Shown here piece by piece: positions 1-64,000 of a stretch of DNA of 64,000 nt; position 1 is the stretch's first letter; each line of letters starts with the position of its first letter. Origin of the DNA: Candidatus Altimarinota bacterium (GTDB taxonomy: Bacteria; Patescibacteriota; Gracilibacteria; 1-14-2-50-48-13); NCBI GenBank assembly GCA_046314355.1, contig JBKBWQ010000001.1, forward strand, positions 384,001 through 448,000, written 5' to 3'. Under the pieces are notes generated by a model. That model had not been told where the DNA came from. It saw only the letters and a list, made by a program, of their open reading frames with translations, and made no database searches. The position numbers and the translations under genes are program-made.

Positions 1-1046
1 CCATTAAGATGCTTTACCATCTTCACACGCTGAGATTCACCACCGGAGAGGGTATCCGTCATCCGATCTAAAGTGAGGTATCCAAGGCCTATCTGCACAA
101 GATTGGATAAACGCTCTATCACAGTTTTAATCAGTGCATGATTTTCCTTAGACTCAAAACCTTTTACTACATCGAGAAGTTTATCCACCTGCATGGAGCT
201 TAAATCTGCAATATTATATCCATCAATCTTACAGCTAAGTGCCTGCTGACTAATACGTGCTCCATGACACATGTCACACGGTCCCATGGTAATAAAGGGA
301 GCTACACTTTTCTGCGTACGCTCAGACATGGTCTTCACATCACTCTTGATATATTTACGTACAAATTTATCCACCACTCCTTCAAAATTCATTTTCATTC
401 CAGCTCCCAGGTCAACTTTCACAGGCTCAGAATGATACAGAGCATCAAGTTCCTTTTGAGTAAAATCCTTCAGTTTTTTATCCTTATCAAAGAGGTCAGC
501 TCCTTTCACAAGCTTCAGATACCAGCTGTCATTCTGATAATCAGGAAGCTTAATGGCACCGTCGTTAATAGACTGATCCATATCAAAGGCAGCGTCCATA
601 TCCATACTCAGTTTTTGTCCAATACCGTTACAGTTCTGACACATCCCTGCAGGATCATTGAAAGAGAACATATTGGCAAAACCAACATATGGTTTACCAA
701 AACGTGAATACATCAATCGTAGGGCAGTGGCAATATCCGTAACCGTCCCGACCGTAGAATGAGAACCACCTCCAAGACGCTTCTGATCCACGATTACCGC
801 CATACTCAGATTCTTGATCTCGTCCGCCTCAGGCTGAGAGATACGGGGCAGGAAATTACGCACAAACATGCTGAAGTTTTCATTCAGTAGTCTCTGGGCT
901 TCAGCTGCGATGGTATCAAATACGAGAGATGATTTACCGGAGCCGGAGACGCCGGTGAAGATGATAATTTTGCGTTTTGGGAGTTTGAGAGAGACGTCTT
1001 TTAGATTGTTTTGTCTGGCGCCGCGGATTTCTATGTATTCCTGCAT
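1..1046 (-). CDS. uvrA: UvrA-family (UvrA2/DrrC-like) ABC ATPase, N-terminal part; runs off the window
   Basis: Not in the ORF track. Reverse strand from ATG 1046 reads MQEYIEIRGARQNNLKDVSLKLPKRKIIIFTGVSGSGKSSLVFDTIAAEAQR, the UvrA N-terminus with Walker A, followed by CxxCxGxG zinc motifs. Confidence 0.9.
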   Translation of the reverse strand, partial: MQEYIEIRGARQNNLKDVSLKLPKRKIIIFTGVSGSGKSSLVFDTIAAEAQRLLNENFSMFVRNFLPRISQPEADEIKNLSMAVIVDQKRLGGGSHSTVGTVTDIATALRLMYSRFGKPYVGFANMFSFNDPAGMCQNCNGIGQKLSMDMDAAFDMDQSINDGAIKLPDYQNDSWYLKLVKGADLFDKDKKLKDFTQKELDALYHSEPVKVDLGAGMKMNFEGVVDKFVRKYIKSDVKTMSERTQKSVAPFITMGPCDMCHGARISQQALSCKIDGYNIADLSSMQVDKLLDVVKGFESKENHALIKTVIERLSNLVQIGLGYLTLDRMTDTLSGGESQRVKMVKHLN

Positions 1047-1248
1047 GGGGATTTTTAGAAGTTAACAATGTTTTAAGTTTAGCAGAATAAATGAAAGAGC
1101 AAAGGTAGAAAATATCGAAGTTAGGATATTTGATCAGAAATACAATAAGAAAATTTTCTCTAATGCTACTCTATCTTTATCTTAGAAAAGGAGTACGATT
1201 ATCCATACCTCAAGCAAAGGAACAATCTATCCTTATAAAACTCATACT

Positions 1249-2712
1249 ATGAAAAAAAATCATCTATTTACGCTCGTAGGCTTTTTAACACTTATGATTT
1301 GCAGTAATATCACGGTCAAAGCCGCAGCATTTCCTGATGTGCCAGCAGATCACCCTTATAAGGAGGGGATCACCTATGTACAAACAAACAATATCGTATC
1401 AGGATATCCTGATGGTACCTTCAAGCCTGAAGCAACCATCAACCGTGCAGAGTTCACCAAGATACTGGTCAGCGCACAATTCACCTCAAAAACAATTGAT
1501 GAGTGCATCTCTCTGAATGCCCCCAAGGATTCAGGCACCGTTTTCTTTCCTGATATACCGAAAGACACCTGGTATGCAAAGTATATCTGTGTGGCGAATA
1601 TTCACAAAATCATCAGTGGACACCCTGATGGTACCTTCAAGCCCGCGGATGCGATAAATTTCGCTGAAAGTGCAAAGATACTCAGCAATGCCTTTGGTTA
1701 CCCGGTCACTCATGATGCAGTCTGGTACAAACCCTTTGTAAACAACCTCGCGGCAAAGAATGCCATACCCACTACGATCACAGCATTCAATGATCAGGTA
1801 AACCGTGGAGAGATGGCTGAGATGGTCTATCGTTTAAAAGCATCATTGACTACAAAACCGTCCTTGGATTATGAAACACTCAATACTATGATGACGGTCA
1901 AAGTTTCCTTTACAACATCTCAGAACAACACCAATGTCGTTAGCTGCGAAAAAACCGAACAAGTAAGCAGGATTATACCCTATACGAGCATGCCGGCTAC
2001 AGCAGCGCTTGCTCAATTATTTAAAGGACCAACATCAGAGGAACATCTACGTGGGATGCAGGATTTCTGGATCACGCAAGCCACTTCCGACAATCTTAAA
2101 AGTGTCATTATCAAAAACGGTATCGCATATCTGGACTGGAAAGATATACGCGAGGTTATCCCAAATGCGAGTACAAGCTGCGGAAGTGCAAGTTTCTTGG
2201 AACCTATCGAAGCAACACTCAAGCAATTCCCGACGGTTACTAAAGTCATTCATTCTATAAACGGCGATTCAAAAGTATTCTACGACTGGATGCAGATAGG
2301 TTGTACTCCGGAAAATAATAACTGTAATAGCACTCCCTATAAGGTCTCAGAACTTCCGAGTTCATGCGTAGATCAAACAGATGGACTCCCTGTCATTACA
2401 TCCATATCACGTAGTGAGGCAAGAGTGGGCGATACGCTCGATATACATGGCTGTAATTTCTCAGGATTTGAAGGAGATCTCCACGCATGGATAGAAAATA
2501 GCGAAGGCGTAAAAGGTATACTGTACAGCGAAAGCGGATCCACTTCCAAACTCCTGCATGTCAGACTCAATACGCCGCTCTGTCAAACAGATAATTCATA
2601 CAGTGGCCTGCCTTGTGATAAAAAACTTAGTGTAGTGCCGGGAAAGTATGAGCTCTTTGTGACTCCTTGGGGAAGAGTGAGTAATATGGCGGATATTGTG
2701 ATCATGGAATAA
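1249..2712 (+). CDS. Secreted SLH-domain protein with GerMN-like and Ig/IPT-like C-terminal domains
   Basis: Signal peptide; FPDV..GYPDGTFKP..INRAEF SLH repeats; ALAQLFKGPT..IEATLKQFPTV GerMN-like segment. Confidence 0.85.
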   Translation: MKKNHLFTLVGFLTLMICSNITVKAAAFPDVPADHPYKEGITYVQTNNIVSGYPDGTFKPEATINRAEFTKILVSAQFTSKTIDECISLNAPKDSGTVFFPDIPKDTWYAKYICVANIHKIISGHPDGTFKPADAINFAESAKILSNAFGYPVTHDAVWYKPFVNNLAAKNAIPTTITAFNDQVNRGEMAEMVYRLKASLTTKPSLDYETLNTMMTVKVSFTTSQNNTNVVSCEKTEQVSRIIPYTSMPATAALAQLFKGPTSEEHLRGMQDFWITQATSDNLKSVIIKNGIAYLDWKDIREVIPNASTSCGSASFLEPIEATLKQFPTVTKVIHSINGDSKVFYDWMQIGCTPENNNCNSTPYKVSELPSSCVDQTDGLPVITSISRSEARVGDTLDIHGCNFSGFEGDLHAWIENSEGVKGILYSESGSTSKLLHVRLNTPLCQTDNSYSGLPCDKKLSVVPGKYELFVTPWGRVSNMADIVIME

Positions 2713-2893
2713 ACTCATATCCGATGCGGTTTCAAGATCTTTAACTATGATACCCACATTGTCCATGCATTTGATTGCCATATAGCATGTATTATTCAAT
2801 AGAAGTTTACACTCTGGCAGTTTCCTATCTAAAGAGAATATTAAAAGTAATCAATGTCCCAAGTATAATGATATAAAACTCTACCGGGAAATC

Positions 2894-2927
2894 AAAAAAG
2901 TTCTATCCCAATGAGATAGAACTTTTT
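2894..2927. terminator. Bidirectional intrinsic terminator
   Basis: aaaaagttctatc-loop-gatagaacttttt hairpin between convergent genes. Confidence 0.7.
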
Positions 2928-2971
2928 GTGGCAATATTTCCTATACTTACAAGCAGATCTAAGATAGAGAA

Positions 2972-3601
2972 TTACTGTCCAAGATCAATTTCTGCACTTT
3001 CTTTATTAAACATTCCAAATCCGCCTACTTTCAAATGTAATTTCTGAGCATCCGCAGCAACATCGAATACAGTCGCATACTTTGTCTTTATATTAGGATT
3101 AAACTTATCAAGAAAATTTGCTTCATCTCCAAGAATTGAGAATTTTTTATCTGATTCACTAAATTTTCTTCCACTTTCATCAATAATCTCCATAGTCCCC
3201 ATATAATCAGCTTCTTTTCCAATATTCTCAACTTCAAAATCTACCCTGATAAACTTACCTTGAGTAGTAATTGCACCACCAAAGGACTGAGGGATTTTCT
3301 GTCCAAGATCAGCTACTTTAAGTACTTTGATCTTTAGTGTATCTACAGTAGTTTCCTCATTAACTCCTGTTATTTTTTTAGCTTCCTTCGCTTCCTTCTG
3401 CGTACCCTGTAACTCTACAGCGCTATCTTTTGTACCTTTTGAAGAGTTACCTGCATTTACTCCAATGACTAATACAATAAATACTAGAATGCCCGTAAGT
3501 ATTTTATGTCGCACAAACCAGTTTCTAAGGTCTGCATTGCAATGTTTACACCGGTTTGCATTGTCTTGGATCTCTTCTTTACATTTAGGACAAAGTTTCA
3601 T
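2972..3601 (-). CDS. Zinc-ribbon + TM + DUF4352-like Ig domain protein
   Basis: MKLCPKC..CKHC zinc ribbon, one TM helix, GKFIRVDFEVENIG..IIDESGRKF..NPNIK..VFDV; start moved to ATG 3601. Confidence 0.75.
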   Translation of the reverse strand: MKLCPKCKEEIQDNANRCKHCNADLRNWFVRHKILTGILVFIVLVIGVNAGNSSKGTKDSAVELQGTQKEAKEAKKITGVNEETTVDTLKIKVLKVADLGQKIPQSFGGAITTQGKFIRVDFEVENIGKEADYMGTMEIIDESGRKFSESDKKFSILGDEANFLDKFNPNIKTKYATVFDVAADAQKLHLKVGGFGMFNKESAEIDLGQ

Positions 3602-3764
3602 AACAGTAAGCGAAAAAATAAATAGATACTTTATATGCAAAGTGTAAACTTTTTCTAGTAAAGTATTAATTTACATATCTAGCATCAAGGCGTCAAAAAA
3701 CAGTAAAAATATGACTGTACTGCTACAATCATATTGATTAAAAGAGAATATATTTTTCTTATTT

Positions 3765-4667
3765 TTATAAGGATCCAGTTCCTAATCTCACCCCATCACA
3801 AACAAAAAGAGCATCAGCAGTAAAACTTCCATCAGCATTTGGTCCACCAACCAGAGTTACTCTCACTCCTGTTTTCAAACTATTTACAGATGCAATACCC
3901 GCTGATGTATTCACTACCGTCTTATCTGTAAAATTAATAACCTGTTTTCTGCCTTCCTTCATTTCAAGTGTAACAGAGTTACTGCCTATACTAATAATTT
4001 CTCCATTGCCACCAGTACCGCCGCATAGATCAGTATTTTGAGAAGTACCGGCTACTGTATTAGGGCGGTCAGATGTAATTCCACCAGTATCTCTGAAATT
4101 CTGCGTTGGCTGACTCTGATGTAAATCCATAGCAACTAAAAGACCTATTATAAAAGTAACAGCGACCACAATAATACCCGAAGTAACTATATTTTTATAA
4201 TTCCTCGCAGACCACCACTTTAAAAGAAGGGTACTTATCCAATAACCAACCATCACACCAAGACCATTCAATATAACATCATCAATATCGAATATACCTA
4301 CATGCAGTAGTACTTGCATCGACTCAATAATAAGACCAGAGAGAGCTGCAAGAATAAGGGCTTTTTTCCATGTCATCTTCCGGTAAAAAAGAGGAACAAG
4401 AAATCCTATTGGTACAAGCAAAGCGATATTTCCAATCAAATTCAGCCCTCCGATAATCAATCCATTTCCACCAAGTACATAGTGAAGAATAGTCTTAAAT
4501 GGCAAAAAATTCGCAGGACGATCTGCCTGCGTTCCACCAAAGTTCAGCATGATTGAACCTACTTTAATCATTGGAACGTCTTTAAGTACCATTACTTTAA
4601 CGAGCAAGGCACTGTAAGCAAGGGTTAGAAAGGCTGAGATTATTTGGAAAGGGAAGAACTTTTTCAT
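3765..4667 (-). CDS. VanZ-family membrane protein with C-terminal DUF5666-like OB domain
   Basis: NFLPFKTI..NLIGNIALLVPIG..IESMQ..GIFDIDDVILNGLG VanZ motifs; C-terminal LKTGVRVTLVG..DGSFTA. Confidence 0.8.
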   Translation of the reverse strand: MKKFFPFQIISAFLTLAYSALLVKVMVLKDVPMIKVGSIMLNFGGTQADRPANFLPFKTILHYVLGGNGLIIGGLNLIGNIALLVPIGFLVPLFYRKMTWKKALILAALSGLIIESMQVLLHVGIFDIDDVILNGLGVMVGYWISTLLLKWWSARNYKNIVTSGIIVVAVTFIIGLLVAMDLHQSQPTQNFRDTGGITSDRPNTVAGTSQNTDLCGGTGGNGEIISIGSNSVTLEMKEGRKQVINFTDKTVVNTSAGIASVNSLKTGVRVTLVGGPNADGSFTADALFVCDGVRLGTGSL

Positions 4668-4729
4668 GTCTGTAGGTTATTAATTGCTTAAGTTCAGAGA
4701 TATTACAATCGTTCTGTTTTCATTTTTAA

Positions 4730-5371
4730 CTACAAATTTCTTTTCTTACTTTCAATCTCAATGAACTCCGGCAAATAATCGGGAGTACATCCTTTTGATA
4801 CGATTTGCCCCTTATAAAGACCTGTTTTCTCGCCGATTGCAATACAGCGTGCTCGGTATTTTTTATCATAGATTCCGATCCACCCCGCAGTGAAATTCAT
4901 TGCCCATTGCACTTCAGGCTCTTCCTTTTCTATTTGTTTTTCAATGGCAGAGAGTAATTCTTCGGTGTTTGAGGGAGGAGTTTGCCCCATCCAGCGTAAA
5001 CGTGCCTGATAATACCAAAATAGTCTCCTTTGAAGCGTAGAAGTACTGTTTTCCCAAGATTCCATCAGTGCTATAGTTCTCTTATCTTTAGAAAGTTGAT
5101 TTGCCATCAACCAGTCTATGAGTTGATTCCGTTCAAAAAATGTATGCTCCTGCATGTCCACAGTAAGCTTATCAATCACCTCTTGTGAAAGAAGCTTATT
5201 ATCTATAATCAAAATAGCCAATTGTCGGTGAAGAAATTGTCCAGTGGACCATAGCTCAATTGCCAGTTCATGATCTTTTTTGATACCCTTGGCAATTTTC
5301 CTTAGATCGCCGAGCTTGGTTTTATTATTGATCTGATCCAAGATCTTTTCGGCTTTTGAAGAGAGTTTCAT
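4730..5371 (-). CDS. DNA alkylation repair (AlkD-like HEAT-repeat) protein
   Basis: KLGDLRKIAK.IKKDHELAIELW, VQWAMNF, IGEK.GLY..SKGCTP.Y motifs; start set to ATG 5371. Confidence 0.8.
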   Translation of the reverse strand: MKLSSKAEKILDQINNKTKLGDLRKIAKGIKKDHELAIELWSTGQFLHRQLAILIIDNKLLSQEVIDKLTVDMQEHTFFERNQLIDWLMANQLSKDKRTIALMESWENSTSTLQRRLFWYYQARLRWMGQTPPSNTEELLSAIEKQIEKEEPEVQWAMNFTAGWIGIYDKKYRARCIAIGEKTGLYKGQIVSKGCTPDYLPEFIEIESKKRNL

Positions 5372-5612
5372 ATTGAACTTTAGATTGCTTATCAAGATAA
5401 AATAATTATGCCTGATATATCGGAAATTTAAAGTCCCTTTTAAGCTTATCTTAAACTTAATGCATCTAATAAAGAGTAATTACTCTAATTTCCTTCAAAA
5501 ACTATCCATGAGCTATCTCTACTTCTTTCTTAGTTTTCGGCTGCATCATTATTAAAAACAACCACTTAATTACTAAGTACTCTACACTAATTACTCAAAT
5601 TTTGAAAAAATT

Positions 5613-5643
5613 TATGGTGGACCGGAAGAGAATCTACTTGAAC
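5613..5643 (+). other. Putative distal attachment site (att hybrid)
   Basis: tatggtgg-accggaagagaatct-acttgaac here versus tatggtgg-gcccagttgg-acttgaac at the tRNA end. Confidence 0.65.
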
Positions 5644-5763
5644 TTCTTTGAAACAAGTCTACTACAAAATGAGCAGCTAAAAAACTTAAATACTGTTCTA
5701 AATTCAATATACACCTCTTCAGAGTATTCGACATCCCCTAAACTGACGAGTATATGCCTATAA
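5614..5763 (+). other. 49-codon open frame, putative displaced C-terminus of the serine recombinase
   Basis: MVDRKRIYLNFFETSLLQNEQLKNLNTVLNSIYTSSEYSTSPKLTSICL*; it begins in the att core in the same phase as recombinase M542-V543. Confidence 0.55.
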
Positions 5764-5949
5764 CTAGGAGTGTATGAACAACTAATTAATTGAGCTCTGT
5801 TTTTTTATAATTAGTACTACAATAGAGAAAATACCATTAACAAAGTTTCCTATTATTGGACAACCTTTCTTCTCTCTTTTTAACCATTAAATGATCTATT
5901 TCTATTATTGTTTTTGCTAAAGTTTTCTCAATATTTACTGTCATCTATC

Positions 5950-7743
5950 ATGTCGATACAATTATCATCAACTGTTACATTTAGATCTATAAACGCATTT
6001 GAAGAGATCACTTTACCTGATTTTGTTGTCATTACAGGAGTAAATGGATCTGGAAAATCACATTTATTGAATGGTATTTCTACTAATAATACTATTCATA
6101 TTTCTTCTAATGGGGCTGAGCTTATCAAAAAAAAGATAGTTAATAGTGCTTCGCTTGCTCCTTCGGGTAACTACCAAGTAACTCAACAGGATATATTATC
6201 GCGTTCACAAAATGTGTTAAATATATATCAAAATTATAAAAAGGAAAAAGAAAGAAATCCTTCTTATACAGTTGAACAAGCGTTTAGTCCTCATAGAAAC
6301 CTTTTCAAAACCGTAACAAGACTTGCTAGTACGGCAGGAAAACATATTGAGGAATTAGAGAGTAATGACTTTTACGATTCGTATCCGCTTGCTGATGGGC
6401 TAGATGAACAAGATATATTTTACCAAAATTTTTCATTTTTATTTAAACATTATCATACAAAGTATCTAGATAACAAATTTGCTCAGTTTATGAATGCTAG
6501 CGAAGGAGGAGCAATAAACTTTCTTACACATGAGCAGTTTGTCGCCAAGTATGGGGAAGCACCATGGAACTTTGTAAATAAGATACTCCAAGAAGCAAAT
6601 CTTGGGTATCACGTTATTTCACCAGAAAAAAATCTAAATCGTGATGCGCCATTTGAGCTAAAACTAATAAGCGACACAAACGGGATACAAATAATGTTTG
6701 ATGATTTATCTTCCGGAGAGAAGGTTTTAATGTCTCTAGCATTATCAATTTATAACTCAACATTAGAAGATATTGATTTCCCTCAAGTTTTATTAATGGA
6801 TGAACCAGATGGACCATTACATCCATCAATGGCAAAACAGTTCCTTGATGTTATACAGAATGTATTTGTAAAAGAGAAAGGGGTTAAAGTTATTATAACA
6901 ACTCACTCTGCTTCAACAGTAGCGCTTGCACCTGAAGAAGCAATTTACATAATGAACAAGACATCTCCACGTCTAGAGAAATCAACAAAAGATAAGGCAT
7001 TAAAAGTATTAACAGCTGGCGTCCCCTCTTTAAGTATTAACTATGAGAATAGAAAACAGGTCTTTGTAGAAAGCAAGTATGATGCCAGTATCTATGATAA
7101 AACATATACAGTAATCAAACAATATCTTGAGCCTGAGATCTCCCTTAGCTTTATTTCTTCAGGAAAAAAAGGAGTTGGTAGTTGTTCACAAGTCGTTGAC
7201 GTCGTAACACAGTTACATAGCTTTGGTAATCATGATATATTTGGAATAATAGATAGAGATAGTAATAATAAAGAAAGTGAAAAGGTTTTTATACTCGGAA
7301 CTGATCAGCGTTATAGTATAGAAAATTACTTATTTGATCCTGTTGTCATAGCTGCATTTTTGCTTAAAGAAAAAATGATATCTAAACATCAAGTTGGTCT
7401 TTCAAATGAAGAGAACTATATTGATATTAGAAATTTTGAAGGTGATAGACTACAAGTTGTAGTAGATAAATTCATTCCTCTTTTAAATGATGCAAGTCTG
7501 ATTACTACTAATACTCGAACCTGCTATTACTTAAATGACAAGTCAGTAGATATCCCTACAGGATTTCTTGAAACAAATGGTCACGAGTTAGAGACAAAAC
7601 TTAAACAAGTGTTTCCTGAGCTGAATAAGTATCATCAAGAAGGTGACTTAAAACTAGCCATTATTGACCATGTATTTGAAGATATGCATGCTATTATTCC
7701 AAAAGATTTTGTATTACTTTTTACAAAGATTCAAAATAATTGA
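5950..7743 (+). CDS. ABC/AAA_21 ATPase fused to TOPRIM/DUF4435-like nuclease (PARIS AriA-AriB-like or OLD-like defence protein)
   Basis: Walker A GVNGSGKS, signature LSSGE, Walker B LLMDEPD, ITTHS; C-terminal VFVESKYD, GIIDRD, YSIENYLFDP; start set to ATG 5950. Confidence 0.75.
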   Translation: MSIQLSSTVTFRSINAFEEITLPDFVVITGVNGSGKSHLLNGISTNNTIHISSNGAELIKKKIVNSASLAPSGNYQVTQQDILSRSQNVLNIYQNYKKEKERNPSYTVEQAFSPHRNLFKTVTRLASTAGKHIEELESNDFYDSYPLADGLDEQDIFYQNFSFLFKHYHTKYLDNKFAQFMNASEGGAINFLTHEQFVAKYGEAPWNFVNKILQEANLGYHVISPEKNLNRDAPFELKLISDTNGIQIMFDDLSSGEKVLMSLALSIYNSTLEDIDFPQVLLMDEPDGPLHPSMAKQFLDVIQNVFVKEKGVKVIITTHSASTVALAPEEAIYIMNKTSPRLEKSTKDKALKVLTAGVPSLSINYENRKQVFVESKYDASIYDKTYTVIKQYLEPEISLSFISSGKKGVGSCSQVVDVVTQLHSFGNHDIFGIIDRDSNNKESEKVFILGTDQRYSIENYLFDPVVIAAFLLKEKMISKHQVGLSNEENYIDIRNFEGDRLQVVVDKFIPLLNDASLITTNTRTCYYLNDKSVDIPTGFLETNGHELETKLKQVFPELNKYHQEGDLKLAIIDHVFEDMHAIIPKDFVLLFTKIQNN

Positions 7744-7753
7744 ATACAGTTAT

Positions 7754-7825
7754 ATTCGTCAAATAGAACGTAAGGTGAGCTTTGATCAGATCATCAAAAA
7801 TATCTTCTTGAACTCTTTTATATTA
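7754..7825 (+). pseudogene. Relic fragment of a paralogous serine recombinase
   Basis: Encodes IRQIERKVSFDQIIKNIFLN versus IRKIETMESLDKIIGNIFLN at 15278-15347; 17-nt exact match aaatatcttcttgaact. Confidence 0.75.
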
Positions 7826-7860
7826 GCAATTAATTATTCTCAAACATATAGCTCAATTCT

Positions 7861-10800
7861 GTGAATAACATCATATTAAAAATCAAACTTTTTTACCAAA
7901 AAATATTATACTTTTTTTCTAAAAGAATGGATTACGACTCATGGTCTGCACAGCATCTCTCAAGCATAACAAGTAAGGCAGGTGAACGTTATAGTCCTAG
8001 GCTAAATATTGGTACTTCAACTTCAGAGTTATTTGATGATATGAGCAGATCAAAGATTTTCTATACCAATGTTAGGAAAAAATATGGGAATCTTATTAGA
8101 GAATTTAGACGAATTGATGCTAATCATGAGAGTGAGACACTTCAAGAACATTACAATAATGTTGCTTCTAAATTTAGTACTCTACTAGAAACAATAGGAG
8201 CTATAAAAGAATATAGTACAGCTACTATCCCATGGGATAGTATTGCAGAATGTTCTAAAAAGTTAGTAGAAAGTCTACGTGCCTTTACATATATTCTCCA
8301 AGAAGAAGAGATAAAGGAAAGCAATAAAGTAACAGATTCAAAAGATAATGGAACTGGTTACCGTTATACTCTTTCTGAAAGGTATAAATCAGATCGACAA
8401 CACTGTTATAGAGTAATGGAAATGGTTAACTATTTTTTTAAATATTCAACTAGTAGCGCCGCTGAGTTAACAAATAATCCATTTTTACTTTTAACCGGTT
8501 CCGCCGGTAGTGGAAAAACTCATCTTTTATGTGACCTTATTGAAAACAGAATAAATGGAGCTATTAAGCTACCAACTTTTTTAGTATTTGGTGAGTTATT
8601 CTCAAATAGTGACAATAAAGATTTCTGGTCTCAATTCATTGAACAGTTGAACTTAGAAAATACAACTAATAATAAAGAAGGTTTCTTACATGAAATTAAC
8701 CAATTAGGAAAGGAACGTAATTGTCGTTCTTTAATTATCATTGATGCACTAAACGAAAATATACTGCATTCACCTTTATTTTGGAAAAATAATATTACAA
8801 GTATACTCTCTGACATAAAGAAATATCCCAATATTGGATTCGTCATCAGCATTAGGGGCGGGTTTGAAGAAGATGTTTTAACTGAAGACCAGAAAAAAGA
8901 GTTTACTTTATTTGAACATAAAGGTTTTCTCTTTAAAGAATGGGAAGCCATATATAAGTTTTTTAGTGAATTTTCATTACCCTTACCAGAACTACCTCTA
9001 CTTGTACCTGAGTTTCAGAACCCATTGTTTCTTCTATTATTTTGTAAGGCTTTTAAAAAGAAAAAGAATAAACAGAACAAACAAATCTTTAGAGGCCATG
9101 AAGGTGCTACTTATATTTTTGAAAACTTTGTTGATAGTGTTTCAGAGAAAATTGCAGATACATTTAGTATACCAAACGGGTCTGGTAAAAATATCTGGGA
9201 TTTAGTTATTGAGAAAGTAGCTGAAAGTATGGTTCAGGAGAATAGTGATTTTATATTGGAAGATAAGCTTATAGAAATAATTAGGAATGCATTCCCACAT
9301 ATTGAAGGCATGAAGCTAATTATAGCATTAGAAAATAATATGCTCTTAACAAAGATTCCATATAATAAAACTTTTCGATATAGATTTCCTTTTCAAAAGT
9401 TCAGTGATCATTTAATTGGAAGATTTATTTTCAAAAAATATGAAGCTAAATATGGCAAACAAAATAAAAATATTACTACCGCGATAGAGTTTTTTTCTAA
9501 AGATACAGACTTAGGAACATTCTTATTCAAACATGTAAATATAGGCATCATTCAGGCACTCTCAATTCAATGTCCAGAGCACCTTAAAGGTATAGAATTC
9601 ATAGAAGTCTTACCTTATTTTGATGAAGATCCATACTTTTTAGATATTATGAAAGAAGCATTTGTAGAAAGCATAATATGGAGAAATCCTAAAGCCTTCT
9701 CAAAAGATTTGCTAAATACACTCCGTATCGTTAACGATCATATTATTACATCAACTAGAACTAACGACGCTTTCTTAAATGCCTTACTTACAATATCACA
9801 AGTTCCAACTCATCCTTTCAATGCTCAATTTCTATATAAACATCTGAACGATATGGATATGCCAGACCGTGATGCATGGTGGTCATCATTCTTGCATAGA
9901 GAATTTGAGAATAGAAGTGCAGTAGATAGAATTCTTGGATGGGTCAATACAAGTCAAGCTTCATCAGTAGTAAAAGAAGAAGCCCTCTTTTTAATTTCAG
10001 TCACTTTGTCATGGTTTCTTACATCATCTAATCGCTACATTAGAGATAAAGCAACTAAGGGACTTGTAATAATCTTAAATAAAAATATTGCTGTCTTATA
10101 TAAACTATTAAAAAGGTTTGAAGATACTAATGATTTATATGTTCTAGAGCGATTATGTGCTGTCGCTTATGGATGTGCACTACTTAACAAAGAGGATTCT
10201 TTAAATTTAAAGATACTAGGTGAGTATTTATATTCAACTTTTTTCATAACTAAATCACCGCTTCCACATATACTAATAAGAGATTATGCACGAGGTACTA
10301 TAGAAGCTATTACAGCTAATCAAATCGTATTAGACATCGAAGTAATAAATACAATCCCACCTTATAAAAGTTTATGGCCAAAAGAAATTCCTACAGAAGA
10401 AGAGTTGAAGACAAAATACTATGTAAATAAGGACTATTCGGCAATCTGGTCATCGTTAATGTATAAATATGGAGGATTTCCAGCTGATTTTGGAAATTAC
10501 GTCGTAAGCTCCTCCTTAGGTGCATGGACTAATAAGTCGCTAGAGTCTTTAGAAATAGCTAAAGAAAAGTTACTAGAAAAATTTCTCGCAGATCTAAATG
10601 AACATCAAAAAGAATCATGGAAAAAGATTTCTCCTTTTTATGGTTTAGACTTAGCATCTCTATTTAAAGACTTAGAGATTCAATCTGATAAACTTTCTAA
10701 TAAAGAAGAATTAAAAGAAAATCTACACGCTGAGAAGGATAGAAGAGAAAAGGCTATTACTAACTTTAAAGCGGCATTATCGTCAGCTCAGTGTCTCTAT

Positions 10801-12024
10801 TTTGAAAAGGAATTGCAACCTTATCTCAACGAAAATTTAACTATGAATGATCCAACAGAGTTTTTTGATACAGGTATTGCCCAAAGGTGGATTCTTAATA
10901 GAGTAATAGAACTTGGCTTTGATCCAAGTATACATAATGATTTCGACAATAGTATTAACTACGGAGCGGATCGTACTGATCATAAAGCAGAGCGGATAGG
11001 AAAAAAATATCAATGGATAGCATTTCATGAATTCATTGCATTAGTATCAGATCATTTCGCATTTAGAGGTGAACGGCTTACAAATAACTCTGAACATAAT
11101 TATGAAGGACCGTGGATACCTTATATACGTGACATAGATCCATCGTTTATCATAAAAGATGATACTAATTTAAAAAGATCTATAAATTTATCAGATTGGA
11201 AAAAAAAGTACTTGGATTATTCTGCTTGGCTAGAAGGTAAAACTTATAGCGACTGGCTCACGCAATGTGACGATATGCCAGATATAAAGCATGTAATTAA
11301 TTTATCTGATGATAATAACAATGAGTGGTTCACATTAGAAGGTAACTTTACGTGGGAAGAAGAGGTTCCTCCTGAGCATGAAAAATACACTATTGCAACT
11401 AGAGCTGCTTTTTATCTAGTAAAAAGCTATCTTGTAAAAAAAGAAGATTCCAAAAGATTCTATACCTGGGGAGAAGCACAAGATTTTATGGGAAACTGGA
11501 TGCCACAATCAAATAACTTTTATGAAGTTTTCTTAGGTGAATATCCTAATTCGTTAGCTTTTAATAACATCAGAGATGATTACAATGTCAATAGACCTGT
11601 TGGAGATGAAAATATTCCAGTCATAGTAACAGACGATATCTACTTAAATGAATTTACATTAGATTGTTCATATAACCATAGTATCTCAATACATTTGCCG
11701 TCAAAATGGTTAGTTGAGCAAATGTCATTAAAGCAACAATATACGGATGGAAGATTTTTTGATGAAAGCGGAGAATTAGTTGCTATGCCTTATAATATAT
11801 TTGATGCTGAACGCCCTTCCATGTTATTAATAAATAAAGATAAATTCTCTCGTTTTTTAGATAAAAAAGGTTATAGTATCTTTTGGATTTGCCAAGGTAA
11901 AAAACACATTATAGGTGGAGATAGAACAGCCAAAGAGGGTAGAGTAAAAATGAATGGTATCTTTACACTTAATGATAAAGGTAAAATCATAGGTAAGCTA
12001 GATAGAAAATTTCTTAAAGATTAA
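7861..12024 (+). CDS. STAND NTPase, AVAST/Avs2-like antiphage protein
   Basis: Walker A GSAGSGKT, Walker B IIIDALNE, NPLFLLLFC, RDKATKGL, DLYVLERL..VAYG, ERIGKKYQWIAFHE, RDIDPS; 1387 aa. Confidence 0.7.
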   Translation: MNNIILKIKLFYQKILYFFSKRMDYDSWSAQHLSSITSKAGERYSPRLNIGTSTSELFDDMSRSKIFYTNVRKKYGNLIREFRRIDANHESETLQEHYNNVASKFSTLLETIGAIKEYSTATIPWDSIAECSKKLVESLRAFTYILQEEEIKESNKVTDSKDNGTGYRYTLSERYKSDRQHCYRVMEMVNYFFKYSTSSAAELTNNPFLLLTGSAGSGKTHLLCDLIENRINGAIKLPTFLVFGELFSNSDNKDFWSQFIEQLNLENTTNNKEGFLHEINQLGKERNCRSLIIIDALNENILHSPLFWKNNITSILSDIKKYPNIGFVISIRGGFEEDVLTEDQKKEFTLFEHKGFLFKEWEAIYKFFSEFSLPLPELPLLVPEFQNPLFLLLFCKAFKKKKNKQNKQIFRGHEGATYIFENFVDSVSEKIADTFSIPNGSGKNIWDLVIEKVAESMVQENSDFILEDKLIEIIRNAFPHIEGMKLIIALENNMLLTKIPYNKTFRYRFPFQKFSDHLIGRFIFKKYEAKYGKQNKNITTAIEFFSKDTDLGTFLFKHVNIGIIQALSIQCPEHLKGIEFIEVLPYFDEDPYFLDIMKEAFVESIIWRNPKAFSKDLLNTLRIVNDHIITSTRTNDAFLNALLTISQVPTHPFNAQFLYKHLNDMDMPDRDAWWSSFLHREFENRSAVDRILGWVNTSQASSVVKEEALFLISVTLSWFLTSSNRYIRDKATKGLVIILNKNIAVLYKLLKRFEDTNDLYVLERLCAVAYGCALLNKEDSLNLKILGEYLYSTFFITKSPLPHILIRDYARGTIEAITANQIVLDIEVINTIPPYKSLWPKEIPTEEELKTKYYVNKDYSAIWSSLMYKYGGFPADFGNYVVSSSLGAWTNKSLESLEIAKEKLLEKFLADLNEHQKESWKKISPFYGLDLASLFKDLEIQSDKLSNKEELKENLHAEKDRREKAITNFKAALSSAQCLYFEKELQPYLNENLTMNDPTEFFDTGIAQRWILNRVIELGFDPSIHNDFDNSINYGADRTDHKAERIGKKYQWIAFHEFIALVSDHFAFRGERLTNNSEHNYEGPWIPYIRDIDPSFIIKDDTNLKRSINLSDWKKKYLDYSAWLEGKTYSDWLTQCDDMPDIKHVINLSDDNNNEWFTLEGNFTWEEEVPPEHEKYTIATRAAFYLVKSYLVKKEDSKRFYTWGEAQDFMGNWMPQSNNFYEVFLGEYPNSLAFNNIRDDYNVNRPVGDENIPVIVTDDIYLNEFTLDCSYNHSISIHLPSKWLVEQMSLKQQYTDGRFFDESGELVAMPYNIFDAERPSMLLINKDKFSRFLDKKGYSIFWICQGKKHIIGGDRTAKEGRVKMNGIFTLNDKGKIIGKLDRKFLKD

Positions 12025-12054
12025 AAAACATTAATATATTTTATAAATCATTAC

Positions 12055-12207
12055 ATGGCTCAAGAATCAACACCTCCTACAGGCTCTCTGCCTCAGATAA
12101 TCGCAGCATCACAAAACACAAGTAGTCAATTACCACCAAATGTAGTACTTGGCAATAACGGGGAAAGAATTACCTTAACAGGAGCTAGTCATGTACAGCC
12201 TAAGTAG
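12055..12207 (+). CDS. Small hypothetical protein, 50 aa
   Basis: Not in the track: MAQESTPPTGSLPQIIAASQNTSSQLPPNVVLGNNGERITLTGASHVQPK*, filling the gap between co-directional genes. Confidence 0.5.
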   Translation: MAQESTPPTGSLPQIIAASQNTSSQLPPNVVLGNNGERITLTGASHVQPK

Positions 12208-12253
12208 TACTTGAACTAACACTAATAGTAGATATGTATTTAATTACATATAT

Positions 12254-12667
12254 ATGGGGGATCAGAAAATTAAAGTGTATCAAAGAGTAAGATATCTTGT
12301 TTCACTTGGTATTAGTTCACCTACTATAATCTTAGAAGAGATTCCAGAAATAAAGCAGTGGAGAACGGCTAAGAAATACATTGATCAAGCAATAGAAGAA
12401 ATTACTTTACATGAGACTGATACAGCAATAGAACGTAGCCACATGATAGAGTCTTTAAAAGAACTTAGAAGTAATCTAGCTTTAAAGATAAGCAAAACTG
12501 CTCATTTGAATCAATACATAGGAGGAATCAAGCAATTACTTTCTATTAATGCTCAGTTAATAGAACTGAAAGGATTGAAGATTATGAAAGATGAAAAGAA
12601 GCAGTCGTGGGAAGAGTATATTAGAGATGCAGAAGTATCATTAGATCTTCTCCAAGCTTCAGCATAA
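12254..12667 (+). CDS. Hypothetical helical protein with possible N-terminal HTH
   Basis: 137-aa ORF followed by a terminator; no certain family. Confidence 0.6.
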   Translation: MGDQKIKVYQRVRYLVSLGISSPTIILEEIPEIKQWRTAKKYIDQAIEEITLHETDTAIERSHMIESLKELRSNLALKISKTAHLNQYIGGIKQLLSINAQLIELKGLKIMKDEKKQSWEEYIRDAEVSLDLLQASA

Positions 12668-12700
12668 AAAAGCCCTAGTAGAAATACTAGAGCTTTTTTT
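12666..12700. terminator. Bidirectional intrinsic terminator
   Basis: aaaaagccctagta-gaaa-tactagagcttttttt between convergent genes. Confidence 0.8.
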
Positions 12701-12714
12701 ATATGTTTAAACTC

Positions 12715-13551
12715 TTATTCAATAATTTGTATATTATCACCATCTAGGGTCATTGTAGCCACGATAGTATTCGTTACAATAGCTCCAAAAGCATTTGTGC
12801 CTCTAAATGCTGTAGTTACTCTCATCGTGCTTTCTGCCTCATTTACAGCATAGGTAGTCATCACATGCTCATAGCTTTTAGGATTATTCATACCTGCTTT
12901 AATAAGCTTTGTAAGTTCAATATGTGATCCATCCCATTTACTAAACTGTTTTTCAATTCTTTCAGTCTTTTGTTTAGCTTCGTCTTCTTTCTGTTTAATA
13001 GCCTCAGCTTCTTTCTTCTTTGCTTCCTCCTCTTTTTGAGCTGTGATGTATTCTTCACGCTTATTAATATTCACACTTAATTTTGCTATAAAAATCTTAT
13101 TTAAGTTAGCATTATCTACATACACTTTCTCAAGTTTACCTTCTTTCAAGAGAGTCACTTCATTGTCATTGAGCTGCATTAAAGAGTCTTTCAGGAATGC
13201 TTCAGACTGTACCTTCTTAATCTTCTCTTCTAGAGCAATGGCTGGATTGTCCTTTGAACTATATAGCTCCTTTGATTGATTAACTGATTCTAAGGCTTTA
13301 TCTATCTGTTGTTCGCTCAAATACGTCTCTGCTTGTACTGCTAGTTTCAGTGCATCTTCTTTATTTTTTGCTGCGTTATTTCCTATACTAATGAATACAA
13401 GAATACAAAGAACTGTTATTCCTATTTTTATCCACTTATTCCATGTTGTTTTGGTCCATACTAAGTAGGGAACCAAGACATAAAAAAATACAATCGTGAG
13501 TAGAATACCCCACCATTTAGAATACCAATTCTTCTTCACAGTTGCATCCAT
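12715..13551 (-). CDS. Membrane-anchored hypothetical protein (2 TM, TPR-like, conserved-looking C-terminal domain)
   Basis: Two N-terminal TM helices; coiled coil; IEKQFSKWDGSH..MNNPKSYEHV.T..FRGTNAFGAIV. Confidence 0.75.
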   Translation of the reverse strand: MDATVKKNWYSKWWGILLTIVFFYVLVPYLVWTKTTWNKWIKIGITVLCILVFISIGNNAAKNKEDALKLAVQAETYLSEQQIDKALESVNQSKELYSSKDNPAIALEEKIKKVQSEAFLKDSLMQLNDNEVTLLKEGKLEKVYVDNANLNKIFIAKLSVNINKREEYITAQKEEEAKKKEAEAIKQKEDEAKQKTERIEKQFSKWDGSHIELTKLIKAGMNNPKSYEHVMTTYAVNEAESTMRVTTAFRGTNAFGAIVTNTIVATMTLDGDNIQIIE

Positions 13552-13569
13552 AGAAAAAAGTTAACAAAC

Positions 13570-13710
13570 AAAAAAGGACGTACGTGGTTGACCCAATACG
13601 CCTGCCATACGGTAGCCTTATTGGCACGTACGCCCACCTCTGGCAATAAAGCAGGAATGAGCGTGCCACATGGCATGTTTAGGCAAATTGGGTCAACACT
13701 TGGAGTGTAG
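13570..13710 (-). ncRNA. Candidate structured cis-regulatory RNA upstream of the 12715-13551 gene
   Basis: GC-rich patch with nested inverted repeats and an alternative stem ending in a U6 tract; see findings. Confidence 0.45.
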
Positions 13711-13804
13711 CAGATATCCAATACATCGCAATCTTAAGATAAAAAACACTACTAACAAAAAAGTCTTCTGCTAAAATCTACTTATCAATTTCTGTATCTA
13801 TACA

Positions 13805-15466
13805 ATGACAATACAAAGCCCTGAGGAGCTTCTCGAACTCTTTCTTGAGGAACAATCCACGAATTCGGATTATATAGCTCCTGAGAGCTATAAATACGTT
13901 ATTTACGTGCGTAAATCACAGGAAAGCCAAGAAAGGCAAGTACGTTCATTAGGTGATCAAGTTGCGGAGTGCAACGCACTTGCAAAAGGTAAATTTAAGA
14001 TAGTAGATATTATTCAAGAATCTGAGTCAGCAAAGGAACCCGGTATCCGTCCTAAGTTCAACAAAATGCTCGAAGACTTCAGGAAAGGAAAGTATGATGG
14101 GATAATAGCTTGGCATCCCGATCGATTAGCTCGAAACATGAAAGAGGGCGGAGAAATCATTGATATGATTGATAAAGGAATTATTAAAGATTTGAAATTT
14201 GTTAGTTATACATTTACCAATGATACATCTGGAAAAATGCTACTAGGTATGGCATTTGTTTTCTCAAAGCAGTATTCAGATAAACTAAGTGATGATGTCA
14301 CAAGAGGTAATCTAAGAAGTCTAGGAGATGGTAAGTTCTTAAATAAAGGTAAACATGGTTATGTTAAAGATAGAAATTTATTACTCAGAGCAGATGGAGA
14401 AAGCTTTATGCTTTTAAAGAAGGCATGGGATATGCGCCTTGATAGTAAGAACCTAGAACAAATTGCTCAGTTTTTAAATGATAATAACTACACAGTTAAG
14501 TACTCTGATAAACATGAGCGTAAAATATTTACAGTTGATAAAAAGTTTTTATCAAACTTTTTTAAAGATCCTTTGTACTGTGGAGTTCTTCATTATGGAG
14601 ATGAATTCGTAAACTTAAATGAGAAATATGATTTTGTACCTATGGTCAGCGCAGAAACATACTGCAAAGTAAATAAGATTAGTACACGTACTTTCAATGC
14701 CAGAAGAACAGAGAAACAATCTATACGAGCTAACTTACTTAGAGGGCAAGTATTCTGTGGGTATTGTGAAGAACCTTTTGTATCAGGCCTTACAAAGAAG
14801 AAAAATGCTGATTCTATCACTGAGTACTATTACTACAGATGTGATAACGACTCTTGTAGTCAGTTAAATAAATCTGTTAGAGCTCACGTAGTAACAAATT
14901 TTGTATATGACTTCCTAGATACTCATTCAATTGCAACTGAGGAAATATATAAGATTTATAAAGAGCAATCATCCATCCTCATTAAAGATAAGATTGCAGA
15001 ACAGGACAGTAGAGCAAAGTCCTTAAATACGAAACTGAATAGTAATGAAGAATCAATTAAAAACACAAAGAGCCTTCTAACTACTATGATAAATAAAGCA
15101 GACTCAGGCGATCATATTATAATACAGGACCTTGAAGATGACTTGAAAAAGCAATTAGCTCTAAAGCATCAGTTGAAACAAGAGATAGATGACGTTCACG
15201 AAGTAAAAAAACAAATCAAGACCGTTATTTTAGATTTAGCGAAATATCTTGAACTTTCTGCGGAATTGCCCTCTAGGATTCGAAAAATAGAGACTATGGA
15301 GAGCCTTGATAAGATCATTGGAAATATCTTCTTGAACTTTTATATTAAGGACAAGAAAGTGACTTCCTATCAGCTAAAAGAGCCTTTTGCATCTTTATTT
15401 AAGGCTTCAATTTCTAAGAAATCGTCTATGGTGGGCCCAGTTGGACTTGAACCAACGACCAATTGA
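13805..15466 (+). CDS. Large serine recombinase (integrase)
   Basis: YVRKS catalytic Ser, ESAKEPG.RP.F, DRLARN, recombinase domain, CGYC..YYRC..C zinc ribbon, coiled coil; the last 12 codons overlap the tRNA antisense. Confidence 0.93.
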   Translation: MTIQSPEELLELFLEEQSTNSDYIAPESYKYVIYVRKSQESQERQVRSLGDQVAECNALAKGKFKIVDIIQESESAKEPGIRPKFNKMLEDFRKGKYDGIIAWHPDRLARNMKEGGEIIDMIDKGIIKDLKFVSYTFTNDTSGKMLLGMAFVFSKQYSDKLSDDVTRGNLRSLGDGKFLNKGKHGYVKDRNLLLRADGESFMLLKKAWDMRLDSKNLEQIAQFLNDNNYTVKYSDKHERKIFTVDKKFLSNFFKDPLYCGVLHYGDEFVNLNEKYDFVPMVSAETYCKVNKISTRTFNARRTEKQSIRANLLRGQVFCGYCEEPFVSGLTKKKNADSITEYYYYRCDNDSCSQLNKSVRAHVVTNFVYDFLDTHSIATEEIYKIYKEQSSILIKDKIAEQDSRAKSLNTKLNSNEESIKNTKSLLTTMINKADSGDHIIIQDLEDDLKKQLALKHQLKQEIDDVHEVKKQIKTVILDLAKYLELSAELPSRIRKIETMESLDKIIGNIFLNFYIKDKKVTSYQLKEPFASLFKASISKKSSMVGPVGLEPTTN

Positions 15467-15505
15467 TTATGAGTCAACTGCTCTAACCAACTGAGCTATG
15501 GGCCC
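15429..15505 (-). tRNA. tRNA-Ile2 (CAT anticodon, lysidine type)
   Basis: GGGCCCATAGCTCAGTTGGTTAGAGCAGTTGACTCATAATCAATTGGTCGTTGGTTCAAGTCCAACTGGGCCCACCA; cloverleaf, encoded CCA, closely resembles ileX-type tRNAs. Confidence 0.9.
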
Positions 15506-15560
15506 GTGAAAACACGTAGGTAATGTAGCAGTGGGGGAGAGAAAAATCAAGGAATTTAGG

Positions 15561-15594
15561 AAAAAGCATTACATCTATAGATATAATGCTTTTT
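15561..15594. terminator. Intrinsic terminator downstream of the 63-aa ORF
   Basis: aaaaagcatta...taatgcttttt hairpin. Confidence 0.6.
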
Positions 15595-15600
15595 AGAAGA

Positions 15601-15792
15601 TTATTTTTTTAGAAACAAAGGACCCGTGTGTCTTACTACAGGAGGTTTAAGATCTTTCTGGGACTTTATAATAAATCCCTCAGTTATGGTAGTGGTTTCA
15701 GGATTCTTTTCTTTGAGAATTCCTTTTTTAGTTCTATCAAATACTTGTGATGCATCCTGTCCTGGAACAATATAGCTTTTTCTTTTTGCCAT
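15601..15792 (-). CDS. Small basic hypothetical protein
   Basis: 63 aa, upstream AAAGGA SD-like sequence, followed by a terminator. Confidence 0.55.
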   Translation of the reverse strand: MAKRKSYIVPGQDASQVFDRTKKGILKEKNPETTTITEGFIIKSQKDLKPPVVRHTGPLFLKK

Positions 15793-16115
15793 GTTCTATC
15801 CTTTCTAGATCGACATAGGGTAACTTTACCCTCTAATTATAATAATCTGCCTCTTTTGAAAAACATATCCTCCCTAGCGTCGTTGGTAAGGAGATATGTA
15901 CATCAAAAAGATGACTCGTGGAGTATAATGACTTCTTTTTTTCGGTCAATGGAAAACAATTATTTTTTATTGCAAATACCTAGGATAGTACCTACAGTAC
16001 GATTTTTTCACTAAGTTCATCTAACAGTAGGAAGGGGCTTTAGGTAACGCAATTGCTTGCTCTTAAAAGTAAGAGGGGTATAGTAAAATTTGATTTATAC
16101 CATAACACTTACCCT

Positions 16116-16463
16116 ATGAGATTTCTCGTACATCTTATCGTCAGTGCACTTGCAATCTTTTTGACTGCTTATCTCTTCCCAAATAGTGTAGTAGTCACAG
16201 GATTCGGTACTGCGATTATAGTAGCTATCATACTTGCTGTGCTGAACGCAGTAGTACGACCTATCCTTCTGCTTCTCTCTCTCCCATTGAATGTTCTTAC
16301 CCTTGGACTTTTCACCTTCGTTATCAATGCGATCATTATCCTGCTCGCAAGTGGACTCTCTCTTGGATTCCATGTGGATAACTTCATTACAGCGCTGCTC
16401 TTTAGTATCGTGCTCTCTGTAATCAATGCATTGCTCCTTGGACTTCTCGGAGTAGAAGAGTAA
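16116..16463 (+). CDS. YvlD/DUF360 (phage holin 4 family) membrane protein
   Basis: LNAVVRPILLLLSLPLNVLTLGLFTFVINA motif; start set to ATG 16116. Confidence 0.88.
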   Translation: MRFLVHLIVSALAIFLTAYLFPNSVVVTGFGTAIIVAIILAVLNAVVRPILLLLSLPLNVLTLGLFTFVINAIIILLASGLSLGFHVDNFITALLFSIVLSVINALLLGLLGVEE

Positions 16464-16474
16464 ACCAAATTCAT

Positions 16475-16513
16475 AAAAAACACCAACTGCGTTCGACGCG
16501 GCGGGTGTTTTTT
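16475..16513 (+). terminator. Intrinsic terminator
   Basis: aaaaaacacc...ggtgtttttt hairpin. Confidence 0.65.
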
Positions 16514-16556
16514 ATAAAACCATGCTTTCGCGCATTATTCATATTTATACTGCTAT

Positions 16557-17012
16557 ATGGACAAGACTTCTTTTTCTAGACTCGTACAAGCATTTAGACC
16601 GCATGCAGGGGAAGAGAGCATTGCACACTTTGACAAGCATTTCATTACAATTGTCATTGAGTTGAAAAAGCTAGGATGTGAGAAAACCTTTCTGACTATA
16701 AAGCAGCGTATCGATACTATATGTGCTCCTGGGAAACAGTGTTCTATGGACAGGATGGATAAAGAATTTAAAGATATGGCTCTCCTCAATAATCAGATTC
16801 ACAGCGAAATTCAGAAGATATTAAAGCAGTATGTTCAAGCCTCACGGCTGAATAAAGTACACAAAAAAGATTCAGAGAAATCTCCGGCTGAAAAAATGCA
16901 AGTTCCATCAGTTGCAGTGACTGCGAAGCTTATGGTACAATTACATGAAGCTTATCAATTCATTCTTTCTCTTCCATGCGCGCTCAAGAACTCAAAAGAA
17001 AAATCAAAATAG
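16557..17012 (+). CDS. Hypothetical protein
   Basis: 151-aa ORF overlapping the next gene. Confidence 0.55.
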   Translation: MDKTSFSRLVQAFRPHAGEESIAHFDKHFITIVIELKKLGCEKTFLTIKQRIDTICAPGKQCSMDRMDKEFKDMALLNNQIHSEIQKILKQYVQASRLNKVHKKDSEKSPAEKMQVPSVAVTAKLMVQLHEAYQFILSLPCALKNSKEKSK

Positions 17013-17599
17013 GTGTAATGGGATCTGCTTCAGGTCCTACTCTCGATAAGGCAGGAAATGATGAAAAGTGCAGGGAAGTGGGAAGAGAGATCGCTCGTCA
17101 TGGCTGTATCTTGATCAATGGTGCATGTCCTGGACTGCCGCATTATGCAGCTCAAGGAGCCAAAGAAGAAGGTGGATTTGTGATGGGTGTATCTCCAGCT
17201 TTTTCCGAGGAGGAGCATGTGAAGGAATATCGGTCTCCAAATGACAGCTATGATATCGTACTGTTTAGCGGATTAGGATTCATGGAGCGTGATATCATGA
17301 ACATACGTTCTTCAGATGGGCTCGTCTTCTTAGGGGGTGGTATTGGTACTATCAATGAGCTTACAGTTGCGTATGAGGAAGGAAAGCCTTTGGCTATCCT
17401 TACCAACACTGGTGGAATGTCAGATCATTTTCTAGATATGATCGTAAAGTCTGATAGAACGATCACTCCAAATATCGTCACTGATGATGATCCAAAGAAA
17501 CTGATACAAAAACTGCTGGTAGCCATAGAAAAATATCCTATACCAATACATGAAGACGGCAGAGTACGAGATGTGAAGTTCGGAAGTTTGAGAGGATAG
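16976..17599 (+). CDS. LOG/SLOG family protein (TIGR00725-like)
   Basis: KIGVMGSA, LINGACPGLP, GVSP, RDIMNIRSSD, GGGIGTINEL..AY. Confidence 0.88.
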   Translation: MRAQELKRKIKIGVMGSASGPTLDKAGNDEKCREVGREIARHGCILINGACPGLPHYAAQGAKEEGGFVMGVSPAFSEEEHVKEYRSPNDSYDIVLFSGLGFMERDIMNIRSSDGLVFLGGGIGTINELTVAYEEGKPLAILTNTGGMSDHFLDMIVKSDRTITPNIVTDDDPKKLIQKLLVAIEKYPIPIHEDGRVRDVKFGSLRG

Positions 17600-17608
17600 A
17601 AAGTATGA

Positions 17609-17638
17609 AAAAAGGATCTTCACATGAAGATCCTTTTT
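17609..17638. terminator. Bidirectional terminator
   Basis: aaaaggatcttca-ca-tgaagatcctttt between convergent genes. Confidence 0.75.
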
Positions 17639-17650
17639 AGTATCAATAGT

Positions 17651-18946
17651 TTATTGAGGGTATGTCGCCTGTAGAATGATATCTGCCATTTCTCCGCGCG
17701 TTACAATATGTGCAGGATCATCAGGGATAGTAATGAGAAATCTTTTTTCCCGCGCAGCTCTCATGTATTCTTCGTACCATGGTTCTCCTGTTATAGCTTC
17801 CGTCTTAATTGCATATTGTTTCATCACAATTTTTAGTGCTTCAGCGAGATTAATATTATTTGCAGGTCTGAAAGTGCCATCGGGGTTTCCTGAAATAATA
17901 CCTTTGCTCTTTGCTAAACAAACATACGATGTATACCACTCACTTTTTGTAAAATCACTAAAACATTTAGCAGCCGAATCCGTCTGCCAATTTGATAGAT
18001 TCTCTTTCACATTTGCGGCCACAAGAATCTTTGTAAATTCTGCACGATTGATAGGGGAGTCAGGTCTGAAGCTGCCGTCTGCATATCCTTCTACGATACC
18101 TTCACTCTTTATATACAAAATACCAGAATCATGAATATGATTGGATGGCACATCATTAAAATCCAGGCTACGTTTACGGCTTACAGCATTCTTTAATCCA
18201 TCCACATAGCCAATTACAGATACATTCTGCAAAAGTCTAGTGTCCACGTATTCTTCAAAGATTTTCTGATCAGCAGGAAGATCTGCATTTAGCCCTTTTT
18301 CAACAAGAAACTTTCTCCATTCAGACGTACTGTTATACATCCCGAGATCAGAGTATTCAATCACATAATTGAGAAATGCCATCGTACCTTTTTCTTCATC
18401 TTTTGTAATGATCCCATAATTTACTGTACCCGCCGTTCTTCCATCGTCATAAGAAATATAGAAGTATCCAATACCGATTTTGCTATCCCCCTGCATAATA
18501 AATTCCGGATTCACAATCCAGCTAGTATTACGAATCCCAGGTTTCATCAGAGCAACCTGGTCTATCAATACCTCATCAAAGGAAAGTGTACCTGAAATAT
18601 AATCATCATAAGCAGACAATATTGGGTGTATATGTAGCCCCATGGTAGCCGCACTGCGTAACTCTGTAGGTGAATTAATAGCATACCAGTCTATGGAAAA
18701 AGAGCGCGTATTTCTTTTCCCTGTATCAAAGAAAGATGTCTCACCATGTAATACAGCACAGGCATTTGTGAAATAAGATGTATCGCTACCATATATACAA
18801 GGTACTTTTTCCTGATTGTAGAAAGACATATCAAAAAATAGTTCTGTTCCTCGAAAGAAATCACTTGTGACATTTGTGGCAGAAGCCTGGAGTACAGATC
18901 CTGAGAATCCAATAAACAATGCTGCCAGCAATAGTATTTTTTTCAT
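17651..18946 (-). CDS. Secreted protein with C-terminal SLH domains
   Basis: Signal peptide; GIVEGYADGSFRPDSPINRAEF, GNPDGTFRPANNINLAEALK, VTRGEMA. Confidence 0.85.
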   Translation of the reverse strand: MKKILLLAALFIGFSGSVLQASATNVTSDFFRGTELFFDMSFYNQEKVPCIYGSDTSYFTNACAVLHGETSFFDTGKRNTRSFSIDWYAINSPTELRSAATMGLHIHPILSAYDDYISGTLSFDEVLIDQVALMKPGIRNTSWIVNPEFIMQGDSKIGIGYFYISYDDGRTAGTVNYGIITKDEEKGTMAFLNYVIEYSDLGMYNSTSEWRKFLVEKGLNADLPADQKIFEEYVDTRLLQNVSVIGYVDGLKNAVSRKRSLDFNDVPSNHIHDSGILYIKSEGIVEGYADGSFRPDSPINRAEFTKILVAANVKENLSNWQTDSAAKCFSDFTKSEWYTSYVCLAKSKGIISGNPDGTFRPANNINLAEALKIVMKQYAIKTEAITGEPWYEEYMRAAREKRFLITIPDDPAHIVTRGEMADIILQATYPQ

Positions 18947-19111
18947 TTTATGATAAAGAAGTTATATTCATATAACGTATGTATACTCAAAAAAGTTACA
19001 TATATTTAAATAACTCTTAATACTCCCACATAGAAATCACACTTTCCCTTGCAAGAAGATCAAATGTGAGTAACATGAACAATGTTTCCAATCGCGTTTG
19101 ACGCGAAATGT

Positions 19112-19187
19112 CGCGGGGTAGAGCAGTTGGCAGCTCGTCGGGCTCATAACCCGGAGGTCATTGGTTCGAGTCCAATCCCCGCAACCA
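19112..19187 (+). tRNA. Initiator tRNA-fMet (CAT)
   Basis: CGCGGGGTAGAGCAGTTGGCAGCTCGTCGGGCTCATAACCCGGAGGTCATTGGTTCGAGTCCAATCCCCGCAACCA; C1:A72 mismatch and GGG/CCC anticodon stem. Confidence 0.95.
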
Positions 19188-19235
19188 TTCTTCGCTTCTC
19201 ACGAAGCTACGAATGGCACAGCCAGAATGGAATGA

Positions 19236-19259
19236 ATCTTCGCAGGCGAAGATTTTTTT
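19236..19259 (+). terminator. tRNA-fMet terminator
   Basis: aatcttcgc-ag-gcgaagatt followed by a T tract. Confidence 0.65.
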
Positions 19260-19472
19260 AATATACAGCGAAGAATGTCCCTCATAGCCTACACCTAACT
19301 ATAAGTTTCTGGTTCTTTGTGGCGTAGAGGGACGCCAAAGCATAAAGCATTGAAGTATTTTGGTACGCCTCTAAGTTTATTGTAATTCTTTTTTATAATA
19401 GAATACAAAAATTTACCCCTCACTACTAACTACTCCCACTATCACTCACACTCCGAGCCCTCGAGCCTCCTA

Positions 19473-19603
19473 CAAAAACCGGCACCACTCCTTAGAGTGA
19501 TGCCGGTTTTGCGAGTACTCCAGGTCCTTCCTTACCTGAAATACTTATATTCCAATTACCCCAAACTTCTAGAGATAAATATCCTGAGATATTTGTCTCT
19601 CAC
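19473..19603 (-). ncRNA. Candidate ECF-sigma-dependent small RNA (~130 nt)
   Basis: Lies downstream of a second copy of the sigma-operon promoter motif; three hairpins, the last a terminator; no ATG-initiated ORF. Confidence 0.5.
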
Positions 19604-19608
19604 TTACT

Positions 19609-19640
19609 TACACAACTAAGACGTAAAAAAGTTTCACTTT
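19609..19640 (-). promoter_or_regulatory. ECF-type promoter, copy 2
   Basis: AAAGTGAAAC-ttttttacgtcttagt(16)-TGTGTA, overlapping the TGA stop of 19634-20122. Confidence 0.65.
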
Positions 19641-20122
19641 TTTCTAATCATTATTATCATTGCGTTCACATCACTAGGATTGCCGGGGATATCCCTTCCT
19701 AATACAGAGACATGCATACCTGAAGTAATGTTTGCGAGGGAGAGTTCACGCCCTCCGTCTCTTACTTTTGTCTCAGGTACGAAGAGGACTCTCTTCACAA
19801 CCCTTCTTCCATCCTGAAGGAGTAGGGAACCACTATTCACAGTCTGTACTATTCCGTTCATGGCAAACTTATGGTCTGGTTCTTTTCCAAATAACCCTAC
19901 TGGTCCTTTTGGAAAATCCTCTCTCTGCTTCATACCTGATCCTGTAGGGGGATGATCCTGATTAGGAATTGGAGGAAAATTTTTATTGATGAAAAATGCT
20001 GCGTTTCTTTGAGACTGATGATATCCGACTACATATCCCACAGAAAAAATACCTGCAGTAATAGTACATGCAACTACAGTGATAGCGAAAGCGATAAGTA
20101 TCCGGTGTGAATTAGGATGCAT
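19634..20122 (-). CDS. Membrane-anchored hypothetical protein (DUF5666-like OB domain), third gene of the ECF operon
   Basis: N-terminal TM; GIVQTVN..TKVRDG..LANITSGMHVSVLG..VNAMII. Confidence 0.7.
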   Translation of the reverse strand: MHPNSHRILIAFAITVVACTITAGIFSVGYVVGYHQSQRNAAFFINKNFPPIPNQDHPPTGSGMKQREDFPKGPVGLFGKEPDHKFAMNGIVQTVNSGSLLLQDGRRVVKRVLFVPETKVRDGGRELSLANITSGMHVSVLGRDIPGNPSDVNAMIIMIRKK

Positions 20123-20516
20123 AAGGTGTCAGCAAATGTTTATAGATCAAATGTATACTCCTGCGCGAGAGAAACACAAGCACAATTGTTAAAACTACGA
20201 GAAGAGCAATCTCTACTACAGGTATGGCTTCCATCACTGTAGTCTGCCACTCGGCAGTGGTCAAGACATCAGGATTACTTACACCGAGATCCACATATTC
20301 ATACAAGTCCATGGCAAGTATCTCTGATGTAGCGCCCACAAGCACATAGAAGAAAATACCCAAGGTGGTCACTATGCTCAGACAGGTAAAAAGAATTTGC
20401 TTCTGAAAACGCCGTTCTGCGCGGAAGAAGATCTCCTTCATTACCTTTCCTACAAAATCGGAAGAGCCTTGTTTTTTGTACTCCATTGTTTCAATGAGCT
20501 GTTCGAGATGTGTCAT
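20112..20516 (-). CDS. Putative membrane anti-sigma factor
   Basis: Directly after the ECF sigma; SDFVGKVM motif and two TM helices. Confidence 0.7.
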   Translation of the reverse strand: MTHLEQLIETMEYKKQGSSDFVGKVMKEIFFRAERRFQKQILFTCLSIVTTLGIFFYVLVGATSEILAMDLYEYVDLGVSNPDVLTTAEWQTTVMEAIPVVEIALLVVLTIVLVFLSRRSIHLIYKHLLTPYAS

Positions 20517-20522
20517 AGTGTC

Positions 20523-21089
20523 TTAGATAAGTGTACGTAATTTCTTTTCGAGATGCGCTTTTGCACGGTTGATATGAGTCTTTACAGTGCTCAGCGGTAC
20601 CGATAGGAGCTTGGAGATTTCATCATACTGGAGCTGCTCCATGTACCTCAGGGAGAGGATTCTTTGGAATTTTTCCGGCAGACTTTCCATGGAGGTTTTT
20701 ACAAGATTTTTCTGCTCTTCCAGGGCAAGCTGTTCAAACGGATCAGGTTCGCTGCTTCGTATTGTGTCTTCAAAGGGTATACTCTGTTCGTTTTCTTCGG
20801 AATCCATGTCGCTAAAAGATATGGATTTTTTCTTCTTTAGAAAGTTTTTGCAGAGATTGATACAGATCTGAAACAGCCATGGCTTAAAGGGTAGATCTGT
20901 ACGGGAAGAGGGAAGTGCTTCATAGGCTTTTATAAAAGCTGTCTGAGCGATATCCTCCGCATCCTGCACGTTTTTGCAATACGTCCATGCTAAGTGAATA
21001 AGAGCATGCTGGTATTTACTAACGAGATCGGGAAATGCACTCGTATCTCCTTTTAAATGGTTGGTGACCAATTCGGTGTCCGGAAGCAT
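20523..21089 (-). CDS. ECF RNA polymerase sigma factor (SigW/RpoE-like)
   Basis: GD.SAF..LV.KYQ, DAEDIAQTAFIKAY, FKPWLFQICIN, LP...RYMEQL.YDEIS..L.VPLSTVKTHINRAK. Confidence 0.93.
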   Translation of the reverse strand: MLPDTELVTNHLKGDTSAFPDLVSKYQHALIHLAWTYCKNVQDAEDIAQTAFIKAYEALPSSRTDLPFKPWLFQICINLCKNFLKKKKSISFSDMDSEENEQSIPFEDTIRSSEPDPFEQLALEEQKNLVKTSMESLPEKFQRILSLRYMEQLQYDEISKLLSVPLSTVKTHINRAKAHLEKKLRTLI

Positions 21090-21128
21090 AGGAACCTTAA
21101 GTGCAAATAAATGTTTGTGTACATACTC

Positions 21129-21160
21129 TACACAGGTTATGAGAGAGAATGTTTCACTTT
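21129..21160 (-). promoter_or_regulatory. ECF-type (probably autoregulatory) promoter, copy 1
   Basis: AAAGTGAAAC-attctctctcataacc(16)-TGTGTA, about 40 nt upstream of the sigma ATG. Confidence 0.7.
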
Positions 21161-21210
21161 TCTTATGCTTAGTATAGTTTCTTTGCAGAAAAAGTGAAGG
21201 AATTGGATGG

Positions 21211-22531
<1,321 letters not shown>

Positions 22532-22606
22532 AGTGGGATAAAAAGAAAAATAAACTTACGGTTTATTGTAGAGAGAATTCGAACATTGTCAAAAGATGGG
22601 AGAATT

Positions 22607-22701
22607 AGGGCTCGTTGATTGGGCGCACAGTATTGGGCAACAATAATTGAGCTCAATTACTAATTATGTGAGCCCAGTTATTGAGCCAAATTATCGAGCC
22701 T
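22607..22701. repeat. Palindrome-rich repeat, right copy; inverted partner of 21211-21300
   Basis: See left copy; core palindrome taattgagctcaatta. Confidence 0.75.
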
Positions 22702-22707
22702 AAATCA

Positions 22708-23655
22708 CTAAGTACTCAACATTCCATTAAGCACCTCAATCGAAACCTTTCCATCTTCCAATGCTGCTCTGCATTCTGCAAACATACGGTGAGTAAGATA
22801 CTGTTTAAGCCCCTCATGGGAGACTTTATCTATGGTTCTATTAATATGATAAAGTCTTAGAAAGGTATCTTTATGAAGATTTAATTCTTCAAATTTCTTG
22901 TCATTAACTTCTAAAACATGCTGATTACTTACTTTTTTCCCTACGAATTTCAGCTTTTCGATAAACTTCATTTTCATACCTTTAAACATTCTTACTCTAG
23001 CAGCACAGTATGAATCATAGGTTTTTTCCTGTTCGTCACCTTGAAAGTATGGAGCTTCCATAAGGTATCTATTCATTTCATCTTCCCATTTGAGTATATT
23101 ACCTAAAACATTTGGCTTCACATTTTTTCCATCTTCCCATTTTCCTATCCAATAAGCATTATCTTTTTCAAAAATTTTATTAATAGACAGCGTGCTTTGC
23201 TTCATATCGGCAGTATATTTTTCTTTTGTCGCAATCTCCGCATAATCTGCAGGTGAATCTAAATAAGTATGAGATAAAGAAGAGTAGGTATTAAATAATC
23301 CTCGCTGCATATTTTCAAAAGCAAGAATACGTTCATCCACACTTTTCTCTTTAAGAGAGTCCTCAAGTATCCCGCTGTTGATACGGTCAAATAGTGCATC
23401 TCTCATATAAGAGATAAGGCTGAAGACATCTTTGATACCATCAAGAATTTTTTCTAGATCCTCATAAGTTTCTGCGGTCATGAGGAGATCTTTTTCTTGC
23501 TCAACTTTTTGCAGCTTTGGAATAATCAGTGTATTTGCCTTACCTAAATCTTCTATGGATTTTCTTATGCATGCAATCTCTCCTTCAAAATCTACGGGCA
23601 GCAGCAGATCATATGACTTTTCATCCTTAACTTTATGGGACGATAGTGTGTTCAT
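22708..23655 (-). CDS. Hypothetical helical protein
   Basis: 315-aa ORF, no recognised motif. Confidence 0.7.
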   Translation of the reverse strand: MNTLSSHKVKDEKSYDLLLPVDFEGEIACIRKSIEDLGKANTLIIPKLQKVEQEKDLLMTAETYEDLEKILDGIKDVFSLISYMRDALFDRINSGILEDSLKEKSVDERILAFENMQRGLFNTYSSLSHTYLDSPADYAEIATKEKYTADMKQSTLSINKIFEKDNAYWIGKWEDGKNVKPNVLGNILKWEDEMNRYLMEAPYFQGDEQEKTYDSYCAARVRMFKGMKMKFIEKLKFVGKKVSNQHVLEVNDKKFEELNLHKDTFLRLYHINRTIDKVSHEGLKQYLTHRMFAECRAALEDGKVSIEVLNGMLST

Positions 23656-23802
23656 GTCTCACTTTAAAAATATAGTATTTGCAATGTACAACTTTTCCGA
23701 GAGAAAGCAATATGCATCTTTAATTCCTATCAGTCAAATAGTAGCTCTTTTAAATAAACGTATGCGCATTATAATCAAGATCACTGTTTTTAATCTATCG
23801 CT

Positions 23803-25005
23803 ATGCCGCAGAATTTTTCCATTTCTCTTGCTGATATTCCTCAGGATATCGCAGGCATCATACCTCTTGATCTTATAAAACTCTGGCAGGAGGGAGAAAA
23901 AACCATAGAGGCTCATCAGGAGCTGCTTGCTCCATATATGGTGGAAGGCACTGTAGTGTGTTCTGATTCAGCAGGTTTAAGTAAACTTAGTCAAAGAGTC
24001 ACGGCTATGGAAGCAATGAAACTTGTAAGTGAACCAAAGGAGATCATATATGCTTACGGCTCTCAAATTGGAAGAAAACCACTAGGTATCTGGGCTGCTG
24101 ATAACACGCAAATGTTTTACGGACAGGATATCATGATCGACGATATCCTAGATCAAATGATCGCTGCTCAAAAAGAAATAGCTGATCTGACAGTCCAGGT
24201 AGGAATGGGTATTCATACAGGAAATTTTATTAAAATAGGAGATTCACTATTTGGTAATGATGCGATATTTATAGAAGAATTTGCGGAGAACTATACTGCA
24301 GGGAAAGAAATAGCAGTGACCGAAGCAGTTTTTTTAAAACTATCAGATGAAAAGAGAAAATTACTCCAACGAAGAAAAGATGGAATGCATGCAAAGACCT
24401 TCACAATAGAATATAAGGATCTCATTTCTAATGCAGAAAAATCCTCTGATACTAAGTATCCGATTCCATTCAGTCCTGATTTTTATGAATATTTGCAGTC
24501 ATATGCCTCTGAAGAACTAGAGACACATGCAGGTGAAATGTCACAGTATAAAAAACAGAAAGTAGTCATTCTTTCTAAGGTAATTCATAAAGAACATTTT
24601 TTTCTCCTAGATACCTTTACAGACTGGACATTCTGCAATGCTGCAATGATACAGGAAGCTAAAAATCATAATATAGAGATCATCAAATCAAATGGTGATC
24701 TAGGAATCTTTGTCTGTGAAGAGGGTAGTCAGGCAGTGGATTTTGCAAAGAGTCTCTGCCAGACACTTTCGGAAAGTGACTTTGAGATAAACTGCGGTAT
24801 ATCGCAGGGAGAAGTACTGATCTTTCCTCTAGAGAAGGGCGGCGTAGACATTGCCGGCGGACCTGTAAATATAGCTTCAAAGATAGCAGAAGATAGTGGA
24901 AAAAGTGGAGTAATGCTCCATGAATGCGTCTCATGTCTTCATAATTCTATAGAGGATTTTTGTGTTACAATCTCAGGTATAGAAATAAAAGGGAAGGTAT
25001 ATTAG
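23803..25005 (+). CDS. Class III nucleotide cyclase with two tandem cyclase-like domains
   Basis: VCSDSAGLS, MGIHTG..LFG in domain 1; KSNGD, CGISQGEVL, GGPVNIASK in domain 2. Confidence 0.75.
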   Translation: MPQNFSISLADIPQDIAGIIPLDLIKLWQEGEKTIEAHQELLAPYMVEGTVVCSDSAGLSKLSQRVTAMEAMKLVSEPKEIIYAYGSQIGRKPLGIWAADNTQMFYGQDIMIDDILDQMIAAQKEIADLTVQVGMGIHTGNFIKIGDSLFGNDAIFIEEFAENYTAGKEIAVTEAVFLKLSDEKRKLLQRRKDGMHAKTFTIEYKDLISNAEKSSDTKYPIPFSPDFYEYLQSYASEELETHAGEMSQYKKQKVVILSKVIHKEHFFLLDTFTDWTFCNAAMIQEAKNHNIEIIKSNGDLGIFVCEEGSQAVDFAKSLCQTLSESDFEINCGISQGEVLIFPLEKGGVDIAGGPVNIASKIAEDSGKSGVMLHECVSCLHNSIEDFCVTISGIEIKGKVY

Positions 25006-25075
25006 CAGTACCAAAAGGCTATTTTCTTAAGGTGAATAATGTTACAATAGTATATCTAATTTTTGATATATCTCT

Positions 25076-25333
25076 ATGGCTTCATGCTCACACCTAGATC
25101 AAATAAAAGAAATCACTCCAAGCGGAGAAGGATGTAGGGAATGTCTCGAAACAGGCGATAGTTGGGTACATTTAAGAGTTTGTCTTTCATGCGGACACAT
25201 AGGATGCTGTGATTCTTCTAAAAATACTCACGCACGAAAACATTTTGAAGAAACAGATCATCCTATTATTCAGTCCTTTGAACCCGGTGAGAACTGGAAA
25301 TGGTGTTATAAAGATGATACATACATCGAATAA
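25076..25333 (+). CDS. UBP-type zinc finger protein
   Basis: CSHL..GCRECL..WVHLRVCLSCGHIGCCDSS..HARKH..HP..EPGE.W.WCY.D. Confidence 0.92.
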   Translation: MASCSHLDQIKEITPSGEGCRECLETGDSWVHLRVCLSCGHIGCCDSSKNTHARKHFEETDHPIIQSFEPGENWKWCYKDDTYIE

Positions 25334-25346
25334 GAAATTCGACAAT

Positions 25347-25829
25347 TTATATACTCTTACCTGCCATCCCTTCTTTGATAATCTTGAAACAGATTACAAA
25401 TATTAATGGTAGATGTATAAACAATATGAGAAGCATAATCTCGAGAAACAACAAATAGTCGTTGATATCTTTATGTAGAATATTCAAAACATATAGTGTG
25501 GTGAAAAGCACCACCACTGTTGCAATAAAAGAAATCAGTGCAGGAAGAATAAGAAACTTCCAGTACTTAATCTTAATGTTCTTTTTACGCATTACTCTTG
25601 TAAGATGGATCAGATACAAGGAACTGGATAGTACTGCAAGAGGAAGACCGATAACAGTGGGAAGCGGAGTATAATCATGAATGTACACAAGATAGAGCTG
25701 CAGCATCTCCACTAAAAAGAAACATCCAATATGGACGAGGTAGAAGGAAAGATAGTAATGCGATTTAGAAGAATTATCCATGAAAATAGTAATTAATACT
25801 GCGTAAGTATATTGAAATTTCTCATACAT
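25347..25829 (-). CDS. Hypothetical membrane protein
   Basis: About four hydrophobic helices; start uncertain. Confidence 0.6.
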   Translation of the reverse strand: MYEKFQYTYAVLITIFMDNSSKSHYYLSFYLVHIGCFFLVEMLQLYLVYIHDYTPLPTVIGLPLAVLSSSLYLIHLTRVMRKKNIKIKYWKFLILPALISFIATVVVLFTTLYVLNILHKDINDYLLFLEIMLLILFIHLPLIFVICFKIIKEGMAGKSI

Positions 25830-25846
25830 GCCAGTGCTGTATGTGA

Positions 25847-26461
25847 TTATATCTCTTTTCTAAAGGATTTCTTATACTTTATCTTCGCTTTCTCCTCTTC
25901 ACTGAGTTTTCTCATATAATTCGGTAAGGCTCTGCAATACGACGCAGAAAGACCTATCTCCTTCATAAGATCAGTGGAGTAGATATCTCCCTGATACGTA
26001 GAAAGAAACCAGCGTATGCGTTCTGGAATATCATATGGAATTGGTTCAAACTCCGCACCTCCGATTTGTACTTCATCACCAATTTGAATACTACCTTCAT
26101 TGAGCAATGTACCCAGTACTCCGCGCCGATGCATGATACTTCCGATATTCACCTTATCTTTTATGACGTAACACGGCTCACAGTGAATAGTGAGTCTGAC
26201 TTTTACATCACCAATTTGTAGCACTGTTCCTGAAGGCAAAGAATGAATATCATATCCTTCAATAATTATATTTTCCTTCAGATCACCCGGCTGAAGAGAG
26301 AAGTCATGGATAGTCTCAGAAGGCAGGATCAAGATCTGCCGCAATGTAGAGCATTCGACATTACCAACAATTTGACCATCATCTTTTACATGCAAGGTGT
26401 CAGCATGCATCATTGGCTTGCCGTGAGTTGGTTTTAAAAACAGATGCATGACTTGAATCAT
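25847..26461 (-). CDS. MOSC-domain protein
   Basis: RQILI, PGDLKENI, LPSGTVLQIG, CEPC, RRGVL..GSIQIGD. Confidence 0.88.
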   Translation of the reverse strand: MIQVMHLFLKPTHGKPMMHADTLHVKDDGQIVGNVECSTLRQILILPSETIHDFSLQPGDLKENIIIEGYDIHSLPSGTVLQIGDVKVRLTIHCEPCYVIKDKVNIGSIMHRRGVLGTLLNEGSIQIGDEVQIGGAEFEPIPYDIPERIRWFLSTYQGDIYSTDLMKEIGLSASYCRALPNYMRKLSEEEKAKIKYKKSFRKEI

Positions 26462-26590
26462 AGTTGTATGGTTACTTTATCTAGTGTGGAAGAAAGTGAC
26501 GACATATCATAGAGAATTATTTCCTAGTTATTGACTAATATCAAATAAAAAGTATTTTAACTTTATCAAAATACAAAAAAGGAGGTAGCG

Positions 26591-27214
26591 ATGCTACAAG
26601 AGACAAAACCAGAAACATTTATTCCAATCGAAAGAGTGGAAAATATCGTAGGAGTTCCACTGGAGTGGAAAACATTTAAAACAGATGTTCTTAGGAACAC
26701 TGAACACGAGGAATATAATGTCGCCTTAATGAGGGCGGTGAGTCATTATATTGCACTCGGTATATACTTTCCTCCAAGTGCGTATGGGATCTATTTCGGT
26801 CCTGAGTATGAAGAAATGCTGACTGGTTTTATAAGTCTAGCTGAAAAAACTAATCAGGTAAAGTACCCGAAAGTCCCTTCAGATCAGATATGTTTTGAAG
26901 CACATGCGAATGGAGGGTACCGCATAAGACTCTATCTTGCAGAGACTTGTGAGAACAAAGAAATCTTTCTCACTGACATTTTCCTGGGAACAGCAGAAGG
27001 AAAGGAAAGTCTTGGGAATGGGATCTTTGACACTATACTCAACAACATTGAAGCCTATGCGAAAGAAAATGGGTATACTCAGATAGGTCTCTTGGCTGCA
27101 TATGAGAGAAATATGCATTCATTTTCTAAAAGAGGGTATAGAGTCGACAATACTCCGATGGGTGAAGCTGCAAAAAAAACCAAACAAGGGTATCCGATGA
27201 CAAAGATACTTTAA
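26591..27214 (+). CDS. Hypothetical protein with C-terminal GNAT-like fold
   Basis: GGAGGT SD; LGNGIFDTIL..YAKENGY..FSKRGY. Confidence 0.65.
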   Translation: MLQETKPETFIPIERVENIVGVPLEWKTFKTDVLRNTEHEEYNVALMRAVSHYIALGIYFPPSAYGIYFGPEYEEMLTGFISLAEKTNQVKYPKVPSDQICFEAHANGGYRIRLYLAETCENKEIFLTDIFLGTAEGKESLGNGIFDTILNNIEAYAKENGYTQIGLLAAYERNMHSFSKRGYRVDNTPMGEAAKKTKQGYPMTKIL

Positions 27215-27223
27215 CAAAATCCT

Positions 27224-27255
27224 ATAAGCGGTACTTCTATAGTACCGCTTATTTT
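27224..27255. terminator. Terminator between convergent genes
   Basis: ataagcggtact-tctat-agtaccgcttat followed by tttt. Confidence 0.75.
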
Positions 27256-27267
27256 TGCACAGCGTTT

Positions 27268-27963
27268 CTACTTCATTTGAAAACTCTTCACAACACGGTC
27301 ATCTTCCGCAGAACTCACACTTGAAGACATCATATATATTTTCTGCTTCTTTTCATCAAGGATAAATATATAACTTGCTTCCCAAAGAGTGCCGTCTGCC
27401 TGCAGTGAAAGGGCAGTAGCTTTCTTTGCTTTTAAACCTGCAATCTCTACCTCTTCGACACTCCGTCTCGTATTCTCAAACTGACTTCCGATAGATCTGA
27501 TGAGCTCTTCTATTGTGATACTATTAGCATTATAGCAGGATACAGAAAATCTTATTTCCATCCCAGCTGGTACATTTACAGTACATCCGTCCGCAGACTG
27601 CTCCATCTTGATATCACCCTTATCACTCTGAGGAAAATACAATGAGTAATAATCATTCTCAAAGGACTGCCAAAGCCGAGAACCAAGATTATTCTCATAT
27701 CTATTATTCTGATAAAATTTCAAAAGAACATTTGCAAGCTCCGCACGGTTGACATAGTCACCTGCACGGAAAGTCCCGTCTTTAAACCCAGACATGAGAG
27801 AATGCAGAGTAGCAAAGACAATACCGTCATTGTACCAAGGTGCTTCGTCATTCTCCATACGCTCAGCTTGGAGATTGAGATCTTTGTACGGCTGCTCAAA
27901 ATTAGCCGCCTGGGCAGTGAAGGGAACTAAGAGTAAAAGCGTGAGTAGTAGAAGTTTCTTCAT
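27268..27963 (-). CDS. Secreted single-SLH protein with PsbP-like C-terminal domain
   Basis: Signal peptide; GFKDGTFRAGDYVNRAELA; YSLYFP..EIAGLKA..VVKSFQ. Confidence 0.78.
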   Translation of the reverse strand: MKKLLLLTLLLLVPFTAQAANFEQPYKDLNLQAERMENDEAPWYNDGIVFATLHSLMSGFKDGTFRAGDYVNRAELANVLLKFYQNNRYENNLGSRLWQSFENDYYSLYFPQSDKGDIKMEQSADGCTVNVPAGMEIRFSVSCYNANSITIEELIRSIGSQFENTRRSVEEVEIAGLKAKKATALSLQADGTLWEASYIFILDEKKQKIYMMSSSVSSAEDDRVVKSFQMK

Positions 27964-28098
27964 ATCTTTACAAATATTTTCGATGTTATAAATAGCTAGA
28001 TTATTTATAGCTCAAGTATGGGTATGTTTTCAAGCTAAGCTTTATTTTTCGGAGGCAAGATCAAGAAACGAGATATGAGACGTAATTCTATAGCCTGT

Positions 28099-28629
28099 TT
28101 AAACATTTGAGTCAAATAACATCTCCTCCACAGGAATAGAAAAAAGATGCTCCTCATTATACTCAATTGGCAGATTCTCCAGTTTTCCTGAAAATACAAA
28201 TCCATGCTTAAGGTAAAATCTTTTTGCACTTTCATTATAGGTTGCTACGTCCAAAGCAATCACTTTGCCTTTATAAAGTTCCTTCACTTTCTCAAGTAAA
28301 CCACTTCCAATACCCATACTTATAAATTCTGGGAGTAAATAAATCGCTCCGACTCTATATCTTCCAAACTGATCTTGTCTAGGTGCAACATATCCAATTA
28401 CTTCATGTTGCTTTTCAGCAACCCATACACCTCTCGTCTTTCCATCAGCAGAAGCAATTATCTTTTCCCACTGCAGTTGACGTTTGAGCATATCTGAAAA
28501 GAATATTTCCAATTTTTCCACCGTAATTCCTAAAGCATCATTTCTATATGTATTACTCCAACTTGTTTTTTGGATAGCTGAGATAGCAGGGGCATCTTCA
28601 GTGACCGCTTTTCGGATGTAGTAGTCCAT
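28099..28629 (-). CDS. GNAT acetyltransferase
   Basis: IRKA..DA.AI, IYLLPE..MGIGSGLL, N.SAKRFYLKHGF. Confidence 0.9.
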   Translation of the reverse strand: MDYYIRKAVTEDAPAISAIQKTSWSNTYRNDALGITVEKLEIFFSDMLKRQLQWEKIIASADGKTRGVWVAEKQHEVIGYVAPRQDQFGRYRVGAIYLLPEFISMGIGSGLLEKVKELYKGKVIALDVATYNESAKRFYLKHGFVFSGKLENLPIEYNEEHLFSIPVEEMLFDSNV

Positions 28630-28689
28630 GGGTTTTAGTGAAAAATAATAGTTATAGATTTAAACTGAGTATAATGTTTTGGAAAATAA

Positions 28690-29460
28690 CTAATTCCAGT
28701 AAAACTCTACAAATCCTGTAGATTCAAGTGCTAACGCATACTGCTGTAGAGCAAGAGTAGATCCATGCTCGGTATCATATGCCATATCCACAGTATCGGG
28801 GGAATACTTATAGATCGTTTGCGCCAGCATTTGGGCTTCACTTTTAGTAAGAGAAGTCAAAAATTGTAAATGCAGTGTATCCGGAGAGAGAAAAAGTATT
28901 CTAAAAGATTTATTCTCATACCATTTTTTATATAAAGCAGAGTATTCCTTTATATATTCCTCAGAACCATCAGGGGAAGGACAGATAACTTGAAGTAAAT
29001 CCAGTGGATACTTTGATTTTAAGAAGAGAAGAGCATAACCAGTTTCATTAGGGTAATGTGAGAGATCACAAACGCTTACTGAATAGTCCTGTAATTCGGG
29101 ATCTTTAGAGTAATACTCTGCGATTTTTTGTAATTCTGATTGTATATCAGGATCTCCGGAAACAGTACGTGCAGTTTTGGAAAAACTAAGCATGATACCT
29201 GGCAGTACTTTATCAGGAGAAAGTGAAAAGAATGGGGAAGTGTGTATTTCTTCCACTTTACCTGAGGTTTTATATTTTACTTTCTTTAATACCTCAGTAG
29301 AGAAACCATTATCCTCAGCAATTTTTAGTTCTTCTTTCTTTAGAAAATGTTTCTGTAGTCTCTGCTTATCTTTATGTGCTCCAATATCTAGTAATGTACT
29401 AATGTATTTTAATACTCCCAGTACAAGGACCAGAATAAGTCCGTTTAAAAGCATGTGCAT
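28690..29460 (-). CDS. Membrane-anchored DUF4253-like protein
   Basis: N-terminal TM; DTLHLQF..A..LA..IY.YSPD.VD..LE....FYWN C-terminus. Confidence 0.65.
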   Translation of the reverse strand: MHMLLNGLILVLVLGVLKYISTLLDIGAHKDKQRLQKHFLKKEELKIAEDNGFSTEVLKKVKYKTSGKVEEIHTSPFFSLSPDKVLPGIMLSFSKTARTVSGDPDIQSELQKIAEYYSKDPELQDYSVSVCDLSHYPNETGYALLFLKSKYPLDLLQVICPSPDGSEEYIKEYSALYKKWYENKSFRILFLSPDTLHLQFLTSLTKSEAQMLAQTIYKYSPDTVDMAYDTEHGSTLALQQYALALESTGFVEFYWN

Positions 29461-29678
29461 AAAGCAACAAAAATGTAATAAATTTTTATTAAAATATACT
29501 ATTTCTTTTATTTTGCAACGTCTATCTATTCAAAGATTTATTTCAATTTCGCTGAGGTTCACATAACTATATTTCAATACCTTAATTAACAAATTCTAAC
29601 TTTTGAGATTTTTCTAGCATAGCTTTCTCTTTCTCGGAAATATAGAAAATACACATATCATCATATTCTGCTTAATTA

Positions 29679-29704
29679 AAAAATGCCGGGTTAATACCCG
29701 GCAT
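29679..29704 (-). terminator. alaS terminator
   Basis: atgccggg-ttaata-cccggcat hairpin with a T tract on the minus strand. Confidence 0.75.
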
Positions 29705-29713
29705 AACTTTCAA

Positions 29714-32323
29714 CTACATCCCGCTCCCTTGCACCATTCCATCATTACCTCCACCCTTCACACTTGGATTCGCAGCCCGTATCTCTTCAAATATCATTCT
29801 CGCAGTCATCTCAGCAGCATCTGAGAATACAATAAACTGTCCATTCGTATTTGTGAGTACACCCGCATCAGCAATCTTATCTTTACGGAGCAGGGAAGCA
29901 ATATTCTTGATCTCATCCATCGTCGCATCGCCCATATTCTTTTCAATAAACTTCAGCCCATTTTTATCAATAACTTCCTTTGCAAATTCCTGGATACTTC
30001 CAGCAGCAGCCTTCATTTTGAGCTCAGCAGTCAGCACTTCAAAATCTTTGATCACTTGTTTCTGAGTCTTAAGACGCTCAACAACTTCTTCTATTTTACC
30101 AACCTTGAGTTCATTCATAATACCTTTTACATAATTACCCTCCATTATCAGGTAATCATAGACACTTCGTCCACAGATCATCTCCACTCGGCGTATTCCG
30201 GAAGCCACAGAGGATTCTTTGATAATCTTTGCGATACCGATCTCTGAAGTATTGGAGACATGTGTTCCTCCGCAAAGTTCTGTAGAGACACTCTCTCCTA
30301 TAGTAATTACACGTACAGTCTCACCGTACTTTTCAGTAAATAATCCGATAGCTCCTCTTTCCTTTGCTTCATTCATAGAAAGCTCCTCTTTCTTTACAGG
30401 AAGCCATGCATTGATGAGTTCATTTACCCGGAACTCGATACTATTTAACTGCTGCTCTGTAAGCGCTTTTGGATAGTTGAAGTCAAAACGCATGCGGGCA
30501 GCATCCACATATGATCCAGCCTGATCTGCACCATCACCCAAGACTTCGTGAAGTGCTAGATGGAAAAGATGGGCCCCCGTATGATGAGCCATGATTCTTC
30601 GTCTTCTTTCTTCATTGATATACATGGAGATTGATTCGCCCTCCTTTATGCGCACTGTACTTTCATTACAAAAATGTACCCAAACACCGTCGTATTTCTG
30701 TGTATCAGTGACCACAAGTACATCATTAGCCTGCATGGCATCTGGTGTAATTACACCTGTATCTCCCACCTGACCTCCGCCTTCAGCGTAGAATACAGAC
30801 TTATCAGTAATGATTGCCATCTCTTCATTCTCGAGAGGGATTACTTTCAGCACTTTTGCTCCTTCGAGACTCATTCTCTTTGAATCTTCTCCATACCCAA
30901 GAAACTCTGTCTTTGGAAGATCAGTAAGCTCAGTCTGCACTGCTTCGCGACCTCGTGTAAACATTCCTTTTGCTCCTTCACGGCTTCGTTCTTTTTGAGA
31001 CTCCATAGAGAATGTATATTCATCCATATCTACCTCTACATCCTCTTTCTTTGCGATCTCAAGTGTAAGGGAGACAGGGAAGCCAAAGGTATCATACAGT
31101 TTAAACGCTTCAGCACCTGGAATTACTCTAGATTCATTTCTTACTGCGTTCTGGATCAGCTCAGTAAGCATCTTTTGTCCCTTTTCAATAGTCTCTAGAA
31201 ATTTTTCTGTCTCGAGTTCGATGGTATTTTTAATAATAGTCTTTCTACTTCGGAGCTCTGTATAATGCTCGCCAAGTATGCCGTCTACAATATCCACTAG
31301 GGAAGTGAGCTCCACCTTTGTACCTTCAGGAAGAAGGCTCTTCATATTATATATAGCTCTTCTTATAAGTCTTCGGAGAACATATCCGCGTCCTTCATTT
31401 GAAGGAGCCACACCATCGCCGATCATTACAGAAGCAGCACGGATGTGGTCAGCAACTATTCTAATACTCTTCGTAACCGCTCTTTCTTCATCTGTCAGCT
31501 CTTCCTCTTTTTTAGAGAAAGGAGCATATTTCATCCCAGACATTTTCTCTATTGTCTCAATAATAGGTCTAAAGAGATCAGTCTCAAATACTGTAGAATG
31601 ACCATTGAGGACCATAGTGATTCTCTCTAGTCCCATTCCTGTATCAACATTCTGCTTCGCAAGTTTTGTAAAATTTCCTTCGCCGTCGCAGTAAAACTGC
31701 ATAAATACATTATTCCAGATCTCAAGATACTTATCACAGTCACATCCCGGTTTACAGTTATCTCCGTTTTCACACTTCGGTCGTCCCGTATCATAATAGA
31801 TCTCTGTATCAGGTCCGCATGGTCCTTTGGCACCATAAGTGGGCCACCAGTTATCACCAGCAGCAAGAGGGAAGATGCGCTCTCTTGGAATTCCGTTATC
31901 TATCCAATATTGTATAGACTCCTCATCAAGCGGTACCGCATCCTGACCTTCAAATACAGTTACAAAAAGTTTTTCAGGAGCAATATGAAGGTGTTGTGTT
32001 AGAAACTCATAGCTCATAGCAATGGATTCCTTTTTGAAATAGGTCCCGAGACTCCAGTTTCCGAGCATCTCAAAGAATGTCAGATGCCGCGGATCTCCTA
32101 CATCATCTATATCATTTGTACGTACACATTTCTGCACAGAGCAGAGTTTTCCTCCAAGCGGATGCTCCTTTCCCATAAGATATGGTACAAACTGCTGCAT
32201 GCCTGCAGTAGTAAAAAGTACAGTTGGATCATTCTCAGGCACTACTGAAGAGGTCGTAATCTGCTTATGGTCCTTTGAAAGGAAAAACTCTATGTATGCG
32301 CGGCGTATTTCTTGTGAATTCAC
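29714..32323 (-). CDS. alaS: Alanine--tRNA ligase
   Basis: DPTVLFTTAGMQQF, HLTFFEMLGNWS, GPCGPDTEI, DTGMGLER, HxxxH and ELCGGTH editing motifs. Confidence 0.98.
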   Translation of the reverse strand: MNSQEIRRAYIEFFLSKDHKQITTSSVVPENDPTVLFTTAGMQQFVPYLMGKEHPLGGKLCSVQKCVRTNDIDDVGDPRHLTFFEMLGNWSLGTYFKKESIAMSYEFLTQHLHIAPEKLFVTVFEGQDAVPLDEESIQYWIDNGIPRERIFPLAAGDNWWPTYGAKGPCGPDTEIYYDTGRPKCENGDNCKPGCDCDKYLEIWNNVFMQFYCDGEGNFTKLAKQNVDTGMGLERITMVLNGHSTVFETDLFRPIIETIEKMSGMKYAPFSKKEEELTDEERAVTKSIRIVADHIRAASVMIGDGVAPSNEGRGYVLRRLIRRAIYNMKSLLPEGTKVELTSLVDIVDGILGEHYTELRSRKTIIKNTIELETEKFLETIEKGQKMLTELIQNAVRNESRVIPGAEAFKLYDTFGFPVSLTLEIAKKEDVEVDMDEYTFSMESQKERSREGAKGMFTRGREAVQTELTDLPKTEFLGYGEDSKRMSLEGAKVLKVIPLENEEMAIITDKSVFYAEGGGQVGDTGVITPDAMQANDVLVVTDTQKYDGVWVHFCNESTVRIKEGESISMYINEERRRRIMAHHTGAHLFHLALHEVLGDGADQAGSYVDAARMRFDFNYPKALTEQQLNSIEFRVNELINAWLPVKKEELSMNEAKERGAIGLFTEKYGETVRVITIGESVSTELCGGTHVSNTSEIGIAKIIKESSVASGIRRVEMICGRSVYDYLIMEGNYVKGIMNELKVGKIEEVVERLKTQKQVIKDFEVLTAELKMKAAAGSIQEFAKEVIDKNGLKFIEKNMGDATMDEIKNIASLLRKDKIADAGVLTNTNGQFIVFSDAAEMTARMIFEEIRAANPSVKGGGNDGMVQGSGM

Positions 32324-32401
32324 TGGGAGTAGTCATAAAGGGTACAATCAAGGGCTATGGTACTGGATGCAGGCTGTTTTTGCAAGACTAATTGGAGTTG
32401 C

Positions 32402-32471
32402 CTTAATTCTTATCCTCATCCTTAATTCTTGAGCTCGGAGGATAAGGATAGGGATGAGGATAAGAATTAAG
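32402..32471. repeat. 20-bp perfect inverted repeat in the divergent alaS/htpX spacer
   Basis: cttaattcttatcctcatcc (32402-32421) / ggatgaggataagaattaag (32452-32471). Confidence 0.8.
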
Positions 32472-32586
32472 AATTAGGGATTAAAATGTATATGTTTTAA
32501 AATTATTTTTTAACTTATGTCAACAACCCCCCTATAGACTTTTGACTAATAATACATACAATACATTCTGCTAAATTCTGTATATT

Positions 32587-33441
32587 TTGACCATCCATAT
32601 GGATTCATTCCGATTGGTATCTTTGCTAGGTGTTCTCTCGATTATTGTTCTTTTTATAGCAAGAGTACTGACAGGAGATATGGGACTTGCAATTTGTGCT
32701 CTCCTTATCGTTATCATTGATCTCTGCATATACTTTTTCTCCCCGCGGATAGTACTTTCTATGGCTCGTGCGAAGCCTTTTCCTATACATGCTGCTCACG
32801 AGATTGCTGCGGCACTTGAGGATCTCTCAAGACAAGCTAATATTCCAACTCCGGATCTATACCTTACGCCGGATCCACAGCCAAACATCTTTTCAGTGGG
32901 AAGAAATACATCCCATGCAAGTATTGCAGTAACAAGGGGGCTAGTTGAAGTACTCTCACTATCAGAAATACGAGCAGTAATGGCTCATGAGATTGGTCAC
33001 ATCGCACACAATGAGATCCTTATACATAGTATATCTGCGACACTTGCAGGTCTTCTTACTGCAGTACTACCAGTCCAGACGCTCACAAGCAAACACTCAG
33101 AGGAGGGAAGCACCTCACATGGAAATAGCCTGGGAGCATTATTATTATTGATAGTGGCACCTATTGCATCCTATGTGATCAAATTCGTCAGTTCTGACAA
33201 AGTAGAGTACAAAGCAGATTTCTATGGAGCTACACTTACCCGTGAACCTATTATTCTCGCAAGAGCTCTAGAAAAAATACATCTTGCTGTTCAGGAGGAG
33301 ATTCCTCTAATGAGTCCAAATCCTGCATTAGGACACCTCTATATTGCAAATCCATTTCACTCTAAAACCCTCACAACTCTTTTCTCTACACATCCACAGA
33401 TGGAAGAGCGAATTACTCGTCTAAAAACCATGCTTGTTTAA
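32587..33441 (+). CDS. htpX: M48 zinc metalloprotease HtpX
   Basis: QPNIFSVGR, IAVTRGL, AHEIGH, EYKAD, LARALEKI, LFSTHP..ERI.RL. Confidence 0.88.
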   Translation: MTIHMDSFRLVSLLGVLSIIVLFIARVLTGDMGLAICALLIVIIDLCIYFFSPRIVLSMARAKPFPIHAAHEIAAALEDLSRQANIPTPDLYLTPDPQPNIFSVGRNTSHASIAVTRGLVEVLSLSEIRAVMAHEIGHIAHNEILIHSISATLAGLLTAVLPVQTLTSKHSEEGSTSHGNSLGALLLLIVAPIASYVIKFVSSDKVEYKADFYGATLTREPIILARALEKIHLAVQEEIPLMSPNPALGHLYIANPFHSKTLTTLFSTHPQMEERITRLKTMLV

Positions 33442-33462
33442 TCACTTATTTCTGAACTTTTC

Positions 33463-36069
33463 ATGAAAAAGCTTTTTCCAGGATTTCTTTTTGTATCTAT
33501 GATGCTGTGTTTATTTTTCTCCCAAGGAAAATATGCCAGTGCCATTGATTGTCCAGCGGTCAGTCTGAAAAATACTCAGGGAGGATTTGTAGGGATGCAT
33601 ATAACAAGCAATATCGCACCTTTACAGTCAGGAGTAAGACTCACCTGGAAAGATCCTTCGGATACTAAGCCAGTATCAGTTTCAATACTAAGAAAAAAAT
33701 CAGGAGAAGTTTTCCAAGAAGTAGGAAAAACCACTGGTGGATCAGAGACATTTCTTGATACAAAAATTGCAGCAAAAACAGCTTCATATTTCTATGTACT
33801 TAAGAATACTTATCTTTGCGGCAGTACTAACTTCAGCAAATATATAGAAGTACCACTACTGCTCCAGAGAGACAATTCTGAACCAAGAGCCGTGTATCTC
33901 GGGAATATGCAAGATGGTAAATACATTCAAGGAAAAGAAGATCCAATCTTAATAGTAATGAGGGATTTAGAATCCGGTGTAAATACTTCCACTATACAAG
34001 TCAAACATGATAGTAAATCAATGACCGGTAAAGTAATCGGCACAATGCAGTCTGCACTGTGGTATTTCTACCCTGCAAAAACTGAGTTTACCGCAACGAG
34101 TACAGGCAGTACACTTGCACTGGAAGCCAAAAATGGACTGAGCATAGGCTTACCATCTCAAGATAAAAGTATACCTTTAGAACTCTACAATAGTACAAAT
34201 ACGGTCCGTTTTTCTGGACCTCAAATGGGAGGTGTCATTGACCCTTACAAAGCGCTTACACTCAACTGGAAGACACGAACAACAACCACTGGATCATACA
34301 GTCTCAGTGTATCTGCAGATCTAGGAAAAAGCTGGAAAATTATTAATACTCAATCAGTAGCTCCATTTGTTATAGACAACCTTACTACTCTTGTTCCTGA
34401 GATAGTAGATAAAAGAAAAGAACCATTTCTACTATTTAAGATTGTTTTAGTTGAAGGAGGAAAACAGATCGCATATGATATTCTTCCGCTCACAGTGGGG
34501 AACATTACTGTAAAAGTGGCAACCTCCGTAGAAACTCTTTCTGCGCCTTCAGGAAGTTTTAGAATATATGATGCTTACTCAGGAAAAGCAGTATCATTTA
34601 CACCTGTAAATAATACGCTTACCGAGCTTCAAAAATCATGGAAGTTCACCAGTACATCCACAGAAGCTACTACCATCCTTCCTCCAGGATACTATTTTAT
34701 TAAGCCAAACTTCAACTCCTTTGCTTTTCCAACATACAGCCCCGAAGACCACAGTGGTATCTTCTATTTTCCGGGTGGATCTATGGATCTGACATTACTC
34801 TCAGACCCTATGACTTATTATGACTCCCAAAGAGAAGAGCTCGACCCATATTCTGTAAAAGTAATCTCTTCACTTGAAGAACCTGCTTCAAAATATCCCT
34901 ATACATTCCCGGAAGGAACTACAAATCAGAATACTAACTCTATACCCACAGAGCCGGAAGATACAACTCCTGCTTTGAAGATGTCTATTTCATACTGCCT
35001 GAATGACAAATTAATTTGTAAAAATGATCTCTTCACAGCTTTAAATCTACATTCAGTCTCGCTCCACTTTGATCCATTAAAAAGAACATTTTTTAGTACC
35101 AATGCTTCTATCTCCAGCGAAGAAAAAAGCCTAATTGGGATACCTTCACTTCCCAAAAACTACTTTTTCAATATTGATGAAAAGTACTTTGTACAAATAC
35201 CTGCAACACTTATTACACGTCTCTCAGAGGAATCACAAAGTATATCTCTTCTGACAGTAGAGAAGAAAACTGCTGATGGACCGTATACATTTACTCTCTC
35301 TCAGCAGCTGGAAGCATTCGCTGCGTCAACAAAAGATTATGTATACATACGTAAGCAGAATGCATGCAGCGAAGAATTTATTGCTGTCGATTCCAAAGGA
35401 GTAGAGACACCGTATTTTTCTCTCTGTAATGCTGCCAATGAGCGCATAAGTATCATACCTTTCAAATCTTCCACTACATTGAAAGTCGCTGCAAAAAACT
35501 CACCTATGATCTCAAACACTGAATGGTTTGCTCCATTCATGAATCTCTTTGAAACATATAAAATATTTACCCATACAAACGCGGCGTCTGCTCCGCATGA
35601 GAATATAACACGCGGTGAACTTGCTGATCTCATCCTGCGAAGCTATCATATTGCACCTGCAGCTTTCACGCAGACATATATAGATCTTGGCAGCTCACAT
35701 GAATACTATTCTTCCATCCTTGCGCTCGATAAGGTAGATGTCATGAAAGGAGAGCAAACATCAACAGGCGCACGGATTGTACGTCCAGATAGTCCCGTAC
35801 TACGTGCGGAAGCTCTCAAGATGATTATGGCAGCCTCCAGAGTCAAACAGCCTGTACAAAAAACATCTCTTACTCCTGTGGTTCCTTTTAAGGATGTACT
35901 CCTCCATCATTGGTTCTATCCATATGTAGATACTGCGTATCAGCTTCAGATTATAGAAGGATACAAGAATAGTGACGGCAGCAGGGAACTGCGCCCGGGA
36001 AGCTACGTAACAAGAGCAGAGGCTGCGAAGCTCATTATCACATCCCTGATGAAAAAAATAGAGGAATAA
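33463..36069 (+). CDS. Large secreted protein with FN3/Ig-like domains and C-terminal SLH domains
   Basis: Signal peptide; LTWKDPS FN3-like; TRGELA, RPDSPVLRAEALK, RPGSYVTRAEAAK. Confidence 0.82.
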   Translation: MKKLFPGFLFVSMMLCLFFSQGKYASAIDCPAVSLKNTQGGFVGMHITSNIAPLQSGVRLTWKDPSDTKPVSVSILRKKSGEVFQEVGKTTGGSETFLDTKIAAKTASYFYVLKNTYLCGSTNFSKYIEVPLLLQRDNSEPRAVYLGNMQDGKYIQGKEDPILIVMRDLESGVNTSTIQVKHDSKSMTGKVIGTMQSALWYFYPAKTEFTATSTGSTLALEAKNGLSIGLPSQDKSIPLELYNSTNTVRFSGPQMGGVIDPYKALTLNWKTRTTTTGSYSLSVSADLGKSWKIINTQSVAPFVIDNLTTLVPEIVDKRKEPFLLFKIVLVEGGKQIAYDILPLTVGNITVKVATSVETLSAPSGSFRIYDAYSGKAVSFTPVNNTLTELQKSWKFTSTSTEATTILPPGYYFIKPNFNSFAFPTYSPEDHSGIFYFPGGSMDLTLLSDPMTYYDSQREELDPYSVKVISSLEEPASKYPYTFPEGTTNQNTNSIPTEPEDTTPALKMSISYCLNDKLICKNDLFTALNLHSVSLHFDPLKRTFFSTNASISSEEKSLIGIPSLPKNYFFNIDEKYFVQIPATLITRLSEESQSISLLTVEKKTADGPYTFTLSQQLEAFAASTKDYVYIRKQNACSEEFIAVDSKGVETPYFSLCNAANERISIIPFKSSTTLKVAAKNSPMISNTEWFAPFMNLFETYKIFTHTNAASAPHENITRGELADLILRSYHIAPAAFTQTYIDLGSSHEYYSSILALDKVDVMKGEQTSTGARIVRPDSPVLRAEALKMIMAASRVKQPVQKTSLTPVVPFKDVLLHHWFYPYVDTAYQLQIIEGYKNSDGSRELRPGSYVTRAEAAKLIITSLMKKIEE

Positions 36070-36096
36070 GTTCGTAGTTAATAATTATTACTAATA

Positions 36097-36124
36097 AAAA
36101 ATCACTTCTTAGGAAGTGATTTTT
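36097..36124. terminator. Bidirectional terminator
   Basis: aaaaatcacttc-ttag-gaagtgattttt. Confidence 0.8.
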
Positions 36125-36133
36125 AGATATATT

Positions 36134-36475
36134 TTATTCTACTAATGTGAAATGTATTGCTACATATCTTTTTTGTTTTGGACTTCTTTCTATTTTGCAT
36201 AACTTCACCAAGCAGACTTTTCCATAGATGAGTTTCTTTATCACATGGAGAAGTCCTTCTTCATTCTCTTTAAATTTAGATATATATGGGATATCTGTAT
36301 CGGCAACTACATATTTTATACCATTGCTGCCGATATAAAAATATTCCATACAGTTTCTTTTTGTATTTAAAGCTTCCTGCACATTCGATGTGTGGACTCG
36401 AATGAATTTGGGATTAGAAGAAAGCTCCTTGAGAGCTGCTTCTCTATTGATCTCCTTTTCATCATACTTATACAT
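36134..36475 (-). CDS. Hypothetical protein
   Basis: 113 aa, AAGGAG SD. Confidence 0.65.
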   Translation of the reverse strand: MYKYDEKEINREAALKELSSNPKFIRVHTSNVQEALNTKRNCMEYFYIGSNGIKYVVADTDIPYISKFKENEEGLLHVIKKLIYGKVCLVKLCKIERSPKQKRYVAIHFTLVE

Positions 36476-36596
36476 TATCTGACTCCTTACTCTGGATCAT
36501 TACAATAACTTGTTCTCCGCATTTCATACATCTTTTTACAGTCGCGCCATATCCTCCTTCAATTACAGCACTACAGCATAACGACAGATCACCCAT
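36468..36596 (-). CDS. 42-aa Cys-rich (zinc-finger-like) microprotein
   Basis: Not in the track: MGDLSLCCSAVIEGGYGATVKRCMKCGEQVIVMIQSKESDNV*; AGGAGG SD; overlaps the next start by 8 nt. Confidence 0.6.
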   Translation of the reverse strand: MGDLSLCCSAVIEGGYGATVKRCMKCGEQVIVMIQSKESDNV

Positions 36597-37034
36597 ATTT
36601 TAAGAACCTCCTATTTGATTTATATTTCCTTAGGAGTGTATGCAAAATATCAAAAAACTCAACAGAATTCCCTTTAAGAGGTTTGCTACCATTTTCCTTA
36701 ACCTTCTATGAAAAGAATAAATAAATCATTTAAAACAGGGAAAATATGGTTCGTAAATTATCACCTATACATAAATGGAGAAATGGTACCTATGGTTAAC
36801 TCGTTATAATAGTAATTAATAATAAATAATTTTATTCTAGAAGAGGATTCAGAAAAAAGTAAAAGATACTCAAAATAAGTGCATTTAGCCAATAGGGGAT
36901 TCATTCTACCGGGGAAGACCCCAAGAGAAGAAATACAATTAATACTTTGTACAAGATACATTGTACAAAGTATTAGAAATCTCCCTTCTTCTGCCCTCTA
37001 AGAGAATAGGTATTCATATACTATTTTCCGCATA

Positions 37035-37655
37035 CTATTTATTTAACTCTTTTTCCTCTAGGAGAGAGATTCTTTGTTCCTTCGAATCGACAGCTTCTCC
37101 AATAATGTAGTTTTTTAATATTTGATCATCAAGACTTACCACAAGATATTTTAATCTTACTAATTCAAAACTATCAATTGCATACTCTGCTCTACCGTCT
37201 TCAAGTCTATCTTGGAGGAAAAACTCTATTTGACTTTCATTAGTACTCTTAAGTACATCCTCATATTTATCAGCAAGTAATTCATAAATATTACTATATG
37301 AATCAAGTATAGAATATTTTTCTGTCAAATATGGTAAGTCATTTGGTAAGTATGCTATTCCTTTGAGTAGTTTTTTAAAACTAAGCATCTTACTAGCAAC
37401 CAGAGCTGTAAATTCATCTTTTGTTTGCGTCAAATCTTCCCACTCCACAAGTTCTCTCCAAATTTGCGGATATCTCTCTTCTATATAAGGCATATCTGCA
37501 GAAAGATTGATAAGCTCCTTAGCAAATATATCTTTGTCTTGAGCTGGTGCAGATACATATTTTTCTATCAGAGTCTCTATCTCATCTTTAATTTCATCGT
37601 ACTCATTTTCAATCTTTGCATAGGTGTAGTAAGCATGGGGAGAGAATATGGTCAT
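37035..37655 (-). CDS. Hypothetical acidic helical protein
   Basis: 206-aa ORF directly after hisS. Confidence 0.7.
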   Translation of the reverse strand: MTIFSPHAYYTYAKIENEYDEIKDEIETLIEKYVSAPAQDKDIFAKELINLSADMPYIEERYPQIWRELVEWEDLTQTKDEFTALVASKMLSFKKLLKGIAYLPNDLPYLTEKYSILDSYSNIYELLADKYEDVLKSTNESQIEFFLQDRLEDGRAEYAIDSFELVRLKYLVVSLDDQILKNYIIGEAVDSKEQRISLLEEKELNK

Positions 37656-37663
37656 TTTGCTGC

Positions 37664-39073
37664 TTAATGAAATAGTGTAGAAATTTTGTTTGATAAATTT
37701 TCTAATGAAATATCTATTTGTTCACCTGTTATCATATTTTTTAGCTGAACACTTTTTTTGTCCAACTCTTCCCCTCCAGCAAAAAGTACATACTTTGTTT
37801 TCTTATCAGAAGCAAACTGCATTTGTTTCTTTAATTTTGCATTTTCCGGATAAATCTCCACTGATGTTCCTGCCCCTCTTATCTCCTGTATATATGGGTA
37901 GATACGCTCCACTTCCCTGTCTCCAAAATTCAGAAGCATGATATCTACAGTCTTTATAGTATCCTTTGGAAATAGATCAAGCTCCTCAAGAAGGTCGTAA
38001 ATACGCTCTACACCAAAGGAAATACCAACACCAGCAAGCCCATCTACACCAAATATACCCGTAAGATTATCATATCTTCCGCCAGCAGCAATGGTTGAAG
38101 TCAAGCTGCCGAGCTTTGTCTTCACTTCGAATATAGGTCCTGTATAGTAGCTGATGCCTCGCGCTAGCGTAAGATCTAGTTCAAGCTCTGCTTTAAAGGA
38201 TAGCTTATTTAGAAAACTAAAAATATACTCTATTTCCTCTATTCCCTGCCGGCCTATTTCAGAATCAGAGAGAAGATTTTTAATGAATGCCAACTTAGCT
38301 GCATAGTCTGTACTCATTGCATCAATAAGTTCTCCAATTTTTCCACATGCGGTATCCGGAATACCTGATGATTTCATTTCGACAAGTACTGCCTCCTTCC
38401 CTATCTTATCAAGCTTATCTATTGCAACCGTCATAGCTACAAGTTTATCTGTGATCTGGAGCGTCTCCGCAATTCCTGTAAGAATTTTTCTATTATTAAT
38501 CTTCATAGTGACTGGAAGACCAAGTTCTGTAAAAACTCCATCATAAATACAGAGAAGATCTACTTCACTAAGCATACTTTTAGAACCAATAATATCTGCA
38601 TCACACTGATAAAACTCACGGTATCTTCCCTTCTGCGGACGGTCAGCTCTCCAGACTGGCTGCATCTGATATCTTTTAAATGGAAGTGGAAGCTCCCGGT
38701 AGTTCTTTGCCATAAATCTTGCAAATGGGATCGTAAGATCATAGCGGAGAGCCTTATCAGAGATTTTTGATAATAGTTGTTTAGAATCAAGATCCTGGAT
38801 ACTTACTTCGCTCTTCCCTGCCTTTTCAAGTTCAGTCTTGTAATCCTTTAGGTAATCTCCGCTGGCTAGTACTTTAAAGATGAGCTGATCTCCTTCATCT
38901 CCATATTTTCCAGTCAGAGTTGAGAGATTCTCCATAGTAGGAGTCTCAAGCTGTACGAAGCCATATCTTTGAAAATGTTTTGCGATCACTTGAAACATAT
39001 ATTGTCTTTTTGATACTTGATCCGGGAAGAAATCCCGCATCCCTTTACATGTTTCAGGCGCTTTAACGTTCAT
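37664..39073 (-). CDS. hisS: Histidine--tRNA ligase
   Basis: KGMRDF, LRYDLTIPFAR, WRADRPQKGRYREFYQCDAD, LARGISYYTG, GGRYDNL, GISFGVER. Confidence 0.97.
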   Translation of the reverse strand: MNVKAPETCKGMRDFFPDQVSKRQYMFQVIAKHFQRYGFVQLETPTMENLSTLTGKYGDEGDQLIFKVLASGDYLKDYKTELEKAGKSEVSIQDLDSKQLLSKISDKALRYDLTIPFARFMAKNYRELPLPFKRYQMQPVWRADRPQKGRYREFYQCDADIIGSKSMLSEVDLLCIYDGVFTELGLPVTMKINNRKILTGIAETLQITDKLVAMTVAIDKLDKIGKEAVLVEMKSSGIPDTACGKIGELIDAMSTDYAAKLAFIKNLLSDSEIGRQGIEEIEYIFSFLNKLSFKAELELDLTLARGISYYTGPIFEVKTKLGSLTSTIAAGGRYDNLTGIFGVDGLAGVGISFGVERIYDLLEELDLFPKDTIKTVDIMLLNFGDREVERIYPYIQEIRGAGTSVEIYPENAKLKKQMQFASDKKTKYVLFAGGEELDKKSVQLKNMITGEQIDISLENLSNKISTLFH

Positions 39074-39135
39074 AATGATTGGAAAAATTTATTTTATCCC
39101 AGTATATCATATCTACTTCTATTACAAGAGGAGTT

Positions 39136-39723
39136 TTAGAGTTGAATGCCTATTTTATTGAGACCGATCACTGCTGTATCTATCACTTTTTTACGGTAAA
39201 TGAACTTACACTCCCAAAGATCTTTCCACTGTTTTTCTTCTTCCTTTGATATATCACTCATTACAACACTCAGCGTAGTATCTATTTTCCTTCCCTCTCT
39301 TTGAGCTAATGCTGCTCCAGCAGCACGGTGATGTCCTTCAATAGTTACTATTTTTCCTTCATGATTTCTCAATGCAATTATCTCCGTCTCTCTAGGAAAA
39401 TTCTTTGAAATATCCTGAATACGGTCATGGTTATCAAATTTTCCAGCATATGCCATCTCTTTATAGTTCGGTTTTACCCCCTTCTGAAGATAAGATTGCT
39501 CCCATTTCTTTGCGCCTGGATACATGTAAGTCATGAAATCCTGGGGCTGCTCAACAATCTTTTTGATCCAGCTGCGTTTTTGAAGTTTGAACGCATGAAT
39601 ATATCCAAGACGAAACTGTTCCCAGGATTTAAAACCTGCTTCAGTGTAGAATTCTTTCCATATTTCATCTTCCCTTTCTTTCCAGTTTGCAGTTACTTCC
39701 TGCCATGTAATGCTTTCTTTCAT
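39136..39723 (-). CDS. Hypothetical protein with ParB/Srx-like motif
   Basis: IVTIEGHHRAAG resembles the ParB/Srx (D/E)G.HR motif. Confidence 0.6.
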   Translation of the reverse strand: MKESITWQEVTANWKEREDEIWKEFYTEAGFKSWEQFRLGYIHAFKLQKRSWIKKIVEQPQDFMTYMYPGAKKWEQSYLQKGVKPNYKEMAYAGKFDNHDRIQDISKNFPRETEIIALRNHEGKIVTIEGHHRAAGAALAQREGRKIDTTLSVVMSDISKEEEKQWKDLWECKFIYRKKVIDTAVIGLNKIGIQL

Positions 39724-39727
39724 AAGG

Positions 39728-40705
39728 CTATATATTATTAAATTCTTTCTTCAGCTCTTCAATAAAGATGATGATTCTGCTTTTTTCTTCATGTTCAATC
39801 TTCTCTATATCCCTTAGAAATTTTGGTCCGTTCTGTACGAGAGAATGAAAAATTTCTAGTTCCTCATTCTCAGTAAGAGTTTCATACTCAAAAGAACTAA
39901 GAGTATTTCTCCTGTAATAATTTTTTAAGATGTCCGTGAGTTCCCAGGAGCCGCCCTCATAATAACATAAAAACTCTTCAAACAAATTGTGTTCCTTCAG
40001 TGTCTCTATCTGGGATTTAATGAGATCAAGATCCTTATTAGAGATAGATTCAGATATTTCCTGAAAGATCTTTGAACGAATAAGTGATGATTCAGCAATT
40101 TTTACGTTGTCATGTATTACTAGTTCTTTTTGATGTACGTGCTGACTCTCAATCATATGAGTTAATAGCTCAAAAAAATCCCCTGAGATCTCAGAGTCTT
40201 TGGCTAGATTTTCAAAGTACTCCTTGATAGGAGTAATGCTACCCTCGTTAGATTGGACATACCTATGGAAGATATTTCGAAAGCAGTCATAGTTCATAGA
40301 ATCTCCAGTCCCAATGAAGAGCAGTATCTTTATATATAATAGTCTTTGTTCTTCTATGCCATCTCTCTGAGAGAGGTCCTCAATTTGTTTGTAAATTCTC
40401 TTTAGTCCTAACTTTTTGACCCCTTTCCGAAGGATAAATTCTTTTTCATTATCCAGTAATAGAGCATGCTGAATAAGTGTTTCAAGATCATGGAAGGTAG
40501 GAAAAGTATTTTCAATAAACTTATCTTCAAGCATGATATTTTGCACTTTATCCGCTACTGATTTTTTTATCTGTAGGAAATGCTCTCTATTCTTCTTCCT
40601 TACATTCTCTAGACTCATATTTTCAGCAGTGTTCTCTTCTTGTGGGAAACTGTATCCGTTCATAGTATTTTCCAAATTCTCTCCAGCTTCATGTAGAAAA
40701 CTCAT
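39728..40705 (-). CDS. Hypothetical protein
   Basis: 325-aa ORF, no recognised motif. Confidence 0.7.
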   Translation of the reverse strand: MSFLHEAGENLENTMNGYSFPQEENTAENMSLENVRKKNREHFLQIKKSVADKVQNIMLEDKFIENTFPTFHDLETLIQHALLLDNEKEFILRKGVKKLGLKRIYKQIEDLSQRDGIEEQRLLYIKILLFIGTGDSMNYDCFRNIFHRYVQSNEGSITPIKEYFENLAKDSEISGDFFELLTHMIESQHVHQKELVIHDNVKIAESSLIRSKIFQEISESISNKDLDLIKSQIETLKEHNLFEEFLCYYEGGSWELTDILKNYYRRNTLSSFEYETLTENEELEIFHSLVQNGPKFLRDIEKIEHEEKSRIIIFIEELKKEFNNI

Positions 40706-40758
40706 AAGAGCATATTAAAAATTTATAGGAATATACTCCAATTTTTTTGTATGTAAAG

Positions 40759-40790
40759 AAAAAGGGAGAACCCCATGAGGTCCTCCCTTT
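40759..40790 (-). terminator. Intrinsic terminator
   Basis: aaaagggag...ctccctttt hairpin with a T tract on the minus strand. Confidence 0.7.
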
Positions 40791-40802
40791 TGATCATACA
40801 AA

Positions 40803-41303
40803 CTATTTCATATGACTATATTCATCTCTCTTATGAGCTGCCGATGCACCTAAGTGATCTGTTGCTTCTGCAACTTCGTTTTTTGCATCATGCAGAGAAT
40901 TCTTTACATCATGCTTTACGTTATTAGCAGAGTCTTTTGCTTTCTCACCTAGATTTTTCATCTCATTCATCGCTTTCTTACCTGTATCCTCTAGTCTCTC
41001 CTTTGCTTCCTTTGATTCATTAAATAATCCCTCAAAGGTCTCGCTAAGGTTATTCTTTAATTCATTACCCTTTTCTATGAGCATCTCTCCCTTCTCTTTT
41101 GCTGTTTTAGCAAGATTTGTCACATTTTCTTCTGCCTTATTCTTTACATCCTCTGCCTTCTTTGCAATATCATTTCTATTCTCTTTTTTTGAAAGAAAAA
41201 GTGCTGCTGCTCCTACTGCCGCTGCAGCTCCCAAAGCAATTACTTTTCCTGCAACTGAACCAGACTGTGAATGTGTATTGTTTGCCATAGTGTTGTGAGT
41301 CAT
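40803..41303 (-). CDS. YtxH-like general stress protein
   Basis: GAAAAVGAAALFLS.KENR followed by a K/E/A-rich LEA-like coiled coil. Confidence 0.78.
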   Translation of the reverse strand: MTHNTMANNTHSQSGSVAGKVIALGAAAAVGAAALFLSKKENRNDIAKKAEDVKNKAEENVTNLAKTAKEKGEMLIEKGNELKNNLSETFEGLFNESKEAKERLEDTGKKAMNEMKNLGEKAKDSANNVKHDVKNSLHDAKNEVAEATDHLGASAAHKRDEYSHMK

Positions 41304-41452
41304 GAAGTAATATATAAGTATATTCCTTTCTTCTCAGAAATCAACCCTGTAAATATACATAGAACTCATATTCTGCTCTATCAAAGCAGATAGAGCACAT
41401 TTTATTTTTTAAAAAAAGAATAAAATTGAATAAAATTTATAACAGCGTATAA

Positions 41453-42763
41453 TTATAGTTTTGCGCTTTCTTCGTGGATCACTTCCCTATCACTCCACGG
41501 TTCTTTTTTGTCTCCTACCACTCTGCTTGTCTGGTCTCCCATGCCTGTAACAATAACTATATCTCCTTTCTTCGCCTCATTCATAGCAGAAAATATTGCC
41601 TTTCTGCGATCCTGGATCACATGATAGTTCTTCTGTCCCTTCCCCTTTGCTATGCTCTCAAGCATATACAGAATATCCAGAGGATCCTCTGAGTACGGCT
41701 CCTCATCCGTAAAAAATACCTCATCACAAAGTGTAGTGGCAATATCTCCCATTTGCCCTCGCTTTCCTTGATCCCTATCTCCGCACGCTCCAAGTACTGC
41801 TAGAATTTTTCCTCCCTTGCTGCTCTCACGCAGAGTTGTATAGCATTTCTTAAGTGCCTCGGGAGTAACTGCGTAATCTATAATAATAGTAAAATCCTTT
41901 TTAAGATCTATCACTTCCATTCTGCCGGGTACCGCAGTAAGCTGAGGAATATATGATACCGCTTCTTCTGCATTGATGCCTTCCGCCATAACTGCTCCAA
42001 GTGCTGCTGCAATATTATCAAGATTGAAGTTTCCAATAAGATTTGTACGTGTGTGATAAGTCTTATCTCCAATGATCAAATCAAAGCTCTGACCATCTGA
42101 TTCAATTTGGATATTTGTTATATTAATGACAATACTTGCCTTTGAGAGACATGCTGCCCCCTCACCATTCTGGGTAAAGAGAATTTTTTTATCCGTAGGA
42201 AGATCGAGAAGCTCTTTATTATAGCAATCCCGTGCATTAAGTACAAATGTGCGTTCATTAGTCTTATTCTTAGATACGAGCGTAAAGAGCTTCTTTTTTG
42301 CAGCAAAATACTCTTCCATTGTCCTATGATAATCCAAGTGCTCGCGGGAGAGATTTGTAAATACTGCGGTTTTAAATGGTATACCCCAAACCCTGGATTG
42401 CTCTAAAGCATGCGAAGATACCTCAAGTACCGCATGTGTTACTTGCGCGTCCTTCATCTTAGCTAGTAATTTCTGAAGACCAAATCTTCCGAGGGTAGTC
42501 TTATGCGTAGTATTTACAATAGCCTTATCCCCTATCTGAAATGCTACTGTGGATGCCATACCCACATTCTTTCCGGCAAGTCGTAAGAGCTGCATGGTTA
42601 GAAATGTTGTCGTAGTTTTACCATCGGTACCAGTAATACCAATAACATTCATTTCACGGGCAGGTAGTCTAAAGCGAAGAGCTGCAGCCACAGCAATACC
42701 CTTATGGTATATCTTTCTTAGCGGAAATTGATCAGGGATGATTTTTTTGAGGTGCTGAAGCAT
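41453..42763 (-). CDS. murE: UDP-MurNAc-tripeptide synthetase (MurE family)
   Basis: GITGTDGKTTT, EVSSHAL.Q.RV, FTNLSREHLDYH, VPGRME, IDYA, GDRD..KR, EEPYSEDP. Confidence 0.92.
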   Translation of the reverse strand: MLQHLKKIIPDQFPLRKIYHKGIAVAAALRFRLPAREMNVIGITGTDGKTTTTFLTMQLLRLAGKNVGMASTVAFQIGDKAIVNTTHKTTLGRFGLQKLLAKMKDAQVTHAVLEVSSHALEQSRVWGIPFKTAVFTNLSREHLDYHRTMEEYFAAKKKLFTLVSKNKTNERTFVLNARDCYNKELLDLPTDKKILFTQNGEGAACLSKASIVINITNIQIESDGQSFDLIIGDKTYHTRTNLIGNFNLDNIAAALGAVMAEGINAEEAVSYIPQLTAVPGRMEVIDLKKDFTIIIDYAVTPEALKKCYTTLRESSKGGKILAVLGACGDRDQGKRGQMGDIATTLCDEVFFTDEEPYSEDPLDILYMLESIAKGKGQKNYHVIQDRRKAIFSAMNEAKKGDIVIVTGMGDQTSRVVGDKKEPWSDREVIHEESAKL

Positions 42764-42798
42764 AAGATTGTGGCAATAGGAGGTTATTTTGACGTTTT

Positions 42799-42827
42799 TT
42801 GCAAATAAAGCACTTGTATGGTATACT
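42799..42827 (+). promoter_or_regulatory. Sigma-70-type promoter
   Basis: TTGCAA-N17-TATACT with extended -10 TG. Confidence 0.55.
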
Positions 42828-43031
42828 AATACTGGTGAATCGACCCTGACGCCGGAAATGAAATAAATACTTCTTTATTTCAGGGAAAATATCTGAATGT
42901 ACATAACTATTGTACTCATTTTTTTTGATATGAGTAGTGGACTTTGTAACATTCTCCTAATTATATCGTCAGATAAGATGTACAACTTTACTCTACGTCA
43001 ATTGCTCTCTTACGCATTTTTCTTATAATAC

Positions 43032-44060
43032 ATGTATATGATTTCTTTTTCCTTATGTATGAGACGTATTCTTACTTCTGCTCTACTCATCACGATGCTC
43101 GCATCAGTACCGCTTACGGCTTTTGCTGCAAGTAAATTTCAGGATGTTCCTGAAGGCAGTCTCTATTATAAACCAATAGAATACTTTGCTTCCCTTGGTG
43201 TAGTCCAGGGATATCCGGATACTACTACTGGGCTTTCTTATTTTAAACCTGACAAAAACGTAAATAGAGCGGAGGCTATTAAAATAATCCTCGCAGGAGG
43301 AGTAAAACAATATACCTTTGCCACTTCCCTTTCAGAAAATGTATTTCCTGACGTGAAGCCACAAGAATGGTTTGCACCATATGTAAAAGCTGCAAAGGAT
43401 GAAGGTATAGTAAAAGGTAACGATAAAACTGGACTCTTTGAGCCAGGTCGGACTGTAAACAAAGCAGAACTTTTGAAGATGGTATTCCTAGCTAATGCAG
43501 TAGATATCACAAGCATACAGAAAGAAGTCTCAGGAACTGTATCAAATGATGTTTCAAAAAATGCATGGTACTATCCATACATGCTCTATGCAAAGGAGTT
43601 TGGTATTATCTTCCCTGATACTCTAGGAAATTTTAATCCAGGAAAGGAACTTACTCGAGGTGAAGTTATGGAGATAATGTATAACACAGCAAAGATTCTT
43701 AAAGGAGGATTTACGCAGCAGCTTCTCTCTCGTACAGAGGCAAAGATATTTTCTTCGATCACAAAGATTAATCTTCAAAATTATGATGAAGCATTAGCAG
43801 ATATAAACATTGCTAAGGAATATTCAGACCGTGCTCTTCTTGCTTCTCCTAGTGAGACAATCGTTCAGGAAGCCAATAAGATTACTGCCGCCTTTGCACT
43901 TTCTATTGAAGGATTTAAAATCTGGAAAAAAGATGGAAACCTTACACTTGCAAAGACTAAAGCACAGGAAGCAGCAAATCTTGTCGCAAATATAACTGAG
44001 CTCACTGAACTCAAGAAGTCACTGATGATATTGATAAACGCATTGAATAACGCCGTGTAA
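43032..44060 (+). CDS. SLH-domain protein with C-terminal helical/TPR-like region
   Basis: Signal peptide; FQDVP..GVVQGYPD..FKPD.NVNRAEAIK; three SLH repeats. Confidence 0.87.
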   Translation: MYMISFSLCMRRILTSALLITMLASVPLTAFAASKFQDVPEGSLYYKPIEYFASLGVVQGYPDTTTGLSYFKPDKNVNRAEAIKIILAGGVKQYTFATSLSENVFPDVKPQEWFAPYVKAAKDEGIVKGNDKTGLFEPGRTVNKAELLKMVFLANAVDITSIQKEVSGTVSNDVSKNAWYYPYMLYAKEFGIIFPDTLGNFNPGKELTRGEVMEIMYNTAKILKGGFTQQLLSRTEAKIFSSITKINLQNYDEALADINIAKEYSDRALLASPSETIVQEANKITAAFALSIEGFKIWKKDGNLTLAKTKAQEAANLVANITELTELKKSLMILINALNNAV

Positions 44061-44076
44061 ACAAATCACTTAAGCA

Positions 44077-44131
44077 AATAGAGCTGTCGCAGTTAGACTC
44101 AATAATGGGTTTTCACTGCTGCAGCTCTATT
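44077..44131. terminator. Hairpin between convergent genes
   Basis: aaatagagctg...cagctctattt. Confidence 0.6.
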
Positions 44132-44151
44132 TATATTCGTCTCATTCTTTC

Positions 44152-46581
44152 TTACTTTCCATTGTATTGCAGAACAAGATATCCTACTGCACTATGAAAC
44201 TGAGTCATAGCTGAGAGCTTTACTGTGATCGTAATACGGTCACCAGGGGCAAAGACTGGAGCCCCAGCGAATGATAGGTTTGAAGTAACCCATGTATCCG
44301 CAGTGCCGCTTGTAAATGTCGATGGCGTGAGAAGGATAGGCATATTAGCACTATCCGCGAGAGCAATATCTATTTTATTATCAGTAGAATTAGCAGTTTC
44401 TGTTTTATATTCAAGCGTAAATGGTGTTGCCTGGAAAGATACAAAGTCTTGAGGTAACTCAACCTGAAGCTGCAGATCGATATCATTTAATGTACTTTGA
44501 GTTGTAGTCCATTCATAGTAATTTTTTCCATTAACTGTATCTCTTTCAGCATTAAGAGCTCCTTTATTTGCTGTACCATCTTTTGTCACAACTACGCCTG
44601 GGTACTCAGGAGAGAAAGCCATACTCTTTGTACGTGCACTGAGTGCTGAGTACGGAATGTTTGTAATCGTATTTAGAGATCCATCTATCGCTTTATTTAC
44701 GAGAGCCTGCGGAGAAGACACATCAAAGAGCGCACTGAAGATTCCTCCAGCATTGCTCACTTCCCATCTCCCTGCCGCCGCATTATACTTAAGTGTACCA
44801 TCAGGTGAAGTACCTTGATTGGCAATAATATTCACATCATTTGGTGTGCCTGTATTCTGTCCATCAAGCGTAAGGTTTGTACCGCCAATATTCACGTTAT
44901 TTGTGGTATTAAGCTCACCATTTACTTTTAAACTTGATCCAAGATCAAACATATTACTCACGCTATCCCACTTAAGGGATTGGTTTACTGGGGTTCCAAA
45001 ATGAAGAATAATATCCCCGGCAGTATTGTCCTGATTAATAGTAAAATCAGAATCATTTGTACCATTGCCCGTGCCATTATTTACTACCGTAGTAGTCCCG
45101 CCTCCGCTAGTACCTGGAGTAATGTTCACGTATGACGTATTACTGCCTCCCATTTTTTGCCATAGAGTTCCATCGTAAAAGTATGCCATACTCTCACGGG
45201 TATTAAAATACTGCTGACCTTTTACTGGATTTTGAGGCGGTGTATCCTTATTTTCAAGTACCGCATTGATGAGCTGCTTTTGTCCAAAATCTACATTTTT
45301 ATTAAAAGAGAAAAGGCTGTTTGCTGAATTATAAGAAAGACTTCCGAGATCATTACCACCGCCAAATTGAAGGGACCACTTACTCTTTTCAAGATCCCCG
45401 AGTCCTATCGTAAAGGTCGGATTTGCAGTTCCTGAGAGATATCCGTCCCATGTAGCAATCTCATTAAAAATGAGTCCATCACTGCTCACTTCCCATTTCT
45501 TTGTCATTCCATTAAAACGCAGGATAGCATTTTTATCTGATCCTTGATTTGCAACAAGGTCGATCATAGCATTTGGATCTGTGTTCCCTACCCCTATCTC
45601 AAAGGATGTAGAACCAGTACCAGAAGGCATTTTAGAAATCAGTACCTCATCTCCAAATGCGTAAGCCGCTGAAGCATGTCCACTTTCATTCTGAATTTTT
45701 CCATCCTGAATGAAATATCTATCTCCTCCGCTTCTCGGTCTAATAAGCTCAAATCCTTGAGTCAGATCATCAACATTCCGGAGTTCAACCTGTAGATAAA
45801 CATCGTCAGCAGTATAGAGACTGCCTACAGAAGCAATCTTACCAATCTCCACACTAAATTCTCCTTTCTCGTTTGGATGCAGTACCTGTAAGGATTCCGC
45901 TGCTACGTATGAATTACTAATTTGTCTTATACTTCCATCACCGAGCCTATCTCCAATCTTATCAAAAGTAGGTGAATTCCAAAGTGAAGTACGCAGTGTA
46001 AATATACCCGGAAGAGGTTTTCCTGCTTTATCTAAAAGTACACCATCAAGAGTTTCATAATGATCTTTAAATACATTTGTAAGTCTAGAGGTTTCCATAT
46101 TGATTCTTTGTACACCATCCCGTTTAGCATCAAGGTCATAAAGTACATAAGCAGATTCTTCCTCAGACTGACGTTTATACTCTACTTGGACAAAGACATT
46201 TTTCATATCTGCTGGGATCACCCAAGGCGTAAATCTACCGAGAAAAAAGGTACCATTACCTGCATTATCCGCAGTAATATTCTGCTGTTCAACAAAATCT
46301 GCAAACTGGTTATTTTCAAAAAGGAGTCTACCTTGATCCACATCTGATTGAGCAACGGTTTCATTTTTCCAGAAGCTTACTCTCACATGAAGTGATCCAG
46401 AAAGCGGCTGCTTGAGACTATTTGTGAAACGCAGTGAAAGAGGAATCGTAGGAATATCACTCAGGACTTTAGCTTGAGTGAATGGAATCATACCTATAAC
46501 AAACATAGCAAGAATACACACAGATTGTATCCTGCGTAGCATTTTGTTTGTATACAAGTATTGAAGGGTCATGTTTAACAA
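44152..46581 (-). CDS. Large secreted beta-rich surface/fibre-like protein with internal repeats
   Basis: Signal peptide; duplicated R.S.W..VQVE domain; duplicated ANQG...L.(F/Y)N....WEVS..G; P.NPVKGQQYFNT..YDGT.W. Confidence 0.75.
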   Translation of the reverse strand: MLNMTLQYLYTNKMLRRIQSVCILAMFVIGMIPFTQAKVLSDIPTIPLSLRFTNSLKQPLSGSLHVRVSFWKNETVAQSDVDQGRLLFENNQFADFVEQQNITADNAGNGTFFLGRFTPWVIPADMKNVFVQVEYKRQSEEESAYVLYDLDAKRDGVQRINMETSRLTNVFKDHYETLDGVLLDKAGKPLPGIFTLRTSLWNSPTFDKIGDRLGDGSIRQISNSYVAAESLQVLHPNEKGEFSVEIGKIASVGSLYTADDVYLQVELRNVDDLTQGFELIRPRSGGDRYFIQDGKIQNESGHASAAYAFGDEVLISKMPSGTGSTSFEIGVGNTDPNAMIDLVANQGSDKNAILRFNGMTKKWEVSSDGLIFNEIATWDGYLSGTANPTFTIGLGDLEKSKWSLQFGGGNDLGSLSYNSANSLFSFNKNVDFGQKQLINAVLENKDTPPQNPVKGQQYFNTRESMAYFYDGTLWQKMGGSNTSYVNITPGTSGGGTTTVVNNGTGNGTNDSDFTINQDNTAGDIILHFGTPVNQSLKWDSVSNMFDLGSSLKVNGELNTTNNVNIGGTNLTLDGQNTGTPNDVNIIANQGTSPDGTLKYNAAAGRWEVSNAGGIFSALFDVSSPQALVNKAIDGSLNTITNIPYSALSARTKSMAFSPEYPGVVVTKDGTANKGALNAERDTVNGKNYYEWTTTQSTLNDIDLQLQVELPQDFVSFQATPFTLEYKTETANSTDNKIDIALADSANMPILLTPSTFTSGTADTWVTSNLSFAGAPVFAPGDRITITVKLSAMTQFHSAVGYLVLQYNGK

Positions 46582-47144
46582 TTGCGTTTAAGTGGTGCTG
46601 CGATACACCCAAGCCCAAAGGCAAAGAGTAAAAGTAAGGCAAAAGAAAGATACTGTACAAACGTGATAATCTGAGGATTTACTTCTGATGCGCTTGCATG
46701 TGTTAGCATAACTTCACCTTCAGCGATCTGATGAATAGTAGATCGTATTGTAGAGATAATAGGTATATTCTGTAAGACTGCAATGGATATCTCAATTCCC
46801 GAATCAATCGCTTCAGAAGCAGCTTTTCCGCTAGGCGCTGAAGCGTGTACCGGCTCCGCACTCACAGCCTTTACTGATACAGGAATCTTTTTCTTCGGCA
46901 GAATTTTCTTTTGTATTGGACTCTGTACAGGTGATGTTGTAGTTGGAGATACCTGAGTTGTTACAGGGGTTTGTATCACTGTTTTTGGTATGACAGGAGC
47001 CGAGACGGGAGCCTGTGTGTCTCCGGTGATCTGATACGAGGAACTTGAACCTTCTATACTTAAAGCGGATGTGTCCGTAATACTCAGATTTAGCAAGATT
47101 AGAAAACTTATACTAATCCTGCTTATTGTCGTCGCTATAGTCAT
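46575..47144 (-). CDS. Pro/Thr/Ser-rich membrane-anchored protein
   Basis: N-terminal signal, low-complexity linker, C-terminal TM; overlaps the next gene. Confidence 0.65.
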   Translation of the reverse strand: MTIATTISRISISFLILLNLSITDTSALSIEGSSSSYQITGDTQAPVSAPVIPKTVIQTPVTTQVSPTTTSPVQSPIQKKILPKKKIPVSVKAVSAEPVHASAPSGKAASEAIDSGIEISIAVLQNIPIISTIRSTIHQIAEGEVMLTHASASEVNPQIITFVQYLSFALLLLFAFGLGCIAAPLKRNC

Positions 47145-47228
47145 TTGTATATGTATTTTTTATTTACATTATACTATACCATAATTTCGCTATTTTTCAA
47201 AGTATCAAATACACTTTCTTTGGAGATT

Positions 47229-49346
<2,118 letters not shown>

Positions 49347-49415
49347 CTATATTAGCGAGAAGTGTGTTTTAAAGAAAGGGATCTAGAGAAAATAAGATTT
49401 TTATTTCTCAACTTC

Positions 49416-51116
49416 TTATGCTCCAGCTACTCTCATCACCTCTTCAAGTGTAGTCATTCCCTGCATTACCTTCAGAAGTCCATCCTGTTTCATAGTTATC
49501 ATACCTTCTTCCTTAGTCTTTTCTAAAATCTGCTTTGTAGATGCCTCAGTAAGGATCAAGTCACGAATAGCATCAGACATATTGAGTACTTCTATAATTG
49601 CAATCTGACCTACATAGCCGGTACCGGTACATAATGTACAGCCTTCAGGATGATATATAGAAGTTGGTACATCGATCTTGAAATCCTTATATACTTTTCT
49701 AATATCATCTATCACTTTCTGAAATATCTCTTCCTCCTCCTGATTCACAGCAAGTGCTTTTCTACAATGTGGGCAAAGCATACGTACAAGTCTTTGAGCT
49801 ACAATTGCATTGAGCGAAGGAGCTAGCAAAAATGGCTTTACTCCCATATTCAAAAGTCTTGGGATAGTTTCCACTGCTGAATTCGTATGCACAGTGGAGA
49901 GCATGACATGTCCTGTAAGTGCCGCCTGTACTGCCGTCTCTGCAGTCTCAAGATCACGTATTTCTCCCACCATGATCACATCCGGATCCTGACGCAGTAT
50001 AGAGCGTAGACCTGAACCAAATGTGTATCCTTCATCCTCATGTATCTGACTTTGAGAAATATTTGGAAGATGGTATTCCACTGGATCTTCGAGGGTGATT
50101 ACCTTAATCTTTGGAGTACTTATTGTGTTCAAGATTGAGTACAATGTCGTAGTCTTACCAGAACCAGTAGGACCTGTAACGAGGATCATTCCATTTCTGG
50201 CACCAATCGCAAGTTCAAGATGATGATGTGTAATTCCGATAAATCCGAGATCTTTGAAAGGAACAATTCCTTTTTTTGCATCAAGGAGTCGAAGCACCAC
50301 AGTCTCTCCAAACTCTGTAGGAAGTGTCGACATACGTATATCAATCTCTCTATCTGAGAGCTGAAATGCGAACTTTCCATCTTGAGGCACTAATATCACA
50401 TTCATCTTCAGTGCAGATCTGAACTTCATTCTTATTAAGATCTTTCCATATACTGAGATGGGAAATGTAAATATTGTATGCAGTACACCATCGATTCGGA
50501 ATCTCATAGAAACTTCCTTTGATTCAGGCTGCATATGAATATCAGACGCCCCCATCTTTAGTGCTCCAAAGATGATACCGTCGACCGCATCCTCATCCGA
50601 GATATACTCAAATTTGTCCTTCAGCGCTACAAGATCTGCAAGTTCTTTCTCATATTGTTTTAGTGCTTCATCATCATACGCATAGGTCCGTATCTCCTTT
50701 TCTACGATCTTATGAAGATTATAAAGAGAAAGTCCCTGAGCAAGACTCTCCTCAGAGATAAGTACAGGACTGACATGAAGTCCTCTTGCTGTAAGTACGC
50801 TGTAGAGATCCTTATATTCCTGTGATTCAATCGATGGACTTGCAAGTTTGACTTCTTTACCGATCAGGAAAAATGGTACTGCCCGTGCAAGCTCTGCTTC
50901 CTTTGGAGAAATAATTCTCAAGGCATCAGGATTAATAGGTACCATCAAAAGATTGATGTACCCCACTCCCATCTGTTTCGCACGTTCCGAGATCTCTTTT
51001 TCTTTAAAACCAAGATTGATGGAATCAAGACGTGACTGAATAGTCCCCTGTCCTATTCTGGAGATAGCACCGTCACTAGATCCGTGATCAAATTGTGTAT
51101 CGATTGGCTTTGCCAT
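49416..51116 (-). CDS. pilB: Type IV pilus/type II secretion assembly ATPase (PilB/GspE)
   Basis: ASDIH.QP, RFRIDG, PQDG, GPTGSGKTTTLY, EDPVEY, LRQDPDVIMVGEIRD, TGH..LST.H. Confidence 0.88.
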   Translation of the reverse strand: MAKPIDTQFDHGSSDGAISRIGQGTIQSRLDSINLGFKEKEISERAKQMGVGYINLLMVPINPDALRIISPKEAELARAVPFFLIGKEVKLASPSIESQEYKDLYSVLTARGLHVSPVLISEESLAQGLSLYNLHKIVEKEIRTYAYDDEALKQYEKELADLVALKDKFEYISDEDAVDGIIFGALKMGASDIHMQPESKEVSMRFRIDGVLHTIFTFPISVYGKILIRMKFRSALKMNVILVPQDGKFAFQLSDREIDIRMSTLPTEFGETVVLRLLDAKKGIVPFKDLGFIGITHHHLELAIGARNGMILVTGPTGSGKTTTLYSILNTISTPKIKVITLEDPVEYHLPNISQSQIHEDEGYTFGSGLRSILRQDPDVIMVGEIRDLETAETAVQAALTGHVMLSTVHTNSAVETIPRLLNMGVKPFLLAPSLNAIVAQRLVRMLCPHCRKALAVNQEEEEIFQKVIDDIRKVYKDFKIDVPTSIYHPEGCTLCTGTGYVGQIAIIEVLNMSDAIRDLILTEASTKQILEKTKEEGMITMKQDGLLKVMQGMTTLEEVMRVAGA

Positions 51117-51169
51117 GAAACGTAAGAGAAAAATATCTCTTTAGTATACCATACCTACCCTAGAATAAC

Positions 51170-51200
51170 AAAAAAGACCCACGTATTAGGTGGATCTTTT
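51170..51200 (-). terminator. rpsU terminator
   Basis: aaaaagacccac...gtggatctttt hairpin. Confidence 0.7.
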
Positions 51201-51209
51201 CGAAGGGAT

Positions 51210-51419
51210 TTATGCCTTGAACTCTTCTTTCTTTCTAAGTGCTCGATAGTACTCTCGCATAAGAGCTTTTCCTCGCGTCTTTGCTTTCGTAAGAGGCTTC
51301 TCGAATCTCTGATGACGTTTCATATCCATGATATATCGCGCTCCTCGTACCATTTTCTTAAATCTCTGCAAAAGATGATCGTTTGTTTCTCCCTGATTTT
51401 TTCTACAAATTACTGCCAT
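51210..51419 (-). CDS. rpsU: 30S ribosomal protein bS21
   Basis: AAGGAGGTG SD before ATG 51419; GET..LLQRFKK....FEKP pattern. Confidence 0.8.
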   Translation of the reverse strand: MAVICRKNQGETNDHLLQRFKKMVRGARYIMDMKRHQRFEKPLTKAKTRGKALMREYYRALRKKEEFKA

Positions 51420-51509
51420 ATTTTCACCTCCTTTCATGAAATTAGAGATCTAAAGTAGGCTTAGTGTATGGGAAAGAGGACTCTTCGTCAAGAAATTAGT
51501 ATACTTCTT

Positions 51510-52067
51510 CTATGAAAATAAAAGATCTTTCAATGTTCGCCTCTTTTCTTCATTATAGTAAGCAAGCTGAAGTTCTGTTTTAATGTCACTTCCCCTAAAA
51601 TCACTTCTACAGCCAATTTCTAGAAATTCATCAAAACTCACAAGTTTTGTCTCAATCTTCTCACCTGGATCTGGATGAAGTATCCCCGTATTAATACAGT
51701 TTTTTGCAATATAGCAGCTGACAATAAAACGAACACTCATATTCGGCATATGCGAAAAGTGCATACTCCAATCATCAGATTTATATCCCGTTTCTTCAAT
51801 AAATTCTCTCTTTGCCGCTACTAGATGATCTTCTCCTTCATCTACTCTTCCTCCAGGCAATGCGTAAAACCAATCTCTATGAGGCTGCTTCTGGTGCGTC
51901 ACAAGGATTTTATCTCCGACTACAGGTATAATAGTTACTGTATCAGGACGTACAATACATTCAAATATTTCTGTTGAGCCGTCAAACATTTTCTGTTCCC
52001 ACTGATACACGGAGAAGATAGTTCCTTGGAAAACTTTTTTTGCATTTTCAGGAATATTGTGAATCAT
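51510..52067 (-). CDS. NUDIX hydrolase (ADP-ribose pyrophosphatase-like)
   Basis: LPGGRVDEGEDHLVAAKREFIEETGY Nudix box. Confidence 0.92.
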   Translation of the reverse strand: MIHNIPENAKKVFQGTIFSVYQWEQKMFDGSTEIFECIVRPDTVTIIPVVGDKILVTHQKQPHRDWFYALPGGRVDEGEDHLVAAKREFIEETGYKSDDWSMHFSHMPNMSVRFIVSCYIAKNCINTGILHPDPGEKIETKLVSFDEFLEIGCRSDFRGSDIKTELQLAYYNEEKRRTLKDLLFS

Positions 52068-52109
52068 TTTATCGATAAAAAAGAAATATAGTCATCCTCC
52101 TTTACAATA

Positions 52110-53105
52110 TTATCTCAAAAACCCAACCTTCTGATACACATCAGCAAGCATAACTCCTGCTCTCAATTCAGCCTCTTTTCTCCCCTCCTCTAGGACATGC
52201 ATAACAAAACTTCTATCCTCCTGAAGCTTCATATATTTCTGCTGAATCGGCTCAATAGTTTCTACCACGAACTCAGCAAGATCAGACTTGAAATCTCCAT
52301 ATCCTTTCCCTTCATAAAGCTGCTCGATTTCATCAAATGATTTACCTGAAAGAATATTGTAGATAGTCATAAGATTTGCTACCCCCGCTCTGGACTTATC
52401 ATATTTAATAGTTCCCTCTGAATCTGTCACAGCACTCTTTACTTTTTTTCGCAGAACATCAGGGATATCAAACATTAGAAGTGAATCCTTAGGATTAGTC
52501 TCAGATTTTGACATTTTAGACTGTGGATTTTGAAGTCCCTTGATTCTGGCTCCCTGTTCTTCGATATGTGGTTCCGGTATGATGAATGTCTCTCCATAAA
52601 CCTTATTGAATCTCTCAGCTATATCACGTGCGATCTCAATATGCTGCTTCTGATCATCACCCACTGGCACTACATTCGACCGATAAAGAAGAATGTCTGC
52701 TGCCATCAAAATAGGATACGTAAAAAGTCCCACATTGATATTTTCAGGATTTTTTAAAGACTTGTCCTTGAACTGAGTCATACGATTCATCTCACCCATA
52801 TAGGTAAAACAGCTAAGCACCCATGCCAGTTCTGCATGTGCAGAGACCTGAGACTGAACAAATATTTTATTCTTGGTAATATCAAGACCACAGGCTATAT
52901 AAAAAGCTGCTAGATTAAAAGTCCTCTCCTTTAATTGCTTTGGATCCTGCCTTGCAGTGATACTATGAAGATCAGGAATAAAGAATAAGCAGTCAAACTC
53001 TTCCTGCATCAGTGCCCAGTTACGCACAGCTCCTATATAATTCCCTATCGTAAAATCTCCGGAGGGTTTTACTCCGCTGAGCATAACTGGCTTTGACTGT
53101 GACAT
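52110..53105 (-). CDS. trpS: Tryptophan--tRNA ligase
   Basis: SGVKPSG..TIGNYIGA, YPILMAADIL, VPVGDDQKQH, KMSKS; start set to ATG 53105. Confidence 0.97.
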   Translation of the reverse strand: MSQSKPVMLSGVKPSGDFTIGNYIGAVRNWALMQEEFDCLFFIPDLHSITARQDPKQLKERTFNLAAFYIACGLDITKNKIFVQSQVSAHAELAWVLSCFTYMGEMNRMTQFKDKSLKNPENINVGLFTYPILMAADILLYRSNVVPVGDDQKQHIEIARDIAERFNKVYGETFIIPEPHIEEQGARIKGLQNPQSKMSKSETNPKDSLLMFDIPDVLRKKVKSAVTDSEGTIKYDKSRAGVANLMTIYNILSGKSFDEIEQLYEGKGYGDFKSDLAEFVVETIEPIQQKYMKLQEDRSFVMHVLEEGRKEAELRAGVMLADVYQKVGFLR

Positions 53106-53285
53106 ACCTTGGTAATTAGTTAATATGTACAATGAATATAGTGAGTTTTATTGATGAAGGCAAAGTAATTCAATAATTCAGTAATTGAGTAATTATGTAA
53201 GAAAGTAAGAAAGGATGACTCAGGAGAATTTCTATGCTTATCTCCTTGAGCCTTCCTTCAATTACTGAATTACTCTCTTACTCAA

Positions 53286-53603
53286 TTACTTTTCCCCGTT
53301 CTCTTTTCTTTCAATGGAAATAGTAAGGTGAGATGCGAGTGCAGCAATAGCGGCAACTGCAGACCAGAAAGGGATAAGGAGAACTCCTACCACTCCAATA
53401 GTCATAGGAAAATCCAGGAGGACTTTTCCTGCATTATTTTTAATAGTAATCTTTCTGATATTACCTTCCCGAAGCAATTCCTTTAGCTTTTCAATAAGAC
53501 TGTCGCCTTTGATTGAAAAATCCTCTGTATAGGATGCATTCTCCTTTTTAGTATCTTCAGTTTTACTCTCATCGCTAGTTTTATTCGTATTGCTTCGTGC
53601 CAT
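53286..53603 (-). CDS. DUF4342-domain protein
   Basis: LIEKLKELLREGNIRKITIK..LLDFPMTIGVVG..TISIER. Confidence 0.85.
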   Translation of the reverse strand: MARSNTNKTSDESKTEDTKKENASYTEDFSIKGDSLIEKLKELLREGNIRKITIKNNAGKVLLDFPMTIGVVGVLLIPFWSAVAAIAALASHLTISIERKENGEK

Positions 53604-53686
53604 AGTATAAAGTATGTTAGAAAAAATCATCTGCGTCTATAAAGAGTATATTCAGTTCTTTCTATTTCATCAATACCACTTTCCAT

Positions 53687-53932
53687 ATGGTACAGCCTGG
53701 GCAAATCTACCGTCATTATAAAGGAAAAGAGTACAAGATTCTCACCACTGCTAAACTAGAAGCAACTTTGGAAGATGTTGTAGTCTATGAAGGGCAATAC
53801 GAAGATACTGAGTTCGGTAAACATCCAGTATGGGTACGTCCACTTTCAAGTTTTATGGAAATTGTTCAGATTGAAAAAGATAATGGGCAGATAGAAACTA
53901 TTAGAAGATTTACTCAAGTTGGGTCAAGGTAG
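53687..53932 (+). CDS. DUF1653-domain protein
   Basis: G.IYRHYKGK.Y..E..VVY..WVRP..F...RRF. Confidence 0.9.
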   Translation: MVQPGQIYRHYKGKEYKILTTAKLEATLEDVVVYEGQYEDTEFGKHPVWVRPLSSFMEIVQIEKDNGQIETIRRFTQVGSR

Positions 53933-54000
53933 TTAAAAGAACATTGACACATTTTTTGAGAGTAGTAACATATGCCGGTTTATCCCCGCAACTATTACAT

Positions 54001-54693
54001 ATGAAGCCAGAGTCTGATCCGTTGAATGATATAAGTGATAATGAAGAATCTACAAATACAGTACTAGTGAATGAAGAAAATATAGGAGATGATGGTGATC
54101 TGTTAAGTCCGATACTTATATATGGATTAATAATGGTAATAACCATTACGGCTGGGGTTACATATAAAATAAATACTTTACTTAAAAAGCCCGATTCACC
54201 TGATTCTGTCATGCAGGAGACTCTACAGGCAATCAATAAAGGATATGTGTCTGAGAGTGAGATGACTGTTTTAAGTGCAAAGCTGCACAAACAATTAAGT
54301 ATTCATAAGGATAATACTCAACTTATGCTGCACCTTGGTGATCTTTACAGAACTAATTTTGAATATAGGAAAGCATATCTACAATATCAGCTTGCCGCTG
54401 ACTCAAAGGATCAGAATGAAGCAGTAATGGCAATAGCTTCAATTAACGGTCTACTTGTTGATGCTTTTCCTAAATCTTTTAGAGATTCTTCAAAGAAAGG
54501 CATCTCTGAAGAAGTAAGAAAGGATTGCCTCTCTCATCCAGAGAAAGAAACACCTGAGTGCACAAAAATAACATTTTCTACATTCTGTGCAAAAGAACAG
54601 CATCAAAGAATTATGAAAAATTGTCAGCTCTTTAAAGAACCCTATGAAGTTACTGAAAAATCTACTACCTCACTTTCTACCTCTGATAAGTAA
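54001..54693 (+). CDS. Hypothetical membrane-anchored protein with TPR-like helix pair
   Basis: One TM, LGDLY..AY.QY; start set to ATG 54001. Confidence 0.6.
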   Translation: MKPESDPLNDISDNEESTNTVLVNEENIGDDGDLLSPILIYGLIMVITITAGVTYKINTLLKKPDSPDSVMQETLQAINKGYVSESEMTVLSAKLHKQLSIHKDNTQLMLHLGDLYRTNFEYRKAYLQYQLAADSKDQNEAVMAIASINGLLVDAFPKSFRDSSKKGISEEVRKDCLSHPEKETPECTKITFSTFCAKEQHQRIMKNCQLFKEPYEVTEKSTTSLSTSDK

Positions 54694-55879
54694 TCCTATA
54701 CACAACTCCAGCCTGATCATCAGAGACAAGCATTGATCCGTCAGGCAGTACCTGTACATCTACAGGTCTTCCCCATACCTTTCCATCTTTGAGCCATCCC
54801 GTTGCAAAATCCTCATAGGAGGAGGCAGTATTGCCATTGAGTTTTACAAGAGAAATCTTATACCCTACTGGTACAGAACTATTCCATGAACCATGCTGAG
54901 CAATAAAGATTTGATCTTTGTACTCTGCGGGAAATAAATTACCAGTATAGAATCTCATCCCCAAGGCTGCCATATGAGCTCCAAGCTTTTGTACCGGAGC
55001 TATATAATCGGCGCAGTTTTTTCCTTTTCCAAATTCTCTATCTAAAAGATCTCCACCATGACAATATGGGAATCCAAAATTTAATCCTGCCTTTTCAGCA
55101 CGGTTGAGTTCATCTGGAGGAAGATTATCCCCTAAAAGATCACGTCCGTTATCCGTAAACCAGAGTTCATCTGTACCTGGCTTCCAGTCAAATCCCACAG
55201 TATTTCTGACTCCTGTTGCAAATACTTCCTTTCCTGTTCCATCAAGATTCATGCGTGTAATATTTTCATAGGTACTATCTCTCTCGCACACATTACATGG
55301 AGCTCCTACAGGGATGTAGAGTTTTTTATCCGGACCAATGGCTATGAATTTCCAACCATGATAGGTCTCTTTAGGATAGGAGTCATTAATAACTCTAAAG
55401 AGTGCATTCTCCTTTATATTCTGATCAATATTTTCAAATTTAAGAATCCTGCTAATCTCAGCTACATAAAGATTTCCATCTAGATATGCTACTCCATTTG
55501 GCTGATTTAATCCTTTGGCAATAATAGTTGTCTTGTCGGCTACTCCATCTTTATTTGTATCCTGCAGTGCGTATACTACTCCTTTTTCTTTTGTACCTAC
55601 AAATACCGTCCCCTCTTTACCAAGAGTAAGTGACCTTGCACCATCTATATCCTTAGCAAATAAACTGATGGAAAAACCATCAGGGAGTTTGATAGAATCA
55701 AGAGGCAGATCAGTGTCTATGGCATTTACTGGAGGTAATGTCTCGTTACTATTCATATTAACATTTCCAGACATCAGATTTGAATTCATCTGTCTCATCT
55801 CAGTACTAGATGGTGCGCATGCACTGAAAAATAGGAGGCTTCCAAGCAGGAGGCTGAACTTGATATTCCGTATAATCAT
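54677..55879 (-). CDS. Glucose/sorbosone dehydrogenase family lipoprotein
   Basis: Lipobox SAC; LPDGF.I.LFA, HGWKFI..GPD, GAPCNVC, GVRNTVG, HGSWN, GRPVDV, VSDD. Confidence 0.9.
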   Translation of the reverse strand: MIIRNIKFSLLLGSLLFFSACAPSSTEMRQMNSNLMSGNVNMNSNETLPPVNAIDTDLPLDSIKLPDGFSISLFAKDIDGARSLTLGKEGTVFVGTKEKGVVYALQDTNKDGVADKTTIIAKGLNQPNGVAYLDGNLYVAEISRILKFENIDQNIKENALFRVINDSYPKETYHGWKFIAIGPDKKLYIPVGAPCNVCERDSTYENITRMNLDGTGKEVFATGVRNTVGFDWKPGTDELWFTDNGRDLLGDNLPPDELNRAEKAGLNFGFPYCHGGDLLDREFGKGKNCADYIAPVQKLGAHMAALGMRFYTGNLFPAEYKDQIFIAQHGSWNSSVPVGYKISLVKLNGNTASSYEDFATGWLKDGKVWGRPVDVQVLPDGSMLVSDDQAGVVYRITYQR

Positions 55880-55959
55880 AGTGAGAATTGCTAAGGATGA
55901 TCTGAAATCATACCACAGCAAAAATATTTTTCCAGTAGTTTAAGGAAATCGTAACTACA

Positions 55960-56958
55960 CTAGAGTGTATTTATAAGCTTACCATCATAAAAAGACTGAA
56001 TAGTTTCCGATGTGGTTTGAATAATTCTTTCAAGTGCCTCCTTACTGTAAAAACCAATATGCGGCGTAAATACGACATTTTCCATCTTCATGATCATGTC
56101 ATCTCGAGAAAGAGTTTCAAGCGCTTTCGTATTCCCTTTCTCCCGCAGCAGCTCCTTGTCTTCCCGAATAAATTCCTCTCCCTCAAGCACATCTAATCCT
56201 GCACCTGAGAGGATGTTCTTCTCAAGAGCTTCAAGCAAGGCATCTGTATCCACCACCGCTCCTCTTGCAGTATTTATCAGTATTGCTCCTTTTTTTATAT
56301 ATCCAATGCGTTCTTTATTAATCAGATGATGTGTATGGGCATTATAAGGCACATGCAGCGTAATAATATCCGAACACTGCAGGATATCATTGATTTCTGC
56401 ATATTCAAATCCCATGACTTCCGCCATAAAAGTATCCTTCTTTACATCAAAGGCTTTCACATGCATACCAAAACCTTTTGCAATACGGATAACATGCAGT
56501 CCTATCCTGCCCGCACCGATGACTCCTAATGTTTTTCCTTTTAGATCGAATCCTTCAAGTCCTTTAATAGAAAAATCCCCTTGTAGAGTACGCATATAAG
56601 ATTTATGCACATTTCTAGAAAGAGAAAGTATGAGTGCAAAGGTATGTTCCGCCACGGTATTTTCTCCATAGAAAGGGACATTTGCAGCTGCTATATTTCT
56701 TTTTTTACACTCCACAAGATCGATATGATCGTATCCAGTAGATCTTGTGGTCACTAACTTAAGATTTGGTAAAAGATCGAGGACATCTTTTGTAACCTCA
56801 GAGTATATAAAGACAGAAATAATCTCTGCATCAGCAAATTCAGCAGCATTCTCTGCGGAGAGAGATTCGTTTACAAACTCTATAGTCTCCGCCTGTGGAA
56901 AAAATTTATAGAGATTCTGTCTATCATGCTCTTCACAGTCAAAGAAAACGATCCTCAT
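55960..56958 (-). CDS. D-isomer-specific 2-hydroxyacid dehydrogenase (D-lactate dehydrogenase-like)
   Basis: TRSTGYDHID, VAEH, GAGRIG, INTARG, LDVLEGE, TPHIGFYS. Confidence 0.92.
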   Translation of the reverse strand: MRIVFFDCEEHDRQNLYKFFPQAETIEFVNESLSAENAAEFADAEIISVFIYSEVTKDVLDLLPNLKLVTTRSTGYDHIDLVECKKRNIAAANVPFYGENTVAEHTFALILSLSRNVHKSYMRTLQGDFSIKGLEGFDLKGKTLGVIGAGRIGLHVIRIAKGFGMHVKAFDVKKDTFMAEVMGFEYAEINDILQCSDIITLHVPYNAHTHHLINKERIGYIKKGAILINTARGAVVDTDALLEALEKNILSGAGLDVLEGEEFIREDKELLREKGNTKALETLSRDDMIMKMENVVFTPHIGFYSKEALERIIQTTSETIQSFYDGKLINTL

Positions 56959-57012
56959 ATAATCGGAAAAATTAAATATTCATTATAGTTTATCATAGTT
57001 CTATCTATTACT

Positions 57013-57909
57013 CTATGCCCCCTTTGGACAAAGTACAGAAATAGCCTTTGGTACAACTGTGATTTCAACAGGAGTGCTGCCTATGATCTCTCCATCTGCA
57101 TGTACCGGCAGCTTCTTCTTACAGTCTATTTTTACTTCCTTACAGGACTGAGAAAAATACAGCTTTTTGCTTACTTTAAATTTAGTAAAAAAGAAGTTGA
57201 GGGTAAGTCTTACGTAATCGAGCAGAGTTTTAGGTCGTGCTGCACAGACATCTATTCTGCCGTCGATCATCGAAATGGATTCTCCAAAACTCAGTCCCAT
57301 ACCCAAAAATACATCTGTATTTGCTATAATAATGTCAGCAGCCTTGAGTTCTACAGGTTTATCATCCAGCAGCAGCCGGTATCTTCTTGATTTATGTGCA
57401 AAAACTTTACCCAGCCCAATGAAAATATACATTAATCTTCCAAAAAGTTTCTTATGCTGCTGAGTGGCTTCTTTGGTTACTTCAGAGCTAAGGCCAATAG
57501 TGATTTGCAGAAAGTAATATTCATTCATACACTTCATTGCATCCAGTTTAAGTGTGGTGTCTGATTCTGCGCATATTTCCAAAGCTCTCCTCACATCTAT
57601 CGGCAGCTGGATAGCTCTTGCAAACACGTTCGCAGTGCCCAGCGGTATAATAGAGAGTATCTGTGAGCTTTTCACTAATTCAGAAGCAACTCCTGCCACA
57701 GTACCATCACCTCCGCATGCAACCACTACATCATATTTTTTCTTTTTAAGTTCTTTTTTCAGCTGATCTTTGATCGATCCTTTATTCAAGGTATAGAGTG
57801 TGTATTTCTTATGAGGATGCACAGCAAATACTTCCTCGATCATTTCAGGAAAACCCTTATCAAGCGCGCTTCCAGAATCAGGATTAATAACAAAGAGAAA
57901 GTTTTGCAT
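57013..57909 (-). CDS. Diacylglycerol/lipid kinase family protein (YegS/BmrU)
   Basis: INPDSG, GGDGTV, PLGTANVFA, DGE. Confidence 0.92.
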   Translation of the reverse strand: MQNFLFVINPDSGSALDKGFPEMIEEVFAVHPHKKYTLYTLNKGSIKDQLKKELKKKKYDVVVACGGDGTVAGVASELVKSSQILSIIPLGTANVFARAIQLPIDVRRALEICAESDTTLKLDAMKCMNEYYFLQITIGLSSEVTKEATQQHKKLFGRLMYIFIGLGKVFAHKSRRYRLLLDDKPVELKAADIIIANTDVFLGMGLSFGESISMIDGRIDVCAARPKTLLDYVRLTLNFFFTKFKVSKKLYFSQSCKEVKIDCKKKLPVHADGEIIGSTPVEITVVPKAISVLCPKGA

Positions 57910-57990
57910 ACGGAAAAGTTCAGATATTGATGTTCCTAGTGTACATTGGATTTCTAAAAATGAAACAATTAGTTTATTGAGCAGAGATAA

Positions 57991-58018
57991 TTGACATATT
58001 AATATATTATTTTATAAT
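57991..58018 (+). promoter_or_regulatory. Sigma-70-type promoter for the SLH gene
   Basis: TTGACA-N16-TATAAT. Confidence 0.55.
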
Positions 58019-58123
58019 ACACATAATTATATAATTTTATCCATTACCAAAACAAATATACATAAAAATGTAACCTTTTAGAAAACCGCACGTTTAAAAC
58101 TATATATACCTTTTCTCACCCCT

Positions 58124-60160
58124 ATGAAAAAGTTCCTTAGTACATTTCTTTTACTTTGTATAGCAAGTACCTCTATCCTTTCTGGAGAGTCTATATCTGA
58201 AGTAAAAGCAGCAGGTCCCTTCTCCGATGTAGACAGCAGCAATACCTATTATGATGCCCTCTCCTATCTGCAGGAAGAAGGAATCTTAAAAGGAAATCCT
58301 GACGGAACATTTAAGCCTTACAGCACACTCAACCGTGCAGAATTTGTAACTATCATCGTGAGAGCACAGCATCTGGATACAGGCGGCTGCAGCATTAGCT
58401 CTGATGTATTTCCAGATGTTGGACGGGACCAATGGTATGCGGCATCTATTTGTTATGCATATAAAAGCGGCCTAGTAACTGGATATCCGGATGGAACATT
58501 CCGTCCCACTAGCCCTATTTCTTTTGTGGAGGCAGCAAAGATACTTACCCCAGATTATTTAAAGGAATATTATGACTACCCTGCAAATCCGTGGTATGAA
58601 GCTCCTGTTGAGTATTTAGAATCTGAGTCTGCTATTCCTACAAGTATTTCAAGCTTTGATCAAAGAATCATCCGAGGCGAAATGGCAGAAATACTCTACC
58701 GAACACGAACATCTGGATATAGGAATAAATATGGTGTTCAAAATCCAGTATCACTCTCATACGAGCAGTTAGGTCATCTCTCTGACCAAAACAGTACTTA
58801 CTCAAACACGACATACGGTTTTTCATTTCAGCTCCCAAATGACCTTCAGGGATATAAAATTGCCAATGAAAAGACAAATCCTTTTGAGGGTGTAGGATTT
58901 AGCTCTACTGCTGAACCAATAGATGCGGATACACTCATATTCTATATGAACCCAAGTGAAAAGCCGGCTGCCACTGAGTTATTTAGGATTCATGCAGTGA
59001 CATTAACGCAAAAAGCTCTCTTTGAGAAAAATATAGAAAATACTCAGTATGGAATGGGAGAGACTACACCTGAGTTATTAACTACGACAAACTCTCATGC
59101 ATTTTTTATTGATATGCAGTCAGATGTAGCATCAGACGGAAGATATACTTCTACTTTCCGTAAGAGTACCTGGGGATATAATCGCATCAAATCCTTCATA
59201 CAGAATACAGTACAAATCACACAAACAGGAACTACTAGTAATACCACCTTTACTCTCAGCTCTTCCAATGAACAATTGCAAATCTGGGAAGATAGTGGCA
59301 GTGGTTACTGCGAAGGTGATCGTCTATATAAAGGAACTTATACAATATCCGTAGAACAAAATAAGCTCAATATAGGAGAACATACTTTCCTCGGAGGAGG
59401 AGAAAATGCATGTGATTATTATAATGAAGAACACAGGAAAGTTGATGTTGTTCGTATGGATAATGGAAAGCTCTATGGTTTTGCGTATAGTGAGTCATAT
59501 AAAGCTAAAAAAGTAATTGCTGTTGTATACGATCCGCAAAGCAAAATATTAAAGCAAGTAAATTTTTATGATGAGAACGGACAAATTTACAATAATACTT
59601 CTTTGAATTCTGATACCCTAGGCATGTATTCCAGTAATTCTGAGGCAGAGAAGAACGACAAATATATTACTTTTCATACCTATCCGTGTTGCGGATCAGC
59701 AGGTTTTTATGGAGAGGAGTATTTCCAACCAGCAGATAGCGATCCGTCTATTCTCATCCTCAGAAAATTTACTACAGGACAGAATGAAAATGAGACTTCT
59801 TTTGAAGATGGTGGGGTCATAGAAGGAGCAGAACCACAGGATGCAGCACTTGCCACAGTATATAGATTTTACAGAGCCCTTCGTTACGCAGACGGAGCGA
59901 AAGCCGTACAGGAAGTAGTTCCTGAAAAAAGAGAAACAGGTGCCTATAAATCCTCTGAGATATCAGACACTTATAGTAGTTGGAATCTGGCAATGGCACT
60001 ACATCTTATTGAATTGAAGAAAGTAGATTCAAAAACCATTTCTGTAGTATACAAATATGCAACAGACACTAGGACATGTGAAGATAAAGCTACTGTATCA
60101 CTTAGGCAAGATGGAGATAAATTTTTTATTGAAAAAATTGTCCCTGAAAAAGGATGCTAA
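58124..60160 (+). CDS. Secreted N-terminal SLH protein with multiple variable domains
   Basis: Signal peptide; GNPDGTFKP..LNRAEF, GYPDGTFRP, RGEMAE. Confidence 0.87.
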   Translation: MKKFLSTFLLLCIASTSILSGESISEVKAAGPFSDVDSSNTYYDALSYLQEEGILKGNPDGTFKPYSTLNRAEFVTIIVRAQHLDTGGCSISSDVFPDVGRDQWYAASICYAYKSGLVTGYPDGTFRPTSPISFVEAAKILTPDYLKEYYDYPANPWYEAPVEYLESESAIPTSISSFDQRIIRGEMAEILYRTRTSGYRNKYGVQNPVSLSYEQLGHLSDQNSTYSNTTYGFSFQLPNDLQGYKIANEKTNPFEGVGFSSTAEPIDADTLIFYMNPSEKPAATELFRIHAVTLTQKALFEKNIENTQYGMGETTPELLTTTNSHAFFIDMQSDVASDGRYTSTFRKSTWGYNRIKSFIQNTVQITQTGTTSNTTFTLSSSNEQLQIWEDSGSGYCEGDRLYKGTYTISVEQNKLNIGEHTFLGGGENACDYYNEEHRKVDVVRMDNGKLYGFAYSESYKAKKVIAVVYDPQSKILKQVNFYDENGQIYNNTSLNSDTLGMYSSNSEAEKNDKYITFHTYPCCGSAGFYGEEYFQPADSDPSILILRKFTTGQNENETSFEDGGVIEGAEPQDAALATVYRFYRALRYADGAKAVQEVVPEKRETGAYKSSEISDTYSSWNLAMALHLIELKKVDSKTISVVYKYATDTRTCEDKATVSLRQDGDKFFIEKIVPEKGC

Positions 60161-60206
60161 TCCGGTCTCACAATATTATTTTATTCGCAAATTTTATCAT
60201 TACACT

Positions 60207-61034
60207 ATGTTTAAAGAAAGTCACATTCGTATTTACGGCATGATAATCCCAGTAATGCTTCTCGTCACTAGCTGTGGAAACACAGTTCAGAAAATTGATG
60301 TGAAAACTCCAGTCTCAAGCGGTACAACAGTACAAGTAGAAAACTCTAATACAAATCAGGGGATGCAGAGTCAGAACAATAATACAAATGCTATTACTGT
60401 TTCTGATACAGGTACTATTGCTCCTGAGGATCAAAGCACAGAGCCTCCTGAAACACTTAATACATCAAGTACTAAAATAGTATCTTGTATGAATTTCTAT
60501 GAACAAAATCGGGATGAAAAAGCTCTGAAAACGTGGAAAGATCTTCTTGATAAGTTTTATCCTACCTTCCCTGGAGTAATGCCTGGTGAAGTATGTACCC
60601 TTAATACAGGAAATATTTTAGTGACTGCTGCACTAGATGGATACTATATGCCTAGTAATCCTGAAGCTACCATAACACCTCCAGAGAAGCCTTACAAAAA
60701 GGTGATTCTCTTCGATAAGAATAAACGGCACCTTCTTTCTACTACGGGACTCACATGTCCGAATCTTGGAGATACTGGAATACCTACTGTGGATAAAGAA
60801 AAATCATTTAAAGATAATGCAATTATCATAAATTGTTCTGGAGGAGATGCCGGTCATACCTTTAAACAGGTTATACGTGTGAATACAAAAGACTTCTCTT
60901 TCGGTATCATCAAAGAAGTACACACTGGTCCAGCTGAAGGATATATCACTGGTGAAGAAAAGCAGGATTTTATTGAAACCACAAAAGAATTACAGCCGGA
61001 CGGTACATGGAAGGTTACAGAGAAGAAGGTTTAG
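60207..61034 (+). CDS. Hypothetical lipoprotein
   Basis: LVTSC lipobox; start set to ATG 60207. Confidence 0.72.
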   Translation: MFKESHIRIYGMIIPVMLLVTSCGNTVQKIDVKTPVSSGTTVQVENSNTNQGMQSQNNNTNAITVSDTGTIAPEDQSTEPPETLNTSSTKIVSCMNFYEQNRDEKALKTWKDLLDKFYPTFPGVMPGEVCTLNTGNILVTAALDGYYMPSNPEATITPPEKPYKKVILFDKNKRHLLSTTGLTCPNLGDTGIPTVDKEKSFKDNAIIINCSGGDAGHTFKQVIRVNTKDFSFGIIKEVHTGPAEGYITGEEKQDFIETTKELQPDGTWKVTEKKV

Positions 61035-61049
61035 TCCTTTCAAAGTAAT

Positions 61050-61090
61050 AAAAAAATACTCCTCACTTTTCTAAGTGGGAGTATTTTTTT
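61050..61090. terminator. Bidirectional terminator
   Basis: aaaaaatactcc...ggagtattttttt. Confidence 0.78.
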
Positions 61091-61114
61091 GAAAATAATT
61101 TCATTAAACAATAT

Positions 61115-61870
61115 CTATTTTTCAAGAATATATTCTCTAAGCCACCAAAGGAAAGGCTCCGCAAAATCTTTATTTTTCCAATCTAGCTCAGGATGCCACT
61201 GTACACCAAGGATTCCTTTTTCTTTATTAGATACTGCCTCTACAAGACCATCTATCCCCACCGCTTCCACAAATAGTTCCTTTCCCAGATCTTTTATCCC
61301 TTGATGATGATAACTATTCACACTCAATTCTGATTCAGAAAAAATCTCTTTCAATACGCCACCATCTCTTAAGACTACGGGGTGAAAAGTATGCTCAATC
61401 TGCTCAATGTCTTTTTCGATAAAGCTTCCTGTGGAGGATTTGATATGAGTATGCCAGTCTTCTTCCTCGAGATGCTGGTAAAGCGTACCCCCTAAAGAAA
61501 TATTGATCATCTGAAGCCCTCTGCATATCCCAAAAACAGGAATATTTCTTTCAAAAGCATAACGTATAAGCGCCAGTTCATAATAGTCGCGAAAAGGTTG
61601 TACCCCCTGAGTATTTTCCTCTTCTTCTCCATACATAACCGCAGAGATATCATTGCCGCCCTGAAGAATGATTCCAGCAAATTCTTCTATAGAAAAGAGA
61701 TCCTCAACATAATCCTGTGCATCTTTGTATGAACTTAGATCAGTTGAGTAAAAGGCAAGCACAGGAAGTATTCCCTGCTCTATTAGAAACTCTCCAATGG
61801 AATTGGTAGCAAAACTTCTATACGTATTTCCAAGCTGAAAAAAACGTGGAGCAATGAGAACTTTCTTCAT
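61115..61870 (-). CDS. Peptidase C26 (gamma-glutamyl-GABA hydrolase-like glutamine amidotransferase)
   Basis: LQGG.DI, RD.YE, GICRGLQ, GGTLYQ, VNSYHHQ, GVQWHPE. Confidence 0.92.
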   Translation of the reverse strand: MKKVLIAPRFFQLGNTYRSFATNSIGEFLIEQGILPVLAFYSTDLSSYKDAQDYVEDLFSIEEFAGIILQGGNDISAVMYGEEEENTQGVQPFRDYYELALIRYAFERNIPVFGICRGLQMINISLGGTLYQHLEEEDWHTHIKSSTGSFIEKDIEQIEHTFHPVVLRDGGVLKEIFSESELSVNSYHHQGIKDLGKELFVEAVGIDGLVEAVSNKEKGILGVQWHPELDWKNKDFAEPFLWWLREYILEK

Positions 61871-62038
61871 AGAAGGAAAAGTAGATAACGGATTCTATTA
61901 TACGTGCATCTGGAAAAGTGCAAGCTAAGGTTTTTCAAGAGGCTGTAAAAACATAGCAACTGCAGTATATTTCTGTATTTCTTATTCCATTTTTCTATTT
62001 CTTCAGTACCATAAAGCTCAAGTTTACAATGAATATTT

Positions 62039-63766
62039 ATGGCAGACCAGATAAAACAACTTCTCCTTAGAGATCTCACCGTCGGATTTAAAGACCAGCT
62101 TCTCTTTCAGAACCTATCCATCAAAATATCTGATACCGATAGACTCGGTATTGTGGGTATCAATGGTGCTGGTAAGTCCACATTCCTCAGGATCCTTCAA
62201 GGCATGCTCTCGCCTGTAGAAGGTCAGGTAGAAAAAACAGGTAATATTCAGACAGGCTATGTACAGCAGCTTCATGAAAATCTCACACATAGTGTCTGGG
62301 AAGAGCTTGAGACATGTTTTCAGAATCTCAAAGATATAGAAAAAGACATGTCTATTTTCGAAGACAAGATGGCCGCAGGAGATGTGAGTGAAGAAACTCT
62401 GCAGGGTTATTCTGATCTGCAGGAGCAGTATCAGCTGCTCGGAGGGTATCTGTATCAGAACTCTATTCACCAGGTACTCACAGGACTTCAGTTTCCAAAG
62501 GATCTCTGGCACGCCTCTCTTGATATCTTAAGCGGAGGACAGCGTACAAAAATATCTCTCGCCAAGATGATCCTGATAGAACCCGATATCCTCCTCCTCG
62601 ATGAGCCTACCAATTTCCTAGACTTGGATGCAGTAGAATGGCTGGAATATTATCTCAATGATAAATGGAAAAAAGGATTTATTATTGTCTCCCATGACCG
62701 TTACTTTTTGGACAAAGTTACAAAAGAAACTCTCGAAATGATACCGGAACGTACGCCTGAATATTACCCGGTACCTTATACGGACTACATCGCAGAACGT
62801 GAACGGCGTGAGAAACGGAAGCTCGATATGTATGAGCATCAGCAGACAGAGATCATGCGGCAGGAAGAGATCGTGCGCAGACTTCGAGCAGGATCCCGTG
62901 CAAGTATTGCTCAAAGCCGCATGAAGATGCTGGATAAGATAGAGCGCATAGATAAACCCGTGGAACTGAAGGAACCGTCTATTACCTTTAAGAAGGCTGA
63001 TCCGAGCGGTGACTCTGTCATTCGGTTTAAGGACGCTTTCATCGGTTATGATAAGGAGAACCCGCTCTACTATATAGGAGAACTCAGTCTTCAAAGAGGA
63101 CAGAAAGTAGCGATTATGGGACCAAATGGCTGTGGAAAGACTACACTCTTTCATACACTCATGAATGAGATAGAACCCCTCACAGGATTTTTATCCTACG
63201 GAAAAGATCTCAAGATCGGCTACTACGCACAGACTCTTGCGCATCTCAATCCAGCAAATTCTATTCTTGATGAAATATTTGAATTTGCAAAGGATATGAC
63301 ACGAGAGGAAGTACGGAGATTTATGGGGCGATTCTTATTTTCAGGAGATGAGATCTATAAAAAGATAGAAGTCTTAAGCGGAGGAGAAAGAGCCCGGGTA
63401 GCTCTCGCAAAACTTACTCTCTCCCCTACGAACGTACTGCTCCTTGATGAGCCAACCAATCACTTAGATTATCTTGCTCGTGAAGCTCTTGAAGAAGGAT
63501 TGAGAAATTATAAAGGTACTATTTTATTCATCTCCCATGATCGTTATTTCATAGATAAAATAGCAACACATCTCTGGATAGTGGATCCTGAGATTGGAGA
63601 ACTCAGAATGCAGTATGGAAACTACAGTGACTATCAAGAACGTAAGAATCGAGGTTCTTACAATTTTGAATCATGGGAACAGGAGGAAGGTGAACTTTTA
63701 GTCACAGAGATAGAAAAAGCCGGAGGCGAAGAGAACTGGAAGAAAAAGAAGAAGCGGAGTAAGTAA
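62039..63766 (+). CDS. ABC-F family ATPase
   Basis: Two ABC domains (GINGAGKST/LSGGQ/LLDEPTN/SHDRYF and GPNGCGKTT/LSGGE/LLDEPTN); no TM. Confidence 0.95.
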   Translation: MADQIKQLLLRDLTVGFKDQLLFQNLSIKISDTDRLGIVGINGAGKSTFLRILQGMLSPVEGQVEKTGNIQTGYVQQLHENLTHSVWEELETCFQNLKDIEKDMSIFEDKMAAGDVSEETLQGYSDLQEQYQLLGGYLYQNSIHQVLTGLQFPKDLWHASLDILSGGQRTKISLAKMILIEPDILLLDEPTNFLDLDAVEWLEYYLNDKWKKGFIIVSHDRYFLDKVTKETLEMIPERTPEYYPVPYTDYIAERERREKRKLDMYEHQQTEIMRQEEIVRRLRAGSRASIAQSRMKMLDKIERIDKPVELKEPSITFKKADPSGDSVIRFKDAFIGYDKENPLYYIGELSLQRGQKVAIMGPNGCGKTTLFHTLMNEIEPLTGFLSYGKDLKIGYYAQTLAHLNPANSILDEIFEFAKDMTREEVRRFMGRFLFSGDEIYKKIEVLSGGERARVALAKLTLSPTNVLLLDEPTNHLDYLAREALEEGLRNYKGTILFISHDRYFIDKIATHLWIVDPEIGELRMQYGNYSDYQERKNRGSYNFESWEQEEGELLVTEIEKAGGEENWKKKKKRSK

Positions 63767-63885
63767 CATCTCATTACAATTAATAACACATAAGAATTTT
63801 ACTAAAAGTAAATGTTCTTTATTTGTATTTGACAATAATGCTCATATCATGTAAATGAATTTCACTGAATTTTAACTATTTTGTG

Positions 63886-64000
63886 ATGAAGAATAAAAAC
63901 GAGCAGATGAAAGACCAGATAAGTGATGCAGAAAAAAGTGTATACCTTATCGACGACAGCGAAATTAATACAAAGCTTTTGAAGCAGATGATGGAATATT
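63886..64000 (+). CDS. Partial ORF, probable response-regulator receiver domain; runs off the window
   Basis: MKNKNEQMKDQISDAEKSVYLIDDSEINTKLLKQMMEY; LIDD..IN..LL is a typical receiver N-terminus. Confidence 0.5.
   Translation, partial: MKNKNEQMKDQISDAEKSVYLIDDSEINTKLLKQMMEY

What the first reader, a model, noticed from the sequence alone, without database searches (positions are those of the whole stretch)
5613..15505. Serine integrase whose C-terminus is swapped by its own recombination: tRNA-antisense tail when integrated, 49-aa tail when excised
Seen: the recombinase frame runs through the core TATGGTGG (15427-15434) and ends MVGPVGLEPTTN*, read from the antisense of tRNA-Ile2. The same core recurs 9.8 kb away (5613-5620), where ATG GTG opens a 49-codon stop-free frame in AT-rich DNA (MVDRKRIYLNFFETSLLQNEQLKNLNTVLNSIYTSSEYSTSPKLTSICL*). 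This frame is in the same phase relative to the core. Excision through the core would leave an intact tRNA and give a circle encoding a 590-aa enzyme (541+49) instead of 553 aa. Known: att sites inside genes act as switches in SSV1-type tyrosine integrases and in the mycobacteriophage BPs repressor. Inference: a state-dependent integrase isoform (tail as directionality element, degron or activity switch) that could replace a separate RDF. Caveat: the tail may belong to the earlier paralogous recombinase whose relic is at 7754-7825.
Basis: partly seen in the sequence, partly recalled or inferred. Interest (0 to 1): 0.88.

Follow-up and report, generated by a model that had tools for sequence, protein, structure and literature searches.

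The report
Serine integrase gene overlapping its tRNA target
A 9.8-kb anti-phage defence island sits in the end of a tRNA gene, and because its integrase gene runs across the recombination site, the enzyme gets a different tail when the island is integrated than when it is excised; this layout is typical of its family, but no function for the tail swap is shown.

Summary
TATGGTGG lies at 5613-5620 and 15427-15434. The 553-aa large serine recombinase (13805-15466) reads through the second copy into the antisense of tRNA(CAU) (15429-15505). The first copy opens an in-phase 49-codon frame.

Two independent results fix the island borders:
- The 59 nt left of 5613 are the trailer that follows CCA at nine other tRNA genes of this genome.
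- A 65%-identical homolog (P0002, 583 aa) carries the integrase end and a related 48-aa tail as one reading frame.

The layout is family-wide. In 60 of 77 full-length relatives, mostly Patescibacteria, the integrase gene ends at an antisense tRNA.

The "switch" reading is not supported beyond this lineage:
- The conserved fold ends just before the crossover.
- In relatives with a junction of the excised type, the tails are 2 to about 20 residues and unrelated.
- Only P0002 shares this tail.
- A relic of an older integrase at 7754-7825, and tandem arrays in relatives, show that the island is composite.

No circle or empty-site junction was seen in the one run that holds this DNA. I read it as a new variant of a known kind: an att site embedded in the integrase's own 3' end, with a tail swap that is probably incidental but may matter in this lineage.

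The parts
5554..5612 (-). Native 3' trailer of the tRNA (motif A), now separated from it by the island. This is the host-side arm of attL.
   Evidence: The same about 60-nt sequence directly follows CCA at 9 other tRNA genes of the genome.
5613..5620 (+). attL core TATGGTGG: the reverse complement of tRNA CCACCA plus TA of the trailer.
   Evidence: Identity with attR ends on both sides of these 8 bp.
5614..5763 (+). 49-codon frame in phase with the integrase. Its first about 30 nt are the element-side half-site (P'), with ACTTGAAC at 5636-5643.
   Evidence: P0002 has a homologous 48-aa tail fused to its integrase.
5908..7743 (+). Cargo: 611-aa ABC/OLD-like ATPase. Its best defence-model matches are AriAB and ATPase-Toprim.
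   Evidence: Pfam AAA_21, AAA_15 and SMC_N. PADLOC AriAB 7e-28 and ATPase-Toprim_I-B 1e-25.
7754..7825 (+). Relic of the C-terminal domain of a second, related serine recombinase, lying inside ORF 7664-7864.
   Evidence: Aligns with 15280-15350. 86% identity over 47 nt.
7861..12024 (+). Cargo: Avs2 (AVAST type 2) anti-phage protein, 1387 aa.
   Evidence: NCBIfam NF041813 at 1127.5 bits, cut-off 1000. PADLOC Avs2 at 1166 bits.
12254..12667 (+). 137-aa ORF of unknown function.
   Evidence: No Pfam, PADLOC or NCBIfam match. No homolog in 107 related loci.
12715..13551 (-). 278-aa ORF of unknown function.
   Evidence: No family match. One weak tblastn hit only.
13566..13714 (+). About 150-nt repeated, G+C-richer element upstream of the integrase gene.
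   Evidence: A second copy, 79% identical, lies elsewhere in the genome. RNA fold z = -2.6. No Rfam match.
13805..15466 (+). Large serine recombinase (integrase), 553 aa as integrated. Its last 12 codons are read from the core and the tRNA antisense.
   Evidence: Pfam Resolvase, Recombinase and Zn_ribbon_recom. Invariant S38 and four Cys. The model of its homolog matches solved serine-integrase-DNA complexes.
15427..15434 (+). attR core TATGGTGG.
15429..15505 (-). tRNA with anticodon CAT, intact; probably tRNA-Ile2. ACTTGAAC of its T arm is at 15445-15452.
   Evidence: ARAGORN. Rfam tRNA at 76.2 bits. TilS is present.

Best explanation
Window 5621-15426 is a composite integrative island. It carries anti-phage cargo (an OLD-like ATPase and Avs2) and is mobilised by a large serine recombinase. 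It is inserted at the very 3' end of a tRNA(CAU) gene.

The element's attachment site (attP) lies inside the last codons of the integrase gene. Recombination with the tRNA end, with the crossover somewhere in TATGGTGG, leaves the tRNA intact. It also replaces everything after residue 543 of the enzyme (the two core codons M542 and V543 are the same in both forms). The integrated copy ends with 10 further residues read from the tRNA antisense. The excised circle would encode 47 other residues there.

This gene-over-att layout is the normal state of a large recombinase family, mostly from Patescibacteria, that targets many different tRNAs. The swapped part lies beyond the last conserved helix, and it is neither conserved in length nor in sequence across the family. 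So the swap is most likely a by-product of embedding attP in the 3' end of the integrase gene, not a general control device. In this lineage the long tail has stayed open in two diverged elements and may have a local role.

Shown: the borders, the layout, its frequency in the family, and the tail in a relative. Inferred: the crossover position, present-day activity, and any function of the tail.
For: Borders:
- The trailer motif at 5554-5612 matches the sequence that follows CCA at 9 other tRNAs, and this tRNA has no trailer.
- G+C drops inside the island.
- P0002 joins the ...KSSMV end to a tail starting DRK..YLNFF.

Enzyme:
- Three domains of large serine recombinases, invariant Ser and Cys residues, and Foldseek E-values of 1e-18 to 1e-10 to solved serine-integrase-DNA complexes.

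Family:
- 60 of 77 loci whose match reaches residue 520 or beyond have an antisense tRNA at the gene's end. In 59 of the 60 the stop lies at or beyond the tRNA 3' end.
- 3 loci are cut by the contig end and 14 have no tRNA.
- 21 anticodons are used.
- The tails read from the tRNA antisense have a median of about 8 codons, range 2.7 to 40.7.

Incidental reading:
- The P0002 model is confident up to helix 522-534, has pLDDT below 50 over 535-555, and shows a lone helix at 553-578 with pLDDT of about 50-70.
- Relatives with attP-type junctions end 2 to about 20 residues after the crossover, with unrelated sequence.
- No further protein shares the tail.

Composite island:
- The relic at 7754-7825, and tandem arrays at one tRNA in L105, L065 and L037.
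Against: - The tail is not plainly neutral. Beyond its first 12 residues it still resembles the P0002 tail more than shuffles do (18 of 2000 reach the score). Both tails are open for 48-49 codons in AT-rich DNA (130 of 5000 shuffles stay open), and they end within one codon of each other. This points to some coding constraint.
- No conserved neighbouring gene that could serve as an RDF was found for this element.
- No empty site could be examined, because no close relative's genome is held.
- Dyad symmetry of the inferred sites is weak.
- The loci are MAG records, several are near-duplicates (L105 and L115, L113 and L114, L109 and L110, L111 and L112, L039 and L108), and they are related to each other, so the family counts are not independent events.
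Confidence: 0.7

Rival explanations
1. State-dependent isoform switch. The 47-residue tail made only from the circle changes the activity, partner choice or stability of the integrase. Integration and excision are then biased by which junction the gene's 3' end sits in, and no separate RDF is needed.
For: - Two diverged elements keep a tail of 48-49 codons open, with weak but non-random similarity beyond the half-site.
- A helix is predicted in the tail.
- No homolog of the island's unknown ORFs was found in 107 related loci.
- The one small ORF family that recurs upstream of integrase genes (14 of 76 loci) is absent from this window.
- The precedent of attP inside an ORF producing two protein forms in phage BPs (passages of PMC3694055).
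Against: - Only two sequences carry this tail.
- Relatives with attP-type junctions have tails of 2 to about 20 unrelated residues.
- The tail lies outside the conserved fold and its first 20 residues are modelled as disordered.
- No ending like an ssrA tag is visible in either form (by eye).
- The tail may derive from the older element whose integrase is now a relic.
Confidence: 0.17
2. The tail frame belongs to the older, now degraded element (relic at 7754-7825). The present integrase had a different, now lost, P' partner. On this reading the 590-aa fusion is a chimera that never existed as a native protein, and the island may no longer excise.
For: - The relic of a second recombinase lies between the two cargo genes.
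- Relatives show tandem arrays in which the distal integrase abuts the next element.
- No joint was seen in the contigs of the only run that holds this DNA, which is weak evidence.
Against: P0002, 65% identical to the present integrase, has the same KSSMV end contiguous with this tail type. So this end and this tail are a cognate pair at least at the level of the lineage.
Confidence: 0.1
3. The 8-bp repeat is a coincidence, and the island ends elsewhere or is not a discrete element.
For: TATGGTGG occurs 4 times in the window against 1.16 expected. Repeat searches alone do not single out 5613.
Against: The tRNA trailer motif abuts the core at 5613. P0002 joins the two ends. G+C changes at both borders.
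Confidence: 0.03

Closest known systems
Large serine integrases of phages and islands (Bxb1, PhiC31, Listeria A118/LI, SPbeta-type)
   Same: The catalytic, recombinase and zinc-ribbon domains with an inserted coiled coil. Short att sites. A half-site motif (ACTTGAAC) lies 5 bp farther from the core on the element side than on the host side. This fits the attP/attB geometry that I recall from the LI integrase-DNA work.
   Different: The target is the 3' end of a tRNA gene. attP lies inside the enzyme's own last codons, so the C-terminus depends on the state. No RDF was identified. The family was not found in IMG/VR viral contigs with the patterns used. tRNA is not mentioned in the main text of the large recombinase survey PMC10083194 (search listing); its supplements were not seen.
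SSV1-type archaeal tyrosine integrases
   Same: attP lies inside the integrase gene and the target is a tRNA gene (recalled; the review PMC8371274 was seen only in a search listing).
   Different: That is a tyrosine recombinase, and integration splits the gene into two parts. Here 541 of 590 codons stay together and all conserved domains are kept.
Integration-dependent immunity of mycobacteriophage BPs and relatives
   Same: attP lies inside an ORF, so viral and prophage genomes express different C-termini (passages of PMC3694055).
   Different: There the gene is the repressor, the enzyme is a tyrosine integrase, and the part removed is a proven degradation tag. Here the gene is the integrase itself and no tag function is shown.
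tRNA-targeting genomic islands with tyrosine integrases (Islander/TIGER type)
   Same: Insertion at a tRNA 3' end that restores the tRNA, cargo of defence genes, and tandem accretion at one tRNA (introduction of PMC12884075; tandem arrays here).
   Different: The recombinase family differs. There are only 8 bp of identity instead of a longer tRNA segment. The integrase gene reads into the tRNA on the opposite strand.

Membership tests
Large serine recombinase | N-terminal resolvase-type catalytic domain with the nucleophilic serine | tested here: met
   PF00239 at 5.7e-20, residues 32-168. R36 and S38 are invariant in 40 sequences.
Large serine recombinase | Recombinase domain followed by a zinc-ribbon domain with four Cys | tested here: met
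   PF07508 and PF13408 are above their cut-offs. C318, C321, C346 and C351 are invariant.
Large serine recombinase | Long coiled coil inserted in the zinc-ribbon domain, and overall fold like solved integrase-DNA complexes | tested here: met
   Tested on homolog P0002: helices 378-426 and 431-466. Foldseek hits 9y66, 9dxd, 9rah and 4kis at E 1e-18 to 1e-10.
Large serine recombinase | Simple attP and attB with a short crossover and offset half-site motifs | tested here: inconclusive
   The shared core is 8 bp. ACTTGAAC lies 15 nt after the core in P' and 10 nt after it in B'. The left arms and the overall dyad symmetry are weak. No recombination data exist.
Large serine recombinase | Separate recombination directionality factor for excision | not testable with these tools
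   RDFs are unrelated in sequence (passage of PMC3694055). No conserved neighbour was found for this element.
SSV1-type integrase arrangement | Tyrosine recombinase whose gene is split by integration | tested here: not met
   The enzyme is a serine recombinase. The integrated gene keeps 541 of 590 codons and all domains.
Integration-dependent switch (BPs type) | attP inside an ORF, so that integrated and free genomes encode different C-termini | tested here: met
   and the fused form in P0002. This holds at the sequence level only.
Integration-dependent switch (BPs type) | The exchanged C-terminus carries a degradation tag or otherwise changes activity | not testable with these tools
   No ending like an ssrA tag is seen by eye. 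The complex prediction gave no answer.
Avs2 (AVAST type 2), cargo | Full-length match above the curated cut-off | tested here: met
   NF041813 at 1127.5 bits against a cut-off of 1000, covering residues 39-1373.

The most novel reading that the evidence does not exclude
In this integrase lineage, and perhaps in parts of the wider tRNA-targeting family, the att site inside the gene makes the enzyme report its own state. The circle-encoded long tail tunes the coiled-coil-controlled choice between integration and excision, or the enzyme's lifetime. Directionality would then be set without a separate RDF.
Probability: 0.12. Interest if true: 0.85.

Novelty: new variant of a known kind. Interest (0 to 1): 0.55.

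Why it matters
Large serine integrases are prized genome-engineering tools, and how their direction is controlled is an active question. Here a large, mostly uncultured-bacteria family places attP inside the integrase's own 3' end and targets tRNA genes. As a result, att sites can be read straight from genomes: 60 of 77 loci.

This gives three things:
- A ready catalogue of candidate integrase/attB pairs in Patescibacteria, where genetic tools are scarce.
- A natural experiment on whether residues after the zinc-ribbon domain matter.
- A route by which defence genes (Avs2, OLD-like ATPase) move and pile up at tRNA genes in tiny genomes.

In the paper searches I found no description of serine integrase genes that overlap a tRNA target. 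These were word searches of open-access texts only, and supplements were closed.

Tried and rejected
1. Reads. One search found a single run that holds the DNA (X1, possibly its source), plus two runs of the same study. Laying the Logan contigs of X1-X3 on 4600-16400 showed no joints. Contigs drop rare forms, so this says nothing about excision.

2. Empty site in relatives. The left flank has no homolog in 40 related genomes, and the right flank matches only through the tRNA. There is no same-genus genome, so the test was impossible.

3. Finding attL in relatives by local alignment, by core plus shifted T-arm scan and by a core match of at least 9 of 10 in the tRNA-Glu clade. Scores were no better than the reverse-complement or shuffle controls. 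Even the window's true attL is not picked out. The few strong hits were paralogous tRNAs (L045, L055, L027) or a relic of an integrase end (L037). So I could not run a family-wide test of in-frame tail length at attL.

4. More carriers of the tail:
- The word-index search with P0002 residues 500-583 gave 2 hits, P0002 itself and one irrelevant protein.
- The search with the 49-aa tail among longer proteins gave none of 4 candidates.
- In the HMMER search of 1.84 billion representatives with P0002, none of the best 150 aligns past query residue 556.
- The JGI metagenome scan gave 27 loci, at best 40% identity over a full-length match.
- In IMG/VR, one distant hit with A4 and none with A3.

5. 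Complex prediction of integrase residues 1-541 with the 49-aa tail gave no answer (0.24 against a mark of 0.32). This is neither for nor against binding.

6. Dyad-symmetry scan of the in-silico attP and attB: at best 13 of 29 matches, not informative.

7. Promoter and terminator scans around 5300-6000 and 13400-15700 gave nothing beyond chance.

8. Rfam gave no match at attL or upstream of the integrase gene.

10. Supplements of papers are closed. The att-site tables of PMC10083194 and the TIGER/Islander lists could contain tRNA-targeting serine integrases.

11. The tail lengths that I read for P0023, P0078, P0103 and P0110 (about 23-47 aa with endings unlike tRNA antisense) are judged by eye, without DNA. 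I give them little weight.

Full report
**What is in the sequence.** TATGGTGG stands at 5613-5620 and at 15427-15434. ARAGORN finds a tRNA with anticodon CAT on the minus strand at 15429-15505, and Rfam scores it at 76 bits. Six bases of the core are therefore the reverse complement of the tRNA's terminal CCACCA. ORF 13805-15466 (553 aa) carries the Resolvase, Recombinase and zinc-ribbon domains of large serine recombinases. It runs through the core as ATG GTG and stops 10 codons later in the tRNA antisense. At 5614 the same ATG GTG opens 49 codons, while the other two frames stop after 8 and 11 codons.

**Is it more than chance?** The 8-mer alone is not. It occurs four times in the window against 1.16 expected. 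The open frame is mildly unusual: 130 of 5000 shuffles of 5620-5900 stay open for 47 or more codons. Two other results carry the case.

- The tRNA trailer. A search with the left flank showed that window 5554-5620 recurs in the same genome, and aligned copies each abut a tRNA-like 3' end. With the whole genome laid, ARAGORN lists 39 tRNAs. Nine are followed directly after CCA by this "motif A" trailer, and at least 14 by a second conserved trailer. The tRNA at 15429-15505 has neither: downstream of it comes integrase coding sequence. So 5554-5612 is this tRNA's own trailer, displaced by 9.8 kb.
- A fused relative. Among 1207 homologs, the closest, P0002 (583 aa, 65% identity), runs from the shared ...KSSMV end straight into a 48-aa tail. 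Ten of that tail's first 12 residues match those of the 5614 frame. The two island ends are thus contiguous in a relative.

G+C of 30-34% over most of the island (up to 0.40 at the start of the integrase gene), against mostly 39-43% outside, agrees with this.

**The tRNA.** The genome encodes TilS. Its other CAT tRNAs have 3' ends that I recall as typical of the initiator and the elongator. The plus strand over the tRNA weakly matches the plastid ycf2 leader family (49 bits, below the gathering score); from memory, that leader lies next to trnI-CAU. tRNA-Ile2 is therefore likely but was not tested.

**The island.** The cargo is a 611-aa OLD/AriAB-like ATPase and a full-length Avs2 (1127.5 bits against a cut-off of 1000). 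There are also two ORFs without matches. Between the two defence genes lies a relic of the C-terminal domain of a related recombinase at 7754-7825. The genome has no second recombinase of this family.

**The family.** Scans of one genome per species (80 loci) and of JGI metagenomes (27 loci) gave 107 related loci.
- In a first pass, 65 of 108 rows (including the window) had the ORF stop inside an antisense tRNA. Ten rows had no stop before the contig end.
- I then restricted the count to the 77 loci whose match reaches query residue 520 or beyond. Of these, 60 have an antisense tRNA whose 3' end lies at the end of the gene, 3 are cut by the contig end and 14 have none. In 59 of the 60 the stop lies at or beyond the tRNA end. 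The tRNAs carry 21 different anticodons.
- The part read from the tRNA has a median of about 8 codons, range 2.7 to 40.7.
- Many of the 120 listed homologs end in peptides typical of T-arm antisense (by eye).
- Several loci are near-duplicates and all are related, so these are not independent events. Even so, reading into the tRNA is clearly the rule for this family, whose members are mostly labelled Patescibacteria.
- No member was found in IMG/VR with the patterns used.

**Junctions of the excised type in relatives.** Among the 14 loci without a tRNA are family members whose integrase end runs into non-tRNA DNA: L105 and L115, L106, L065, L113 and L114, L054, L102.
- L105 has a second recombinase gene and then tRNA-Pro downstream.
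- L065 has the end of a second recombinase next to tRNA-His, 9.8 kb downstream.
- L037 has a relic of an integrase end plus core 8 kb upstream of the intact gene.

These are tandem arrays in which the distal integrase abuts the next element, that is, a P-P' junction. Their tails after the crossover are about 0-6 residues (L037, L106, L105, L065) or about 20 (L113, L054), and they are unrelated to each other. By eye, the P' arms of L106, L105 and L065 carry a T-arm-like GAAC motif 4-6 bp farther out than in the tRNA of their nearest integrated relatives. In the window, ACTTGAAC lies 15 nt after the core at attL and 10 nt after it at attR. This 5-bp offset is what I recall for attP versus attB half-sites of large serine integrases. 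It is a lead, not a test, and the left arms and the overall dyad symmetry are weak.

**The tail.**
- The AlphaFold model of P0002 (50-sequence alignment, mean pLDDT 83) is confident through helix 522-534. It falls below 50 for residues 535-555, which span the crossover and the start of the tail, and then shows one helix at 553-578 with pLDDT of about 50-70.
- The model matches solved serine-integrase-DNA complexes. So all conserved parts lie before the crossover, and the integrated enzyme lacks none of them.
- Beyond the first 12 residues, which coincide with the P' half-site, the two tails still score above shuffles (18 of 2000 reach the score). They end within one codon of each other.
- No other protein carries this tail.
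- The complex prediction gave no answer.

**Reading.**
- Shown: a serine-recombinase island in the tRNA end, an att site inside the integrase's last codons, two predicted C-termini, and the same layout across the family.
- Inferred: the crossover lies within the 8 bp, the island can still excise, and the tail has or lacks a function.

I consider a by-product the most likely account. The tails are outside the fold and are variable and short in most relatives. I leave roughly one chance in six that this lineage's long tail modulates the enzyme. The relic and the tandem arrays make it plausible that the tail arrived with an older element. P0002 nevertheless shows that end and tail are a cognate pair in this lineage.

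**Comparison with what is known.** The enzyme is a member of the large serine recombinases (all tested features met). The arrangement works like SSV1 (att inside the integrase gene, tRNA target) and like BPs (att inside an ORF, giving two C-termini; passages of PMC3694055). It is a member of neither, because the recombinase class differs and the gene is not split. My paper searches and the passages read turned up no account of serine integrase genes overlapping a tRNA target. Supplements were closed and only open texts were searched.

**Verdict.** I rate it a new variant of a known kind, with moderate interest.

Noticed in passing
window 19188-19270 and 5554-5612; genome-wide in G000: Nearly all tRNA genes with a recognisable trailer carry one of two conserved sequences directly after CCA. 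Motif A is about 60 nt and follows 9 tRNAs. Motif B is about 83 nt, and blastn finds 14-15 copies at 81-99% identity. Neither has an Rfam match. Their function is unknown; terminator, processing signal or small RNA are possibilities.
   Followed up: partly
window 13566-13714; second copy at L129 about 3829-3981 (G000:C1:698328-698480): A G+C-richer element of about 150 nt with terminal inverted repeats lies upstream of the integrase gene. It recurs at 79% identity beside an unrelated locus (DUF4352/SLH protein, PD-(D/E)XK-like protein, AAA_15 ATPase). As RNA it folds with z = -2.6. It has no Rfam match.
   Followed up: partly
L105, L065, L037 (and window 7754-7825): Elements of this recombinase family accumulate in tandem at one tRNA, leaving junctions of integrase end plus next element. 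This implies that a hybrid site can be used as a target, which is not expected of serine integrases.
   Followed up: partly
L035, L040, L068, L111, L112, L118 and others, just upstream of the integrase gene: A family of small ORFs (mostly 52-87 aa, fused to a longer protein in two loci) with a conserved C-terminal NAT(T/S)ISDNNGGRI motif occurs in 14 of 76 loci. In several it lies directly upstream of the integrase gene, on the same strand. It is a candidate regulator or directionality factor for the clade that targets tRNA-Pro. The window has none.
   Followed up: no
window 15431-15505, + strand: The antisense of the tRNA matches Rfam RF04354 (plastid ycf2 5' UTR) at 49 bits, below the gathering score. 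This probably reflects only similarity of the tRNA to plastid trnI-CAU.
   Followed up: no
window 16053-16463: A holin-like protein (PF04020, Phage_holin_4_2, 1.4e-30) is encoded just outside the island, on the far side of the tRNA.
   Followed up: no
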